From: Tricharina praecox
Taxonomy: Eukaryota
Assembly: GCF_024521635.1 (NCBI RefSeq)
Contig: NW_026250431.1
Coordinates: 248,001 to 312,000 of the forward strand
Length of the DNA stretch: 64,000 nt
Reading direction: 5' to 3'
In this document: one piece after another, positions 1-64,000 of the stretch
How the letters are laid out: each line of letters opens with the position of its first letter
How positions within the stretch are numbered: the stretch's first letter is position 1
Made by a program: the position numbers and the translations under genes
Notes under the pieces: model-generated
Told to the model about the DNA's origin: nothing
The model's input: the letters and a program-made list of their open reading frames with translations, nothing else
The model's database searches: none

Positions 1-395
1 ACCGATCCGCTTGCGCGTGTCCACGGCCGGGATCGCCGACCGCGCCGCAAGGATTTGGTCGCTCTTGAGTGGCTTCAACGTCCGCGCCTCGCGCCGCACG
101 ATCGCATCGTCCCCCCCAAAGTCCATCGCGAAGAGAAGGTCGTCCGACTTTTCCTTGATCACTCCACTGTAAGTGCGTGCGAGCGGTGTCAGCTTCATTT
201 CATTGACACTACCGGCAGGAGCATGGCGGGGTCGTGGTGGGGGTGAATCGCAGTGGATACTACATACCCTTGAGTAATCTCCTCGCGCACCTGCTCGAGG
301 CCCGTCTCGACCGCACTGATGTCAACATTCTTGCGCCAGGCCTTTTTTCCCTTGCGGGAGGGCTGCTTTGATTTTCCCGGGGGTGCAGTCGACAT
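1..395 (-). CDS. NOP53: Ribosome biogenesis protein Nop53/GLTSCR2, 5' part (runs off window start)
   Basis: MSTAPPGKSKQPSRKGKKAWRKNVDI matches the Nop53 N-terminal motif; GT..AG intron 267-167 restores ...ITQG-GVIKEK. Confidence 0.9.
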
Positions 396-896
396 GTTTG
401 TTGCTTCGTAGTCGTGAGGTTTGTGTGTGGCGGAGTTGTGGTTGTGAGAGAGAGGTTTTGGTAACAATACCTGCTAACCTTCGGTTTTGCGTCGAACTTG
501 CAAAAAGGCAAAAAATGTTTAAAACTCAAATCCTAGCTGAAAGCTGCATGCACGCCAAGACAGCGTCACGTCGGAAATCACTCGGGTAATTAGCACGGTC
601 ACGGGCTTAAGTGGTCGTCGGAGAGTAATAGAACAGACACTACCAACGAATAGCACCGCCGCTCAAACGATAGGAACCGCCGTTGGAGAGAGAGAAAGCC
701 AATTGTCACATGCGGTGATTTATGAACCCGTGATCTATGCACCCAGTGATTTATCCAGAGATCTATGAACCCATATCCAACGCATTAACTACGGTACGTT
801 CGATTTTGCGCCCATAATATTCCGAGTAAACACTTGTCGGATCATCCCTCCATCTCTCCATCCCTCCATCCCTCCGTCCCTCCCTCCCGTGCACAA

Positions 897-2931
897 TCAC
901 ATCTCGACACCCTGCAGCCTGAAGAACACCTTGGTTAACTCGTCGAGCGCGTCACTCTTCTCGCCAGAGTTCTTCTTGATCTCAATGACCATGACGCCGA
1001 CATTGTCGCTATCCTTCTTCTCGTCGCCCTCGAGGACGGTCTTGACCAGCTCCTTCTCGGCTTCCAGATGGGGGAAAACCCGTTTCGCACCCTGCGGTTC
1101 TCGGCCGAACAGTGCGAGTGCGAACCAGCCCTCGCTGCGCACCACGGGGTATTTGTCCTGCCGGACCATGTCCCAAATCGCCTCTTCGACCACTGCCGAG
1201 TGCGAGAGGAGCGCGGCGAGGAGCAGCTGGTTACCCTCTTCTTCGGCATAGATTATGCGGAGCATGGCGGCAATCGTGCGCGAGATCTCGACTTTGACGG
1301 GGAGCTCTTCGACCTCGCTGTAGCGCTTGAGGAAGAGGGCGAAGAGGGATTCCTCGTCTGGCGTGCTGGATAGCAACTTCTCTGTGTTTTCAACTGGGAG
1401 ATGTTAATTGGGGAGTAGCCATAGAGGGTGTGTGTGAAGACTTGCAAGTATTGACGATCGACAATCTCCCTAGACTCACGGCAGAGTACCAGACTTGTCC
1501 AACACCCACACCTTCCATGGTCAACATGCATCTGATCGTCCTGAAGGCGCCGCCGTCGACAAGCGGCTTCTTGTTCTGCGCAGGAATCGCCAAGTTCTTG
1601 AGCACTCCGACAGCGGCATGGATCACACCAACCGACATGGCACCCGTCGGCGGCCTTGGCTTCCCGGTGTCGGCTTCAATCTCGGGCTCCTCCTTTTTAG
1701 GCTCCCTGAGCCTCCTCACCGACTCTTCGAACTTGGCCGCGGTGTCTTCAACCACCTTGAACAACGGAAGGTGCAGCCCCGTCTGCACAAGCGTGGTGCA
1801 CACCTCATCGCTCCTGCCCACATTTCCAAACACCATGCAAGCCGCCACCACCAATTCTTCGCGTCCTGGCTTGATCTCGAGCCATCCCTCGACGCGCTTC
1901 ATCACCTCACTGCCAAGCGGATGACCATCCAGGAACTCAGGCTCCGTCGCGATGTCTCCCACTGCCTCGATGAGCTGATTACGAGCGTAAGCGGCTAAGC
2001 TCCTATCTTTCGCCTCTTTCTCGGGATCGACCGGTAGTTCGTAGGTCTTCTCGATGGTGTCCAGAACCCGCGCGAACAGTCCATCTCCCTTTAGCACGAG
2101 CGTCTGAAAGCGGTGCGTGGTGAGAAGCGATGAGATGATCGCTATGAGCGATAGCGCAGTGTCGAAGCTCTCGTCGCCAGACTCGAGGTGTCGGAGCAAC
2201 GTCTCGAGGCCGGATTCTGGGGTTGCCGCTTTTCCGGCGTCGTGAGTCAATAGCACCTCGAGGACGCGAAGGAAGTAGTCAAGTTCGCCATTGAAGTCGG
2301 CATCGCCGATGATGGAAAACAGTGTCTGACAAGCCTGTTTTTCGATGGCGGCTAGTTGTGAGGGCTCTCTAGACGAGTCAGCTGTGGTTGGTGGTAGTAG
2401 CTATGCGACGGGGAAGGTAAACCGTAATCGGTACAGATGTTCAACAGCACCACCGACGCAATAAGTTGTCTCTCCGGGTCGACGAGTGCGGTGACGAAGG
2501 GTTCTATGCCGAGTGGTTCCTCAAGAACGCGCTTTCTGTTTGCATCTAAGCTCCTGTCAGCCATTGTCCTTTCGTATAACCGAGCGCGAATCACCTTTCT
2601 CCGCACACGCATTGCCCACAATCTTAAGCGCGTTCAGCCTGAGACCTGGCTCCTTTGCAGTGGGGATCAATCCCTGGAAGAAGGCAAGCACTCCTGACTC
2701 GCCGATTGGTATCCGCCATCTCTCTAAGTGCTGCTGTCAGCTGGAGGGTCTTTCGTGAAGCGATTTAAATACAATACCATCGCGGCTGGCCATCCAGAGC
2801 TTTGTCGAGACGGAGCTCAAGGTCTCTTCGGGCAGGGTGGTAAGAGTCTCGAGGAACTGTTCGAGAGCATTGCTAGACTTGTCCTCGGCCTGCAGGATGT
2901 TGTCGAGAATTATGAGCGTGTCCGTAGCCAT
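897..2931 (-). CDS. ARM-repeat protein, Rap1 GDP-dissociation stimulator (SmgGDS/RAP1GDS1, Bem4-like); multi-exon
   Basis: Collinear ORF pieces 2931-2737, 2621-2352, 2256-1390, 1376-897 with ARM-like segments (SVVLLNICTDY, ACMVFGNVGRSDEVC, HAAVGVLKNLAIP). Confidence 0.75.
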
Positions 2932-3269
2932 TGTTGATAGATACGGCGGTAGATTGAAGTGATTGTATGGTGGTGATGGGGTGATGGTGGGGGTGGTGGG
3001 GCGAATGGGGGATTGGAGACACCTCCCTTGCTGAGCGGGCGTAGTTACAGGGAGCTGGAAGCAGGGAACTTACTAGGACCTAATTAGGTAGCTTCGCGTT
3101 CCACAGCATCTCTCCTTTAAGCCTCACAGCGATTCTCGCCAACAACTGTCCTCTATTCCCACTTCCTCCATCTACCTACAACAACCACCACCACGCTCAT
3201 TCCATACCATCACCACCACCGCGAATCTTCTGATACCCACACCCAACACCCAGACACCGCTCCTTCATC

Positions 3270-3682
3270 ATGACACGCGCAACACAGCACATCTCGCTCC
3301 TCTTCATCCTCTCCTCGGTAACGCTACCCCATCCACACACCAATCGCTCACATTCACGCACATACAGCTAACACGTCCTGCAGGTGTACCTCGCCGCCTT
3401 CCTGGAGCTGATCCCGTTCCCGGCCAAGATCCAAACCGAAATCATCCCCGTCCTTCCGTTCTGGGTCATCGTCAGCTTCGGCGCCTACCTCCTGTTCTCG
3501 CTCGGAATGGGCGTGCTCACGTTCAAGGACACCGAGAGCGCGTACGATGAGCTCGTCTCGGTTCGTTCATCTGGCGTGGAGAGGGTGCAGAGGGTGAAGC
3601 ATAGACTGACGCGTTCGTGGCTGTATAGGAGATCGATCTGGCTAAGCGGGACCTCCGGGCGAGGGGCGTGACGGTGGATTAG
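3270..3682 (+). CDS. DPM3: Dolichol-phosphate mannosyltransferase subunit 3
   Basis: MTRATQ... start; introns 3318-3383 and 3561-3628; IIPVLPFWVIVSFGAYLL...FKD...AYDEL...EIDLAKRDLRARGVTVD*. Confidence 0.92.
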
Positions 3683-3873
3683 ACTACTGTTGGGGAGTAC
3701 GATCAAGGGAGAGCGGGTGATGGCGTGTATTGTAATGGAGGAGGAGGTGGAGGAGGGGAGCGAGAGGGTTGCAGAGTGCGATATGGTGGTATCATGGTTT
3801 AATCTTTCCTAGACGGTATCGCCGAGTTCTTGTCCAAAATCAAGGGGCCGACGTGCCCACCCACCCACAATAA

Positions 3874-4512
3874 CTACGCCTTGCCTTTGAGCCTCTTCTC
3901 CGTTTCCATAAAAACCCTGAGTCCCACAGGAATGTCCTCAAACCCGTCCCACAGCCCCTCCACCTCGCCCGCATCCGCCGCATCCTCCCCACCCCTCTCA
4001 GTCAGCTTGAGCCGCTCCTCCGCGCGCCTCTTCGCGCGCCTCCACTCATCCAAGTCCTCAACGAACGCACTAAGCACGCAGTTGACGCACCCGCTCATGC
4101 AGCAATTATCTGGCTCGACCGGCTTCGGCGGAACCCATACACCAGCGATCATCTGCCCGCGCGTCTGCTTATCCTTCAGCCGCGCCTCGTCGTCGCCCGG
4201 CCCTGCCAGTCGCGACCCGAACACCACCCGTGCACGCGCCTCGCGCTCCTGCTGCTCCGGGGGCGTACTCGGCTCGTGCGGCGAGAACGGCTCCGTCGCG
4301 GGGACCGCCGGGTCCGCGGCGGAGGCGGGGGTTATCACCCGTGCGCCCGGCGGGAGTGCGTTCGCGGGCGTGAGCGGGTACAGAAGTAGGTCCGCGTAGA
4401 ATCCCGTCAGTGGGTAGGCTTGCGTGCTGGTGGTGGGCAAGGGAGTGGGAGGTTTGCGCGTGCTGCTGCTGTAGGACCGCAGGAGTGGGCGGAGGAGGAG
4501 GTGGCGCGACAT
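3874..4512 (-). CDS. Oxidoreductase-like domain protein (OXLD1/UPF0651 family), probably mitochondrial
   Basis: PPKPVEPDNCCMSGCVNCV signature; Arg/Leu/Ser-rich N-terminus. Confidence 0.85.
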   Translation of the reverse strand: MSRHLLLRPLLRSYSSSTRKPPTPLPTTSTQAYPLTGFYADLLLYPLTPANALPPGARVITPASAADPAVPATEPFSPHEPSTPPEQQEREARARVVFGSRLAGPGDDEARLKDKQTRGQMIAGVWVPPKPVEPDNCCMSGCVNCVLSAFVEDLDEWRRAKRRAEERLKLTERGGEDAADAGEVEGLWDGFEDIPVGLRVFMETEKRLKGKA

Positions 4513-5000
4513 CGTGGGTGTGCCGTGTCCGTGTGCATCGGTTTGGGTGTTTCGGCTGGGCTGGGGGGCGGTTCAGGTTCAGTGTGGGTGGTCTATCGGT
4601 AACTACGGTAGTTGCTCTCGAGGCTGCGGGGCCGAGGAATTGGCTGGGATCACGGAAGTGGCGGGAATTCTGTGAACTAACCGACGGTCCGACGCCCCAG
4701 AATGCCGTATTTATGGAACTACCGTACCGTCGATGATTGAGGGCCCTAGTCACGAAGAAAACAGTCCGGCAGAGATTACAAGGCTTCATCGGATGAGAAG
4801 GTTAATCGCCCCTGTGCCACTCGAACAGACTCATCGCAGCGATGTGAGAGGCCGTCTTGTCATATGTAGAATGTGCCTACGGCCAGTTAGCACAGCCGCA
4901 GAGCCGCAGAGACCCCTCTACGCACTTGTGGCGCGCATTTAGTTAACTACCGCAGTCAGGTGCGAAGGGGAACCCTGAGTAACTAAATTGTAACTGAGAG

Positions 5001-7584
5001 ATGCCCCTCCCCCGCATCTTGTTTCAGGCAGTAACCTCAACGACCACCACCTCCATCGTCCGCCGGCCTGTGCTGCTGCTGCCTCGTCTCAAATCCTTCG
5101 CTGCTGCGAGCGTGCCGATTTCTCATAGAACATACTCCGCAATGGCGTCCGCAACCCCCCTCCGCCGCGAACAGCCGCCCTGGTCCGCCCCCGAATCGTC
5201 CGCGCCGCTGCCCCCTCTCTCCATCTACAACACGCTCACGCGCAAGAAGGACGCATTCATGCCGATCGACAAGAGCGGGAAGAAGGTGACGTGGTACTGT
5301 TGCGGGCCGACAGTTTACGATGCGGCACATCTCGGCCATGCGCGGAACTATGTCACCACCGATGTGCTGCGCAGGATCATGCGGGACTACTTTGGCTTCG
5401 ATGTGACGTTCGTGCAGAACGTGACCGATGTCGATGACAAGGTGCGAGGCAGAGATTGCAAGCACCGAGAGAGGACTGGCTGATGCGGCGTAGATCATCT
5501 TGCGCGCCCGCCAGAAACACCTTCTGGACGAGTTCGCGGGACTGAACCCCAGCGTCACAGCGGAGGTCCTGGAAACGGCGGGAAAGGCGTGGCACGCCTA
5601 CTTCGACAAGAACGCTGCTCTGGACCCGGAGGACTTGGGAACGACTCCGGAGCAGTTTGACGCATGGTCAGAGAGCAAGCACGGAATCCTGATGGAGCTC
5701 ATCGCGAAGGAGGCTAGCAAGTCCGGAGTGGAGGAGGAGGTCATTCTGGACGAGAAGCAGACAAAGTACAAGATGCACCTCAACACGCTGCTCACTGCGT
5801 CGCGCGCGATCCTTTGTACCCCTTCGACGGCCGACGAGTTCTACGCTGCCACCACGTCGGTGCTCCTGCCATACCTCGACTCACTGCACAAGAACCGCGA
5901 CTTCGAGCCCGCCGTCTTCGCGAAGCTCTCGAGCTACTGGGAACGCCACTTCAACGAGGACATGGCAACCCTCAATGTCCTTCCTCCTACCGTGGTGACC
6001 CGCGTCTCGGAGTTCATCCCCGAGAACGTCGAGTTCGTTCGCAAGCTCGTCGAGAAGGGATTCGCGTACCCGACCGCTGACGGATCAGTTTACTTCGACA
6101 TCGCTGCGTATGAGGGTGCCGGTCACAGCTATGCTAAGCTGCAACCTTGGAATCGTGGCGACGAGAGTTTGATCGCGGATGGAGAAGGAGCCCTCGCCTC
6201 ATCCAAGGCCTCCACCCTCCCCAACACCGTCAACACTTCTCTTCCCGAGACGAAAAAGTCCAAGCACGACTTCGCCCTCTGGAAGGCATCGAAGGCCGGC
6301 GAGCCATCGTGGGAGAGCCCGTGGGGCAAGGGCAGGCCCGGTTGGCACATCGAGTGCTCGGTGATGTGCTCCGCCGTTCTCGGCGAGCAGATCGACATTC
6401 ACTCCGGCGGCGTGGACCTCGCCTTCCCCCACCACGACAACGAGATCGCACAGAGCGAAGCCTACTGGGACTGTGCCGACGGCAAGTGCGCCACCGCCGA
6501 CGGGAAGCACCAGTGGATCAACTACTTCCTACACATGGGCCACCTACAGATCCACGGCAGCAAGATGTCCAAGTCGCTCAAGAACTTTGTTTCCGTCCGC
6601 GATGCGCTGCAGCGCGGGGGGTGGACCGCCCGCGGTCTCCGTATCGTATTCCTCCTCGGCGGATGGAAGGAGGGAATCGAGGTGCGCGAGGGCGTCCTCG
6701 CCGAAGCCAAGAGCTGGGAAACGGTGGTTAACAAATTCTTCACCAACGTCAAAGCGCTCATGACGGAAGAGGAGCTCGCGGAGGTGGCTGGCAAGCCTGC
6801 TCCGCAGCCCTACGGCGCGCTCGAACACTCGCTCGCCAAGTCTCTCGACGACGCGCGCCGGAAGCTCGACCTCGCGCTCTGCGACAGCTTCAACACCGCC
6901 GAGGCCATGGGCGTCCTCCTCGAGCTGATCAGCGCCACGAACATTTACATGAAATCGACGGCGTCGCTGGCGATCGTCAAGGAAGTCGCGCGCTGGATCA
7001 CCCGTGTCACCACCATCTTCGGCCTCGACTCGACTCCCACCTCCACCGTCGGCTGGACCACCGAAGCCACCGCCGCCGCCAACGCCGAGGAGGCCGCTAT
7101 GCCGTACATCCGGCTGCTCTCGTCCTTCCGCGACAGCATCCGCACCATCGCGATCGCCGACCCCGCCTCCGCCAGTTCCAGGGAGATCCTCTCGCTGTGC
7201 GACCGGCTCCGCGATATCGAGCTCGCCGACCTCGGCGTCTCCCTCGACGACCGTGACGCCAGCCGTCCCGCGCTAGTGAAGTTCGTCCCCGCCGAGGAGC
7301 TGCGCGCCGCCAGGGAGGAAAAGGAGCGAAAACTGGCCGAGAAGGACGCCAAGAAGGAGGAGGCCAGGAGGAAGCGCGAGGAGGAGGACAGAAAGAAGGA
7401 TGAGGCCGCAAAAGTCGATCCTACGACGATGTTCAGAACGCCGGAATGGAGCGAGTGGGATGCGGACGGAATGCCCACGAAAGATGCGAAGGGCGAGGAG
7501 GTCACGAAGTCCAGGAGTAAGGCGCTCAAGAAGCTCTGGGACAGGCAGAAGAAGGCCCATGACGCTTGGAAGGCGAAGCAGTAG
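5001..7584 (+). CDS. CRS1: Cysteinyl-tRNA synthetase (class I), with N-terminal presequence-like extension
   Basis: [46 protein letters not shown] and KMSKS motifs; intron 5442-5493. Confidence 0.97.
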
Positions 7585-8032
7585 TTGCAGGGATAGTTAG
7601 AGCGCGTCTAGGCTCTCGGCTCTGGGGACATTTTATTTTGCCGATATGATGCGATCGGAATGGAAAATAGGTTTTGTCTTTTTGTTTTTTTTTTGTTTTT
7701 ACATAGAAATGAATCGCAGCGCCACTCATTCACATTGTGCTCAGCATGCACAGGTGATCCACCGTCAGGGAAGGTCGCATCGAGTGACTCAGCGTGCTCC
7801 ATCCACGTGTCCGCAGTCCCACACCTCGGGTCGGAGTTTTCCAGCTTCGGAGATTTATGCGGACGCGCTGCTAGTTACAGTAGTAGTGGCCACAAGTCTC
7901 AGAGCAAAATAAAGGGTCTGGATGCCATGCTTCCGGTGCCCTCAGGGATAAGTATAGTAGTAGTATACTGTATACGTGCCCTCAATCTCTAGCAAAACGG
8001 AACCTGGACACCTATCTACATACCACCTCAAG

Positions 8033-9386
8033 ATGCGTCTCTTCAACTCGACCGTGCCAGAACTGCACCACTCTACACACACCGTCGGCCTACGCACGCA
8101 TAGCAACGGCGTGGTGCCCTTATCCTCCTTCGCGACGCCCTTGATCCCGCCCTACTACGGCAACCCACTGCTCTTCAACGGCCACCTGCAAACCGCCTGG
8201 ACAGTGACCAAGTTCGGCGACCCGTTCACGATCCACTACGCGCGGCGGCACTTCGTGCACCCGGTCGACGGCGGGCACTTCGCCGTCGACTTTGTCGTGC
8301 CCGCGTTCCCGGAATCCGAGTCACCCGATGACCTGCCCGTGCGCACGCGCCACATGGCGCCCGAGGACCGCGCGGCGCACGATAAGGGCACGGAGGACAC
8401 ACGACCAATGCTCGTGGCGCTCCATGGGCTGAGCGGCGGCAGCCACGAGGTCTACCTGCGCGCGATGCTGCACGGCTTGCTCGCGGGTCCCGGGGGCGAC
8501 GAGTGGGAGGCCTGCGTGATCAATGCGCGCGGGTGCGCAATGAGCAGCATCTCCTCGAAGCAGCTATTCAATGCGCGGTGGACCGCGGATTTGCGGGAAG
8601 TGGTCAAGTTCCTGCGCAAGACGTTTCCGAACCGCCCGCTGTACGCGATCGGGTTCTCGCTCGGCGCGAATATTCTCACGAACTATCTTGGCGAGGAGGG
8701 GGAGAGCTGTGGGCTCGTCGCGGCCGTCGTCTGCTCAAACCCCTGGCAGCTGGATGTTAGCCACAAGGCGCTGATGCGCTCGTGGGTCGGCAAGGAGGTG
8801 TACTCCAAGGTCATGGCGGCGAATATGCGCCGGCTGTTTGAGTCGCACATCGACCAGCTATCGCTGGACGAGCGCATCGATGTCGAGGCCGTAAGGAACT
8901 CTGTCTACCTCCACGAGTTTGACCGCGAGATCACCGCAAAAGTCTTCGGATACCCGACCGTCGGCGCGTACTACCGCGATGCGAGCTCGACAGATAAGCT
9001 GCTCAAGGTCAGAGTGCCAATGCTCGTCGTCCATGCGAAGGATGATCCCATCGCCGTCGAGGAGGCGGTGCCGTACGACGAGGCGAAGGCGAATCCGTAC
9101 GTGTTCATGGTTGTCACGGAGGGTGGGGGGCATCTGAGCTGGTTCGAGACTGGCGGTGGGAGGTGGTTCGCAAAGCCGGTATGATGATCTTTTTTTTCTT
9201 CTTTTCTTCCTGTGGTGGTTGCTTACGATATATATCTAGATCTCCAACTTCTTGAATGCGTTCGCCAAGGATGTGATCGAGGTTGTTCCTCCATCCGCAG
9301 ACGATACTCCGGACACTCCCGTCGTCATCGGCGGTGTCCCGCAGGACGGGCTCCTCGATATAGCCCAGTTAAAGAAGATGGAGTAA
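8033..9386 (+). CDS. Alpha/beta hydrolase of EHT1/EEB1/YMR210W (ABHD1-3) family
   Basis: NGHLQT, LHGLSGGSHEVY, nucleophile GFSLG, HAKDDP and GGHLSWFE motifs; intron 9179-9239 gives final exon ISNFLNAF...KKME*. Confidence 0.9.
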
Positions 9387-9675
9387 GCGGGTGGAGGAGG
9401 AGGAGGGAGAAAAGGAAGGGAAGGGGAAATAGAGGCATCACTAGGAGTTTTTCTGCATTTTCATCCTCTCAGATTAGCCACGGGGAGATACCAGAGAATA
9501 GTCAGTCGTCAACGTAGATCTGTTCCTTTTGTTTTGTACAATACTATAGATAGAACTACCATTACCCAACGCCAAAATGAATATCGCATGTAAACCTGTA
9601 GACGAAGAAAAACAAAAGCACAACTTTTCGACATGACCTGGTATACACAGTACGGCCCACCGCTCACGCCCACGC

Positions 9676-10288
9676 TCACGCAAAGCCCACCTTCTTCTTG
9701 GGCTTGCCACCCTTTCCGAGCGGCTCCTCGCCGAACGCCGACGGCTCCGGTTTACCCGACTTCCGTTTCCGCCGGACTTTGTCTTTCGTCTCGTCGAACT
9801 TCTCACGTCGCTGCTCGTCACGCTTCTCGTCCTCGCGTCTCCGGGCCTCCCTTATGGCCTCGACTTTCCTCTAATCGCATTGTCAGCGCATGTTCCTCGT
9901 TCCTCCCTCCCGTCAGGGAACATACCGCTCTCTCCAATTTACTCTCGACGCCGACATCATGTTTCCCGGCGGCCTGCTCGACGAAGCGGTGCAGCTTATC
10001 AGCATCATGATCGTCGACGAAGACCTTTCCGATCTTTCCACGTCCGCCCTTGATCTTTCCCGACGCGGCAGCGGGCACGACCGTGTTCAACGTCGGCAGC
10101 GTCTTCTCGAGCCGCGCCATGTCCGCCGCCCGCCGCTTCGGCGTGCGCTTGTCGTTGCGCAACGGCTTCTTCGCTATCCCCAGCGCGGTGTGCGTGCTGC
10201 GGATCCCGCCTTTCGACTTTGCAGCCCGGGAGGCTTTGGGCGCTTTCTTGGGCTGCGAGGCAGAGGCCGTGGGAGGCTTGGGCGCCAT
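9676..10288 (-). CDS. LOC1: 60S ribosomal subunit assembly/export protein Loc1
   Basis: Lys/Arg-rich protein with LPTLN...GKVFVDD...ESKLERA, intron 9925-9871, then RKVEAIREARR...KKKVGFA*. Confidence 0.82.
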
Positions 10289-10543
10289 TTTTGTAGCGTG
10301 GGTTGGGGGGTGGTGGGTTTGTGGTGGTGGTGGTGGTGCAGAGCAGTGCTGAGGTGCTGAGGTGCTGAGGTCTGGTCTGGTGGGATGGAGCGTGAAGATT
10401 TGGGTGGTGAGCCAAGACGGCGGTTGCCGCTGCCAACTACGCTACTCTAGGCACCCTAAGTAGAGTCCCGACGCTGGTCAACTACTTCACAGATACACGA
10501 ACGTCATCCCCCCTCCGCCCACCCCACCGCCAACAACCCCACA

Positions 10544-11105
10544 ATGTCGACCATCGCCCCTCTCGCTGCGCAAACGCTCGCGCAGGACACACACATCATC
10601 TACGATCCCGGGCACGGCGACATCGCGCCGTCGACGTCTGCCGACAGCAAGATCCCGCTGCGCCGTTCGCACCACAACAACGACGACATTGACGACGATG
10701 ACGACCGCCACTCGATCTCGTCGTCGATCCTCAACTACCACGACGAGCGGCCGGCACGACGGCCGCTGCCGCCGCTGCCAGACCTGAGGTTCGAGCAGAG
10801 CTACATGGCCAGCATTGCGCCGGCCCAGGGCGTCTGGTGGAAGGTCGCCTTGATCACCATGAAGGATCAGGTGCTCATGCCGCTGCTCCAGGGCCTGGGC
10901 TTCAATCTGGCGCTGTTCGGGTGGCGATGGTGGAATAGGGGCGTGAAATTTAGCGGCGCGGGAGTGGGCGGTGGGTTCTCTTTCTCTTTCACGCTCTATA
11001 CGATACGTTGGATATTTGGAGGGGATGCTGACGGGCGGAATAGCCAAGGTGAGGAGATGGTGGTGGGAGGTCAACAACTGGAAGCTTCCTACCGAGGCGC
11101 GGTAG
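10544..11105 (+). CDS. Fungal DUF1770 family protein
   Basis: PLPPLPDLRFEQSY...DQVLMPLLQG motif; intron ~10972-11043 then KVRRWWWEVNNWKLP. Confidence 0.82.
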
Positions 11106-11177
11106 ATATGGCAGCAGCAGTATTCTCGCAGTATCCATTTACCTATCGTTCTGGCGTTCTTTTTGTTTTGAATTGAC

Positions 11178-12095
11178 CTACGCCCGCTCCTTATTCCACC
11201 CCACACAATCCTCAAACTTTACCTTATCCCCGCCAAAAATATCGAGCGCACTGCCATACGTAAGGTCCACCTTTCCCCCACTGAGCTCCTCCACCGTCGC
11301 CAGATCCTGAATGCTATACGCCCCGCCCGCATACGTCACCGGGATCGTCGCCCACTCCCCCAGCGCCTTGACCAGATCCTCGTCGATGCCGCGACATAGC
11401 CCCTCCACGTCGGCAGCGTGCACGAGGAATTCGCTGCAGTAGGCGGAGAGTCGGTCGAGGGTTTCTACCACACACGGGCACGTCAATAATTGTCGGAGGG
11501 TGGCAGGGAGGGCGGGAGAGGGGAGAAGGAAAGCCCCTACCTTTGTTAACCTCCAAATCCGTAATCGTCTGCCACCTATCCATAGCAACCCACCACCTGT
11601 CGCCGCGGCGACGACACGACAGGTCAATGACCAGCCCCTCCTTGCCCACCGCGTCGAGGACCTTCCGTAGCCGCTCCATACTGAACGTCGCATTGGGGAA
11701 GAGATAGCTCGTGATGATAACCTGCCCGTGTTCCCGTCAACCGCCTATCCCCTCCCCCCCCCTTCCCCCCCGCCGCTGGGTGCGTGTCTCACCTTCTCGG
11801 CCCCCGCGTCAACCCACGCCTTCGCGTTGACATCATTGATCCCGCCGCCGATCTGCAGTGCATCAGGCCACGCGGCCAGCGCCTCCTCCGCCGCCGCGTC
11901 GCAGCCGGGCCCCAGCTTTATTACGTGACATCCGCTAACCCCGTGCGTGCGGTAAAGCGCCGCAAAGTGTGAGGATGGTAGCGAGGACGTGAAGTTCGTC
12001 TTTAGCGATGATGGTGAACTGTCCGATAGTGTTCCCCCGACTATCTGCTTTACTACCCCTGAGTGCAGGTCGATGCAGCCGCGGAATTTGGTCAT
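11178..12095 (-). CDS. HIS6: ProFAR isomerase (histidine biosynthesis)
   Basis: [45 protein letters not shown] and [13 protein letters not shown] motifs; two introns. Confidence 0.96.
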
Positions 12096-12898
12096 TGCGC
12101 CGGTGGGGTGGGGTTGGTGGAGGAGGAGGAGGAGGCGGCGGAGGAGGCGCGGGCGGGGGAGCGTGATGGGATGGGATGGTGGGGTGGGATGGTGAGGTGG
12201 TGGGGGGTTTGTTAGTGCTGTTATGTGTGTAACTAACCAACTCGAGCCGCACAGGGTACTCTACATAGTGCAGAAGTAGTGACAAGGCTTTGTCAGCTCA
12301 TCGTCCTCTGTAGAATCAGATGCTCGCTCATGATCATGAGTGCATGCGCGGAATTAAGTTGGTTATGTAAACCGGGTGCTGAGTGCTTTTTCGCTCCAAC
12401 TCAACTAAGATTGGATTTGCCGCGCTCTTCTTCCTTAGCTGATACTTATATTGTAGTTAATGCCGACAGTTGGCTCGTCCTGATATAATTCACGGCTTGA
12501 ATTATCTGCCATGAGTGAGTGATCAGCCGTGGTAGTTACGTGGAGGGGGATGCTGCGGGTGATGTATATATGTAGTTTTTCTTACTCGTCTTGTTTCCTT
12601 GAGACCTACCATTCCCGAAAAAGCAACGAAAATAAGCACAACGCCTCAACGAAGATGCGTCGGTTGGCCCAAAATGCAAAACCATCCACGGAGACACAGA
12701 TTTTGGTTCTTCCAATAGCCAAATCCCAACTCTGCACGATGGTGCATTGATCGATGAAAGAAAGTTGCCCGGACTCCGTCATGCCTCGGGTCCACTGAGG
12801 GTAAGCAGGTACCCAATACGATACAGAAACAGAAGTATCACGACGGCGTTCTCCCACACGCTGTACCTAGTACGCGATCCTCCGGCTCGTATATCAAT

Positions 12899-13458
12899 TC
12901 ACGCCGACTTCCTTGCACAAGCTCCGCAAGCCTCCCCCTCCACGAGTCCATCCAGCAGACCCTTTTCCTCCTGCTCCTGCGCGGCATTGTCCCCACGCTC
13001 TGCCGCCACCGGCACCGCGACCGCACCCGCCCTCTCCGCCTCCTGATCACAGAACTCTGCCATGGCCACATCGTTCCCACCCAAACCCACGGGCCGATGG
13101 GTTGTCCAGCGGATCTTGACGATATCATAGACCTGCGCCGTCGTGTCAGCTCGTATCCACCCGCACATCCGCACACCGCCGGCGCATCCCACCACCCCGC
13201 TCATACATTAGCCCACTCGGGATGATGCTTCCGCCGCTCGCTTTCCGCGGCCACGGCATTGACAAACTCCATCGCCTGCGGGAACGATGGGAAGCGGTAG
13301 GTCTTTTCGAGGCCGGTGCCGGCGCGGGAGAGCGTCCATGCCGGAGATGAGGTCAGCAGCGTGTAAGCTGTCGACCGCGTCACGGGCGTCGCCTTGGGTG
13401 TGAAGTTTATCGCGAAGGTGGACATGCTGCGCAGATGGAGGAGCCGGCGGTGGTGCAT
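12899..13458 (-). CDS. Pterin-4-alpha-carbinolamine dehydratase, presequence-like N-terminus
   Basis: LEKTYRFPSF...FVNAVA...KHHPEWAN, intron, VYDIVKIRWTTH...GLGGNDVAMA. Confidence 0.9.
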
Positions 13459-14139
13459 CGTGTGTCGTGTCGGTTGGGGGTGACGTGAGTAGACGGGAAG
13501 CTAGAGATCGTCGGTTTACATGTTGTCGAAAACGGCCGTTCTAGACCATGGCGATCCCGCCTACTCGATCTTTCCTGCCAGCCCCGTGAGGAACAGAGAT
13601 GAGGCTTTGTATGTACTCGCACGGTCACTGCCTACCAAATCGAAGAGAGAAAGAAAGAACGAAACATGGTCGTGTCTGGATACCCCGCAGTCACCTGACA
13701 TCGCATCACCGTTAAACCAGACGCGGCTGAACGAGAGAGTGATAGTTGATGGAGTATTTGTATGTACAGTGGACAAAAGCTATCCACCTCCTCATCAATC
13801 ACTGTCTGTGACCGCTTATGCGCATTCCCTCCAGCACATCTAACCTTTGTATATATAGGACGATGGATGCGAACGCGACGAAAGATAGCGCCACGTCTGC
13901 CAAGGCATCATCACCACTTGCGCATCACGTGCAGGCAGCGCCACACCACAATGGGAATATATGTGGCGCCGCAAGAATCGAGTGATCATGCATGATGTCC
14001 GCCGTTGCCACCCCAAAGATAGACAGACCCGAATCCACTCGCTTGTAAGTTCGCAACAGCTGAAACAGTAAAGACGACCATGTGAATTACAGGAGGAGTA
14101 TCAATGGTATGTAGCAGGGTGGTGTGGGACGCAGCTGGA

Positions 14140-15270
14140 ACTGACATCTCGTCTTGCCGATAGTGTTCGATCCGTGGCTGCGGGCCTTGGACGGACTTGT
14201 TGCCCACATGTTGGCACCGGGTGTGCACCCGGGTGCTGCTCTGCTTAGCTTTGCTTGCTTTGACTGTGCACTTTTGTTTTGTTTTGATCGTTTCTGTCGT
14301 CTGCCGCCGTCCGGGTAATTGCCTCGCTACCCCACAAAACCCGCATCGCGCCCACCCCCCAAGCTTCTTTCTTACACCACTTCATTTTCCTCTCATCTCA
14401 TCTTCTCCTGCCAACCAAGTAACAAAATCCGACACTCGGAAACATCACAACATCAAAACATCCAATAATCCCTCCCCACCCCTCATTCATACCCACCTCC
14501 AATTATGCCTAGACGCTGCTGTCGTGGACGAAGCGTCCGGAATATCTTGATAGTCCTGCAATGAAGGACATGGCTTCCTTGAAGCCGGAGTGGAAACAAT
14601 ACGAAGCAAGCATGCTCGTATACCCTCCCCCAATACTGCAGCTAGAGGAGGAACCTGAGCTCGCTGCACTAATCAACGAGAACAAGGAGAAGCGTTTTAA
14701 CTTGAGGCAAAATGTGTTTCCCCAGCTAACCTGTGATCGCCGAAGCGGCTGCTGACACTGAAACAGGCCTTCAAAGAATACGCTCAGAAGAACTGGAAGA
14801 TTAACATCACTCTCATTCAAGAGCCAGACTGGTATAATAAATGGATTCGTCCTCCAACCCGTAAGTTCTTCCTTCCCTGCATATTATATCCTATCCCGCC
14901 AACCTCTTGCTGATTGCAATAGCTTTATCACGCCGCAGTGGTGCTCGCAATACATTCTCTTCAGACAGGTGCTGTGTGGTTCCGTTCTGCAATACTATTT
15001 GCAACGGAGGTTGGTTTCGGTGCATTGCGGAGGGTTTGGCCTTGAAAACAACCACATGGGATGGGCTTCAGCCCCGCACATGACACTTGAAGGTGGCTGA
15101 TGTGCGTGGTCTGGTGGCTGCAGAAAGAATTGAGTCTTGGCGTTTTTGCCGTTTGCATGTGGAGTGATTGTTTTCTTATTTTTCTTGAGCATATCGGATC
15201 TGAATAGGATGGTCTTGAAGTCTTGTTCGTCGCTCATTTCCCAGAAGATATTTTGGTGTACATAGTGTCA
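14140..15270 (+). repeat. Dispersed ~1.1 kb cassette (copy 1) with a degenerate one-intron ORF
   Basis: 14140-14480, intron 14861-14922 and 15110-15270 align with the reverse complement of 27530-27880, 27207-27262 and 26920-27080. Confidence 0.85.
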
Positions 15271-15476
15271 AGTTCCGATTGGCAGCTGTGTGTAAGCGAT
15301 GCCTCTGGTCTAAATTAGTGTAGCACTGAGGCTGAGAAAATAAACTTCGCGTACTTACCCATGCACGTTCCCTGCCCGCCGCATTCTCTGTCCGCCGCAT
15401 TCTCTGCCCGCCACGCCCGTGCTGAACAAAACTTCACACGCGGAAGAAAAAAAAACAACTCACGCACACCGACACA

Positions 15477-16711
15477 ATGGCCGACGACGAGCTCCGCGGC
15501 ACGACCGCGATTGAACCTATGGAGTCATCGGACTCCATTCCCGCCTCGGACAAACCCGCGGCAGAGCCCGAGACCAGCGCCAGCAGCAAGCGGAAACGAA
15601 AGCGCGAGAGGGAAAAGGTCAACAAGCTGGCGACGAAGCTGGACACTGTGGCGCTGGCCCCAGTGGGCGGCGACTCCTCCTCCAAGGCCTCGGAACCTTC
15701 GACGCAAAAGCCACGGCCGAGCAACGGCAGTACCGCCGACGCCCGCCCTCCCAAGAAGAAGTCCCGCCCATCTACCGCGGCGCCCAAGCCGCTCAAACCG
15801 CTCAAGGCTCCCGCAAAACCTGAGAAGTTCAGCGAGGCGGTGGCGCAGATGGATCCGCTGCTTGCGGCGGACTACGTCGGGGTGAAGCTGCGGAAGTTTC
15901 AGAAAGAACTCAGCGCGGTCGAACTCGACGACAGGTTTATTCCCAGCGCCGCCTTCCTGGATACTACGTCGTACACCGGCGAGCGGGTTCTGGCGAATCT
16001 GGGGGATTACCTCGAGAAGAGTACACCCTCCCCTTGCTCATCTCCTTTCCTCTCCTCTCTACTGCTGCGCGGTATGTGTGTGTACGATGTACTGATGTGA
16101 GTGTTGGCTGGCTAGGCGTCGGTCCGCTGCTAGGGAAGGGACTGGAAGAGGCCTCGGAAACTCGTGGCGCCCCCCACACCCTCATCGTCACGGCTGCGGC
16201 GCTGCGTGCCGCAGATCTCTCGCGCGCGGTGAAACGATTCCAGACAAAAGAGTCCATGGTTGCCAAATTTTTCGCAAAACACATCAAGATGAAGGAGTCC
16301 ATCGAACTGTGCAACGGCTCGAGGTAAGCATTGCGTGGGGGGTCGGGGGTTATCCGGCAACACTGGGATTGAACCATGGCTAACCCTCCGCAGGATCGGA
16401 ATAGGCGTCGGCACGCCCGGCCGAGTCCTGGCGCTCATCCGCGAAGGTACCTAGGCAATCCACAATATAATCAGCTCACACTGCCGCGGCGCGGCGCGAT
16501 TCTCACTCACTCACTAACTTCATCTTCGGTGTACATAGGAGCGCTGAAGCTGGACGATCTTCAAGCCGTGGTGCTGGACATGAGCGCGATCAACGAGAAG
16601 CAGCAGGGCATCTTCGATATCCGCGAGACGTGCGCGAGCGTGCTGGATCTGCTGAATGAACCCAAGGTGAAGGAGAGACTGGGGGAGGAGACGAAGCTGC
16701 TGGTTTACTAG
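15477..16711 (+). CDS. CMS1: U3-containing 90S pre-ribosome subunit Cms1 (CMSS1)
   Basis: ELSAVELDD, LIVTAAALRAADL, AKFFAKHIK, RIGIGVGTPGR and VVLDMS.INEKQQGIFD motifs; three introns. Confidence 0.9.
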
Positions 16712-17300
16712 GCGAAATATTGTTTGGTTCTGGCCCGAACAGTGGGCGGGAATAGATTTGAAGAGTCGATGCTCGCGGGTTATAGATTTTTCTTGTTAAT
16801 AAACGGTGGAGAAAGACGTGTTGCTTGATTGTAGCCTCGTCAGGGCAGCCAGTCCCTTCTGTATACAAAGTTTCATACTAGATCCCGTGAAGAACCCGTA
16901 TCCAGACCGCGGCCGGAGGTGCTCCGGCATCGCCCACATGGGTGATGCAATCGATGTGAAGAAAAACGTAGCGGGTAATAAAGAAGCAGCGGAATAGTGT
17001 GTGGGGCGCGATAGTGTGAATTATTGTAGAACAGGAGAAGAAAGTGGAGAAACGGCATCGCGGTGGAGCAGCTAGGTAGTGGACTATAGACCACTGTAAG
17101 CACAGGAATAGACCCCTCCACCCTCCAATAGTGTTGCGTACCAGTCACCTCGACAAGAACCGTGAGGTGAAGCTCTTGGCCCGCCTTGTCAGCCTTTTGG
17201 ACCTGACGAGACGAGCTGGGGGAAGTCTCGCCTAGGATCATGGATTCTCACGCTATCTGTTCCTGAGCGATGATTGAAGATTACGTTCGGCGAACTGGCG

Positions 17301-17387
17301 CAGAGGGGGAAGGGAAGGAGTGCGACGGTTCGATATAGTCTAGATACGCTGCATGCGAAATAAAGCGAAGATCTCTCTCTCTCTCTC
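17301..17387 (+). mobile_element. 5'-truncated non-LTR retroelement 3' end with (TC)n tail
   Basis: Ends ATAGTCTAGATACGCTGCATGCGAAATAAA...(TC)n; TSD TCGGCGA(A/T)CTGGCG at 17287-17300 and 17388-17401. Confidence 0.8.
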
Positions 17388-17678
17388 TCGGCGATCTGGC
17401 GGGAGGAGGCCTGGGTACTTATTGTGGTTAAACTGGCGATGAGCGGCAGAGGATCCTCAGGGCTGAAGTGCATAGTGTTAGCGGAAGTTGGCACTTCGTT
17501 CGCGCTGGTCAGTGTCATCGCCATCTAAGTACTCGGACGGAATCTCGGAACTAACTCCGGTATTTCCAGGTCTTCGACTTGGACCTTCCATCGTCGACTG
17601 CCATCTGGATTTCTGAACACCTCATGTGTCTCAAATTATCCGAGACATGACGCGAAAGTCACCAGCAGGGAGTACCGA

Positions 17679-18457
17679 CAGTGCAGGCAACAGCCCGAAA
17701 AGCCCATGGGCTGGGCTGGGGCTGGTGGGCTGATCTGATAGCCCGGGCTGGCGCCAATGGGCTGGCAGCCCAGCCCAGGCTATCAGTTGGGCTGGGCGGG
17801 CTGGATCCTGGATTTGGTAGGGTAACACCACGACAATAGATAGGACACAGGCTCACGCCGGCGAGACGAAGGACTGATGTCCTCCTATATGGTATTTGTT
17901 TGGTAGGCAGCGGCGCCACAACGTGCCGGCTGGTAGGTAGCAGGGCCCTAACCCCCGGCCAGCCAGAGTAGGCAGGAAAGGAGCGTGACGTTTCGCCATA
18001 GTCTAGATAGGCTTCATGAGAAATAAACTGAAAGTCTCCCCCGAATGACTGAAGAAAGAGTATTGAACGTATCATACATAGGAAACAGGCCCACGCCGGC
18101 AGCGCCGTCAAGAAAGACCGGAGGCAACAGCAAAAAGAGTAGAGAATGTACATGCTTGTAAATGAAAGTAATTAACTTCCGCTTACTACCCGGGCTGCTA
18201 CTTGGTGTGAGACCGGCGCTCCCAGTCAGTTGCGCCTGACATCTGATTGAGGGTAATGTGGGAAGTGATTATATTGAGGGAGGTGATTCTGTTACGGTTG
18301 TTGTTGGGATACAGGTGGCCGCGCCGGATCACCCTCAACGATAATAGCAGCGAGACGCATCATTGGAACTCACTCGCTACGGCCCACCAGCCCGGGCTGG
18401 GCTACACGCGCCGGGCTGCGGGCTGGCTTTGATTGGGCAGGGCTGTTGCCTGCACTG
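17679..18457. mobile_element. hAT-type MITE, family A (779 bp)
   Basis: Perfect 18-bp TIR CAGTGCAGGCAACAGCCC; 8-bp TSD AGTACCGA at 17671-17678 and 18458-18465; subterminal GGGCT/AGCCC repeats. Confidence 0.92.
17878..18041 (+). mobile_element. Truncated non-LTR retroelement copy nested inside MITE A
   Basis: GCCATAGTCTAGATAGGCTTCATGAGAAATAAA 3' motif; TSD CGAA(G/T)GACTGA at 17867-17877 and 18042-18052. Confidence 0.75.
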
Positions 18458-18721
18458 AGTACCGACACAGACCTAGGTAGTCGACGTTCGCTTCGGTGTC
18501 CTTGTTACCACAGTTTCAGTCCAGCTTATGTAGCTAGTGAAGCACTAGGATCAGGAAGAACCTTTGGCAATTTTGATGCGAGATGGAGAGGACCGATTGT
18601 ATTTCACGCGAGAGGGATCGACAAGTATGCATAACAAAAGAGCCCCCTGTGTTCTTCAGGAGATCCTAGAGCCTCGCGAGTTGAATAGCGTGATCGGGCA
18701 AACAACAGCGGGAAGGCACAC

Positions 18722-18815
18722 TGATGAGAACGATGAAAGCAATGATGAGAACGATGAAACAGATAGACGATGAAACAGATAGACGATGAAACAGATAGAC
18801 GATGAACAGACAGTC
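18722..18815. repeat. Short tandem repeat, 16-bp unit GATGAAACAGATAGAC with degenerate GATGA units upstream
   Basis: About 3.5 copies visible directly. Confidence 0.85.
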
Positions 18816-19246
18816 TACAGACAGACCCCGATAAAATATGCAAGAGCTCTCCCTCTGAACGTTTAACCGCACCGAATCTAGTCCAGGTAGACAGGTCGGC
18901 GAAATTTCACCGCTCGTGCATCTGCCTGCATGCCCGCCGTTTCTGCTGTGTCCCACACTGGTCACTACAAGCTCGAGGTTATTTTCGCGGCGGTGCTTCT
19001 GCTTCAGTCGTCGGTCCGGTCCGCTTCACGGCCGAGTTCCCCGGAGGCTGAACCACGGCTGAAACGATGCAACTCAAAACTCAAAACTCACGCATCATCT
19101 CGACTCCATTTGTGCGGCGCCGCCGGTCGCCTCTTTCAAATCTTTTCTCAACTCCGGACCTGTGATCTTCCGAGGGATCATTGTATGCCACTCACCCGCT
19201 TCCTATTAGCATAAGTACCGCTGCGTCGTAAAACAACGTTTTTCTG

Positions 19247-19561
19247 CTATCTAGGGCCGAGAATGGGAGCGACGCATCTGCGGCCGAACAGGAGTGCCTG
19301 GCAAGTTATTGCGACTGCGGAGGGTGCGGATAGTGAGTGTGTGGATAAGTAATGAGTGTGAGCATGGTTTTCCTTTGTAAAACTGGTTGGTAGGCAGCGG
19401 CGCAGCAGCGGCGCAGCAACGGGCCGTGGTGGTAGAGAGAGCTTTCTCTCGACCCCACGGAGCTGGCAGGAATGAAAGGCTGGTAAGTTGGTGGTCGCCA
19501 TAGTCTAAATAGTAAGGCCACATGCGAAAATAAATTGATGTTCTCTCTCTCTCTCTATCTC
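19247..19561 (+). mobile_element. Truncated non-LTR retroelement copy (315 bp) with (TC)n tail
   Basis: Shares GGTAGGCAGCGGCGC and GCCATAGTCTA...CATGCGAAAATAAA with other copies; TSD ACAACG(T/G)TTTTCTG at 19233-19246 and 19562-19575. Confidence 0.78.
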
Positions 19562-20069
19562 ACAACGGTTTTCTGTGCCGTGATGTTTGGTCTTTTTTGT
19601 CAGGATGGTGGGTTTATTTTCTTTGCTGCCGCTGGTCATTTCTGTCTTTCCTACCTTTCCTGAGTTCCATCCAGCATCCGTCCGAGGGGAAGTGTCAAAT
19701 GTTGGACGGCCGGTGATGATGTCCGGAGGAGAGATCGTAGACGGCCGCACCGGAGATGAAAGCGTGACGGCAGATACGTTGGATCTTTCGTCTACCGTGG
19801 GGAGTTGTAGACAGGTCGAAGACTATCAGCGCGATCGAGTCCTGATTGCCGTGCCTTATGTACACCACCTGAGTCACTGGCGATTCATAACATACCGGTA
19901 GCGGATGCAACAGCTTCTAAACCTTCGCAGACAATAGCTTTGGGCCTAATCACATGTCGGCTGTGTACATAGGCCAGGCGAGGTACTATCTGACTACTAA
20001 TTACTAACTACGCCTTAGAGTCAAGCTATTAGTACTCTAGATACGGTTCATCAAGCGAATTATAGCGGT

Positions 20070-20527
20070 GCACAATCGCTCACTCGCTCGGGATGGATCA
20101 ATTGTCACTCGCTTTTGTGGCGAGATTTCTCGTCGGGAGTCGGGACAGGCCAGGGCGGCGGACTCGAGAGAATAGGAACTCGATGTGGAATAAGGACTCG
20201 AGGCGGAATTGGGACTCGAGGGGGAGAAAAGACTCGAGGCGGAGTAGGGACTCGAGGGAGCGGACGTTGTCTTTTCCCAGTGTTATTTCTTTGGTGCGCT
20301 GTTTCTCTACCGATGGGACAGGCCAGGGTAGAAGGTAGGGGAAGCCTCATCGGGCCGCTCGATCAAAGTCGGGTTGGACAATGGCGTGGAAGCGGAGTAG
20401 GTTAGCACAGGCTTATAGCGACGACAAATCACCTGGCGTGAGCCTGGCTGGGTAGCGGGCGAGGAAACATAGTGTGCCTACTGCCAAGCTCTAGATAGGC
20501 CGCATGCAGTTGATGATCAACCAGAAA
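20070..20527 (+). mobile_element. Truncated non-LTR retroelement, subfamily B; 5' boundary uncertain and may include an 18-bp tandem array
   Basis: 20320-20400 and 20485-20527 are homologous to the reverse complement of 28460-28621; ends TCTAGATAGGCCGCATGCA; TSD not clear. Confidence 0.6.
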
Positions 20528-21146
20528 TTATACTGCGGAATCTGGGAACGCTATCCTCCGCCGATATACTGCCCGGGTGCTCAAAGAGTAGATACTGATA
20601 GGCAGATACACGCCAACTTTTGAGCGATAGTGCGAGGTTATCGGTGGATCTTGTGGGAAGTGGTAAAAAGGGCGGCGCTCTTCGAACACCTACCGAGTGA
20701 GGGGAGGGAGGGACGGGAGAGAATCGCTTGGAGCCTCACTGCACAGTTCAAAACCTCGACGAGAAGGTGCACCAAAGGAACAACACAGGCTAGCCAACGC
20801 TGTCCCTACCCTCAATCCTGTTTTCGACGTTCCAAGTCCAACTACATCCCTCCTCTCCGACCCTCCTCTCCTTCCCTCCTATCCATCTCTCCTCTCCATC
20901 CCTCCTCTTCGTCTACCACTTCCTTCGGTCACCTCTCTCTTCTACTCTGTCTACCACCCTGCTCCACTATCATCTCTACTCTACATCCTAACCATCTTCC
21001 AAATACCACTCTCCACCATCATCTCTACTTCACATCTTAACCATCTTCCAAATACCACTCTCGAATTCACACCACTGCTCGATTCCAAACAAAACTCTAA
21101 CCCCTACCTCCCAAAAATCATTAATACGAAGAACATATCCTTCGCT

Positions 21147-23232
21147 ATGTCTCATCAAAATCGAACGGTAAGCGATCTTAATCCTGGCCTCAAGCCCCAA
21201 AATAAAAACAAAAACTCAGCTAATCGCAATATGAAAATAGAATCAGAACCGCAACCTTCACCAGACTCCAGAGATGATTGGCGCTGGAAATATGACCACC
21301 GGGCAATTGGGTGGACTTCCAAGAAATACACCTGGCGTCACTTTCCCGAGAGCCCTCGCTGGTGCCATTGGGTCTCCGGTTGTCAACCAGAACTATTCCG
21401 TTGCGCAAATTTTCTCCTTCAATTACATGGCTAGCACTCCCATTCAGGCTCGCCCTGGCATCGGAAGTTCCTCTGCTGCCGAGTTTCACGGAGGATACTA
21501 TGACTATCTCGAAGTATCCTCGCGCAATGGGACCAACCACGGCTCAAGGCATTCCTCTACCATCGAATCTTGGGCCACCATCCAGAGTCGGGCCATCAGC
21601 GAGACTCGTCGCATGGGCCAGCGTGCTGATATCGGCTTTCGCGAACTACAGGAAGCTGTAGCCAATTTTCAAGATCACGCTGACGCCCGCGCTTACTTTA
21701 TCTCTCAAGCTTGCATCGTTGCTAGATCTCTCCTTGCCCAGCCGAGCGAACTCACTGCCGATTATGAAGGCGCTTACGCAGAGGCTTGCGATAATGCGAG
21801 AGCTTTCCTTGCCGCGCACGACCCAGCTGCGGTTGGAACTGACGGTGTGCCGAACGACTACTCTACTACGTTTAACAGCCTGGCTGTCCTCGAGCGACCT
21901 CTCGGCATATCTTCTAACGATAATGTCAGACTTTACGCTAAGGTTACCGTGAACGAAGCTGGTGCGGATCTCGGAGGTGCCGCTGTGGGTACCGGTGGTC
22001 TTTACTCGAACTTGCTGTTGGAGAGGATGGATGGTGAGGAGGCGGGATTTACTATGGACTTCCCCCACAGGGATGATCAGAATGAGCAGGAAAAACGCAT
22101 CAGCCCTCCCCCCAGTGACGATGGCGAAGTTGAGCCCGGCAGATCAGGATCTCGCAGTCCTTCTGGACCCGACGGTTCCGGATACCCCGATTCTTCTCAG
22201 CCCGATAGTTCCGGATCCCATGGTCCTTCTCAACCTGATGGTTCCGGACCCCATGGTCCTTCCCAGCCTGATGGTTCCGGATCCCAATATCCTTCTCAGT
22301 ACGACAGTTACGAATCCCCCGAATCCCCCAAACACGGTGAGGATCCTTGGATCAGTCGGTCAACTGTTAAATTCGGTCCTGATGGTGGATTTAAGCGTGG
22401 TGCTGGACCATATCGCTACGGCGGACTCTCGAATTGCCGGGTCCTTGAGATTGTAATGAAGAATCCTGAGCTATTCCCACCCACTCCCGCGGGCCACGAG
22501 GAAGAGCAACGCTGCGAGTGGCAGGGCTGTGAGAAGTCATTCATGGGCCTGCAGAAGCTCTGGGAGCATGTTGAATTCGGCCATGTTGGACGCAAGGGTC
22601 TGCGCACCGGAAAAGGATTGGAATTGAATTGCAAATGGGGCACTTGCGAGGTTCGCTGCAAGAGACGGTGCTACATCCTCAGCCACTTGAGGGTTCACAT
22701 TCCCCACAAGCAGTGGCCCTGTCCCGTTTGCCTCAAGGATCCGGCCGCGGCGAACTACGGCCCGAAGGTTTTCAAGCGCAACTTCGATCTGGGAAAGCAC
22801 CTACAGAATTGCCATCCTGTGAATTGGGAGAAGATCACGGCTTACGCCCTTGGAGAAGGCGAAGTCGGAGCAGGCGAAGTCGGAGGTAAGCATGTTGATG
22901 TGGATGAGATTTACGGCGCCGACGAAGCTGCCAACAGCGGAGTACTTAAAAACTTCAGCGCCGACGAAGCCGCCAATAGCGAGGTGTCTTACTACAGCGC
23001 CGAAGAAGCCCGGCCTGCCAATAGCGAAGTGCACTACACTGCCGAAGAAGCCGCGAATATCGAAGTGCCTTTCTACAGAGCCGGCGAAGCTGTCAACAGC
23101 TCGGTGCTTCCTGCAACCGCCCCCACAGCCGGCAGAAAAGACGATTCTTACCACAAGATCGTTTTCGAAGTTCTCAACAGCTACCGGTTCTACAGCACCA
23201 ACAAAGTTGAGAGCTTGAACTACTTGGTTTAA
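21147..23232 (+). CDS. Divergent PacC/Rim101-type three-finger C2H2 zinc-finger protein (~670 aa)
   Basis: Exon 1 21147-21167, intron 21168-21240 (GTAAGC...GCTAAT...TAG), exon 2 in frame with the 652-aa ORF; CEWQGC..HVEFGHVGRK, CKWGTC..SHLRVHIP, CPVC..FKRNFDLGKH. Confidence 0.85.
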
Positions 23233-23272
23233 ATAAGTGACTAAGTAGTTCATGTTCTCAACTTTGTTGGTG
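23196..23272. repeat. 33-bp inverted repeat (hairpin) spanning the stop codon of the zinc-finger gene
   Basis: Arms 23196-23228 and 23240-23272, 30/33 complementary, 11-nt loop containing TAA. Confidence 0.9.
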
Positions 23273-24414
23273 AGCACTGAGCAGTTTAATTTGTCTGATA
23301 CAATGGGGGCTAGGTTAGTGAATGCGAAGTCCAGAACGAACGCATGATCAAGACGAATGCTAAACATCGTGGTGAGACAGGTATCTTTTTCTTTTTCTTT
23401 TTTGTTTTGTTCTGCCTGTGTGGAATTTCCAGGGGCGAATTTCTTTTCTTTCGATTTGTTAAGTTTTAATATGAAATTTTAATGGGCATATATTTTTTTA
23501 CTTTGTTCTTTTCATTTGCAGCGGGATATTAATCGGCGTGATCTTGGGATCTTGGGGTTTTGTACCTATTGCTTTCAGGTTTGGGTGACTCCGAGATGAA
23601 TCCGTCTCTGGCTCTGGGAGACACTGGGGGGAGTGCTGGCTCGAGTAACTGTAATCTGGTAAAATTTACTACAGATGATGTGCCAATCGTTCCAATGGTC
23701 GATGACATGAAGTGATGCTCTATTTGCTCTGCAAATCAATCAGTGCAACTTGCCGCCTTGGGGGTCGGGTCAAGCGTGTATGCTCTGAGCTGATAGGTAC
23801 GGACGCGGCAACGATTTCATCCTCGTCCGGCGTCACCCGTGTGGAAACCCAGGTGATAGCGTGTAGACTGGAGGCTTGTAGGTACTGGGCCATGTGCTGA
23901 CGGCAAGATGTATAGATATACCAGACTCTCGTCCGAAAGAGCCCACAGCCTTCCGACGTGATAGGTATATTACGAATCTTAAGCACGGAGAGAAGCAGGC
24001 GGGTTTCAGAGGATATCGAACGGCCTCCTCGACTCTCGAGAAATCGGAGACGGAAGCAGAGGGGAGAATAATTGTAGCGGTGGAGTTGAGCCAGTGAGAA
24101 GTAGGTAGGTGATATCTACAGGCCGCTTTGGTGAGCCCCGGTGTTTACTATAGGACCCACGCCCGGCATGCCTTCGGTCTCTCTGGGGCGGCCTTAGTGA
24201 TGTGGCCGCACACTGACGGTTTCCTGCTGGTGCAGACCATCCTACCTACCGCATTCCGTCCACAGACGATTCTTGCGACTGCCCTTCCCGGTTACCCTTC
24301 TTGCCAGTCCAACCCTGCCGCTACATAATCACCTGGACTGCGGAATATAGACAGGATCAGGAAGAGTGTGGTCCAACTCCGTGCTCTAGATAGGCTGTAG
24401 AGAATGAACCTTAG

Positions 24415-25025
24415 CAGTGTTCTACATAGACCAGTCCCGACCAAATTTGGGTATCGTCTGGTCGGTCTGAATATATCCCGACTAAAAAAAACTCTCGTCT
24501 GGTCGATCGGGATATATCCCGACTAAAAAAAAATCAGGTCTGGTCGGTCGGGATATATCCCGACCGATCAGACATAGGTCGGGATAAGTCGGGCTAAGAA
24601 AGTTTACACGTTGGAATTTGTAATCTTTACAGTCATTTATTCTACACCAGATCCTTGTCGTATAGCGCGGCCAACATCTCCCCAATTTCCTTCACATCCG
24701 CCTGAGTCGCCGCAATCATCCTATCCTTCTGCCAGATTTTGAGACATTACACAGCCTTTAGTGCATCATCACGTGCTAATGCTTTCTCTGCCAGCATTTC
24801 TGCGACAATTATAGTAACATTCCGCACGCACAACTATGACAGAAAATTTCCAGCTGATACGCTTATCTGTTATCCCGACGTTGGCCGACCTGGGCCGACC
24901 GAGCCTGGCAAGGTCTGGTCGGTCGGGATATATACCGTCTAAAAAAACTCTGGTCTGGTCGGGTCGCGATATATCCCGACCGACTCGTCCGGTCGGCCGA
25001 CCTGTCTGGTCTATGTAGAACATTG
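24415..25025. mobile_element. hAT-type MITE, family B (611 bp)
   Basis: 20-bp TIR CAGTGTTCTACATAGACCAG (1 mismatch); 8-bp TSD AACCTTAG at 24407-24414 and 25026-25033; subterminal CCGAC/GTCGG repeats. Confidence 0.93.
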
Positions 25026-26919
25026 AACCTTAGAGAAACCTACAGGCTACCTCCGGATGACTGATATCTATATCGGCTGCCAACAAGTAGCTCCGAGATC
25101 AATTGGGATATCATACGGTAACAAGTTCAAGAAGAACATTGTAGAGTACTAGAGCCATGTCCTGCTTGAAATTTCGTTATTTTCTGTATTGCCGACACGA
25201 GTCACGACTACCAAGAAATGCGATGGGGTCCGGGTTCGGGAGCTCTATTTCAATGAACGGCATGGCGCACGTTTTTTTGAGTAGTAATGAACGCAGGTAT
25301 CCCAACGATGACGCGCGAAGCGTGGTGGGGATCTCAACTCGGCTGTCTGAGTGAGATGCTTTGAATGATATCTACGATTCTATGTCGTTGGTTGGGGTTA
25401 GGTTAGTGTATGTCGGCCAACTACGGGATGCCAAGACATCTCCTGCCCCACAAACAACACCTACTTCTACCCGTTCCCTCTCTCTTCTTGCACACAACAT
25501 CCTCACCTTTCTCTCTACTTCCAACACACACAGCAACTTCAACTTGCACTACAACCTCTTAAATTCGTCGGCTCTTCGATCAAGAGCAGACCCTTAGGGT
25601 GCCAAACACCTTTTGGGACTGACTGGATCATCAACAGTCAGGTTGGTCCTGTCTTTGATGGCCGGAGACGCAAATCAAGGTAAGAATAATATTCTCCTGA
25701 GCAGAGCGGTGGTTGACAGAACCTAGGTGTCTTGCTCAATACCGTGACCGGGTCCGAAGATGCGTCCACGCTTCAGCGACACAATCGAGCACAGGACGCT
25801 ACCTCAACACTCGATTGAATTTTCAACGACGCGGCTGGCGCTCTCGCAGGCGCTAACTTCTCGCACGCCGGCCCGATCAACAACATCGAACTTCCGAAAT
25901 TGTATCTGCAAGCAACTCGCAGCAAACAGACATGGCCGCCACTGACGTGGCCACCTCCCGACGGAGGATGGCCTTCGCAGAGCGTGCGTTAGATTCTCCT
26001 ACGACGGGTGATCGCACTTTGAGGGGCAGATCGCCCGTTGGCCGGTAGAGCAGCAACACCATCCCCGCTGCCTGTTGGTAAATTAGTTGTACTATACGAG
26101 CATTTCATTATTTTTCTACTATCGTTTAGAAGCTTTGCTACTTGTTGACGACCATGTGATGTCTTTTCAATATTGTGCGTTGTCCGGCGCGCCCGCTACT
26201 CCCTCGTCTACCTCACTTTCCCATCTCTCAAGGAGTTAATCGACTCTTTGGAGGCTTCTTCACCCGGGCGATCCCGCATGTACCTCTACCTCCAAGGATA
26301 GATGCAGAAATGTATCCTGTGGATGAGTCTCTGCACCCCCTCACCTTCACCTATACCCTCGATGTCACTGTAACTCACTCGCCGCGCACTATCACTCACT
26401 CGATCACATATGCTCACTCGCTTGACAGTATTCAACACGATCTCCGTGTGGAAACGGAGTGTGTGGTCTCCACGGGAAAGGGAAGGGTTGATCCTGGGCA
26501 CTACAGTCCCATCTTTCCCTCCCGGAACAGAGAACACGGAGATTTCAGGCCCAGCGGAAGCATTTACGGCAGTATCCACGGGCCTAAGTATTTTACAGCG
26601 GCGACGTGGCCCTTCCTGTCACTGAGGGAATGACCCCTCCTATCTAATTCTAATAACGGTGGCCCCTCGTCGCCGTCCCAGCATGTGATCCTCCCTATCC
26701 ACAATCACAACGGAGGTACCGTACAACGTGGCCGGGTGTCGGACATCGTAGGCGTAATGAAGAGATTGACTATGGTGGGGTTGACTACGCGGGGGAAGAG
26801 TATTGACCAAATTTCCGCATGCTGGCTTTGCCGGTGACTTCACCTATTTTTGTCACCGGACTGTGATGTTGGGTCACTCTCGCAAGTACATATCCACGCC
26901 TTTTTATTGCCATGAATCT

Positions 26920-27880
26920 CTCACACTAGACCAAAACATCTTCAGGCACAATGGGTGATCAACAAGACCATCCTCCTATTCAGATCCGATATGCTAAAGA
27001 AAAAGAAGAAAAACAATCACTCCATATGCAAGCGGCTAAAACGCTAATACTCAATTCTTTCTGCAAAAATCAGACCATGCTTCATCTCCCTCCGCGATCC
27101 GCCGAAATCGAACAAAGGACCGACACGGGACACAAAGTGGAGCGGCATCGGCACCGGTGTTGGAGTGGCGGCTCCAATCCGAGCCACCGCTGCGACGTAG
27201 TAGACCCTATTGCAATCAGTAGGAGGACAGCGGGATAAGCAGGCACGGAAGGAAGAACTTACAGCCGCCAGGCAAGTATTGATTGTAGCTCTTGTCGGAA
27301 GTTGACGCCTTCAAATACCGACGCTTCGGCCTTCGACCGACAACGTCCGTACCATCTCTTATCGGCGGATGAGTTCCAAATAGAACCATCCACCGATAAT
27401 AGGTGGTACAGGTGGTGTTGAGCCGGCCGGAGGGAGCGGAACCCAATGTCCTCGAACTGGCGTTGAAGGGCCTCACATTAGTTGCTGGGCGTGGGATGAC
27501 GGTAGGGATTATTATGACGTGTGATAATCAATGGGGAGGGATTATTGGGTGTGTTGATGTTGTGATGTTTCCGAGTGTCGGATTTTGTTGTGGTTAAGTT
27601 GGAAGGAAAAGGTGACTTTGGAGAGAGATAGACTTAAGGAAGAAGCGTGGGGGGTGGGCGCCATGTGGGTTTTATAGGGTAGCTACGCAATTACCCGGAC
27701 GGCGGCGAATTCTGGCGGACGACAGAAACGATCAAAACAAAACAAAAGTGTACAGTTAAAAAAAGTCAAGGCTAAGCAGAAGAGCACCCGGGCTCACACC
27801 TGGTTCCAAAATCTTGGTAATAAACCTGTCGAAGGTCCGCAGCCAAGGATCGAAAACTGTCGACAAGACGTACGTTGCAA
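26920..27880 (-). repeat. Dispersed cassette (copy 2, inverted) homologous to 14140-15270
   Basis: Shared blocks such as AACAAAATCCGACACTCGGAAACATCACAACATCAA, TCCTATTCAGATCCGATATGCT and a conserved intron. Confidence 0.85.
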
Positions 27881-28459
27881 GAGAGTGGTCGGACGGCCGA
27901 CCAGACCGCTATTCGACCGGGATCAACCCTTTGGGAACAATTCCAGAGGGGACGCTGATGTCCCGTGGCGAGCACGAGGCTGTCTGTCTTCGGCTCTACG
28001 GTATCTGCACCGTAACCGGATCACTCACGAAGAAATCAAGGGTGCGAGCATTTTACGGCAGCCTGAGGATTCCGGCCCATGGCCTGAGCTGCCGTTCACC
28101 GTGTCCGGCCATTCTGGAGATGACGACGTTTTCCGACATCGCCGTTTCTATTGCTCTCCAGAGCGACACGCCAGATTCGACGAAGCCGGCTGCCGAACAC
28201 GATTGCCCCCCAGGTTCGCACTAGTGCTGATGTGGACTCATTGGGAGTTTCTTCCTGGAATTGGAAATCTGAGTATTGCCTCCTCCGGTGGCGAAGTGGA
28301 GCTTGGTGCATCCACGCACCACAGAGTGTCTGTGGTACATCGTTTCGGAGACGATGGGTGCGGGCGGCCATCGCGCATGGCCGCAGAGCAACATGCGGTC
28401 TCTGTTTGCCGATTGTGATATCCCCAGTTCCTGCGCGATGATAGCGAGAGTCAGAGGTT

Positions 28460-28621
28460 TTTTTTTTGTTTAATCAATAATTGCATGCGACTTATCTAGA
28501 TCATGGCAATATCGCCCCGTTCACCCCCCCCCCCCCCCCCCCCGTTTCCACGCCACTGTCCAACCCAGCTTTCGCTGAGCGGCCCGATGTGGATTTCCCT
28601 GCCCTCTGCCCTAGCCTTTCC
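28460..28621 (-). mobile_element. Truncated non-LTR retroelement, subfamily B, poly(A) tail
   Basis: Perfect 16-bp TSD GCGAGAGTCAGAGGTT at 28444-28459 and 28622-28637; minus strand ends TCTAGATAAGTCGCATGCA...AAAAAAAA. Confidence 0.88.
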
Positions 28622-29130
28622 GCGAGAGTCAGAGGTTGAGCGACGGGCTACGGAAATTGATGTGGATGAAGGATGCCGAGTGACGGCTGGTGGGAGCAGT
28701 GCTACAAGGCATAATAAGGTTATTCACGTTTCTATTGGCACGATGATGGGAACCGCTACGGGAGACGTATGTGGGGCGAGCATGGGCCGGTTGAGAATAG
28801 GGGTCATGGGTTATTCTTGTCTTCTGTCTTCTTGTATTTATCTATGTATTCCAACTTGTTTGGAGTGTGAAGATAGATCGACTTGATGATATTTATTCTC
28901 TCTTGCTACCGCAGTAGATACGCCATCCATACATGCTGTCTAGATGACCTGCCGACTTCGGGGGCGTCTATCTGCGTACTATAGTCGAAGGTTAGATTTC
29001 GACAAGGCATCAATGATGGCGAGTGATATACTGTGTTCTGCAGCGCCTTTGCTGTCATCGCGACACATCTCTTCATGGGTTAGCACTTGCCGTCGGCTGT
29101 CATAGATGGGTGTAGTTCTTGTAAGATGGC

Positions 29131-29385
29131 TTGCTGTTGGGGTTGATAGCTGTAGTTTTTCCTTTCTTCGAATTCGGGAGGGTCGTGACAACGAATTGAA
29201 GAGAAATGGCCAGCAGTGATCATGGCTCACTTGAAGCGAATTTCACAAGTGGTGAGGGTACCGGCGCCCGGTAATCAAGGTCCGTATCGTTACAAGGGTA
29301 GCAACCTTGGGAAGGACGCGCTTTTGCTGCGGTTCAAACCTAGGTTTTGGCATTTACTTTTTCTTGTCTCGCGTCGGTGGTTAGG
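29131..29385 (+). repeat. ~255-bp direct repeat, copy 1 (copy 2 at 31611-31862)
   Basis: Shared GTGATCATGGCTCA, CAAGTGGTGAGGGTAC, CGTTACAAGGGTAGCAACCTTGGG, CTTTTGCTGCGGTTCAAACC. Confidence 0.9.
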
Positions 29386-29411
29386 CTTGAGCCTATCATT
29401 TGCGAGGAGTA

Positions 29412-30489
29412 AGCCGAAAGGCGGAGAGTGAGACATCGATCGTACCTTGCCCTCCCACGCGCAACGCAGCCTAAAGGAAGCCAGCTGTGCCTTTCTCAGC
29501 AGAAGATCAAGTCTTGCCATGCTTTAAAACAATGCGTCTACTGGCCTGTGGATTTGTTTTGCATTGCCATGACCATTCGTATCACTACGTCGCACCGGTG
29601 CGGTTTCCGGTATATGATGGCGAGTCGTTTCCTGGATTCTGACATATGCCATATGCTACCCATTAAGATTTCCATGTGGTTAGAGCCAGTGGTCTCGTCC
29701 GGGCAAGTCGTATTTTTAGATTTTCGGGGATAATGATACGTAGACTCTAGGTATTTAGACTTCATCAATGTCAAAAAGCTTGTTCGGACGGTGGACCTGT
29801 GCCGTAAAGTAATTGTCTGTGAAGAGCGGGTGCGCAGACGACTCGACGTCGTAATACACTAAATGCTCCGCAGGATCTGGAAGATTATATAGCTTCCGCT
29901 TGTCGTTTAGAAGAGGTGAGGCGAAAGGCGGAGACGTCGATCGAACCAAGCCAACTGTGTGTTTCTCACCAGAAGCTCAAGTCTGTGCATGCTCCCAAAT
30001 GATTCTTCCAATGGCCGGAGGACTTTGCTTGCATCGCTAGAACCATTCGCGTTTCTGCGTAGTACCGATGGGGTTCGTGGTCTAGATGGCGGACAGCGGC
30101 TTCGTGGATCTAGACATCAGCTGCCCATTAGGATTTCCATGTGGTTAGAGAGAGAGAGAGAGAGAGAGACCTTCCTGTTTTATTTCGCATGCAGCCTCCT
30201 TAGACTATGGCGAACGCACGACCTCCATTTCCTGCCCACCCTGACCAGTCGAGGTGAAAGCCCCGGTACCGACCGGTCCGATGCAGCGCCCGACATGTGG
30301 TTAGAGTTACCTCCAGGCAGATCGTGATTTATTTTTGCCGGATGATGAGTCTAAATAGAGTCAATGTAGACTCCATTGAGACTCCATTGAGACCTCAACA
30401 GTGCCAAACAAAATCTATTTCGACTTCAACAGTGTCGAAAAGCTTGTTCGTACCTGTGCCGTACCATAATTATGACCGTAATCCGGGGC
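29412..30489 (+). repeat. Diverged tandem duplication (29412-29830 and 29919-30489)
   Basis: Shared CGAAAGGCGGAGA, CCCATTA.GATTTCCATGTGGTTAGAG, AAAAGCTTGTTCG, ACCTGTGCCGTA. Confidence 0.82.
30151..30293 (-). mobile_element. Truncated non-LTR retroelement copy with (TC)n tail
   Basis: Perfect 13-bp TSD CATGTGGTTAGAG at 30138-30150 and 30294-30306; the empty site is present in the paralogous duplicate near 29673-29685. Confidence 0.92.
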
Positions 30490-30621
30490 ACGAATGGATC
30501 GTATAAAAACCCGGCCTTTTCCCCCGCTCTTCTCAGTTCCCCATTCCGACCGCATCTATCACGCACCTCACTCATCTTTTCATCCCCAAACCGCTGACTT
30601 CAGACACCCCACGCTCAAACA

Positions 30622-31500
30622 ATGATGGATCCACAGAATCTGTATATGTCGGAGGGAACGCGCGCTGACATCAAGGCACTCCAACAGCAGCTGACTAACG
30701 ACCCGGTCATGCTGCTGAACAGCATCGAGCGCCTTCCTAGGCTTGTCCGTCGCTACATTCTTGTGTTGGAGAATCGAGGTACGTGTTGCAGTCTTCCCAG
30801 TAATTCTATTGCACCGAGCCCTTCGCTGACAGCAGGATACTAGTCAATGCGAGGACCGAGTGCGAACGTGACTTCGTCGACTACGTCTACGTCCAACTGA
30901 AGCAGGCCGTGTTCGACCTTCCCCGGGCTCGCGGTATGTGGCATAACCCACCTAACTAGCCCTGACTCCCGAGATGTTGCTAATCACGTTCCCGATTTCG
31001 ACAGAAACTGGCGAGAATTTATGGAACGTGTTCATTCGTTACCTCTTGATTGTACATTTTACGGACCGTATGTGCAACCTCTGTCTAAAGCTCGTGGTCT
31101 TCATATTTCTCCAGCGCTGACTACTATCTAGAGGTTTTGAGCTTTTTTAAAGATAGGCTACTGAAGAAACCTTCTGTGACGCGGTGGACGAGTGATGGGG
31201 TGAGCTACCTTGCGTACTGGTAGAAAACGGGTCTTTGACCATGGCGCCTTGCTGGTGCAGTTCAAGATCGGTATGTGCATCGTCAGTCCACTACTGAAGC
31301 TCTTCGGTTTGGTTCACGGCTGACCGTTACTATCCAGAGATGTGGTTTCTCAAAGACAAGGAGAAGAAAGTTATTAAGGCGTGGTGGCGCGGGAATAGTC
31401 GATTGCGCTCCGATGCGCAGACAACGGATGTATTATGTATGCTAGAAGATTGGTTATTTTTGAGCGGTTTTGTACTGAAAGAATGTTACTGTATGAGTCT
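30622..31500 (+). pseudogene. Five-exon orphan gene relic
   Basis: TATAAAA near 30502, ATG in CAATG context, four GTAYGT...CTRAY...YAG introns, but a phase clash after exon 1 and in-frame stops in exon 4. Confidence 0.6.
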
Positions 31501-31610
31501 CTCTCTTTCTCTCCCGTTTTGTCTTGGTGGGCGCTGTGTTGTGGTGAGGGGCGACCTGCTGTGTGTTGCAAAGGCCAGTGTTGGGAGGAGGGTGTCGGAA
31601 AGAAGATAGT

Positions 31611-31862
31611 TTGCCGTTGGGTGTTGATAGCTGTGGTTTACTTGCTTCGGAGTCGGGTTCATGATTTAGAAATCAAGGGAACTCACAAGCGGTGATCATG
31701 GCTCAATTGGAGGGAATTTCCCAAGTGGTGAGGGTACTGGCGCCCGGTACTCAAGGTCCGCACCGTTACAAGGGTAGCAACCTTGGGGAGGACGCTCTTT
31801 TGCTGCGGTTCAAACCCAGCTTTTGACGTTTTCTTTTTGCTCGTCGCGCGTTGGTGGTTAGG
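31611..31862 (+). repeat. ~255-bp direct repeat, copy 2
   Basis: Aligns with 29131-29385. Confidence 0.9.
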
Positions 31863-32302
31863 TGGCAGAGTGATGGACCATGGTTCTGTTTGGGCGCGTG
31901 AGTCGAACCACGACATTTTAAACAAGGGAATACGTATGAGACACTAGAAGATGTACCCAAAACGCCTGTCATGATAACACCTGCCATCACCCCAAGGCGT
32001 AAACAGTTAAGGGTTTTCGGAGTAAAGAATGTCCAATTTGCCTCGGAAGAACTTCGCAAACCTCCTCACTACGTCTCACTCGCTGCCTACACAACCGGCA
32101 ATATGTTCGAGCCTCAGCCTCAGCCCCGGCCTCAGCCCCAACCCTATTGCATGGGGGTCAGCAGCTAGCCAAGCCGCTAGTATGATGAGCGTGCATCGAA
32201 CCCTGGGAATGCTTATCCCTACTCACACTTCCCTTCCATGCCGATTCATCATCGTTGAACCGTCTCCGTCTGCCCTGCGGACAGCTCACCACGGTCCCCG
32301 CC

Positions 32303-35237
32303 ATGTCGAATTCCCGTCGCGCGAACCTGTGCAGCTGGCATCTCTGCGAGCAGCCCGCCGTCTGTGATTACTACGTGCTTCTCTACAGCCGCTGCTACTG
32401 TCTCGCGCACTGTGGCCTCCACCGCCAATCCCTCGGATTATCCATGCCTTGCCCCAGGTGCTATCCGCCTACACCCCAGCAACTAATTGTCGAACTAGAC
32501 GGCAGCCGCGAACCCCAGTCCGTGATCGCGCTGCCCCGCACCCGCGACAAGTTCACCCCGCTTCGAGGTTCAAGCCAGCAATGCGATCAAAAGTCCGCCC
32601 CGCCCGCCACGACATCAGCAGATACAACCTTGCTCCGAGGATCAATCGGAAGAGGAAGAGGAAGAAGAGGAGGAAGAGGAAGAGGAAGATGACGAGGAAG
32701 AAGAATGTTATTCGGAGGTTGAGTCGCCACTCCTTATCGCACCATTGCGGCTACAGCCCAACAAGCCCGTTAGCAATGATCAACTACGCGGGCGACCTTC
32801 GCGGGAGCAGAGTCAGCCCGACCCGGCAGGCTCCACCAGGCCCAAATCCGCGGCCACGGTCGCCGCACCGAGGCACCAGTCCGCCGTAGCCGAGCCGTCA
32901 CCACGCAGTCGAACGCAGAAAGAGCAGCAATCCGACCGAGAATCCACCCGCGAACACGAAGCTCAACCGAACTTGGAGCCGGCCTTGAGTCGTCGACGCC
33001 GCAACAAATCACGCTTCCAGAACGGTGATCAATCTGCGCAACACCATCGTCCGAGCGCACCACCGTCCAATCCTAACGCACGCGACGAGCAGCATACTCC
33101 CCACGTCGAGGAAACCCACAACAGATCACGCCACCGTCGTCCGCGACGCCGACGCCATCCCGCGGCGCAGCCTGACCCCAAACGTGAAGAGGACTCCGAA
33201 TCGGAATCGGAACCTATGCCGGAACCTACACCGACACCTACCGCCGTGCGCATTGCACCGCCATCTCGGGCAGAGGCTCGTGCAAAGATTCGCAACAATA
33301 CCCAGGCACATCGCCGCCCCCGTGAACGACAGCCCAAAGCTGACGGCCCCTCCATCATTGCCACGCCGGAACCGGAACCGGCACCGCAGCCGCGTGGTCC
33401 TGGTAATAAATTGCGTCGCCGACGCCGCAGAGCTGAAGCATCAAAGCTTCAACCCAAGAATGAGCCCTTAGAAGATGACGCATTGGATTCAGACGGTGAA
33501 TCCAAGACCGACCGCACTGACACCGCGAGCCCGCATCCGGTCCAGTCACCTCCTACGACTCGCCAGCAATTGGCGCCGCGCCGTCGCCCACGCGAGCGAC
33601 AGTCCAAACCTGAAGGCCACCTCAACGACGCCGCACCTGGACCCGACGTACGGACCCGGTCAGGAAGAAGCCGATCACGCCGCCGCCGCCACGTCGCTCC
33701 TACGCCGCAGCCCGCACCGGAGCCACAACCTGACTCCGAATCAGACTCGGACGATGAATTCCTGAATGGCCGTTCCCCCGCGATGCATCCGCCGCCATCG
33801 CCTGCTCGCTCCGCCGGTGGCTACCGGTCGCCGAAGCAGGAAGTAGACCCTAGGACCGAGGTCTACAATTCATTCAATTTCACACTGCACGATCCTCCTC
33901 ACCCCGCCGGGCCCCTGTTGGCGGTCTACGATCACCGTAAAGCGTCCCGCCAGAGACAGGAGAACCATATACCTGGGCCGCGTGGGCCTCAGTCTCTCGC
34001 ACAGGCCAGGGATCCGTCCAAAATGCGTGAAAATGCAATCGTCGCCATCAAGAAACGTGACCCTCCGGTGCCGCAGCAACGAAAGGAGCGATGGGAGCTC
34101 CCTCAAAAGGCTCACGGAACACCCTTGTCCGTTCAGCATCGCGAAACCCTAGTACCTAACGTTGAGCCCGCGCCGAAGGCTGCACCCAAGCCCATCGCGG
34201 GACCAACCGTTTACGAATCCCCGCATCCACACCCACAGATGCAGATGGGAAATACACAGGCCATGCGTCCCTTCGCATCCCCAAACAATGTGCCGCAGCC
34301 GGTGCCGGTGTCTTACGGACACCTCCCTTGGGAGGCATCGGTGCCGCAGCCCCAGAAAATTACAGCATACTATGCTTCCGTCATGTACAGCCCTGATTCC
34401 AGAACCGTCGCTGCACATCAAGGACCGGTAAGCTATGGTCCGCCTGCTCGGCAACATGCTGTTCAGCAGCCCCAGTTGATGGCAATTCAAACCGGTCCGC
34501 GTGTTCAATCCCAGTCGAACAGAATTCCACTTGGCCAGCATGCTCAGCCCCCTTGGGGAATCCACCAAGCACGGGTACATCCGGCCCATTACGTGCCCGA
34601 TTCGGACTGCCACTCCATCTCCACACCTGCCCGTTCTACCACCTCCAATTATTCTCCGCCTGGCCCTGCAGTATCCTCCGTCACGTCTCCGCCTGGCCCT
34701 GCGGTATCCTCCGTCACGTCCCAGCCATCAGAAGCTCCGGCGCCCAGGCCGTCGAAAACACAGGCAACCCAGGCCCCCAAATCCTATCTAGCAACATTGC
34801 ATAATCTATCTGAATCACCCCCGCCCAATCCCCCCGCCGGTCCGCCGGCCAAACCACAAGCTCTCGAACATCTTGTCCCCAACCGCCTCACCAACCACCC
34901 CACCTCCCCGCAACCGCAAGCCACCCCCACTTCCAACAAACCCTTCGTCAGCCTCTTCGGCGGACCCGGCCTCGACGACCCGGCCAATGCCGCACCCGCC
35001 GCCGCGCCCGAACCCGGCGACGATCCCTCGCGCGAACCTCTCAGAAGCGTGTACTTCTCGGATACCGCGCTGCAATGTGGGTGGCAGCAGTTCTTTGCGG
35101 TCTATCGCGGTAGACGGCCGGGGGTGTACGGGACGCCCGACGAGTTGGCGGCTCAGATTAGGGGATTGCCGAATCCGGTTTTTCGCCGGTTCGAGTGCTT
35201 GGGCGACGCCCAGATGTATCTGCTCGGAAGGAAATAG
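32303..35237 (+). CDS. Long low-complexity protein with C-terminal RNase H1 hybrid-binding (Cauli_VI) domain; upstream Cys/His-rich segment lies in another frame
   Basis: 830-aa ORF ending FFAVYRGRRPGVYGTPDELAAQIRGLPNPVFRRFECLGDAQMYL; true 5' end uncertain (frameshift or unresolved splice). Confidence 0.65.
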
Positions 35238-35952
35238 GGAATAGTGGTGGACAAGATGGGGGTGAGACGGGAATCGGTAACGAAAACGAGGGTGCGTGGC
35301 GCTTGATATTCTTACGGTTTACGGGCGAAAAAGGGCTGTTTTTACGGTTGTTTGAAGTGTTTTTGCTTCTACGGATGACTGGTTTGTTGGGTTTGTTGGG
35401 TTTGGCTGATATTATCTACGTGTTGATATCTATCATTGATGGATGATCCATGAGGTATCTGCATTTGAAGCCTCTATTCCATGGTTGTTCGAGGTGTTTT
35501 TGTTTCTACGGTTGGTTGGGTTGCTGGGTTGGGTCGTTATGTTATTAGCTGCGTGTTGCTACAAAGAAATATCAATGATTGTTCATGAGGTGGCTTGCAT
35601 TTGCATTTGCACTCTCCATCCAGTGGATTATAGATCATAGAGGGTAATCGAGCTACATAATTGAGTTGTGAGGGAAAATTCAAATTCCGATACTCAACCA
35701 GATTTGGCGATTCCGCGTGATTCCGCATGATCTCGCGTGATTTTACCTTTTCAGCATCAAACTCAATTACCACCAGCTCGAACTATACTGTGCAGAGTTT
35801 TATGCGAGGTCGCAGGGGGAAATGGGCGAATCTTAGACCGCTTGGACTGGCATTAGGACTACAATGTGAATCATGTGTCCGAAGTCGGACACCGAGTGAT
35901 AAATAGTGCATCGGTGAAGCAGGCTGATGCCGAGTAATATATCGCACGTACA

Positions 35953-36507
35953 ATGTCATTTCACCGAGCCAATGCAGCACCATCCGCGTTCATCCAGCTG
36001 CGCACCGCAATCGACCAGAACTGCGAGACGATCGCGTATATAGAGTCGCGTCTCCGAGATCCGTATCTTCCCGACGAGCTGCGGAAATGCGTCAAGGCCG
36101 ACGTGAGCGAGAGGGCGAAGGAGGTCGAGGCTATGCTTAATGGGCTGGATGGGTTGGAGCGGGAGTTGCAGGTGTTGATTGCGGAGGTTAAAAGGTCTTG
36201 GAAAGAAGAACGGGAACGGGAATGGGTGGATACCGATGGGGGAACAAGTGAGGAGATGACGGATACTGAGGAGATCACTGAGGAGATCCCCGAGGAAATC
36301 CCTGAGGAGATCCCTGCGTGGACGAACGAGTGGGCCAGCGGGGAGACCACTGAGGAGGCCAACGACGATAACACAGATTGGGTCACAGAGTGGACCGACG
36401 AGTGGGGCGATGGCTGGACCCCCAAGTGGACCACCGAGTGGGCCCAGTTGACCACTGAGGAGATCACCGCGGAGGCCACCGATTCAGGCAATGGGGTACA
36501 TATGTAG
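35953..36507 (+). CDS. Hypothetical protein: helical N-half and acidic Trp-rich repeat tail
   Basis: 184-aa ATG ORF with coding-like codon use, EEIP repeats and WxxEW repeats. Confidence 0.55.
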   Translation: MSFHRANAAPSAFIQLRTAIDQNCETIAYIESRLRDPYLPDELRKCVKADVSERAKEVEAMLNGLDGLERELQVLIAEVKRSWKEEREREWVDTDGGTSEEMTDTEEITEEIPEEIPEEIPAWTNEWASGETTEEANDDNTDWVTEWTDEWGDGWTPKWTTEWAQLTTEEITAEATDSGNGVHM

Positions 36508-39500
36508 GAAACGATATGACAATTACAAGAGATTCCCATTCTTCATCCTGCCTCCATTAGTCGCCGTACATGTAGAAAGTATTACGCTCACCGTTGCACC
36601 ACTTTCCCCAACATCACATCAGCACACAGTATAGTGACCTCCATCCTTCGCATTGCTTGTGTGATTACTGTGGCAAGATCGAGCTTAAAGGGCTCGGGGA
36701 CCGTATGGGGAAAGACCAGGACCGTCATGTGAAAGCCGGTGCTCCAACGGAGTAGCCCGGGAACGTCAGGAACGTTTCGTATGGTGCCGGAACTCTATGG
36801 ATTGGTCCTGGAGCGTTTCTAATAATACCGGCACCCTATAATCTGTGAGCCACGGCCACCTCCCCCCACTTTCCACCATCATCAGGGAAGGGGGACTGAC
36901 GGTCACTGACCCCTACTCGCCCTTCACCAGACGTCGATAACCTCAGGGAGCTTTCTCGAGCGGCGCATCAATGCGCACAACAATTTTCTTACCGTGTGGC
37001 GAGCTCAATTGGATGCATGCAACGATCAATGACAAAAGTGGGCCGGAGGAGGAACACGAGCTGTTAGTAAGGGAGATGCCTCCCAAGGTGGACGAGATGT
37101 GCATTATTACGAAAGAATTGATCGAATTGCGGCGAATCATTACGATTGCGAGAATTGGTCGAAGAATGCGCCGCAAATAGGTGGGCGCTGGCGACAAGAA
37201 TCTGAGTCTATACTAGGTACGAGGTATGCCATGTGGCTGCCATCAGACGAGATATTGGGTTGCCTGCAGAATTGGCTGTGAGTTTTTTTTTCCATTTCTC
37301 ATGAAACATGCGGTGCGCCGACATCTCGCGATTCGGACATTCGCTGCAGAATTACACACCACTGAACATCATTGCTGATTGATTATGTGTCAAAGAAAAT
37401 CACAGAGGGTTTTCCGTTTGTCCCGCGGTCTCGTCGTGGCAGTGGTGCCTGACGAAGGTAAGCACGCTCTTCCTCCATACTTCCTTCCCTCCCGATACAT
37501 ACCTTGCTGTTACTGACAGTATCACTCGCCGCCAGAAGACATGTGGCGTAGGCAAAGTATCGCTCCATGCTTGAAGTAGACTGTCAGAATACCGGATGTC
37601 CGAAGATGACGATGTTGGTAGGGGGGTAGGAGTGAGGGGGACCTACCTTCCGAAGGATCGATGCCCAGATACTCTGTCTCGAGCTCGCTGCCCACGATAT
37701 TGTTGCTGTACCGAATGTATTATCTTCTTCTACCTATCTCATTATTCACCATAGACACAATGTGGCGGCCAGCATTTGATACGAGTACCTCATCTCCGTC
37801 ATCTTTCGAATGCTCATTCCGACGTATCCATTGTCGTCCGAAATGCAAGTGCTGTTTTCCGTACCAGGTGGGATCTTCACATTTTGCAGGGGCAAGTATT
37901 AACCATCGATCGACTGCATTGGTATTATACAACGAAAGCAATGAACGTGGAAGGTCAACTACTTGACGATGACATTAATTTCGTCCGTCAACTCCTGACG
38001 CTTCCTCTCCCAGTCCATCTCATCAATATTCCCGAGTCCATCATGTAAACTAACTGGCACGCCCAGACAAGCACGCCGCAGACTAGCTACAGACCCTGCA
38101 GCACCCCCCGATCTCTCCAACGCGGCGACATCCGCGAAGATTGGTAGTCAGTTCGATTCCTCGTTCCCAACAGAATAACACAGGGGCGGAGGGAGTCTCC
38201 TAGGGCGTTTGATGAACGTCGGGGATGAATCCAGTGTCGGTGACGCTTCCGGGAGGCATCCGAAAAATGTGCTATTCGGCGCCGGGGTCATTGGCGGCAC
38301 ACCGGCCAGCGCTGCAGCTGCTGAAGACGTCTCCCCCGACAGCCTAGCCGGACACGATACCGATCGCGAGGCAGAGCCGCGATGGACGACACCTAACTCG
38401 GCGGCGAATGTTAGCATCAGTTGCGTTCGCAGGTAGCGATATAACGTGCCGTTGTGCCTGGCTGTCGGGGCCATCTAGTATTCTGCGTCCCTGTGCAGTG
38501 TATCCGAGGACCTGGTAAAGTTAGCGGAAGCGATGGACTGACGCTCACGAGCACTTACCGTATGGGGGCTTCAGCCTGAAGTTTTTGGAAATGTGGAGAT
38601 GTGGAGAGCTGTGCGTTTAGTGGAGAGTTGACTGTTGGAAACCTCTGGGGGCTAGGCAGGCTTTAAGTTGTTCAGTTTGTTGGTTAAATCATACAAGATT
38701 AGTACATCATTACCAGCCGACACCGAAGCTCCGTCATCCCTCAACGGGTACGCCCAGCCGGCGGAACGAACACGTCATGATCCGACAAATCGATGGTCAC
38801 TATGCCTATTCAAGACCACAATACGGATACCCCTACCGCCGGATAAGGCTGACCACGGCCCTTTGTCCCTTTCCATGCTTTCCCCCATTGGTACTGAGGG
38901 ACTTGAAGGGTCGAGTGGGACTTGTCACGCCAGGGGTGGTCCGGCGGAGGGCTGTGTCCAGCCTGATCAACGGCTTGGAAGGACTTCCCTGTTTTTCGAG
39001 TCCATAGCAACCGATCGTCTTTTGAGGTGATTGTTTCTGTTTGTTGCCATCGTCATCGGGCCAACTCGATGCGGTCGGCCGAACGTTGGGTTTTTCGCCA
39101 ACCACACTTATTTAAAGGGGGGATGGTCGCCATTCTCTTTTCTCTTTTTCTCTTCTCTCTCTATCCATCTCATACTCATTCTCTTGTCTCCTGTCTGTCA
39201 GATCTTTCTTACTCTTCTGTGCCATTACATTTTCTGTCTTACGATCTCTACATTTTCTCGAGCCTCCTGTAGGCCTCTCTTCTACAATTCATTGAACTCT
39301 CTTTACATAACCACCCTCCCGTCTGCAGCCTCTCACTATCAGACAACCCTTTGCAACAGTTCTACCAAAGAATCTTCAACTGATTCCTTTTGTCTATTCT
39401 TCAGACTATGGACGTCAGCCTCCTCATTCCCCCGCTCCCAAGACTGTAGCGGGAGCACCTGCTAGACAATCCCCCTATCAATACTTCGACCTCGAACTTT

Positions 39501-40811
39501 CGTTTGAGCTTCACTCCCACTCACCGGGCACGATGTAAGATCTTGATTGATCGTCCCTGCGGTTCAAAAAGACGAAAATCTAGACGGATGAAAGAGAGGT
39601 ATGACGCCGAAGAAGGCTGTTCGACTAAGATCTGACCGACTTTAGGAGTCCTAAGGGTATCAAACAGCCTGCTGTCCACGTCAACTCTCCCTCCCGACCG
39701 CAACCCATCTCGAGTCCGCATCCCGTCGTCTGTCATCGCCTCATATCCCGCTACAATCCAATTCACAATTCACAACACAGCAACCAATACTCCCGACGCC
39801 GGTTTCGACCGTGCCATCGCCATCGCAGGGAATCTCCTCGAGAAGCATCGAGACGAGTCTCCTTTGACGGTATGCCTCCGATTCCAACCTTTTTCTTCAA
39901 ATCTTCCAACTCCTGATCGCTTTGCACAAGGATCAACATCATGACCGCTCCTCACAATCCGCTCCTCACACCGCGCGGGTGAAGCAGCATCATGACCACG
40001 ACCACAACTTCCGCCGCGCGGGTGAAGCATCGTGACGACGGCGACCACAGCTTCCGCTGTGCGGGCGAAGCCACCATCGTATGGGGGAAACGATATGGGA
40101 GGCGCTGAGCGCTTGGTCGAGGGGAGATTAACGAGGAGGAGGAGGATAACTAATGTTTTTGTTTTTGCTTAACCATTGATTACATGGAGGATTATTATGA
40201 TTTTGTTTTGTTGAACCATTGATTGCATGGAGGATTATTATGATACATGTTTACAAATGGCTCCAGGCTTCTATTGCACGTGATAGTGAGACTTTGGCTG
40301 CCCTTCGTCCCAACCTCGTCCGCATCCCCCACTCTTAAACGGTATCCCTAGGCTCCAAGACGTCATCTCATGATCTGGTTTCCTGTGGGCCTTCGAGTTC
40401 GAAACCGCTACAAAACGAGACGGGCTAGGACCAAGGCCACCAGCCCGCATATCTTGGCTCGAGCTGCGGGCGTCATGTACTCTCCGGAATCATTAGGATC
40501 TCGGTGGAAAGTAGGTAAGGGGACGAGTTTGACGGTATGACGGCGCACGAGGCGAGTGAGGGCGTCGAAGAGAGTCGAGACCAGCAGCCAGCTCTTCCGT
40601 TTTAGTTCTCGTATGTCGATATGTGGCCTCCTTACCCCACCCTACCCCACCCTACCCGCTATCCTTCACATCTCTGGCCCTGGTTTCCTGTTTCAAAGTC
40701 AAACTGCAGAGTAGTATTCCGTAGCCCTGATGGCGTCAGTGTCGACGGCGAAGGCTTCGTACCTATTTACACACGCAATAAGGCTCCCAACTTTGGGTGT
40801 GCGGATCAAGG

Positions 40812-41068
40812 CAGTGTTCTACATAGACCAGACCGACCGACCAGACCTTGCCAGGCTCGGTCGGCCCAGTTCGGCCGACGTCTGGTTAACTGCTAATTCT
40901 ATCAGCTGCAAAACATTCCTTAGTTTCTAACGGTTTTTAGAGCATTTCCGGCTTCAAATGTTGTTTCTTAGCCCGACCTATCCCGACCTATGCTTTGTCG
41001 GTCGGGATATATCCAGACTGACCTGACCATACTCAAATTTAGTCGGGACTGGTCTATGTAGAACACTG
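40812..41068. mobile_element. hAT-type MITE, family B short derivative (257 bp), opposite orientation to 24415-25025
   Basis: Perfect 20-bp TIR CAGTGTTCTACATAGACCAG; 8-bp TSD GATCAAGG at 40804-40811 and 41069-41076. Confidence 0.94.
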
Positions 41069-41559
41069 GATCAAGGTTCCGAGCTTTGCGAGATATAATT
41101 TGCAGGAAAGATGTCGTTAGGATTTTGGAATCGGGTCGGACCGTTCACGCACGGGAAAATATTCACGATGTTAGGAAGTCTGTCCTCGAGGTTTGGCTAG
41201 GCAATCAAATTATGAGAGATTAGATTTGTGGCTGGAGTGCCTATCCTAACGACCATCCCAGCCGCTGAACAGCCGCTTCGAGCTCAGATCTAATCTTGGA
41301 TCTGATCATTCCCGCACCGGACGGACAAACTTCGTGGCATAACCAGTGGCCACTCTTGTCGCCAAGATCTCCTCTGCGACGTTGTATGGAAATGTGATAG
41401 GGCGAGTGTGGTGCAGAGCCGGTGTAAGCAGTATATGTACGTAGATGTATTCATCCACTGCAGTTGGTCATTGCAACAGTTGTCTTTGCGAAGATGCTGT
41501 GGGGTAGCCAAAATCTCCCGATGTCCGAGTAATTTCTCAAGAGGGCCACATCGAATGGA

Positions 41560-41830
41560 TAGTGTTGGACGCAGCTGGAACTGACGTCGCGACGGCACCT
41601 TTCGACCCTTGGCTGGGGACCTTGGGAGGATTTCTTACCAAGACGTTCGGGGTCGGCTGTCGATCGTGGGGCTGCAGGAGTGGACCTGTTTTGTTTTTCT
41701 CGTCGATTCTGTTTTGTTTTGATCGCTTTTTTTGTTCTCGGCTGTCGATTCTGGGGGCTGGAATGGGATCTGTTGCCGTTTTACTCGCCGATTAGGTTTT
41801 GTTTTGATCGCTTCTGTTGTTCTCGACGGT
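41560..41830 (+). repeat. Partial third copy of the cassette upstream module
   Basis: GGACGCAGCTGGAACTGAC, TTCGA.CC.TGGCTG.GG.CCTTGG and GTTTTGTTTTGATCG shared with 14128-14300. Confidence 0.65.
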
Positions 41831-42486
41831 GGTACGACGAAGCGGCGGCGGCCAAAGTTGGACGATCTGTTCTATATATTCCGGGGGAGGGCCCCTCTTT
41901 TCCTAAGGTCATGTGTATCTCTCATCCTCTATCGTCACTATTCTTCAGCGATCGATCGTTCATCATCTGATTTCTTTGCTCCTTGCTTTTTCAAGTTAGT
42001 TCTGCCGTGCTTTCTTCAAGTGTGCCTCTTTTAATATTGGGTCTCTTAACTCGGGTTTACCTTCTCACCTCATTCCCTCTTCCGTGACTTGTTCCTCTTT
42101 TATCATCATTGACCACACCCCCTCTTACCAAAGTTGGCCGAGGGCACCTCCGCGCCTTGGTTTTTCGCTGTGAATCTTTCGCCGGTATTCCAAGCCGCTA
42201 GTGCAGCATGTGACTCCACCAAACACGTACTCGGGTGCAAGGGAAAGTCGTGCACCACCACCACTACCAAATGGTGCTTAATTGGGTGCACCACTCACCC
42301 CTACCCCCAAGTACTTAAGGAGCAGCAACCCCGAGGACAACTCTTCCTTTCCTCTTCATATCACCTTCACACTACTTCAGTCCAATCCGGACGTACTACT
42401 AGACAAAAAATTGCTTCTAACCACAACCGTCGCATTTTACACCCATAGAACCAAAGCACACCGTCACCAATAAAAACGAAGCCGAA

Positions 42487-42549
42487 TCTGGCGCCGCTGG
42501 TGTCGTCACCACCATCCTCACCAATCCACTGTGGATCATAAAAACACGC
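42487..42549 (+). pseudogene. Isolated mitochondrial-carrier (SLC25) motif fragment
   Basis: Translates SGAAGVVTTILTNPLWIIKTR; no in-frame ATG and flanked by stops. Confidence 0.55.
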
Positions 42550-45500
42550 ACGCCTACTACAAGGACCATCGGAGGATCAGAGACGGATCATCAAAATATA
42601 CAATGATCTTCCGGTGGTCCTTGCCGCCTACAACTCCCTGAGTAACGGTTGCGAGGAAAGTTCTCACTGACGACCAGAAGGTCCCGCGATGAATCATCGA
42701 AATATGTAAGATGATCCGTGATGGTTCGTACCACCTCTTCAACTCTCACCCGAAGATCCGTTGAGAGTTGTGGGAATTAACAAGGTCATCTGTGATGCAG
42801 ATCCGTACCACCTTCGCATGGCAACCGCTCACAACCGGCAAGCATTCCCCCCTCTCTCACGCAGCGTGAGGCCGAGAATCGTCGAAACGATGAACTGGAC
42901 CCAAAGGTATGTATCTACTCCTACAGAATAGACACGGAACCGAAAAAGACTGACAGCCATCCGTGCAGGACAATGTGGACCCTTGTGGTGGATCATGCAC
43001 CTTGCGAATGGTGCTTTATGCGGACAACGGGCTGAAGAACGTTTCCATCGATAAGAAGAATGGGAATATCGAGGTTGGCATAAGCCGTGGCGTAGGCAGA
43101 ATGTCGTATTCTGAGATAAACCCCAAATCCGGAGGGTTGGGTGGTTGGTATAGAGTTGCGCCGATGCTTGATGTAACTGGTTCTGATTGTGGTGGATGAT
43201 GTAACTGGTTGTGATCGTTTATCTTGGTTTTCCCAAGCACAATGTCTAATTTCTCTATCGTTTTCTGTGTTCTCGCCGTGATTCTCGATGTGAAGTTTGC
43301 TCATCCCACTTCCACTAACAAGCTTTCTCTTGACAGCCATGTGGGGCAACTGCCACTCTTCGGTAGCCGGGGGTTGCTTCATCTTTTTTGTGACAGTGGA
43401 GAGAAAAGAGGACCGGTATGATCATGGCCAATTCGGTGTGTAACGAGAGACTCGATTCTTAGGTACCTTAGGTACTTGGTACTCCATTGACGTCATGCAT
43501 ATATCACTCGGTGGTTGACATTCGCGGACACTCTAAAGATTTCAATACGCGACAAGCTTGACGGAGGGGGGCCATAGTTATCACGGAACGAATAGTAGGA
43601 AAGTATTGATGCCCCTGACGGCCTCAATTGCGGTATTGTGAACCGTGCTATGCTGTGGTGTGGTGGGGTGGTGAGTCTAGTTGGTTTAAAGTTTTCCGCA
43701 CAACCAACTGCCCGGGACGCAGGGATATACATATCCTGGTAAGCATCATTGCAGGGACAGCGATAGCGTGCATTCTAGGCCCTGGCTGATCGGGTGATGG
43801 ATCTGTTCCAGAGCTGTCCAAAGGCTTGGGCCGCGGCTAATGATGTCGCCGGGACAGTCGCAGAACGGAATTTGGATGCCGGCCGGTCGGCTGTTGAAGG
43901 AACCCGCAAATGAGATAATTTGTAAGTTTTGACTCTTGAGATGTGTTGACTATTGTTATTAGCTTCGATTCCACATCATGTGTCGGCCTTTAGCGCCAAT
44001 TCCCCTTGGTAGACGAATCTACGAAGTACTTGCCTATATCTTTTCTTTTGCTACCGTAGGTATCGAACGAATTCTAAAAATTCTAATGACTAGAACCCCC
44101 TTTTATAACAAGACTGGCACTTGAGATATATAGCAAGAAGTATTTATGCGTGCAACATTCGGATTGTTGGCGTTGCCACGGTTGATGTTTTTCCCCGCGA
44201 CATAGGTACAAGCAAAACACGCGATTTCACTCGTTTGGGTGCGGAGTCACTTCGGCTGGAAATTGTTCTTCAGCTGGCTATTCTTCTTCCCCATGTGTGT
44301 TACCCGCTGGATACTCTTATAATGTCATACTTTCGCTTTGTCACTCTGAGGAACATGAGAGTGAGGTGTTTTGTTTGCTGTTGATCTATGAGAGACAGGA
44401 GATTCCTTTATTATGTCCACTGTCTGACGTATCGGAATGGTTGTGGAGAGGTAATAGTGGGGATGAGTTCGTTGGTCTGGAGTACCGGAATGGCCGTAGC
44501 AGACTAAGAGTGGGCGCGAGGTCTTTTTTTGTTGTTGCTCTCGCCGTTCAAAGTGATGACGGTAAAACGGAAGGGGTGTGGTCTGATAATGTGGCTCACA
44601 AAATCACGGTGGAAAGGTGATGATGACTTCCTCGGCCGTAGATACATACAAACCCACCTAACCTACGCTCGATCAGGGAGAGTCCAGAAAGCCATACCTC
44701 TCAAGCCAAACCACAACGCAATGTGTCGCCAGCGCAACAATCAGTGGAGCGTCCTCGTAACTGTCTACATAGGCAGGTTTGAATACGTATGCAGGCGTGG
44801 ATCTGGGCATCCCGCATCGTGGATGGCAGATCTTGCGGATCCCCTGGGCGCGGGGGGACCTATAATTCGATGGTCTTTGCGGTGGTGTTCTAATGGGGGA
44901 GATTACGAACGAGGTTCGGGTTGTCTCGGTTGCTCCCTTTTTCTGGGTGGTTGGAGGATCAGGGCTACGGGAAGGCATCCAGCTAGAGGGTAGCTAGGTG
45001 ACGCGTAGTGGAGGAACAGGCTGGATTGGACATCAGTCTAATAACCTGTCATTTAGTAGAGTGGGCCAATAGTTAGCCAGGGTGGATTAGGATAGCAATT
45101 CACGTACCCTCCGTTTTCCCTTCGATGGGGTTGCATGGGGATGGCCACCTAGTGGTGAACGACACCCTTCGAATTCGTAATTTCCGTCTCCAAAATCTGC
45201 AGGATCCCTTCGTACAGCTCCATACTGTCATCTGGCTCGGTCCAGACTTTCGGTTTAACTAAGTACGCACCAAATATTCGTCACCTTTCTCGTCCTGCCT
45301 AGACGTTGGGGCCAGGCCCAGGAACAGCCCAATCTGCGCCACTTGGCCAACGTGCCAGGCACGGTGTTCCATCCGCGCGTCCAGATTCGACGGTAGGCAG
45401 GACATACTTCGTAGTCCTTGGATGTCTCTGAATAAATCAAGCTCTGGAGCGTCTAATATCCCTTGGATCGTCGATTTTAGACTCAGAGTTTTCTCTATTT

Positions 45501-45939
45501 GGGCGCCCAACCGCATACATGGGAGAAACGCAATATCATCTCCATCGATGTCGCTGGTAAATTGAGATGACGGCAAGTCGAGATGTTTTCCCACACTCCG
45601 TCGGTCCTGTAGGACCTGCGGTCTGGCACTGTGTTGTAAAGACCAACGGAACTCCTTCATCGGATCTCACGAGATGTGGGGGTTAGAAGTGGTTACTATC
45701 GAAGGGATAACAGCTGATACTACAACAGTCAGTTGCTGGATGCTCATTAAAAATCGCGAGTGCGAGGTTGCTTAATCGCTGGTTGAAGCATTTTATTATT
45801 ACATAGGTTCTTTTCCTACATGTCTCCAGTCCCAGCTACCTACACCAGACACCAGTGACCAGTTTAATGACCCATAACTTCATTTCTCTTTCTTTCACCT
45901 CAATAATCGCCCAACTCACCGCCCCAACCACCAACCCCT

Positions 45940-46020
45940 ACCACCTATCCTCAACCCCCCCTAAGATCCTCGCTACCCTATCCTCAACCCCCCCTAAGAT
46001 CCTCGCTACCCTATCCTCAC
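45940..46020. repeat. 33-bp tandem repeat (CCTATCCTCAACCCCCCCTAAGATCCTCGCTAC, ~2.3 copies)
   Basis: Directly visible. Confidence 0.9.
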
Positions 46021-48259
46021 CACATACCTCCCAAAATCTTGACCTCCACGTGCACAACCTGCCCCCCACGAAGCTGCACGTTCTCCGTGCGAAAATCCGC
46101 CTCAACCCCTTCCGTTACAATCTTCCCGGTTGGGAAGCCCTCCTGCCGGATGAGGAAGAACAGCCCGCTAGCTGTAGCCTTCTCCATGAGGTTTGGGGTG
46201 GTGACCGTCGTCCAGATGAGCAACTCCTTAGGGCTCTGATATTCGGCGGGAGCATCACGGGGATTCCTGCTCTCGCCGTCGAGGTGAAGGAACCTCATCG
46301 CGGATTTGAATCCAGCCTTCAGGCCAGAGATGGAGGGGGGGTGAAGGAAGAACATTGGGGCAGGTGATCGTAGTATGGACGGTCGAGGGAGGACGAGCGA
46401 GCGGTGATGGGGGCCAGGCGATCCTGAACGGACGGGCGGAAGGTGGAGGTTCCAGTAAACGATTGCCAGCGCGGGCGGAAGGGTGGGGAGTCTTCTTATA
46501 GTACTACATGTAGGAGTAACTCGTTGGGGGAGTACATTGGACGACGAGGTAGAATTTGGCTGATGAGTCAACTGCGTAGAATGGACAACACACTGTTGAA
46601 CATTGAATCAATACTTCTGCAGCTGCGTGTCTTATACCGAAGTATATACTCATGTCGTCTGGATCTGTTGGATATCGCCGTTTGAAAGACTGGCCAGATC
46701 AACAGGGGGTTCAATATTTGCGGGCTAGGAGTGTACGGAAAGTTTATTCCACCGATTAAAGTTATCACGGGCTCACATTCTGAAGATCTCGGCGCCGAAA
46801 GCTTCCACAACAGTGATCGCCGTCCCCCCGGGCCCTGGCTCCACGCAGCTATGATACCAACGCGGCTATGGCGCCTCAAACTTTGAGCACCACCTCCTTT
46901 TCTCTGGCAGCGGTCGGCATCCTTGTTCAGGATTGATATGGCCATGACGGTCCTGCTGGACTCGGGACTGAACTTTCATCGATAACATCCACCATTTTAC
47001 CCTTCTGGCTAGCACTCGGCCATATCTTACGAACAAAAAAGCACTCCACGCAACAGATCACGACATGAGTAGAGACGTCATAGAGCAATCAAAAGTCTCG
47101 ATCTCTGAAACAACCAATCCCTGCAAACTATACGACAAAAGAAAAGTGTTTAGCTCAACTCACAGTGGTGCATTCTATGTAGACGGGCGTACGTCCATAG
47201 ATAGGCAGTCTAGGTACATGTGGCCACCGTAAATTGCCTGGCCGAGTGCGTTCGCTTCGACCTGTAGAATACCGAAGCAGCATGCCCTAACTCTGAACCT
47301 ACAATACTTGATTCAAGTCCACCATTATCACGCGAGGAGACGGGGGAAATAATCGCTCAGAAAGACATGCATGTTTCTCTCATACGTCAGGTCGTATGCA
47401 CCTAGCCAGCCGAGACTTGCAGGTAGAGAGCCCCGCACAACGCCGGCGCGGTAACATACTGCGAAAGGGAGGGGGTGGCATAGGTTGTCTGGCCAAGTTG
47501 TCCGAACGCCCAACCGTGAAATAGACAACCAGCGAACCGTGTGCTCGGTGAGGCTAATGGAACTGAGTTTGTCCAGGCATGGTGCTTACGGTTTAAGAAT
47601 GCTATTTCGTATTGCCGTTCAAGTTACGGCCGGCTGTCAATTACCGGCAGGAGACATGAAGGACGGGGAACGGGGTGAGGTGTCCAAACTGTCCCAGGGC
47701 CCGTCCTAGAAGGCACAATACAGTGTTCGCGAGAGATCCTCACATGAGATGAAATCGTGGGTGTTTTAGAACTCAATTTTGAATTATGCTCGAGCTCAAC
47801 GAACTCAAAATTGGTGGTCATCGGCTCAGGTTCGGGTTCTGTTCAGCTCGAAGAAGTCTAAACTCCTCCGATGCCGATCGAGATTTATCGGGAGCGTCCC
47901 AATGGCTCGCTTAAGTCAAACCCGAGTATACGGTTGGTAACGGTAGTGAGTGTTGGAGAGTGAGAAATAATGACGAAGGGTAGACATCCTGGGCCTTAAT
48001 AGGTGTTGGACGACGTACACATGGTTCTCTCGGTTTCTATTCGGCCACCACCGCCACAGAAGCACGTTTTCCACTTGTGCTTATGTACGCATTCCTTTTT
48101 GGGATACACCAACGACTGTTTGGAAGTTTGGTGACATCATTGTCTCTCCCGAAACCTATTCTACCTACGAACCCTCTTAAATCTTTGCCTTTCTCAGGTT
48201 CTTTGCACCGACCACCTCTCGCGGGAACAGCCTCGCTTTTCATTCAGAGCTCTCAACCA

Positions 48260-50400
48260 TCTTGGAACATATCCCCCGCTCCGTACCTCCCACCAACAAC
48301 AATCTCGATTCCGAACAATCCTCACTCGCCAGACTCAGACGGTCATTGAACTTTACTACTTACTCCGCCGCAAACACTCAGCATACGCTCGAACGCGACT
48401 CTCGCACGCAACGTTCGACGAAGAATCAGACCTCGCAGGAAGCACGCCGGGCAGAAAGTATCGCACGCTACCGGAGGAACGAATATACCCCCTCCTCTGC
48501 TCGGTCGAGACGTGGCGCCAGGAATGCTTTAGAGAAGACTCGTGACAACTTCCGCCTGAAGACGGGATCGTCGGACGTCCCTAGTTTAGCTCCAATCATA
48601 ACCAAGGTACACCATCGCCCGCCTTAATGTAGCTACTGACATGCTCGTAGATAGTCTACACCATTTACCTTCAGTCCAGTCCGCATGACGATGGGGAGAA
48701 TGCATGTGCTACAGCGATCTTCGCCCTATTATCTCTCCTTAAATCACGGTTCGATAGCGATACGGAGAATATATCAGAAGGAGAAACCCGCCAGTAAAGA
48801 TACTGAGCATGAGCTACGCAAGAAGGGTGAAGAGGATGTGGCGCTGGGAACGCAGCTCCAGCTTCACGTGACCCACATGACGGTAGGCAACCCACCGCCA
48901 GTTCAGATAAACATCGGTTCAACGGGTAAGTCATGAGATGGCAGATGTGATTACCTTTACTAACTATGATTATTGACTCAGGCTTAGGCTCTATATATGA
49001 TGCAAAACTATGTTATCGAGTAGTTAATACTCCGGGTTTTTATGACAATGTCTTTACGACGAGTCCTCCTCCGGACCCCCGCTACTTCAGCACTTGATCG
49101 GGGGACTCCAAAGCCCGAAGGAAGTCAACCACGAAGATGAGGAGATCATGTACCCTCCCCTGTGCAAGTACTCAGATCATCACCTCAAGCATTTCTTCCC
49201 AGACGATCCGGTTTCCGTGGTCAGGAAATACCTCGCCGGACGTGCTCCCAACATTACCATTTTCCCAGAGAATTTTATTGGCAACCAGTCCCATTACGTT
49301 TGGTCGGTTGCTGAGGTCGAGACTACAGGAGTGGCGAACGACGTGAAGGCAGGGCTGTTAACCGTCCGTCTAGTGGACTGTAGTCCCGTCCCGTCCCGTC
49401 CCGTCCCGTCCCGTCCCGTCACGGGCAGGCTTTCCAGAGGACTGATCCATTCCGTCCGGAAGATGAAATGCCCGGATACCCGCCAGGTACCTATAGGTAC
49501 CTGATAGCATTAGCGTGCTATGCTGACTACTAGTATGCGGAGTAGCGCGGTAGCTACCAACGGAATTTTCAGCCTTGAGCAGAATTTTCAGAGTCGTCCA
49601 ACGCTCAGCTGATAGACACTGCTTGAAGAAGCAACGGGGATGGTGTGAAGGTTCTATACCGTGAGCGAAACTGCGAAATGGAGCTGCCCAGCCACACATC
49701 CGCACACCGGCGCCACTGTGTGGCGCCACGCCGCCAGCAATATCCTAGTGTCCCAGTAAATTCCGGGCCCTGTAGGGTATCCGTCCTCATTTCTCAAGCC
49801 CGGAAGACTGTAGTCCTTGGTCTCCTCAGCCCGACGAATTCCGTCCCGGGCCGGGCAACCTCAAAGACGGACGGGACGGACGGTTGACAGCCCTGCGCGA
49901 AGGGGCATCTGGTGTATTATCTGCTTTACGGCCTGCTGACGAACATCAAAGAAAACCTGTTCCTCACGATAGAGGGCAGCTCCGACGAGATGGGATACAA
50001 GCACACGGCCTTCTAGAGCTGTGGCTTTGATCAAGCAATGGCATTTTTCATGGAGACTATATCGGACAAAACCGAGAAACATGATTGTTATGTTCTCCTC
50101 GTCACTGGCAGGTACGACCTTACCATCGACAAATTGCAGGTTGCGCAGCCGCGGAAGTTCATATCAAAACCACTCCCAAGGGCATGAAGGATTTGGGCAA
50201 CCTTCCAGAAAACGGCGTTGTTGCCGTCATATGAACGTGTCGGAAACTTTCGGCACGATATAGGCATCCTTATGTCGCTCAGTAAGTTAAACGATCGGCC
50301 CAGCAACATACCTGAAATCTCTGGAAACGCCCTAGAAAGACCAATCCTTGGCACATATTTTTACGGGCGGCTGTGGGCAGAAAGACGGAGATCTTGATGA
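48260..50400 (+). pseudogene. Degenerate multi-exon gene of unknown family, interrupted by MITE C
   Basis: Removing the MITE and one TSD rejoins ...GVANDVK-GHLVYYLLYGLLTNIKENLF... in one frame with sparse TAG/TGA stops; intron-like signals upstream. Confidence 0.55.
49350..49895. mobile_element. hAT-type MITE, family C (546 bp)
   Basis: 21-bp TIR CAGGGCTGT(T/C)AACCGTCCGTC; 8-bp TSD CG(T/C)GAAGG at 49342-49349 and 49896-49903; (GTCCC)n subterminal array. Confidence 0.9.
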
Positions 50401-52070
50401 AGATGGCACACATGATAGCAAACCTGGATAAGGAAGATAAGGTCTCTGAGAACCGGTTGGAGAAAATACGATCAAAATCGGTTGGCCGGGTGCGGAACTC
50501 CAGTCGAGCCGTGGCCTCAGCCAGATTTGAATCTGCGCATGTTGTATCGACTTGGGGAGTGGTGGTTTGTCGTCACAATTCGGATTCCGGACGGTCCGAG
50601 AGTGTTTGGGGAGGGTATGGTCTACCCCACCTGGTTATTGACCTTTACTAGTTTTTCCCCTGTCTTTCTTGTCAGATGGCAATTATGGCTGCGTGTCCTG
50701 TGTTGGTGATGGGAGAGAAAAAGAGAATATTAATGTATTGTTTGCTGCCTATCCAGAAATTGATTATCACGTGATATTCAAGATCACCTGGCGATGCTTT
50801 TAGATGTCTCGTGGTGCTCTTCACACGATCTCACTCGATCTATTCCATTGTCGTTTCTGTTGAAATAATAGGGTATGTGTATTGTTGAAGTGTAAGGCTG
50901 TTGCCTAGTGAGAACAGAAGATAAGTGTATGGGAATAGAGGTCAACGCCCGTGCCTTCTACCATGACCAAACTAGACAGGTATTGCAACAGTTTCATTTT
51001 GTGAAAATGACTGGTTTAACAGCGGATGAAACCGTTGAAGATCTCGACCCATTATCCAGACACGTGCAACGTCAAAGAGAATACTCGTCCCAGGCGTCGT
51101 GGAGGTGGACGTTGTGAACGAGCTGCCAACTTCTTGCCTTCTCCCAAACCAAATGGCGTACGTCAGGAATGTGAAAGTCGTCGAATCGCGTAAACGGATG
51201 GTGGATGTGCGAGTGCCATTGTATGTGTATGTGGATGTGTGTATGAGTGGACGTGAAGACGGAGGCGTCCTGTGAAGTCGTGCCGGTGCTAGTTAAACCC
51301 CGGGAATCATCAAATCATCAAATCATGAAATGAAGCTCTCCATAACCGTGGCGTGCGGGATTGGCTTCCCCTGGAGTGGAGTGAATGGCGTCCTTCGTCG
51401 ATTCAGCTACATGCCAACAGCTAAGCTGGCGGGCCATCACTCTGTGGATCTGTAGAGATGCTGGGAGCAATCATGTCCCTTCAATCTGCCGGCCGACACC
51501 GCCGACCGGCCAAAACCCTCAGCGCTCACTCAGCGCTCAGCCTTGGCCTTGGTCTTGGTCTTTCTCAACTTTGCTTGAAATGTCATGCCTCACAAGTCAA
51601 GTACAGCAGACGCTCCCTGCCCCCCCCCCTCCCTGCCCCCCCTCCCCGCCTCCCGTTCCCCCCGCCCGCTGTCCGCCGCCGGTGGGAATGAAGCTGCAAG
51701 CAACAGCGAAGTAGCTGGTCTAGTAGCTGTTGATATGTACGCAGAGCTTATTACAAGCAATATCCACCAAGTAGAGCAAAGTAAAGTGCAGTCAACCAAG
51801 TAAAGTGCAGTAAAAAAAAACAACCGGAAAATGAAACCCAGGAAAGAAGGAACACATATTGTGCAGCCCCATCGTAATCGCAACCACAACCGCAAAAAAA
51901 CAGAAGGAAACGGGAAAAGAATTCGTCATGACATCACAGACAGACAGACAGACATATGCAAAAACAATACCGCAATCATCACGGCACAAGGGAAATGCAT
52001 GCATGAACAGATGAACTGTGGAGAAGCTCAAACCAGATCAAATCGATATGTATGTATGGTTAGTTGCAGG

Positions 52071-54750
52071 TTAGCCTTCGCGCTCGCACCACTTGAAGAA
52101 GTTACACTGCCATTCGTTCCTTACACCCGATTTCGCCGCGGACTCTCCGTCGGGGCCTATCGGTCTTGGGAATAGTTATTTTTAGTTAGGACATGCCGAG
52201 AGCTGCCGGGAGCTGCCGGGAGGGAGGGAGGGGGAGGATACACACCTGGAACACACCCAAAATGCCCTGCCGCCGTTGACACCCGGCTTGCCGGAGACGC
52301 GTTGGACGCACGGTTCACTATGAAAATCGCAGAGGGGCGGCGGTTTCTTTGTGAAGATCGCCTTCCACTGCTGCATGGATTCGACGGGATCGATGAGGTC
52401 GGCGGTAGCTGTAGCGGTGGCAGGTCGGTCGGGCGAACTGATTGGTGGGGCACTAGAACTAGAAGCCTGCGGTCCATCAGAGATGGCTAGCATGTTGCGC
52501 GCGGTGTGGGTGTATCCAACATAGGAACCAGAGTTTGGGTCTGGAGTATATACGTCATAAGAATTCGACGTTGCGGTTGCGGTTGCGGTTGCGGTTGCGG
52601 CTGGCGCATATTCGCGTGGATCGGGTTGCGTAGTGCTCGCGTTTGAGTGCTCGGGCGGTGGATTGTATGGCTGTTTGACAGGCCGATGCTCGTTCGGCTC
52701 GTTCGGCTGCGGTGCTGGCGCGATTGGACTGTACCGTGTGGATGGTGTGTACTGGATCGGAGACGCATCCTGTTGACCCAGACAAACACCGGAACCTGCG
52801 CCGAGCGCACTCGCCACGGGCTGCATAAAGCTGCGGATGCCTGGTTGAGGCTTGCCCCCCCCCCTAGTAGACTGAGCTTTCGACCTCGTATTCTTCGTTG
52901 CAGTTTTCGACGCGGCCTTGGGCTTTGCGGTGTTGGATAAGTTGTCCGACCTCTTGGCACGTTTCGCTGGCGGCGCCGTCGGAGTCGGTTCCTCGTCCGG
53001 AGGGTTGATCAGGTTCTTGATGGACGTCGGGCGGTTGTCCTCGATATCACTAGCAGGCCTCTTGGCTGTAGATGCCATCCTGGCGAACATCCCCTTGATG
53101 TTCTGACGCTGGCTGTATTCAGGGAACCTCTTCATGCACAGGCGTGGGAGGGGAGGGGCTGTGAATGATGGCTGTAGCACACCGTCACGGAACTTTCCTT
53201 CGGGACTGGACAAATCGATGATGCTCCTCCGGGTGCCTTCGACATCGACGGTCGGGTTTATGACGCCGAAAACCGGGCAGTGGTCAGAACCCTGTCGAGA
53301 AGCACCAATGATTAGGATCGAACGTCAACAGCCATAAGATGGAAACCACCCACCATCAATCCTTCCTGGATGTTGACCTCGCCGAACCAATTCGACATAT
53401 TGGGGGAGCACAGAATGTAGTCAATCCGCGAGCCTTTGATGCCGTTGAGTTAGTAACCAGTATTTTCCGAGGAGCGAAAAGATTGGGATGGTTACCTGCA
53501 TTTCCCGGTCTCTTATTTTTCTTTACATCCCAACCTGTGGAGTGTCAACTATCATTAGCACCTACCGTGACAATTTCCCGCAGGTAATGAGGGAGGGGTG
53601 ACAGGATAACATACATGTGAACATGCCGGTCCTGTCCGGATATCGCTCACGGCAGAGATCATACACCACACCGCTAGGATGGGGCAGTAACAAGCGATCC
53701 AGCGAGGCTCTCGTAAGGGTATCCTTCCAATCTGTCATTCCCGCCTCCTTCATGGTCTCATTTGAATCGCACGCATCGATTTCCTCGCGAGCGATATTGA
53801 GGTCCCCGACGACCACCACCCGCCTCTTGAGATCATTGACGAGTTTGCGCACCCTGGTACACAGCGCCTCGACGAAACAAGCTCTAAAGTGATCTCTGGA
53901 GGGATCTGTAGCGGCAGGACAGTACGCGCCGATCAACACGAACGCGCCGAAATCCAGCACGAGGGCGCGGCCCTCGCTGTCGAGTTTCACCGCCTCTTCC
54001 TTCGACAGGTCGGGATATCCGCCGATGCACTCGTCGGGTTCCAGTAGTCTGTAGCTTTTGCCGGGTTGCGACAGCGATTGCAGGGCGCCCGTGATTCCTT
54101 CCTCGGCTTTGATGGGCGTGCATTTCGAATTCCGCGTGTACACTGCGACTCCACTGTAGCCTTTCAGTAACGAGCCGTCACGTCAGCCTTGTCCCTGCCT
54201 GCGCAGCAGCATGCGACCGTGCGATTACCTTTTTTCTGCTTCGGGAATGTAAAGTACGAGTCGAAGCCCGGCACCAGCACCATGTCATCGGTCAGATCCT
54301 TCGGCTGGATCTTGGTCTCCTGGAAGCAGACGATGTCGGCGTCCAGCGTATCGAACATGTGCCGGAAGCTCTTATTCTGACTCCATGGATGGTAACCGAA
54401 GGGGTTCCTCGAAGGCAGGATCAGCAATCGACATCGGACATCGGACGGAGCGGGCGCGCGCGCGCGTGTAGAGGAGTTGGGTTACCTGATGCCGTTCACT
54501 ATATAGGCAAAGCAGTCAGTAAGATTCGCGTAGGTGTATCACATGCGCTCGGGATGTGAGCCAGGTTAGGTAGGTGAGCAAGGGGGGGAGGAATCGGCAA
54601 TTCGACTGAGCATGGGCAAACACGCGACAGGGACTAACAGCAAGCCCGAGCAAGCCAGCCGAGCAACTAAGCTCGCGCCGCGGCAAGGGGCCGTGACAAG
54701 TGGGATGACCGATCGGACTCACCATTCCAGGTCGTGATCCTCAGCGCCAT
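52071..54750 (-). CDS. APN2: AP endonuclease/DNA lyase Apn2 (ExoIII family with C-terminal GRF zinc finger)
   Basis: MALRITTWN-VNGIR, ADIVCFQETK, GYSGVAVYTR, VVGDLN, SRIDYIL, GSDHCPV, PIP-like QPGIRSFM, C..H.EPC...GRAFWVC...WQCNFFKW. Confidence 0.95.
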
Positions 54751-55299
54751 TGCTTGAGCGTGCGTGCGGTGCGTTGAGCGGTGGACTGGGGGGTGGGTTG
54801 TGGGGGTTGTGGGGGTTGTGGGGTTGCGGGGAGCGCAGGGAGGTTCGGTCTGCACGGGCGGTGGGCGAAAGGCCGAGGAGATTTTAGAGGGATCGTTCAG
54901 AGATGGTGTGAGAGTTGCTGTGATGTGTAGCGGGTTGGGTGGTTTTGAGCGATTGGGTGAACGACCATGGGCTGGCTGGCGGACGCCAAGATCTCGTGAC
55001 TTGGCTTTGCACGTGATCGTGACGCCTGCCACGTGTGTGGGGCATTGAACGATCGTTGACGGTCCGTGATTCTGCACTTTTGAATTCCCAATCGTGGAGA
55101 GCGCATCGACAACCCACAACTCAACCGCACGCGGGCCCCACCCCCTCCCTCCCCCCTGATCGCTGTGTTTCAGCTCCCCACACCTCAATCCCTAGCTGCT
55201 GCACTGCCCACGGCCCCACGCGCACGCGTTTAGCACCTACTATACGCGCCAAGCACGCCGTCTCGAAGCTACCCACCAAACCTGCAGACTAGAGACACA

Positions 55300-56332
55300 A
55301 TGGCCCAGCCCGGAATGAAGACACTTCTGGACCAGCTGTGTGGTAAGCTAACAATCCGTGACGATCTTCTGTCTCCTGTTGAAACTGACATTCTCCGCCT
55401 TCACCCCGGGCTTTCCAGACAACGAAATCGACCGTGAGCGTCGCATGGCCGCCTTGAGAGCGTGCGATGGGCTCCTGCAACTCATGATGCGCATGGTCAA
55501 GGACGGGGTCAAATACGGCACGCAGGACGCGGACTTGAAGGCGCAGCTGCGTTCCATCAACCACTGCCTGAAGAGCATCCGGCCGCCCGTCAACCCCGCG
55601 CATCCGATCGACCTGCGTGTTCTCGCGACGATGGACCGTCTGGTGGATCAATGCCTGATGCTGTTGAGGATTAACGGCATCCACGGCGACGAGTTGATCG
55701 AATGGCAGCTCGAGTCGGCTGCGCTGCCGAAAGAAACGCGGTTCGCGGTAAAGAACTTGCATGGATTACTCATGTTCGCGCTCCACGTCAACGAGGTCTA
55801 CCCGCTCAGGCACTACGTCACGAAGAACGCGGTTGAAACCGCGATTAAACGTGCGGTCGAGATCAGAACTCCGGAAGCGAAGATTGTGGCCAAACAGATG
55901 GCAAGCGTTCTGGTGGTGCTCAAGGCGATGTGGCTGGAAATTAACAGGCCAAGATCGCTTGTGAAGGTATCGCGTTTCACCTCCCTTCCCGAGAGCCCGG
56001 TTCTGGAGGATCTTAAGAATTGGTACAACAAGCTGTATCCTCCTCTGCCGCCGAAAACACCACCACCACCAAAGCCAACGCCGACTCCCGGTCGGACGTG
56101 GGAAGCCGCTCCAGACACCACCGAAGATACCGAAGGGTTTGTGCCGTTCATGAAGGTGATCCAGTGGTACTGTATGTTGATTCCTCGCCCTGTATCTCCC
56201 TTCCAGGTCACGGCTAACTCTTCCCGAGCTCTATCGCACAGCGTCATCGGCCAGAAGGACGCGCCCCCCCTCAATCCCCACGTGAAAGAGATCGTCGATA
56301 AGTACTTCCCGCCCAACAGCAAGTCATCGTAG
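55300..56332 (+). CDS. Hypothetical alpha-helical protein, divergent from APN2
   Basis: ATG 55300, GTAAGC...CTGAC...CAG intron joining a 324-codon ORF with coding-like bias; no recognised family. Confidence 0.65.
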
Positions 56333-58881
56333 TTACTTACCGGATCGCATACCGTTACGTTTGGTAATTGGAGACGATTAGATGTACTTACATTTAAGCT
56401 TGATGGACTGGTCTGAGTGCTCTAAGATTACCTACAAAGCTCATGGTTTGTCCTGTCAAGACTCACGGAGGACAGCTTGATTCGTTCCTGCCCTGCAGAA
56501 TTCGAACACCACAACCTAAAGAATACCATGACTTGTCTCTCGTTTGTAATCTGTCTGTTTCCCATGAGGAAGCTGTCTCAGCTGCGATGGCTGAGCACAT
56601 ATCATGCATGAAACGGAACAAATCACAATGGTCCAAGAGACAACAACGGTGCTATTGTGAGTGTGTCGAGTGAAACATACGCCTTTGCACCTCCGGGAAG
56701 AGGAAGAGGCTTGCACGGTACCGTAGACCATCCACCTGGCTAGCGCCCAGAAAGAAATCAAGGGTGTCCCCGCCGGAAAATCGACAGGGCTTCATGCCTA
56801 TCTCCCGCAAAACAAAATCCCCCCTCCGACGACGACAACGACGATTGTGATCGGCAAAATTTGCTAAGGACTCAGGAAACTGCATGCTCGGCTAATAGAC
56901 GAGGGCAATCGGCGTTACTATGTTCCCGAGCAGGGGGAGCAAGCGATGGATTCCCCGTAGACTACCGTGGTGGATACCAAAAAGCTTATATTTTCGAGAT
57001 TACCTACATAGGCGCGCCGGGGGGAGGTGGAAGGGGGAAGGGCCGGATGTTGAATCCGGTCCGGCCCAGAGCTTTGGGATCATGGCGGCTGCGTCTGTGG
57101 GGTAGAGAGGAAAGTGGCGTTGCACTTCATGCGCACTTTGCCGGTGGGACGGCGCGGCGCACTCGGTGATGAAGAAGAAGCAATTTCGGATCCACCACCA
57201 CCACCACCACCACCACCACCACCAAATACGTGTAGGGAAATGGTGGGTGCCCAGTACCTAGGTCGAGTTCAGCTGAGCGAAGTTTGTACTCTATGTACCA
57301 AGAAAGCATATGTACGGGATCCAGCCTCCCGAGTCCCAACCCAGGTGTCGCCAGGCAAACCAGTGACCAACGATCAACTCGAAAGTAAGTTTCCTACTAT
57401 ACTGTGGGACGCAGCGTAAACGACGCGTTTGCGCGTCCGTTTCGACCAGGAGCCGCGTAGAGTAACTATCTGGGTGAGACCGATGGTCAAGGAGTTGTGA
57501 ACAGACTGGGACTCGTTGAGACCAGCCCAGTCGGGGGTGTGACCGAGGGCGGAGAGGGTTGTTGACTTTCGAATTGAGAGCGGGTTCTGTCTGAGCTGGG
57601 AGGCTGGGAGCGGGAAGGAGAGATGCACGAGCGGGGAAATTTCGCCGACTTGGCTAGACCAGACTCGGTGGGCCAAACGTTCGGGGGGCTCATGTTTATT
57701 TTGTCGAGATTGTTTTGTTTTCTCATCATCTACATCTTCATCTCGGTATCTCCTCATCTCCCCATTCAACGTGCGGGATACTTGAGGTTCATCACCTGAA
57801 GAACACAGGTGGCCATTTTCTTTCATTGTCGTTTCTCTTTCTAGTCGGATACAATCGGCCTTCTACTTCTTTTAATCAAGGTTGTCTGAGGGTCATCTCA
57901 TCCCCAGTGCTTCATGCAATTGCCTACTCCAGCAGAATGGAGGCTTAATACTGATCCCTTAAATAACTCTACGCATGTGAGCACCTGGGTGGCCCCGTTA
58001 TCTAAGCTTTTTCGCCTCTTGAAGTCTTTGCCTTTCCCCCTTCCCACTTCCCCCGTAGGTAGGTTGGATAGGTTTCCAGCGGATTGGTAGGAGTCGAGCT
58101 TGTTCCCTTCGATTACGCGTTCACGTTGATTGGCGATTGGAGCGTCGCCATCCATCGAAGTCTAGATATGAGCAGGACTCCCGGAACCGCCGCTACGGTG
58201 CTTGGGTGCGAAGACGCGGAATGCGATGACACAATCGATCCAGAAATCGTGAGGTTTCAAGGTTCTGGACTTCATCCTGAGGAACTGCAGATGCAGGATT
58301 ATGGAGGGGATGTGGAGGAAGGGTACCATTGACTGACCAAATACCTGGGCAAGCAGGTGATGTCACTCGGACGCGTGCCCTCAGCCCCCACTGTCGGGAG
58401 TGGATAGGCCATGGTGCGACGTTCAAAGGAAGATCCGTCCGATGGAGCATTCCCCTCCGCCCCCACCATTGGTTCCGTGATGTACCTTCCTCTACCTGCC
58501 GGCCCGCTGAATCCCGTCAAGTACCTGGTGATTACGAACACGGTTTCGATTCACGATTCCTCACGAAACCTTCCGAGCACTGACTCCTCTTGTTACATCA
58601 TATGCCGTCTTGAAAACAACGTACCACTTTAGGTGCCCAGTCGGTCCCCAGCCGGACAGAGCACTGGCCTCCTTCATTGCGCTGTAAGTCAAATGGCGCG
58701 AGCAACAGAGAAAGGGAGAGGGAGATGGAGGGAGAGGGAGAGTGAAAGTCGGCAATGCCTTCCCTTCCCCTCTATTGCATCCACACTCATCCGCATACCT
58801 ACACCATGAATGCAACATTCCGAAACGACCGAGCTGGGTAGGTAGTGCAGTGTTTCCTTCGACGATATATTCATATCCTTT

Positions 58882-60663
58882 ATGATCCAACGGACCTCGC
58901 GAGCTCCACAGGATATGTTGCTCCACAGTCCGCACCACCGGACTTGTCCTTCACTCCCAGATTTCACGAATTTAGTAGAGCTTCCGGTTGTCGTCACACA
59001 GATAGGTACCGTTCCCCTCGAGGAGCGTCAAGGTCGGATATTTCCATCATCACTGGAACTGGCACCTGTTACTCCGCTGGAACTGGAGGAAGCGGAAAGA
59101 AGGGGGGCGGATGAAGGAGGGGGAGAAGGAGGAGAAGGAGTAGCTGGAAAGGTTTATCCCCAGACAGTCACCTCAACTCCTGCAGAGCGGCTAACGGTCA
59201 CGCTGATACTCCTTTCCCTACCAAACGAGCTATTCTTCCAGATCGCCAAAGCGCTCGATCCGCTGGACAGCATCAGCGCCTCGCTGGCGTTCCTCCTCGC
59301 GGGCGACTTCCAGCACGCAAGTCCATTCGTGCAGGCGGTATGCGGGTCTACGATCGAGCGTCGACAACAGCATGCGAGCACGCTGCTCACCGCCGCGATC
59401 CGTCTCGAACTCCCCGTGTCGATGTTCCGCTGCGTGCTCGACAGCTTTTATAGCCCCGGCGATTTGGTACCGCCATTGCCGCCTACATCGGTCCACTTTT
59501 TGGACACTCAGTTGGTGGGCGTGGATGACTGGCAGGAGTTCCCGCTATTGCCCCCGGGAAGCCTCCAGACCGTCACGGACAAGCGCAACAACAGTATCGT
59601 GTGGGGCTCCGGCGTGAAACCGTTTGAGAGCGGTGGTGAGGCCGACACGGATCTGGACGATTTCATCGAACTGGACATGATCAACGGCACGGAGATGGGG
59701 CCGTTGAATTTCGCTGCTGCTCGGGGGGACGCTTCCTACGTAAAGGCCATGCTGGAGTTCATGGGAGAGTTGCCGGCGGCTTGGTGGCTCGAGACGCGGC
59801 CCAGCCCACTTCACTGGGCGTCGTTCCACTTCCACCGCGACGTGATAGGGGTAGTTACGGATTGGATGTGGCGGGTGCACCGGCTGCGGGGACCATCTCC
59901 GAGCGGCGAGTGGTTCTCACCGAGCCGGCAGGCAGAACACAAATGGCATCTGCGGCCGGTGCACCAGCTGCTCGTCAAGGACGAGCCGGAAGGAGAGTGC
60001 TTCGTGTGGCGATCATGCTTCCCGAGGCGCTCCAGCCACCGCATCGCCTTCGTCTCCCCGCTGCAAACAGTAGTATCCATGCTGCACCGCGCGGACCGCC
60101 GGAAGCCGACCACACTCGACGATCTGCGCCGGGTGACGCGCATCCTCCTCGACCTGCGAAAGACTGTGCGGCTCCTGATCTCCCTACGGCAGATCATCGG
60201 GCGTCTCATCGGCCTTCGGAACTCGGGCGCATTCGACAGCCTTCTGCCGCCGACGCGGCGGACGGCGACGGCGGTGCGCCTCCTGGACCCGAGGACACTG
60301 TTCATGGCGTCGCGGTGGGAAGAGGTGGCGCACCACATCCGCAAGCGCATTGCTGGCGACCTCCTGGTGTTCCCGCACCGCGGGCCCGTCAGTGTTGTGG
60401 CGTGGCATAGCCACTATGAGGACTATAATACCCTGCTCAACCTCGCTATCGATGCGGTTCAGCCGTGGGATGTTGTCAAGCTCTTGCTTGAGACACATTC
60501 CGAGGTGCAGATGCCCGGAGATGGATTGGTCGATCTTAGATTGCTCCTGGCAGAGGCGAATAGTAGATGCCCCACCCGTGAGGTGAGACGCACGCCGCAG
60601 GAGGCGCATCGGGCTGCGGAAATTATCCTTAACCTGGCCGACGGCGCGATGGGGGCGGAGTGA
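58882..60663 (+). CDS. Protein with F-box-like motif and degenerate ankyrin repeats
   Basis: 593-aa ORF; LLSLPNELFFQIAKAL; PLNFAAARGDASYVKAML, SPLHWAS, TLLNLAI...DVVKLLLE; true start uncertain. Confidence 0.65.
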   Translation: MIQRTSRAPQDMLLHSPHHRTCPSLPDFTNLVELPVVVTQIGTVPLEERQGRIFPSSLELAPVTPLELEEAERRGADEGGGEGGEGVAGKVYPQTVTSTPAERLTVTLILLSLPNELFFQIAKALDPLDSISASLAFLLAGDFQHASPFVQAVCGSTIERRQQHASTLLTAAIRLELPVSMFRCVLDSFYSPGDLVPPLPPTSVHFLDTQLVGVDDWQEFPLLPPGSLQTVTDKRNNSIVWGSGVKPFESGGEADTDLDDFIELDMINGTEMGPLNFAAARGDASYVKAMLEFMGELPAAWWLETRPSPLHWASFHFHRDVIGVVTDWMWRVHRLRGPSPSGEWFSPSRQAEHKWHLRPVHQLLVKDEPEGECFVWRSCFPRRSSHRIAFVSPLQTVVSMLHRADRRKPTTLDDLRRVTRILLDLRKTVRLLISLRQIIGRLIGLRNSGAFDSLLPPTRRTATAVRLLDPRTLFMASRWEEVAHHIRKRIAGDLLVFPHRGPVSVVAWHSHYEDYNTLLNLAIDAVQPWDVVKLLLETHSEVQMPGDGLVDLRLLLAEANSRCPTREVRRTPQEAHRAAEIILNLADGAMGAE

Positions 60664-62197
60664 TCGCGGCTGCGGCCCGCTGGGGGTGCTATCGTGAGGG
60701 GAGATGGGGTGGGCGATGATCATGAATTTTACAAGTAATTTACTGTTTGTTATTTGGTGACATTTTCCAGCTTTGATTTGATTTGCTTTGCGTTTCGTTG
60801 CTTTGTTTTGCGTTGCTTTGCTTTGCGTGCTTTGCTTTCCTACCGGCTAGCCATGTGTTGATATTTGAAGATGCTTTGTTTTGATAGATCTGTGTTTAAA
60901 TGGAGGACCTTCGGAGGGAGGTGCGTACGTACGGGGCCGGATCGTTAATGAAACTGAATGGAAACCGGGACTGGTATGACTTTGATATGGATTTACTGTA
61001 GAGTTGCTGTGGATTTTCTCTCGATTAACTGTGTATTTGCAGCGTCTTCTAGATTGCTGAGGCCTCACGTCGTTTCCCGTAGCTTCACGTGATCCAATGT
61101 AACTCGTGGTTTATCCCCCGTGGCTTTTTCCGACTGATGCCTCCCTGAGGCTTTCCCGGGGCTTCCTAGCTTCCCGGCGGCTTTCCGTAGCTTCACTGAT
61201 CGTCCCTGCAGCTTACAGTGGTATATGTTTTGTGGCTCAGTGGTTGGGCGTGAGTTAGTTGTGTACTGTGGGGCTCGGGGTGCCACACCCGATTTTGTCG
61301 CCTCAACTTTGGCTCGCTGAGATGTTCTCTGTTGCTGCTTTCATGTTCATCTGGTCGGTCAGTCTCTACGTACACACAACACACGAAACATGGACATTAT
61401 CACCACTCTCAGGCATTATTAGTTTAACATCGCGGAGATACTCTACTTTGAGGTTGTTCGGCCTGAAGACCACAGTCTGCTTTCTTTGCTTGTTGCTTTC
61501 TAGTCAATTCAATTGGTCACCCCGGTTGCCCGTACCCATCGCAGGTCTCTCAGTATGATACCTCCTGCCGCCGATTCAACTACCCGTAGCATCATGATTC
61601 ATCTCCGTTCTCCCTTGGAGTCTAGCCGTATGTGTGTAGCTAGTTGCGAGCAGAATGACAGTTGACAAGCTGTACGCTGCAGTCTGCACCCTGCAGAGAG
61701 GTTCTCGTCTCACCTGACACCAGATTGGAGTTATCCACTGCCAATTGTGCAGCAGTCGATGCGTACATACTCTACATGCTCTACGTGCATGTCTGTCTCG
61801 GTATTCCAGAGTCTCAGAGTTGCAACATCAGTGCAGCAATAGATGCGACGATGTGTGTGTGTCTCAGTATTCCAGAGACTCAGAGTTGCAACACAGGCGC
61901 AGTTGGCAGGTCGCGTGTCGTTGATACTGGTAGTTAACGCCATTCCCGCGCGCCAAACTCGCCTTCCTTTCGCGCAGACACTTCCGTGGGTGCCCCGGGC
62001 CCTCCGAAACCTACACCACAGTCGAGCCCAGTTGCGTTCCTCATTTTTACAAGTTCGAATTGTGATCCCATCCCGCAGAACACCCAACCGCTCACCCACT
62101 CACCAGCCCACCCCGAACCCACCCTCGCCGCCCAACTGCTTCCCTTCCTATCCTTTCAAGTCAATACACGCAGTCCAAATCGCAATCACTACTCACT

Positions 62198-62251
62198 AGA
62201 GTAACCCAGAGTAATCCAGAGTAATCCAGAGTAATCCAGAGTAATCCAGAG
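62198..62251. repeat. 10-bp tandem repeat (GAGTAATCCA) x5
   Basis: Directly visible. Confidence 0.9.
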
Positions 62252-63822
62252 GGATTACATACTCCACATACTCCAGAGCACATATGTATACCTGTGTGGG
62301 TATGATTTCTGCACTTTATGCATGTCCGGTCTTCGATCATGTTGGTCGTGTTGGATCCCATTGCGAGAACGAGGGAGGGGAGCGAGGGAGGGGGAGCTCG
62401 TGCTTGTGCCTGTGGGGCCCGCTGGGGCGGGGTGGGGTGCCCGGTGCCGTGGGTAGTGGGTACAAGGGAGGGACGGGCTACACTTCGAGTCTTCGACAGC
62501 CCATCCGGGTGTTGTCTGACTCAGCCCTCCCGTTCACTCGACCTTTCTTTCCTTCCTTCTTTGCTTTCCTTTCTTTGCTTTTCTTTCCTCGCGGGGTTAG
62601 GTTGGCGTTCTTGTTCTCCGCGACCGACCGACGGGAGCAGGTCAGACATCCAGGACTTCAGGGCCCAGACAGGCATGAATCCTGCGTTATGTAGAGTCGA
62701 GCACTGCGTCTTACGTGTCTTACATTCGATTTTGTGTGTCTTACATTCGAGCTTACTCGATTTGCGGTGATACCGTGTGTGATTCCCTGCGTGTGTGAGT
62801 GTGTGTACAGTGTGTGCACTGTCTGCATAAACCCGCAGTGATGGAGAATGATGATGAATGATAATGATGAATCATGATAGGTCTCAGCACGATCAACTTG
62901 GAGGGTGTAAAGGTGGAAAGGTGGAAAGGTGCATTTTGTTCGCTGTTCGCTGTTCGGGTGATCTTTCGCACTTCTTGCATTCAGTCCAACTCACCGCGCA
63001 GTACAGCCAGACAGACAGCTGACGAGCGAGACTAGACGAGACACATGAGATGATACGACATGAGATGAGATGGGATGTTTGGCCAATGTCCACGGCTTGG
63101 AGCAAGATGCGCAAAGGTCAAGTGCGTCTCAGCCGATTATTCGCCGGAGCACCTCATGCCGAGTGATGGCGCGGTGAAGATACCCACTTCGGAGGCAGAT
63201 GTTCAACATACCCTGCGCCCAGGTAGAGTACCTGGTTACTTGGTTACGTGAAAAGAGCGCGGCTACATGCCAACCATACCGGGTCCATGGGCTGTCTTCC
63301 TTGTATATACCAGGCAACCTGGGAAATCGACAGACATTGAAGGTGATCGGTTGAAGGGATCTTTCACAGGGTAATGGGTCCCTGGCAAGCCTGGGGTGCC
63401 TCATAGGCACATCACTGGCACGATTGATTGATTGCCCGTCAGATCCTAGAGTTGGCAGGTACACACGGAAGTCTCCGCTCTGGCGAGGAATGAGGTGCGG
63501 TGGTTCTTCACTGATCCGCTGCAGGGTGAGACCGTGAGACGGCCGGAGGTGCAAAGGCGGGTGCGACGTTGCGGCGAAGTGCGCATAGTACCAAGGCGCA
63601 GAGTAATCGAGCGAACAGAAGCTAGCAGGGCACATGCATGAGAGCTCAAAGGACGGGAGAAAAGCGGCGAGGTGGGACAGGAGGGAGGTCGGGGATGCCC
63701 CGCACCCCATCCTACCAAAGTCTCCTATGTAGAGCGGGTCGCCATTTTTCCACGGATATATACAGGAACAAGCAAGCAACAGCACATAGCAGCAGGCGCG
63801 GTACCGGCCAGTCAGCCGTCTC

Positions 63823-64000
63823 CTAACTAGCAGGTTCACCCGCCTCCTTCGCGCCAATCGCGCGATCATGTCTCCTTACCACCTCGGGTACGATGAGGCT
63901 CTCGATTTCGACCTGCTCCTGGCCCTCGCGCGCCTCCGGTACGCGGATCCACTGGTCCGCCTTCTTGTCCACGAACACCACCTCGAACTTCCGTGTCGAC
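63823..64000 (-). CDS. 3' end of an unidentified gene entering from beyond the window
   Basis: Open frame RKFEVVFVDKKADQWIRVPEAREGQEQVEIESLIVPEVVRRHD...* with strong GC3 bias. Confidence 0.5.
   Translation of the reverse strand, partial: STRKFEVVFVDKKADQWIRVPEAREGQEQVEIESLIVPEVVRRHDRAIGAKEAGEPAS

Follow-up and report, generated by a model that had tools for sequence, protein, structure and literature searches.

The window analysed here, a stretch of 64,000 nucleotides from Tricharina praecox, carries a gene for a protein with three PacC-like zinc fingers whose DNA-contact residues are altered; we refer to it as the recoded gene (Table 1). Its predicted intron has a branch-like site at ~21220 and an alternative in-frame acceptor 6 nt further on. 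The public annotation seemingly represents the gene by an 84-aa fragment (P0002). Contigs from three other runs of one study overlap parts of it, and a single coding indel, of 9 nt, is listed among those runs (run X2). Coding repeats with periods of 33, 15 and 39/42 bp are present, and a RIP signature is absent (0.62 and 1.30, by thresholds taken from the available sections of PMC3778014). As the sequence-only reading of this DNA had described, the fingers begin about 430 residues from the N-terminus (the first Cys is residue 432, nt 22513, and the last His ends at 22815), and the acidic C-terminal tail, with 23 Asp/Glu against 10 Lys/Arg, lacks a YPxL motif. No YPxL/I motif was found anywhere in the 670-aa protein. 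Through the inverted repeat at 23196-23272, the last 11 codons are able to pair with the 3' UTR. This repeat represents either a local inverted duplication or an RNA structure, and a genome search returned no other copies of it.

Table 1. Features of the recoded gene and its flanks (positions in the window; coordinates of the N-terminal and pre-finger blocks are derived from residue numbers)
Feature	Position	Strand	Details
Six GCCARG (PacC-type) sites	19973..20488	.	0.66-1.17 kb upstream of the ATG; 6 in 1.5 kb
145-bp dispersed repeat	20252..20398	.	750 bp upstream; 41 genome matches, itself included, about 73-87% identity
Recoded PacC-like gene	21147..23232	+	two exons, 670-aa spliced product
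Exon 1	21147..21167	+	predicted; 7 codons, the first being the ATG at 21147; donor at 21168
Intron, 73 nt, phase 0, GT..AG	21168..21240	+	predicted from splice signals alone
Exon 2	21241..23232	+	open frame; 663 open codons up to TAA
Predicted three-helix bundle, no known family	21571..21819	+	exon 2 residues 111-193; single-sequence model, pLDDT about 70 in bundle
Second weakly conserved N-terminal block	21847..22023	+	local match to homologue P0157, shuffle P 0.0005 (ranges chosen after viewing the alignment; whole N-terminus P 0.025)
Four 33-bp coding repeats	22168..22299	+	Pro/Ser/Gly/Asp-rich spacer
Gly/Arg-rich pre-finger block, 46 residues	22369..22506	+	absent from PacC; P0157 score 102 vs shuffle maximum 42
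Finger 1	22513..22584	+	Cys-x-Trp type
Finger 2	22630..22698	+	helix -1 Arg, +2 Cys, +3 Tyr, +6 Ser (PacC: Lys, Asp, His, Ser)
Finger 3, 10-residue insert	22720..22815	+	helix -1 Arg, +2 Phe, +3 Asp, +6 Lys (PacC: Arg, Gln, Asp, Lys)
Acidic tail, 138 aa	22816..23229	+	partly 39/42-bp repeats; without YPxL/I; not conserved (P0157 tail: 34 aa)
33-bp inverted repeat across the stop codon	23196..23272	.	91% paired, 11-nt loop, z -9.25
611-bp non-coding MITE-like element	24415..25025	.	1.2 kb downstream; 20-bp terminal inverted repeats, internal 41-bp repeats

The hallmarks on which the assignment to PacC/Rim101 had been based, namely the tandem Cys-x-Trp type of fingers 1 and 2, the linker of PacC type that follows finger 1 and the sequences of both helices, were confirmed, as was the insertion after the second Cys of finger 3, which amounts to 10 extra residues. 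The linker between fingers 1 and 2 carries a further 3 extra residues that had escaped the first reading. Relative to the fungus's own PacC, all 14 zinc ligands and Trp residues are kept, whereas the other 76 columns yield 23 identities (Fisher p 7e-7). A profile built from 108 canonical PacC finger domains scored the recoded fingers at 78 bits (E 4e-25) and a Zap1-like row at 62 bits. Because all of these structural residues are kept and the profile match is so strong, chance resemblance to PacC fingers is ruled out. BLAST placed the recoded fingers nearer to the fungus's own PacC (67 bits) than to other tandem CWCH2 classes, represented by a Zap1-like library protein (46 bits) and by two T. 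praecox genes that we class as Fungl-like (29 bits) and ZafA-like (22 bits); the proposed derivation from PacC is thus borne out. Pfam gave finger matches on the protein, all sub-threshold, and the matches among PDB sequences were GLI1 and ZIC3.

The recoded helices were compared with the best 150 matches among 1.84 billion library representatives, of which one is a fragment of the recoded gene itself and five lack the tandem Cys-x-Trp pair. The top matches are PacC/Rim101 proteins, and 142 of the 144 tandem Cys-x-Trp rows among these best 150 have Lys-Arg-Asp-His at finger 2. Asp+2 and His+3 of this finger are invariant in the PacC-type rows (142/142), and the Arg-1, Cys+2 and Tyr+3 of the recoded protein are each absent from them (0/142 among the best library matches). 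In finger 3 of the same best matches, Phe+2 occurs in none of 136 rows, and Gln+2 is 93% conserved. The earlier description of the recognition helices as rewritten therefore holds for finger 2, where the canonical Lys-1, Asp+2 and His+3 are gone and Ser+6 is kept, and overstates the case for finger 3, which retains Arg-1, Asp+3 and Lys+6, three of its four canonical contact residues, with Gln+2 to Phe as the sole contact change. Espeso et al. in 1997 are said to have identified Q155 and K159 as the +2 and +6 residues of finger 3, contacting bases 4 and 1 of GCCARG. From such PacC contact assignments combined with a generic C2H2 code, we predict that the target of the recoded protein should keep the GCC half of GCCARG and differ at bases 4-5. 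In the available text of PMC10301932, fingers 2 and 3 of PacC touch DNA and finger 1 packs against finger 2; Q155K and K159M of A. nidulans PacC are listed as reduced-function substitutions in the accessible part of PMC4832277.

A search with the recoded fingers alone against longer proteins returned one match among eight candidates, P0157, a protein of 510 residues from a metagenome assembly of another organism (E 6.5e-38 to the recoded fingers); P0158 equals it apart from the first residue. The two proteins are 45% identical over 209 residues and barely alignable further upstream. They agree in 62 of 98 finger columns (63%). Helix residues agree at 12 of 14 positions, against 36 of the 70 other columns that are non-structural (p 0.02), and none of the eight contact positions (-1, +2, +3 and +6) differs. 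P0157 has the same 3-residue-longer linker, a 7-residue insert in finger 3 and C-terminally placed fingers, and no YPxL/I motif was found in it. Its best match in the T. praecox genome is the recoded gene (E 2e-58; pacC E 5.5e-6). Among 158 proteins compared, the pre-finger block matches solely the recoded gene itself and P0157/P0158, and no match below E 0.57 was obtained for it among PDB sequences. The recoded protein and P0157 stand at about equal distance from PacC, with 37 and 34 of 87 columns in common with it. Identical contacts combined with this equal distance would be expected from change followed by constraint, a pattern read from two sequences, one of them the sole independent homologue and available as protein only. 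Helices evolve slowly in ordinary zinc fingers as well, and for derived residues common to both proteins the enrichment in helices (6/7 against 21/43 elsewhere) is not significant (p 0.11). Judged from its sequence, the recoded gene is intact and under constraint. It had been called a lineage-specific PacC derivative; the derivation stands, while P0157 extends the range beyond the T. praecox genome to another organism.

We put at roughly 0.6 the probability that the recoded gene encodes a functional PacC-derived C2H2 transcription factor, a member of a small undescribed subfamily that is processing-free and has a shifted binding site. It probably acts as a regulator, with a predicted new target site. 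Loss of Pal processing is what we infer from the missing YPxL/I motifs and C-terminal region, PalA requiring two YPXL/I motifs according to the available text of PMC10301932.

It is unlikely that the protein instead retains GCCARG-like binding with a relaxed middle and acts on the PacC regulon independently of pH, whether competing with PacC or assisting it, in the manner of the truncated copies in Fusarium. The kept Arg-1, Asp+3 and Lys+6 of finger 3 and Ser+6 of finger 2, together with the conservative Lys to Arg exchange at -1, would suit such a role, and truncated PacC forms are described as pH-independent activators in the accessible sections of PMC6994591. The residues that were replaced, however, are precisely those that PacC-type proteins hold invariant (Asp+2 and His+3, 142/142) or nearly so (Gln+2, 93%), the residues in their place are fixed in two organisms, and the Fusarium copies have intact fingers. 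A switch of the fingers to binding protein or RNA instead of DNA, through a surface that the helix-face Cys, Tyr and Phe would form, we consider improbable. Polar contact residues have indeed become hydrophobic or aromatic, the Gly/Arg-rich pre-finger block and the helix of finger 1 are conserved too, and tandem Cys-x-Trp fingers have been proposed to serve protein recognition (available text of PMC2837044), but the basic -1 and +6 residues and the basic pre-helix residues that contact the DNA backbone are kept in both the recoded protein and P0157.

The T. praecox genome contains a separate canonical pacC on another contig (C2), so the recoded gene is not the only pacC-like gene present. Three introns interrupt this canonical gene (G000:C2:763.6-766.0 kb), whose helices are canonical and whose YPxL/I motifs fall at residues 452 and 614. 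A Geopyxis carbonaria record matches its finger region at 94% identity, and the region clusters with a Rhizina undulata record, which makes the host Pezizales-like. The search for further paralogues advised in the sequence-only reading yielded three more intron-less PacC-like copies, two of them apparently broken. The copy at C27:517.8 kb (L002) is open over 514 codons, with a finger 2 helix altered in a different way and a near-canonical finger 3. Those at C24:459.3 kb and C24:65.5 kb (L025, L026) are 87% alike in DNA; the first shows a frame shift after finger 3 relative to its sister and the second a stop at a zinc-ligand Cys of finger 3, and the pair apparently represents recent PacC copies in decay. 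Two other candidates, C10:173.6 kb and C27:128.8 kb, were rejected as PacC copies, scoring 43 and 39 bits with the PacC profile against 42 for the Fungl-like gene. Both are divergent genes with three fingers, the tandem Cys-x-Trp pair among them, and match PacC best, at borderline scores.

All four copies, including the recoded gene with its uninterrupted exon 2, lack both finger-region introns of canonical pacC. This fits RNA-mediated copying of pacC, and is not proof of retroposition since intron-less genomic pacC occurs elsewhere (L117, L138). The same two intron positions recur in other fungi, at 7 and 12 of 80 fetched loci; these loci are the best 80 of 394 and favour uninterrupted matches, many of them transcript-like, so the counts are not frequencies. 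L117 (contig JAABUO010002891.1), an intron-less gene resembling pacC of the filamentous-ascomycete type, encodes canonical helices and a C-terminus that is short; it may be a further retrocopy. The metagenome scan with canonical patterns returned canonical PacC only, with the canonical finger 2 helix in 79 of 80 by pattern (best 80 of 394). A metagenome contig scan with the recoded gene's own peptides gave 56 stretches, none of which was confirmed.

In three finger trees, built from 49, 27 and 25 rows chosen from 151 extracted domains, the recoded gene sat unplaced on a saturated branch. Its 92/92 join with the C27:517.8 kb copy links two saturated branches and is not trusted. Of 42 variable columns, the recoded protein and the fungus's own PacC have just 2 in common, and the highest identity of the recoded fingers, 50%, is to a yeast-type row (P0003). 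Such distances, like the unplaced position in the trees, would accord with an old sister subfamily, or one that arrived horizontally, retained in just a few lineages, rather than with a recent spin-off of the fungus's own pacC. We give this origin little credence, as the three other intron-less copies point to repeated copying of pacC in this genome, an AU test does not reject a clade joining the recoded gene to Pezizales PacC (p 0.40), and the protein and metagenome searches revealed no third member. That the gene is an untranscribed duplicate in decay, its helices altered by neutral drift, a possibility raised in the sequence-only reading, is very improbable: the two C24 sister copies do appear broken and the surroundings are orphan- and repeat-rich, but the recoded gene keeps 663 open codons and 14/14 structural residues at 41% identity, and P0157 has all eight contact residues in common with it despite differing at 37% of finger columns.

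Within the unrecognised helical region noted ahead of the fingers lies the predicted three-helix bundle, which has no Pfam match. A fold model of the whole recoded protein was unusable (pLDDT 34). The bundle is weakly alignable with P0157 (50-residue local match, shuffle P 0.0035), and no N-terminal homologues were found in the same genome (few candidates scored), in the protein collection (proteins of 364-1161 aa), or in the ESM Atlas and Pfam. MIT domains were among the top fold matches of the bundle (calpain-7, Z 8.4, rmsd 1.9, 73 aligned residues; MITD1, Z 8.4), ranking below two designed helical proteins, and a Z of 8.4 is ordinary for helical bundles. The best Foldseek hit had an E of 0.27. 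The Pfam MIT model (PF04212) had no match on the bundle segment, and its nine places in a genome scan include none at the recoded gene. The Pal pathway runs on ESCRT-III. In a complex prediction, the bundle with the fungus's own Vps24-like tail scored 0.24, below the mark of 0.34, a value given no weight either way. The idea that the bundle is MIT-like and takes over from the lost PalA motifs by binding ESCRT-III we consider very doubtful.

Housekeeping genes bearing Pfam domains fill the window from 1 to 16.4 kb, ending about 5 kb upstream of the recoded gene, and another, Apn2-like, lies at 52-54 kb. Between 16.4 and 52 kb, one of six ORFs tested has a Pfam match. The locus is an orphan-rich island and at most a putative accessory region, as which the first reading had it: the stretch is orphan- and repeat-rich, but its contig also carries the housekeeping genes that lie 5 kb upstream. 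According to the available text of PMC3778014, orphan genes occur commonly among Pezizales. A 903-codon low-complexity orphan ORF at 32526-35237 of the window ends in an RNase H1 N-terminal (hybrid-binding) domain (E 3.6e-8), and no RNase H catalytic domain was found in it. The 611-bp element has 110 matches in the genome. The 145-bp repeat has an inverted copy at 28542-28621, and a GCCARG site occurs in the copy at 20252-20398 and in one of four other copies checked.

The upstream GCCARG cluster, noticed post hoc, exceeds the 1.4 sites found in shuffles (P 0.002) and equals the top of 42 window tiles, two of which reach six. Five of its six sites read GCCAGG, and one lies inside the dispersed repeat. 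Canonical pacC has four GCCARG sites within 2 kb upstream, the C27:517.8 kb copy five within 1.5 kb and the C24 copies one each. The cluster gives a weak hint of possible PacC control of the recoded gene.

According to our preferred reading, in which a PacC-derived factor has acquired a shifted site, a copy of the pacC finger exon would have been made, probably through RNA given that both finger-region introns are missing, and the copied fingers would have come to sit behind an unrelated N-terminal region. The helices would have changed early and then been held fixed. With the C-terminal inhibitory region and YPxL/I motifs absent, no PalA/PalB cleavage would gate the protein, and control would thus lie in its own transcription, perhaps exerted by PacC at the upstream GCCARG cluster. 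Finger 3 would still read the GCC half, whereas Gln to Phe at its +2 position and His to Tyr and Asp to Cys in finger 2 would alter the middle of the hexamer. The resulting site may resemble GCCNNG, with new preferences, instead of GCCARG, and could be lengthened by the conserved basic pre-finger block. The recoded protein most plausibly acts like processed PacC with another address. A more ambitious form of this reading would make the gene the founding member of a PacC-born fungal subfamily and a second tier of the pH response, induced by PacC through the GCCARG cluster, independent of Pal and directing a different regulon through the new site; this we regard as doubtful.

Gene duplication followed by a change of specificity is a familiar route, and extra PacC copies are already known; what is new here is the recoded finger 2, the pre-finger block and their conservation. 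No description of a recoded PacC paralogue was found in open-licence papers and preprints. The start of the finger 2 helix is unchanged in 142 of the 144 best library matches, which span yeasts, moulds and early-diverging fungi, and a natural paralogue with a different contact set, fixed in two organisms, lends itself readily to testing the PacC recognition code. It would also be a clear example of how a master regulator can give rise to a new factor free of its upstream signalling.

Like A. nidulans PacC and yeast Rim101, the recoded protein has three C2H2 fingers, the first two a tandem Cys-x-Trp pair, the start of a PacC-type linker and the same residues at -1, +3 and +6 of finger 3. It departs from them in positions -1, +2 and +3 of finger 2 and +2 of finger 3, in the inserts of 3 and 10 residues, in the placement of its fingers from residue 432 onwards, in the missing YPxL/I motifs, C-terminal inhibitory region and finger-region introns, and in the new pre-finger block. 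The other tandem CWCH2 classes treated in the available text of PMC2837044 (Zap1/ZafA, Fungl and Zic/Gli/Glis) likewise combine a Cys-x-Trp pair with a following classical finger, but all score below PacC, and T. praecox has ZafA-like and Fungl-like genes of its own. The PacC-like protein P0094 of Thamnocephalis sphaerospora resembles the recoded protein in having its fingers at residue 435 of 528, no YPxL/I and an altered finger 3 helix; it differs in keeping Lys-Arg-Asp-His at finger 2 and lacking the pre-finger block, and is probably an independent case. A second library protein, P0104, is like P0094 in being PacC-like, with C-terminal fingers, no YPxL/I, an altered finger 3 and a canonical finger 2 start.

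A precedent lies in clinical Fusarium oxysporum, whose pacC_a and pacC_b, along with pacC_c, are, in the accessible sections of PMC6994591 and PMC9934661, C-terminally truncated copies near transposons, with intact fingers, nuclear localization and an induction that depends on core PacC. As described there, those copies, like the recoded gene, are extra to a canonical pacC, have lost the C-terminus and have mobile elements nearby. They are short, with an intact DNA-binding domain, whereas the recoded gene has altered helices and a long unrelated N-terminus; they are also accessory, a status that is at most putative for the recoded gene. Extra PacC copies thus reach beyond clinical Fusarium strains to a soil fungus, T. 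praecox, with at least four. Because of its recoded finger 2, its new pre-finger block and the conservation of both, the recoded gene is neither a PacC orthologue nor a copy of the Fusarium type.
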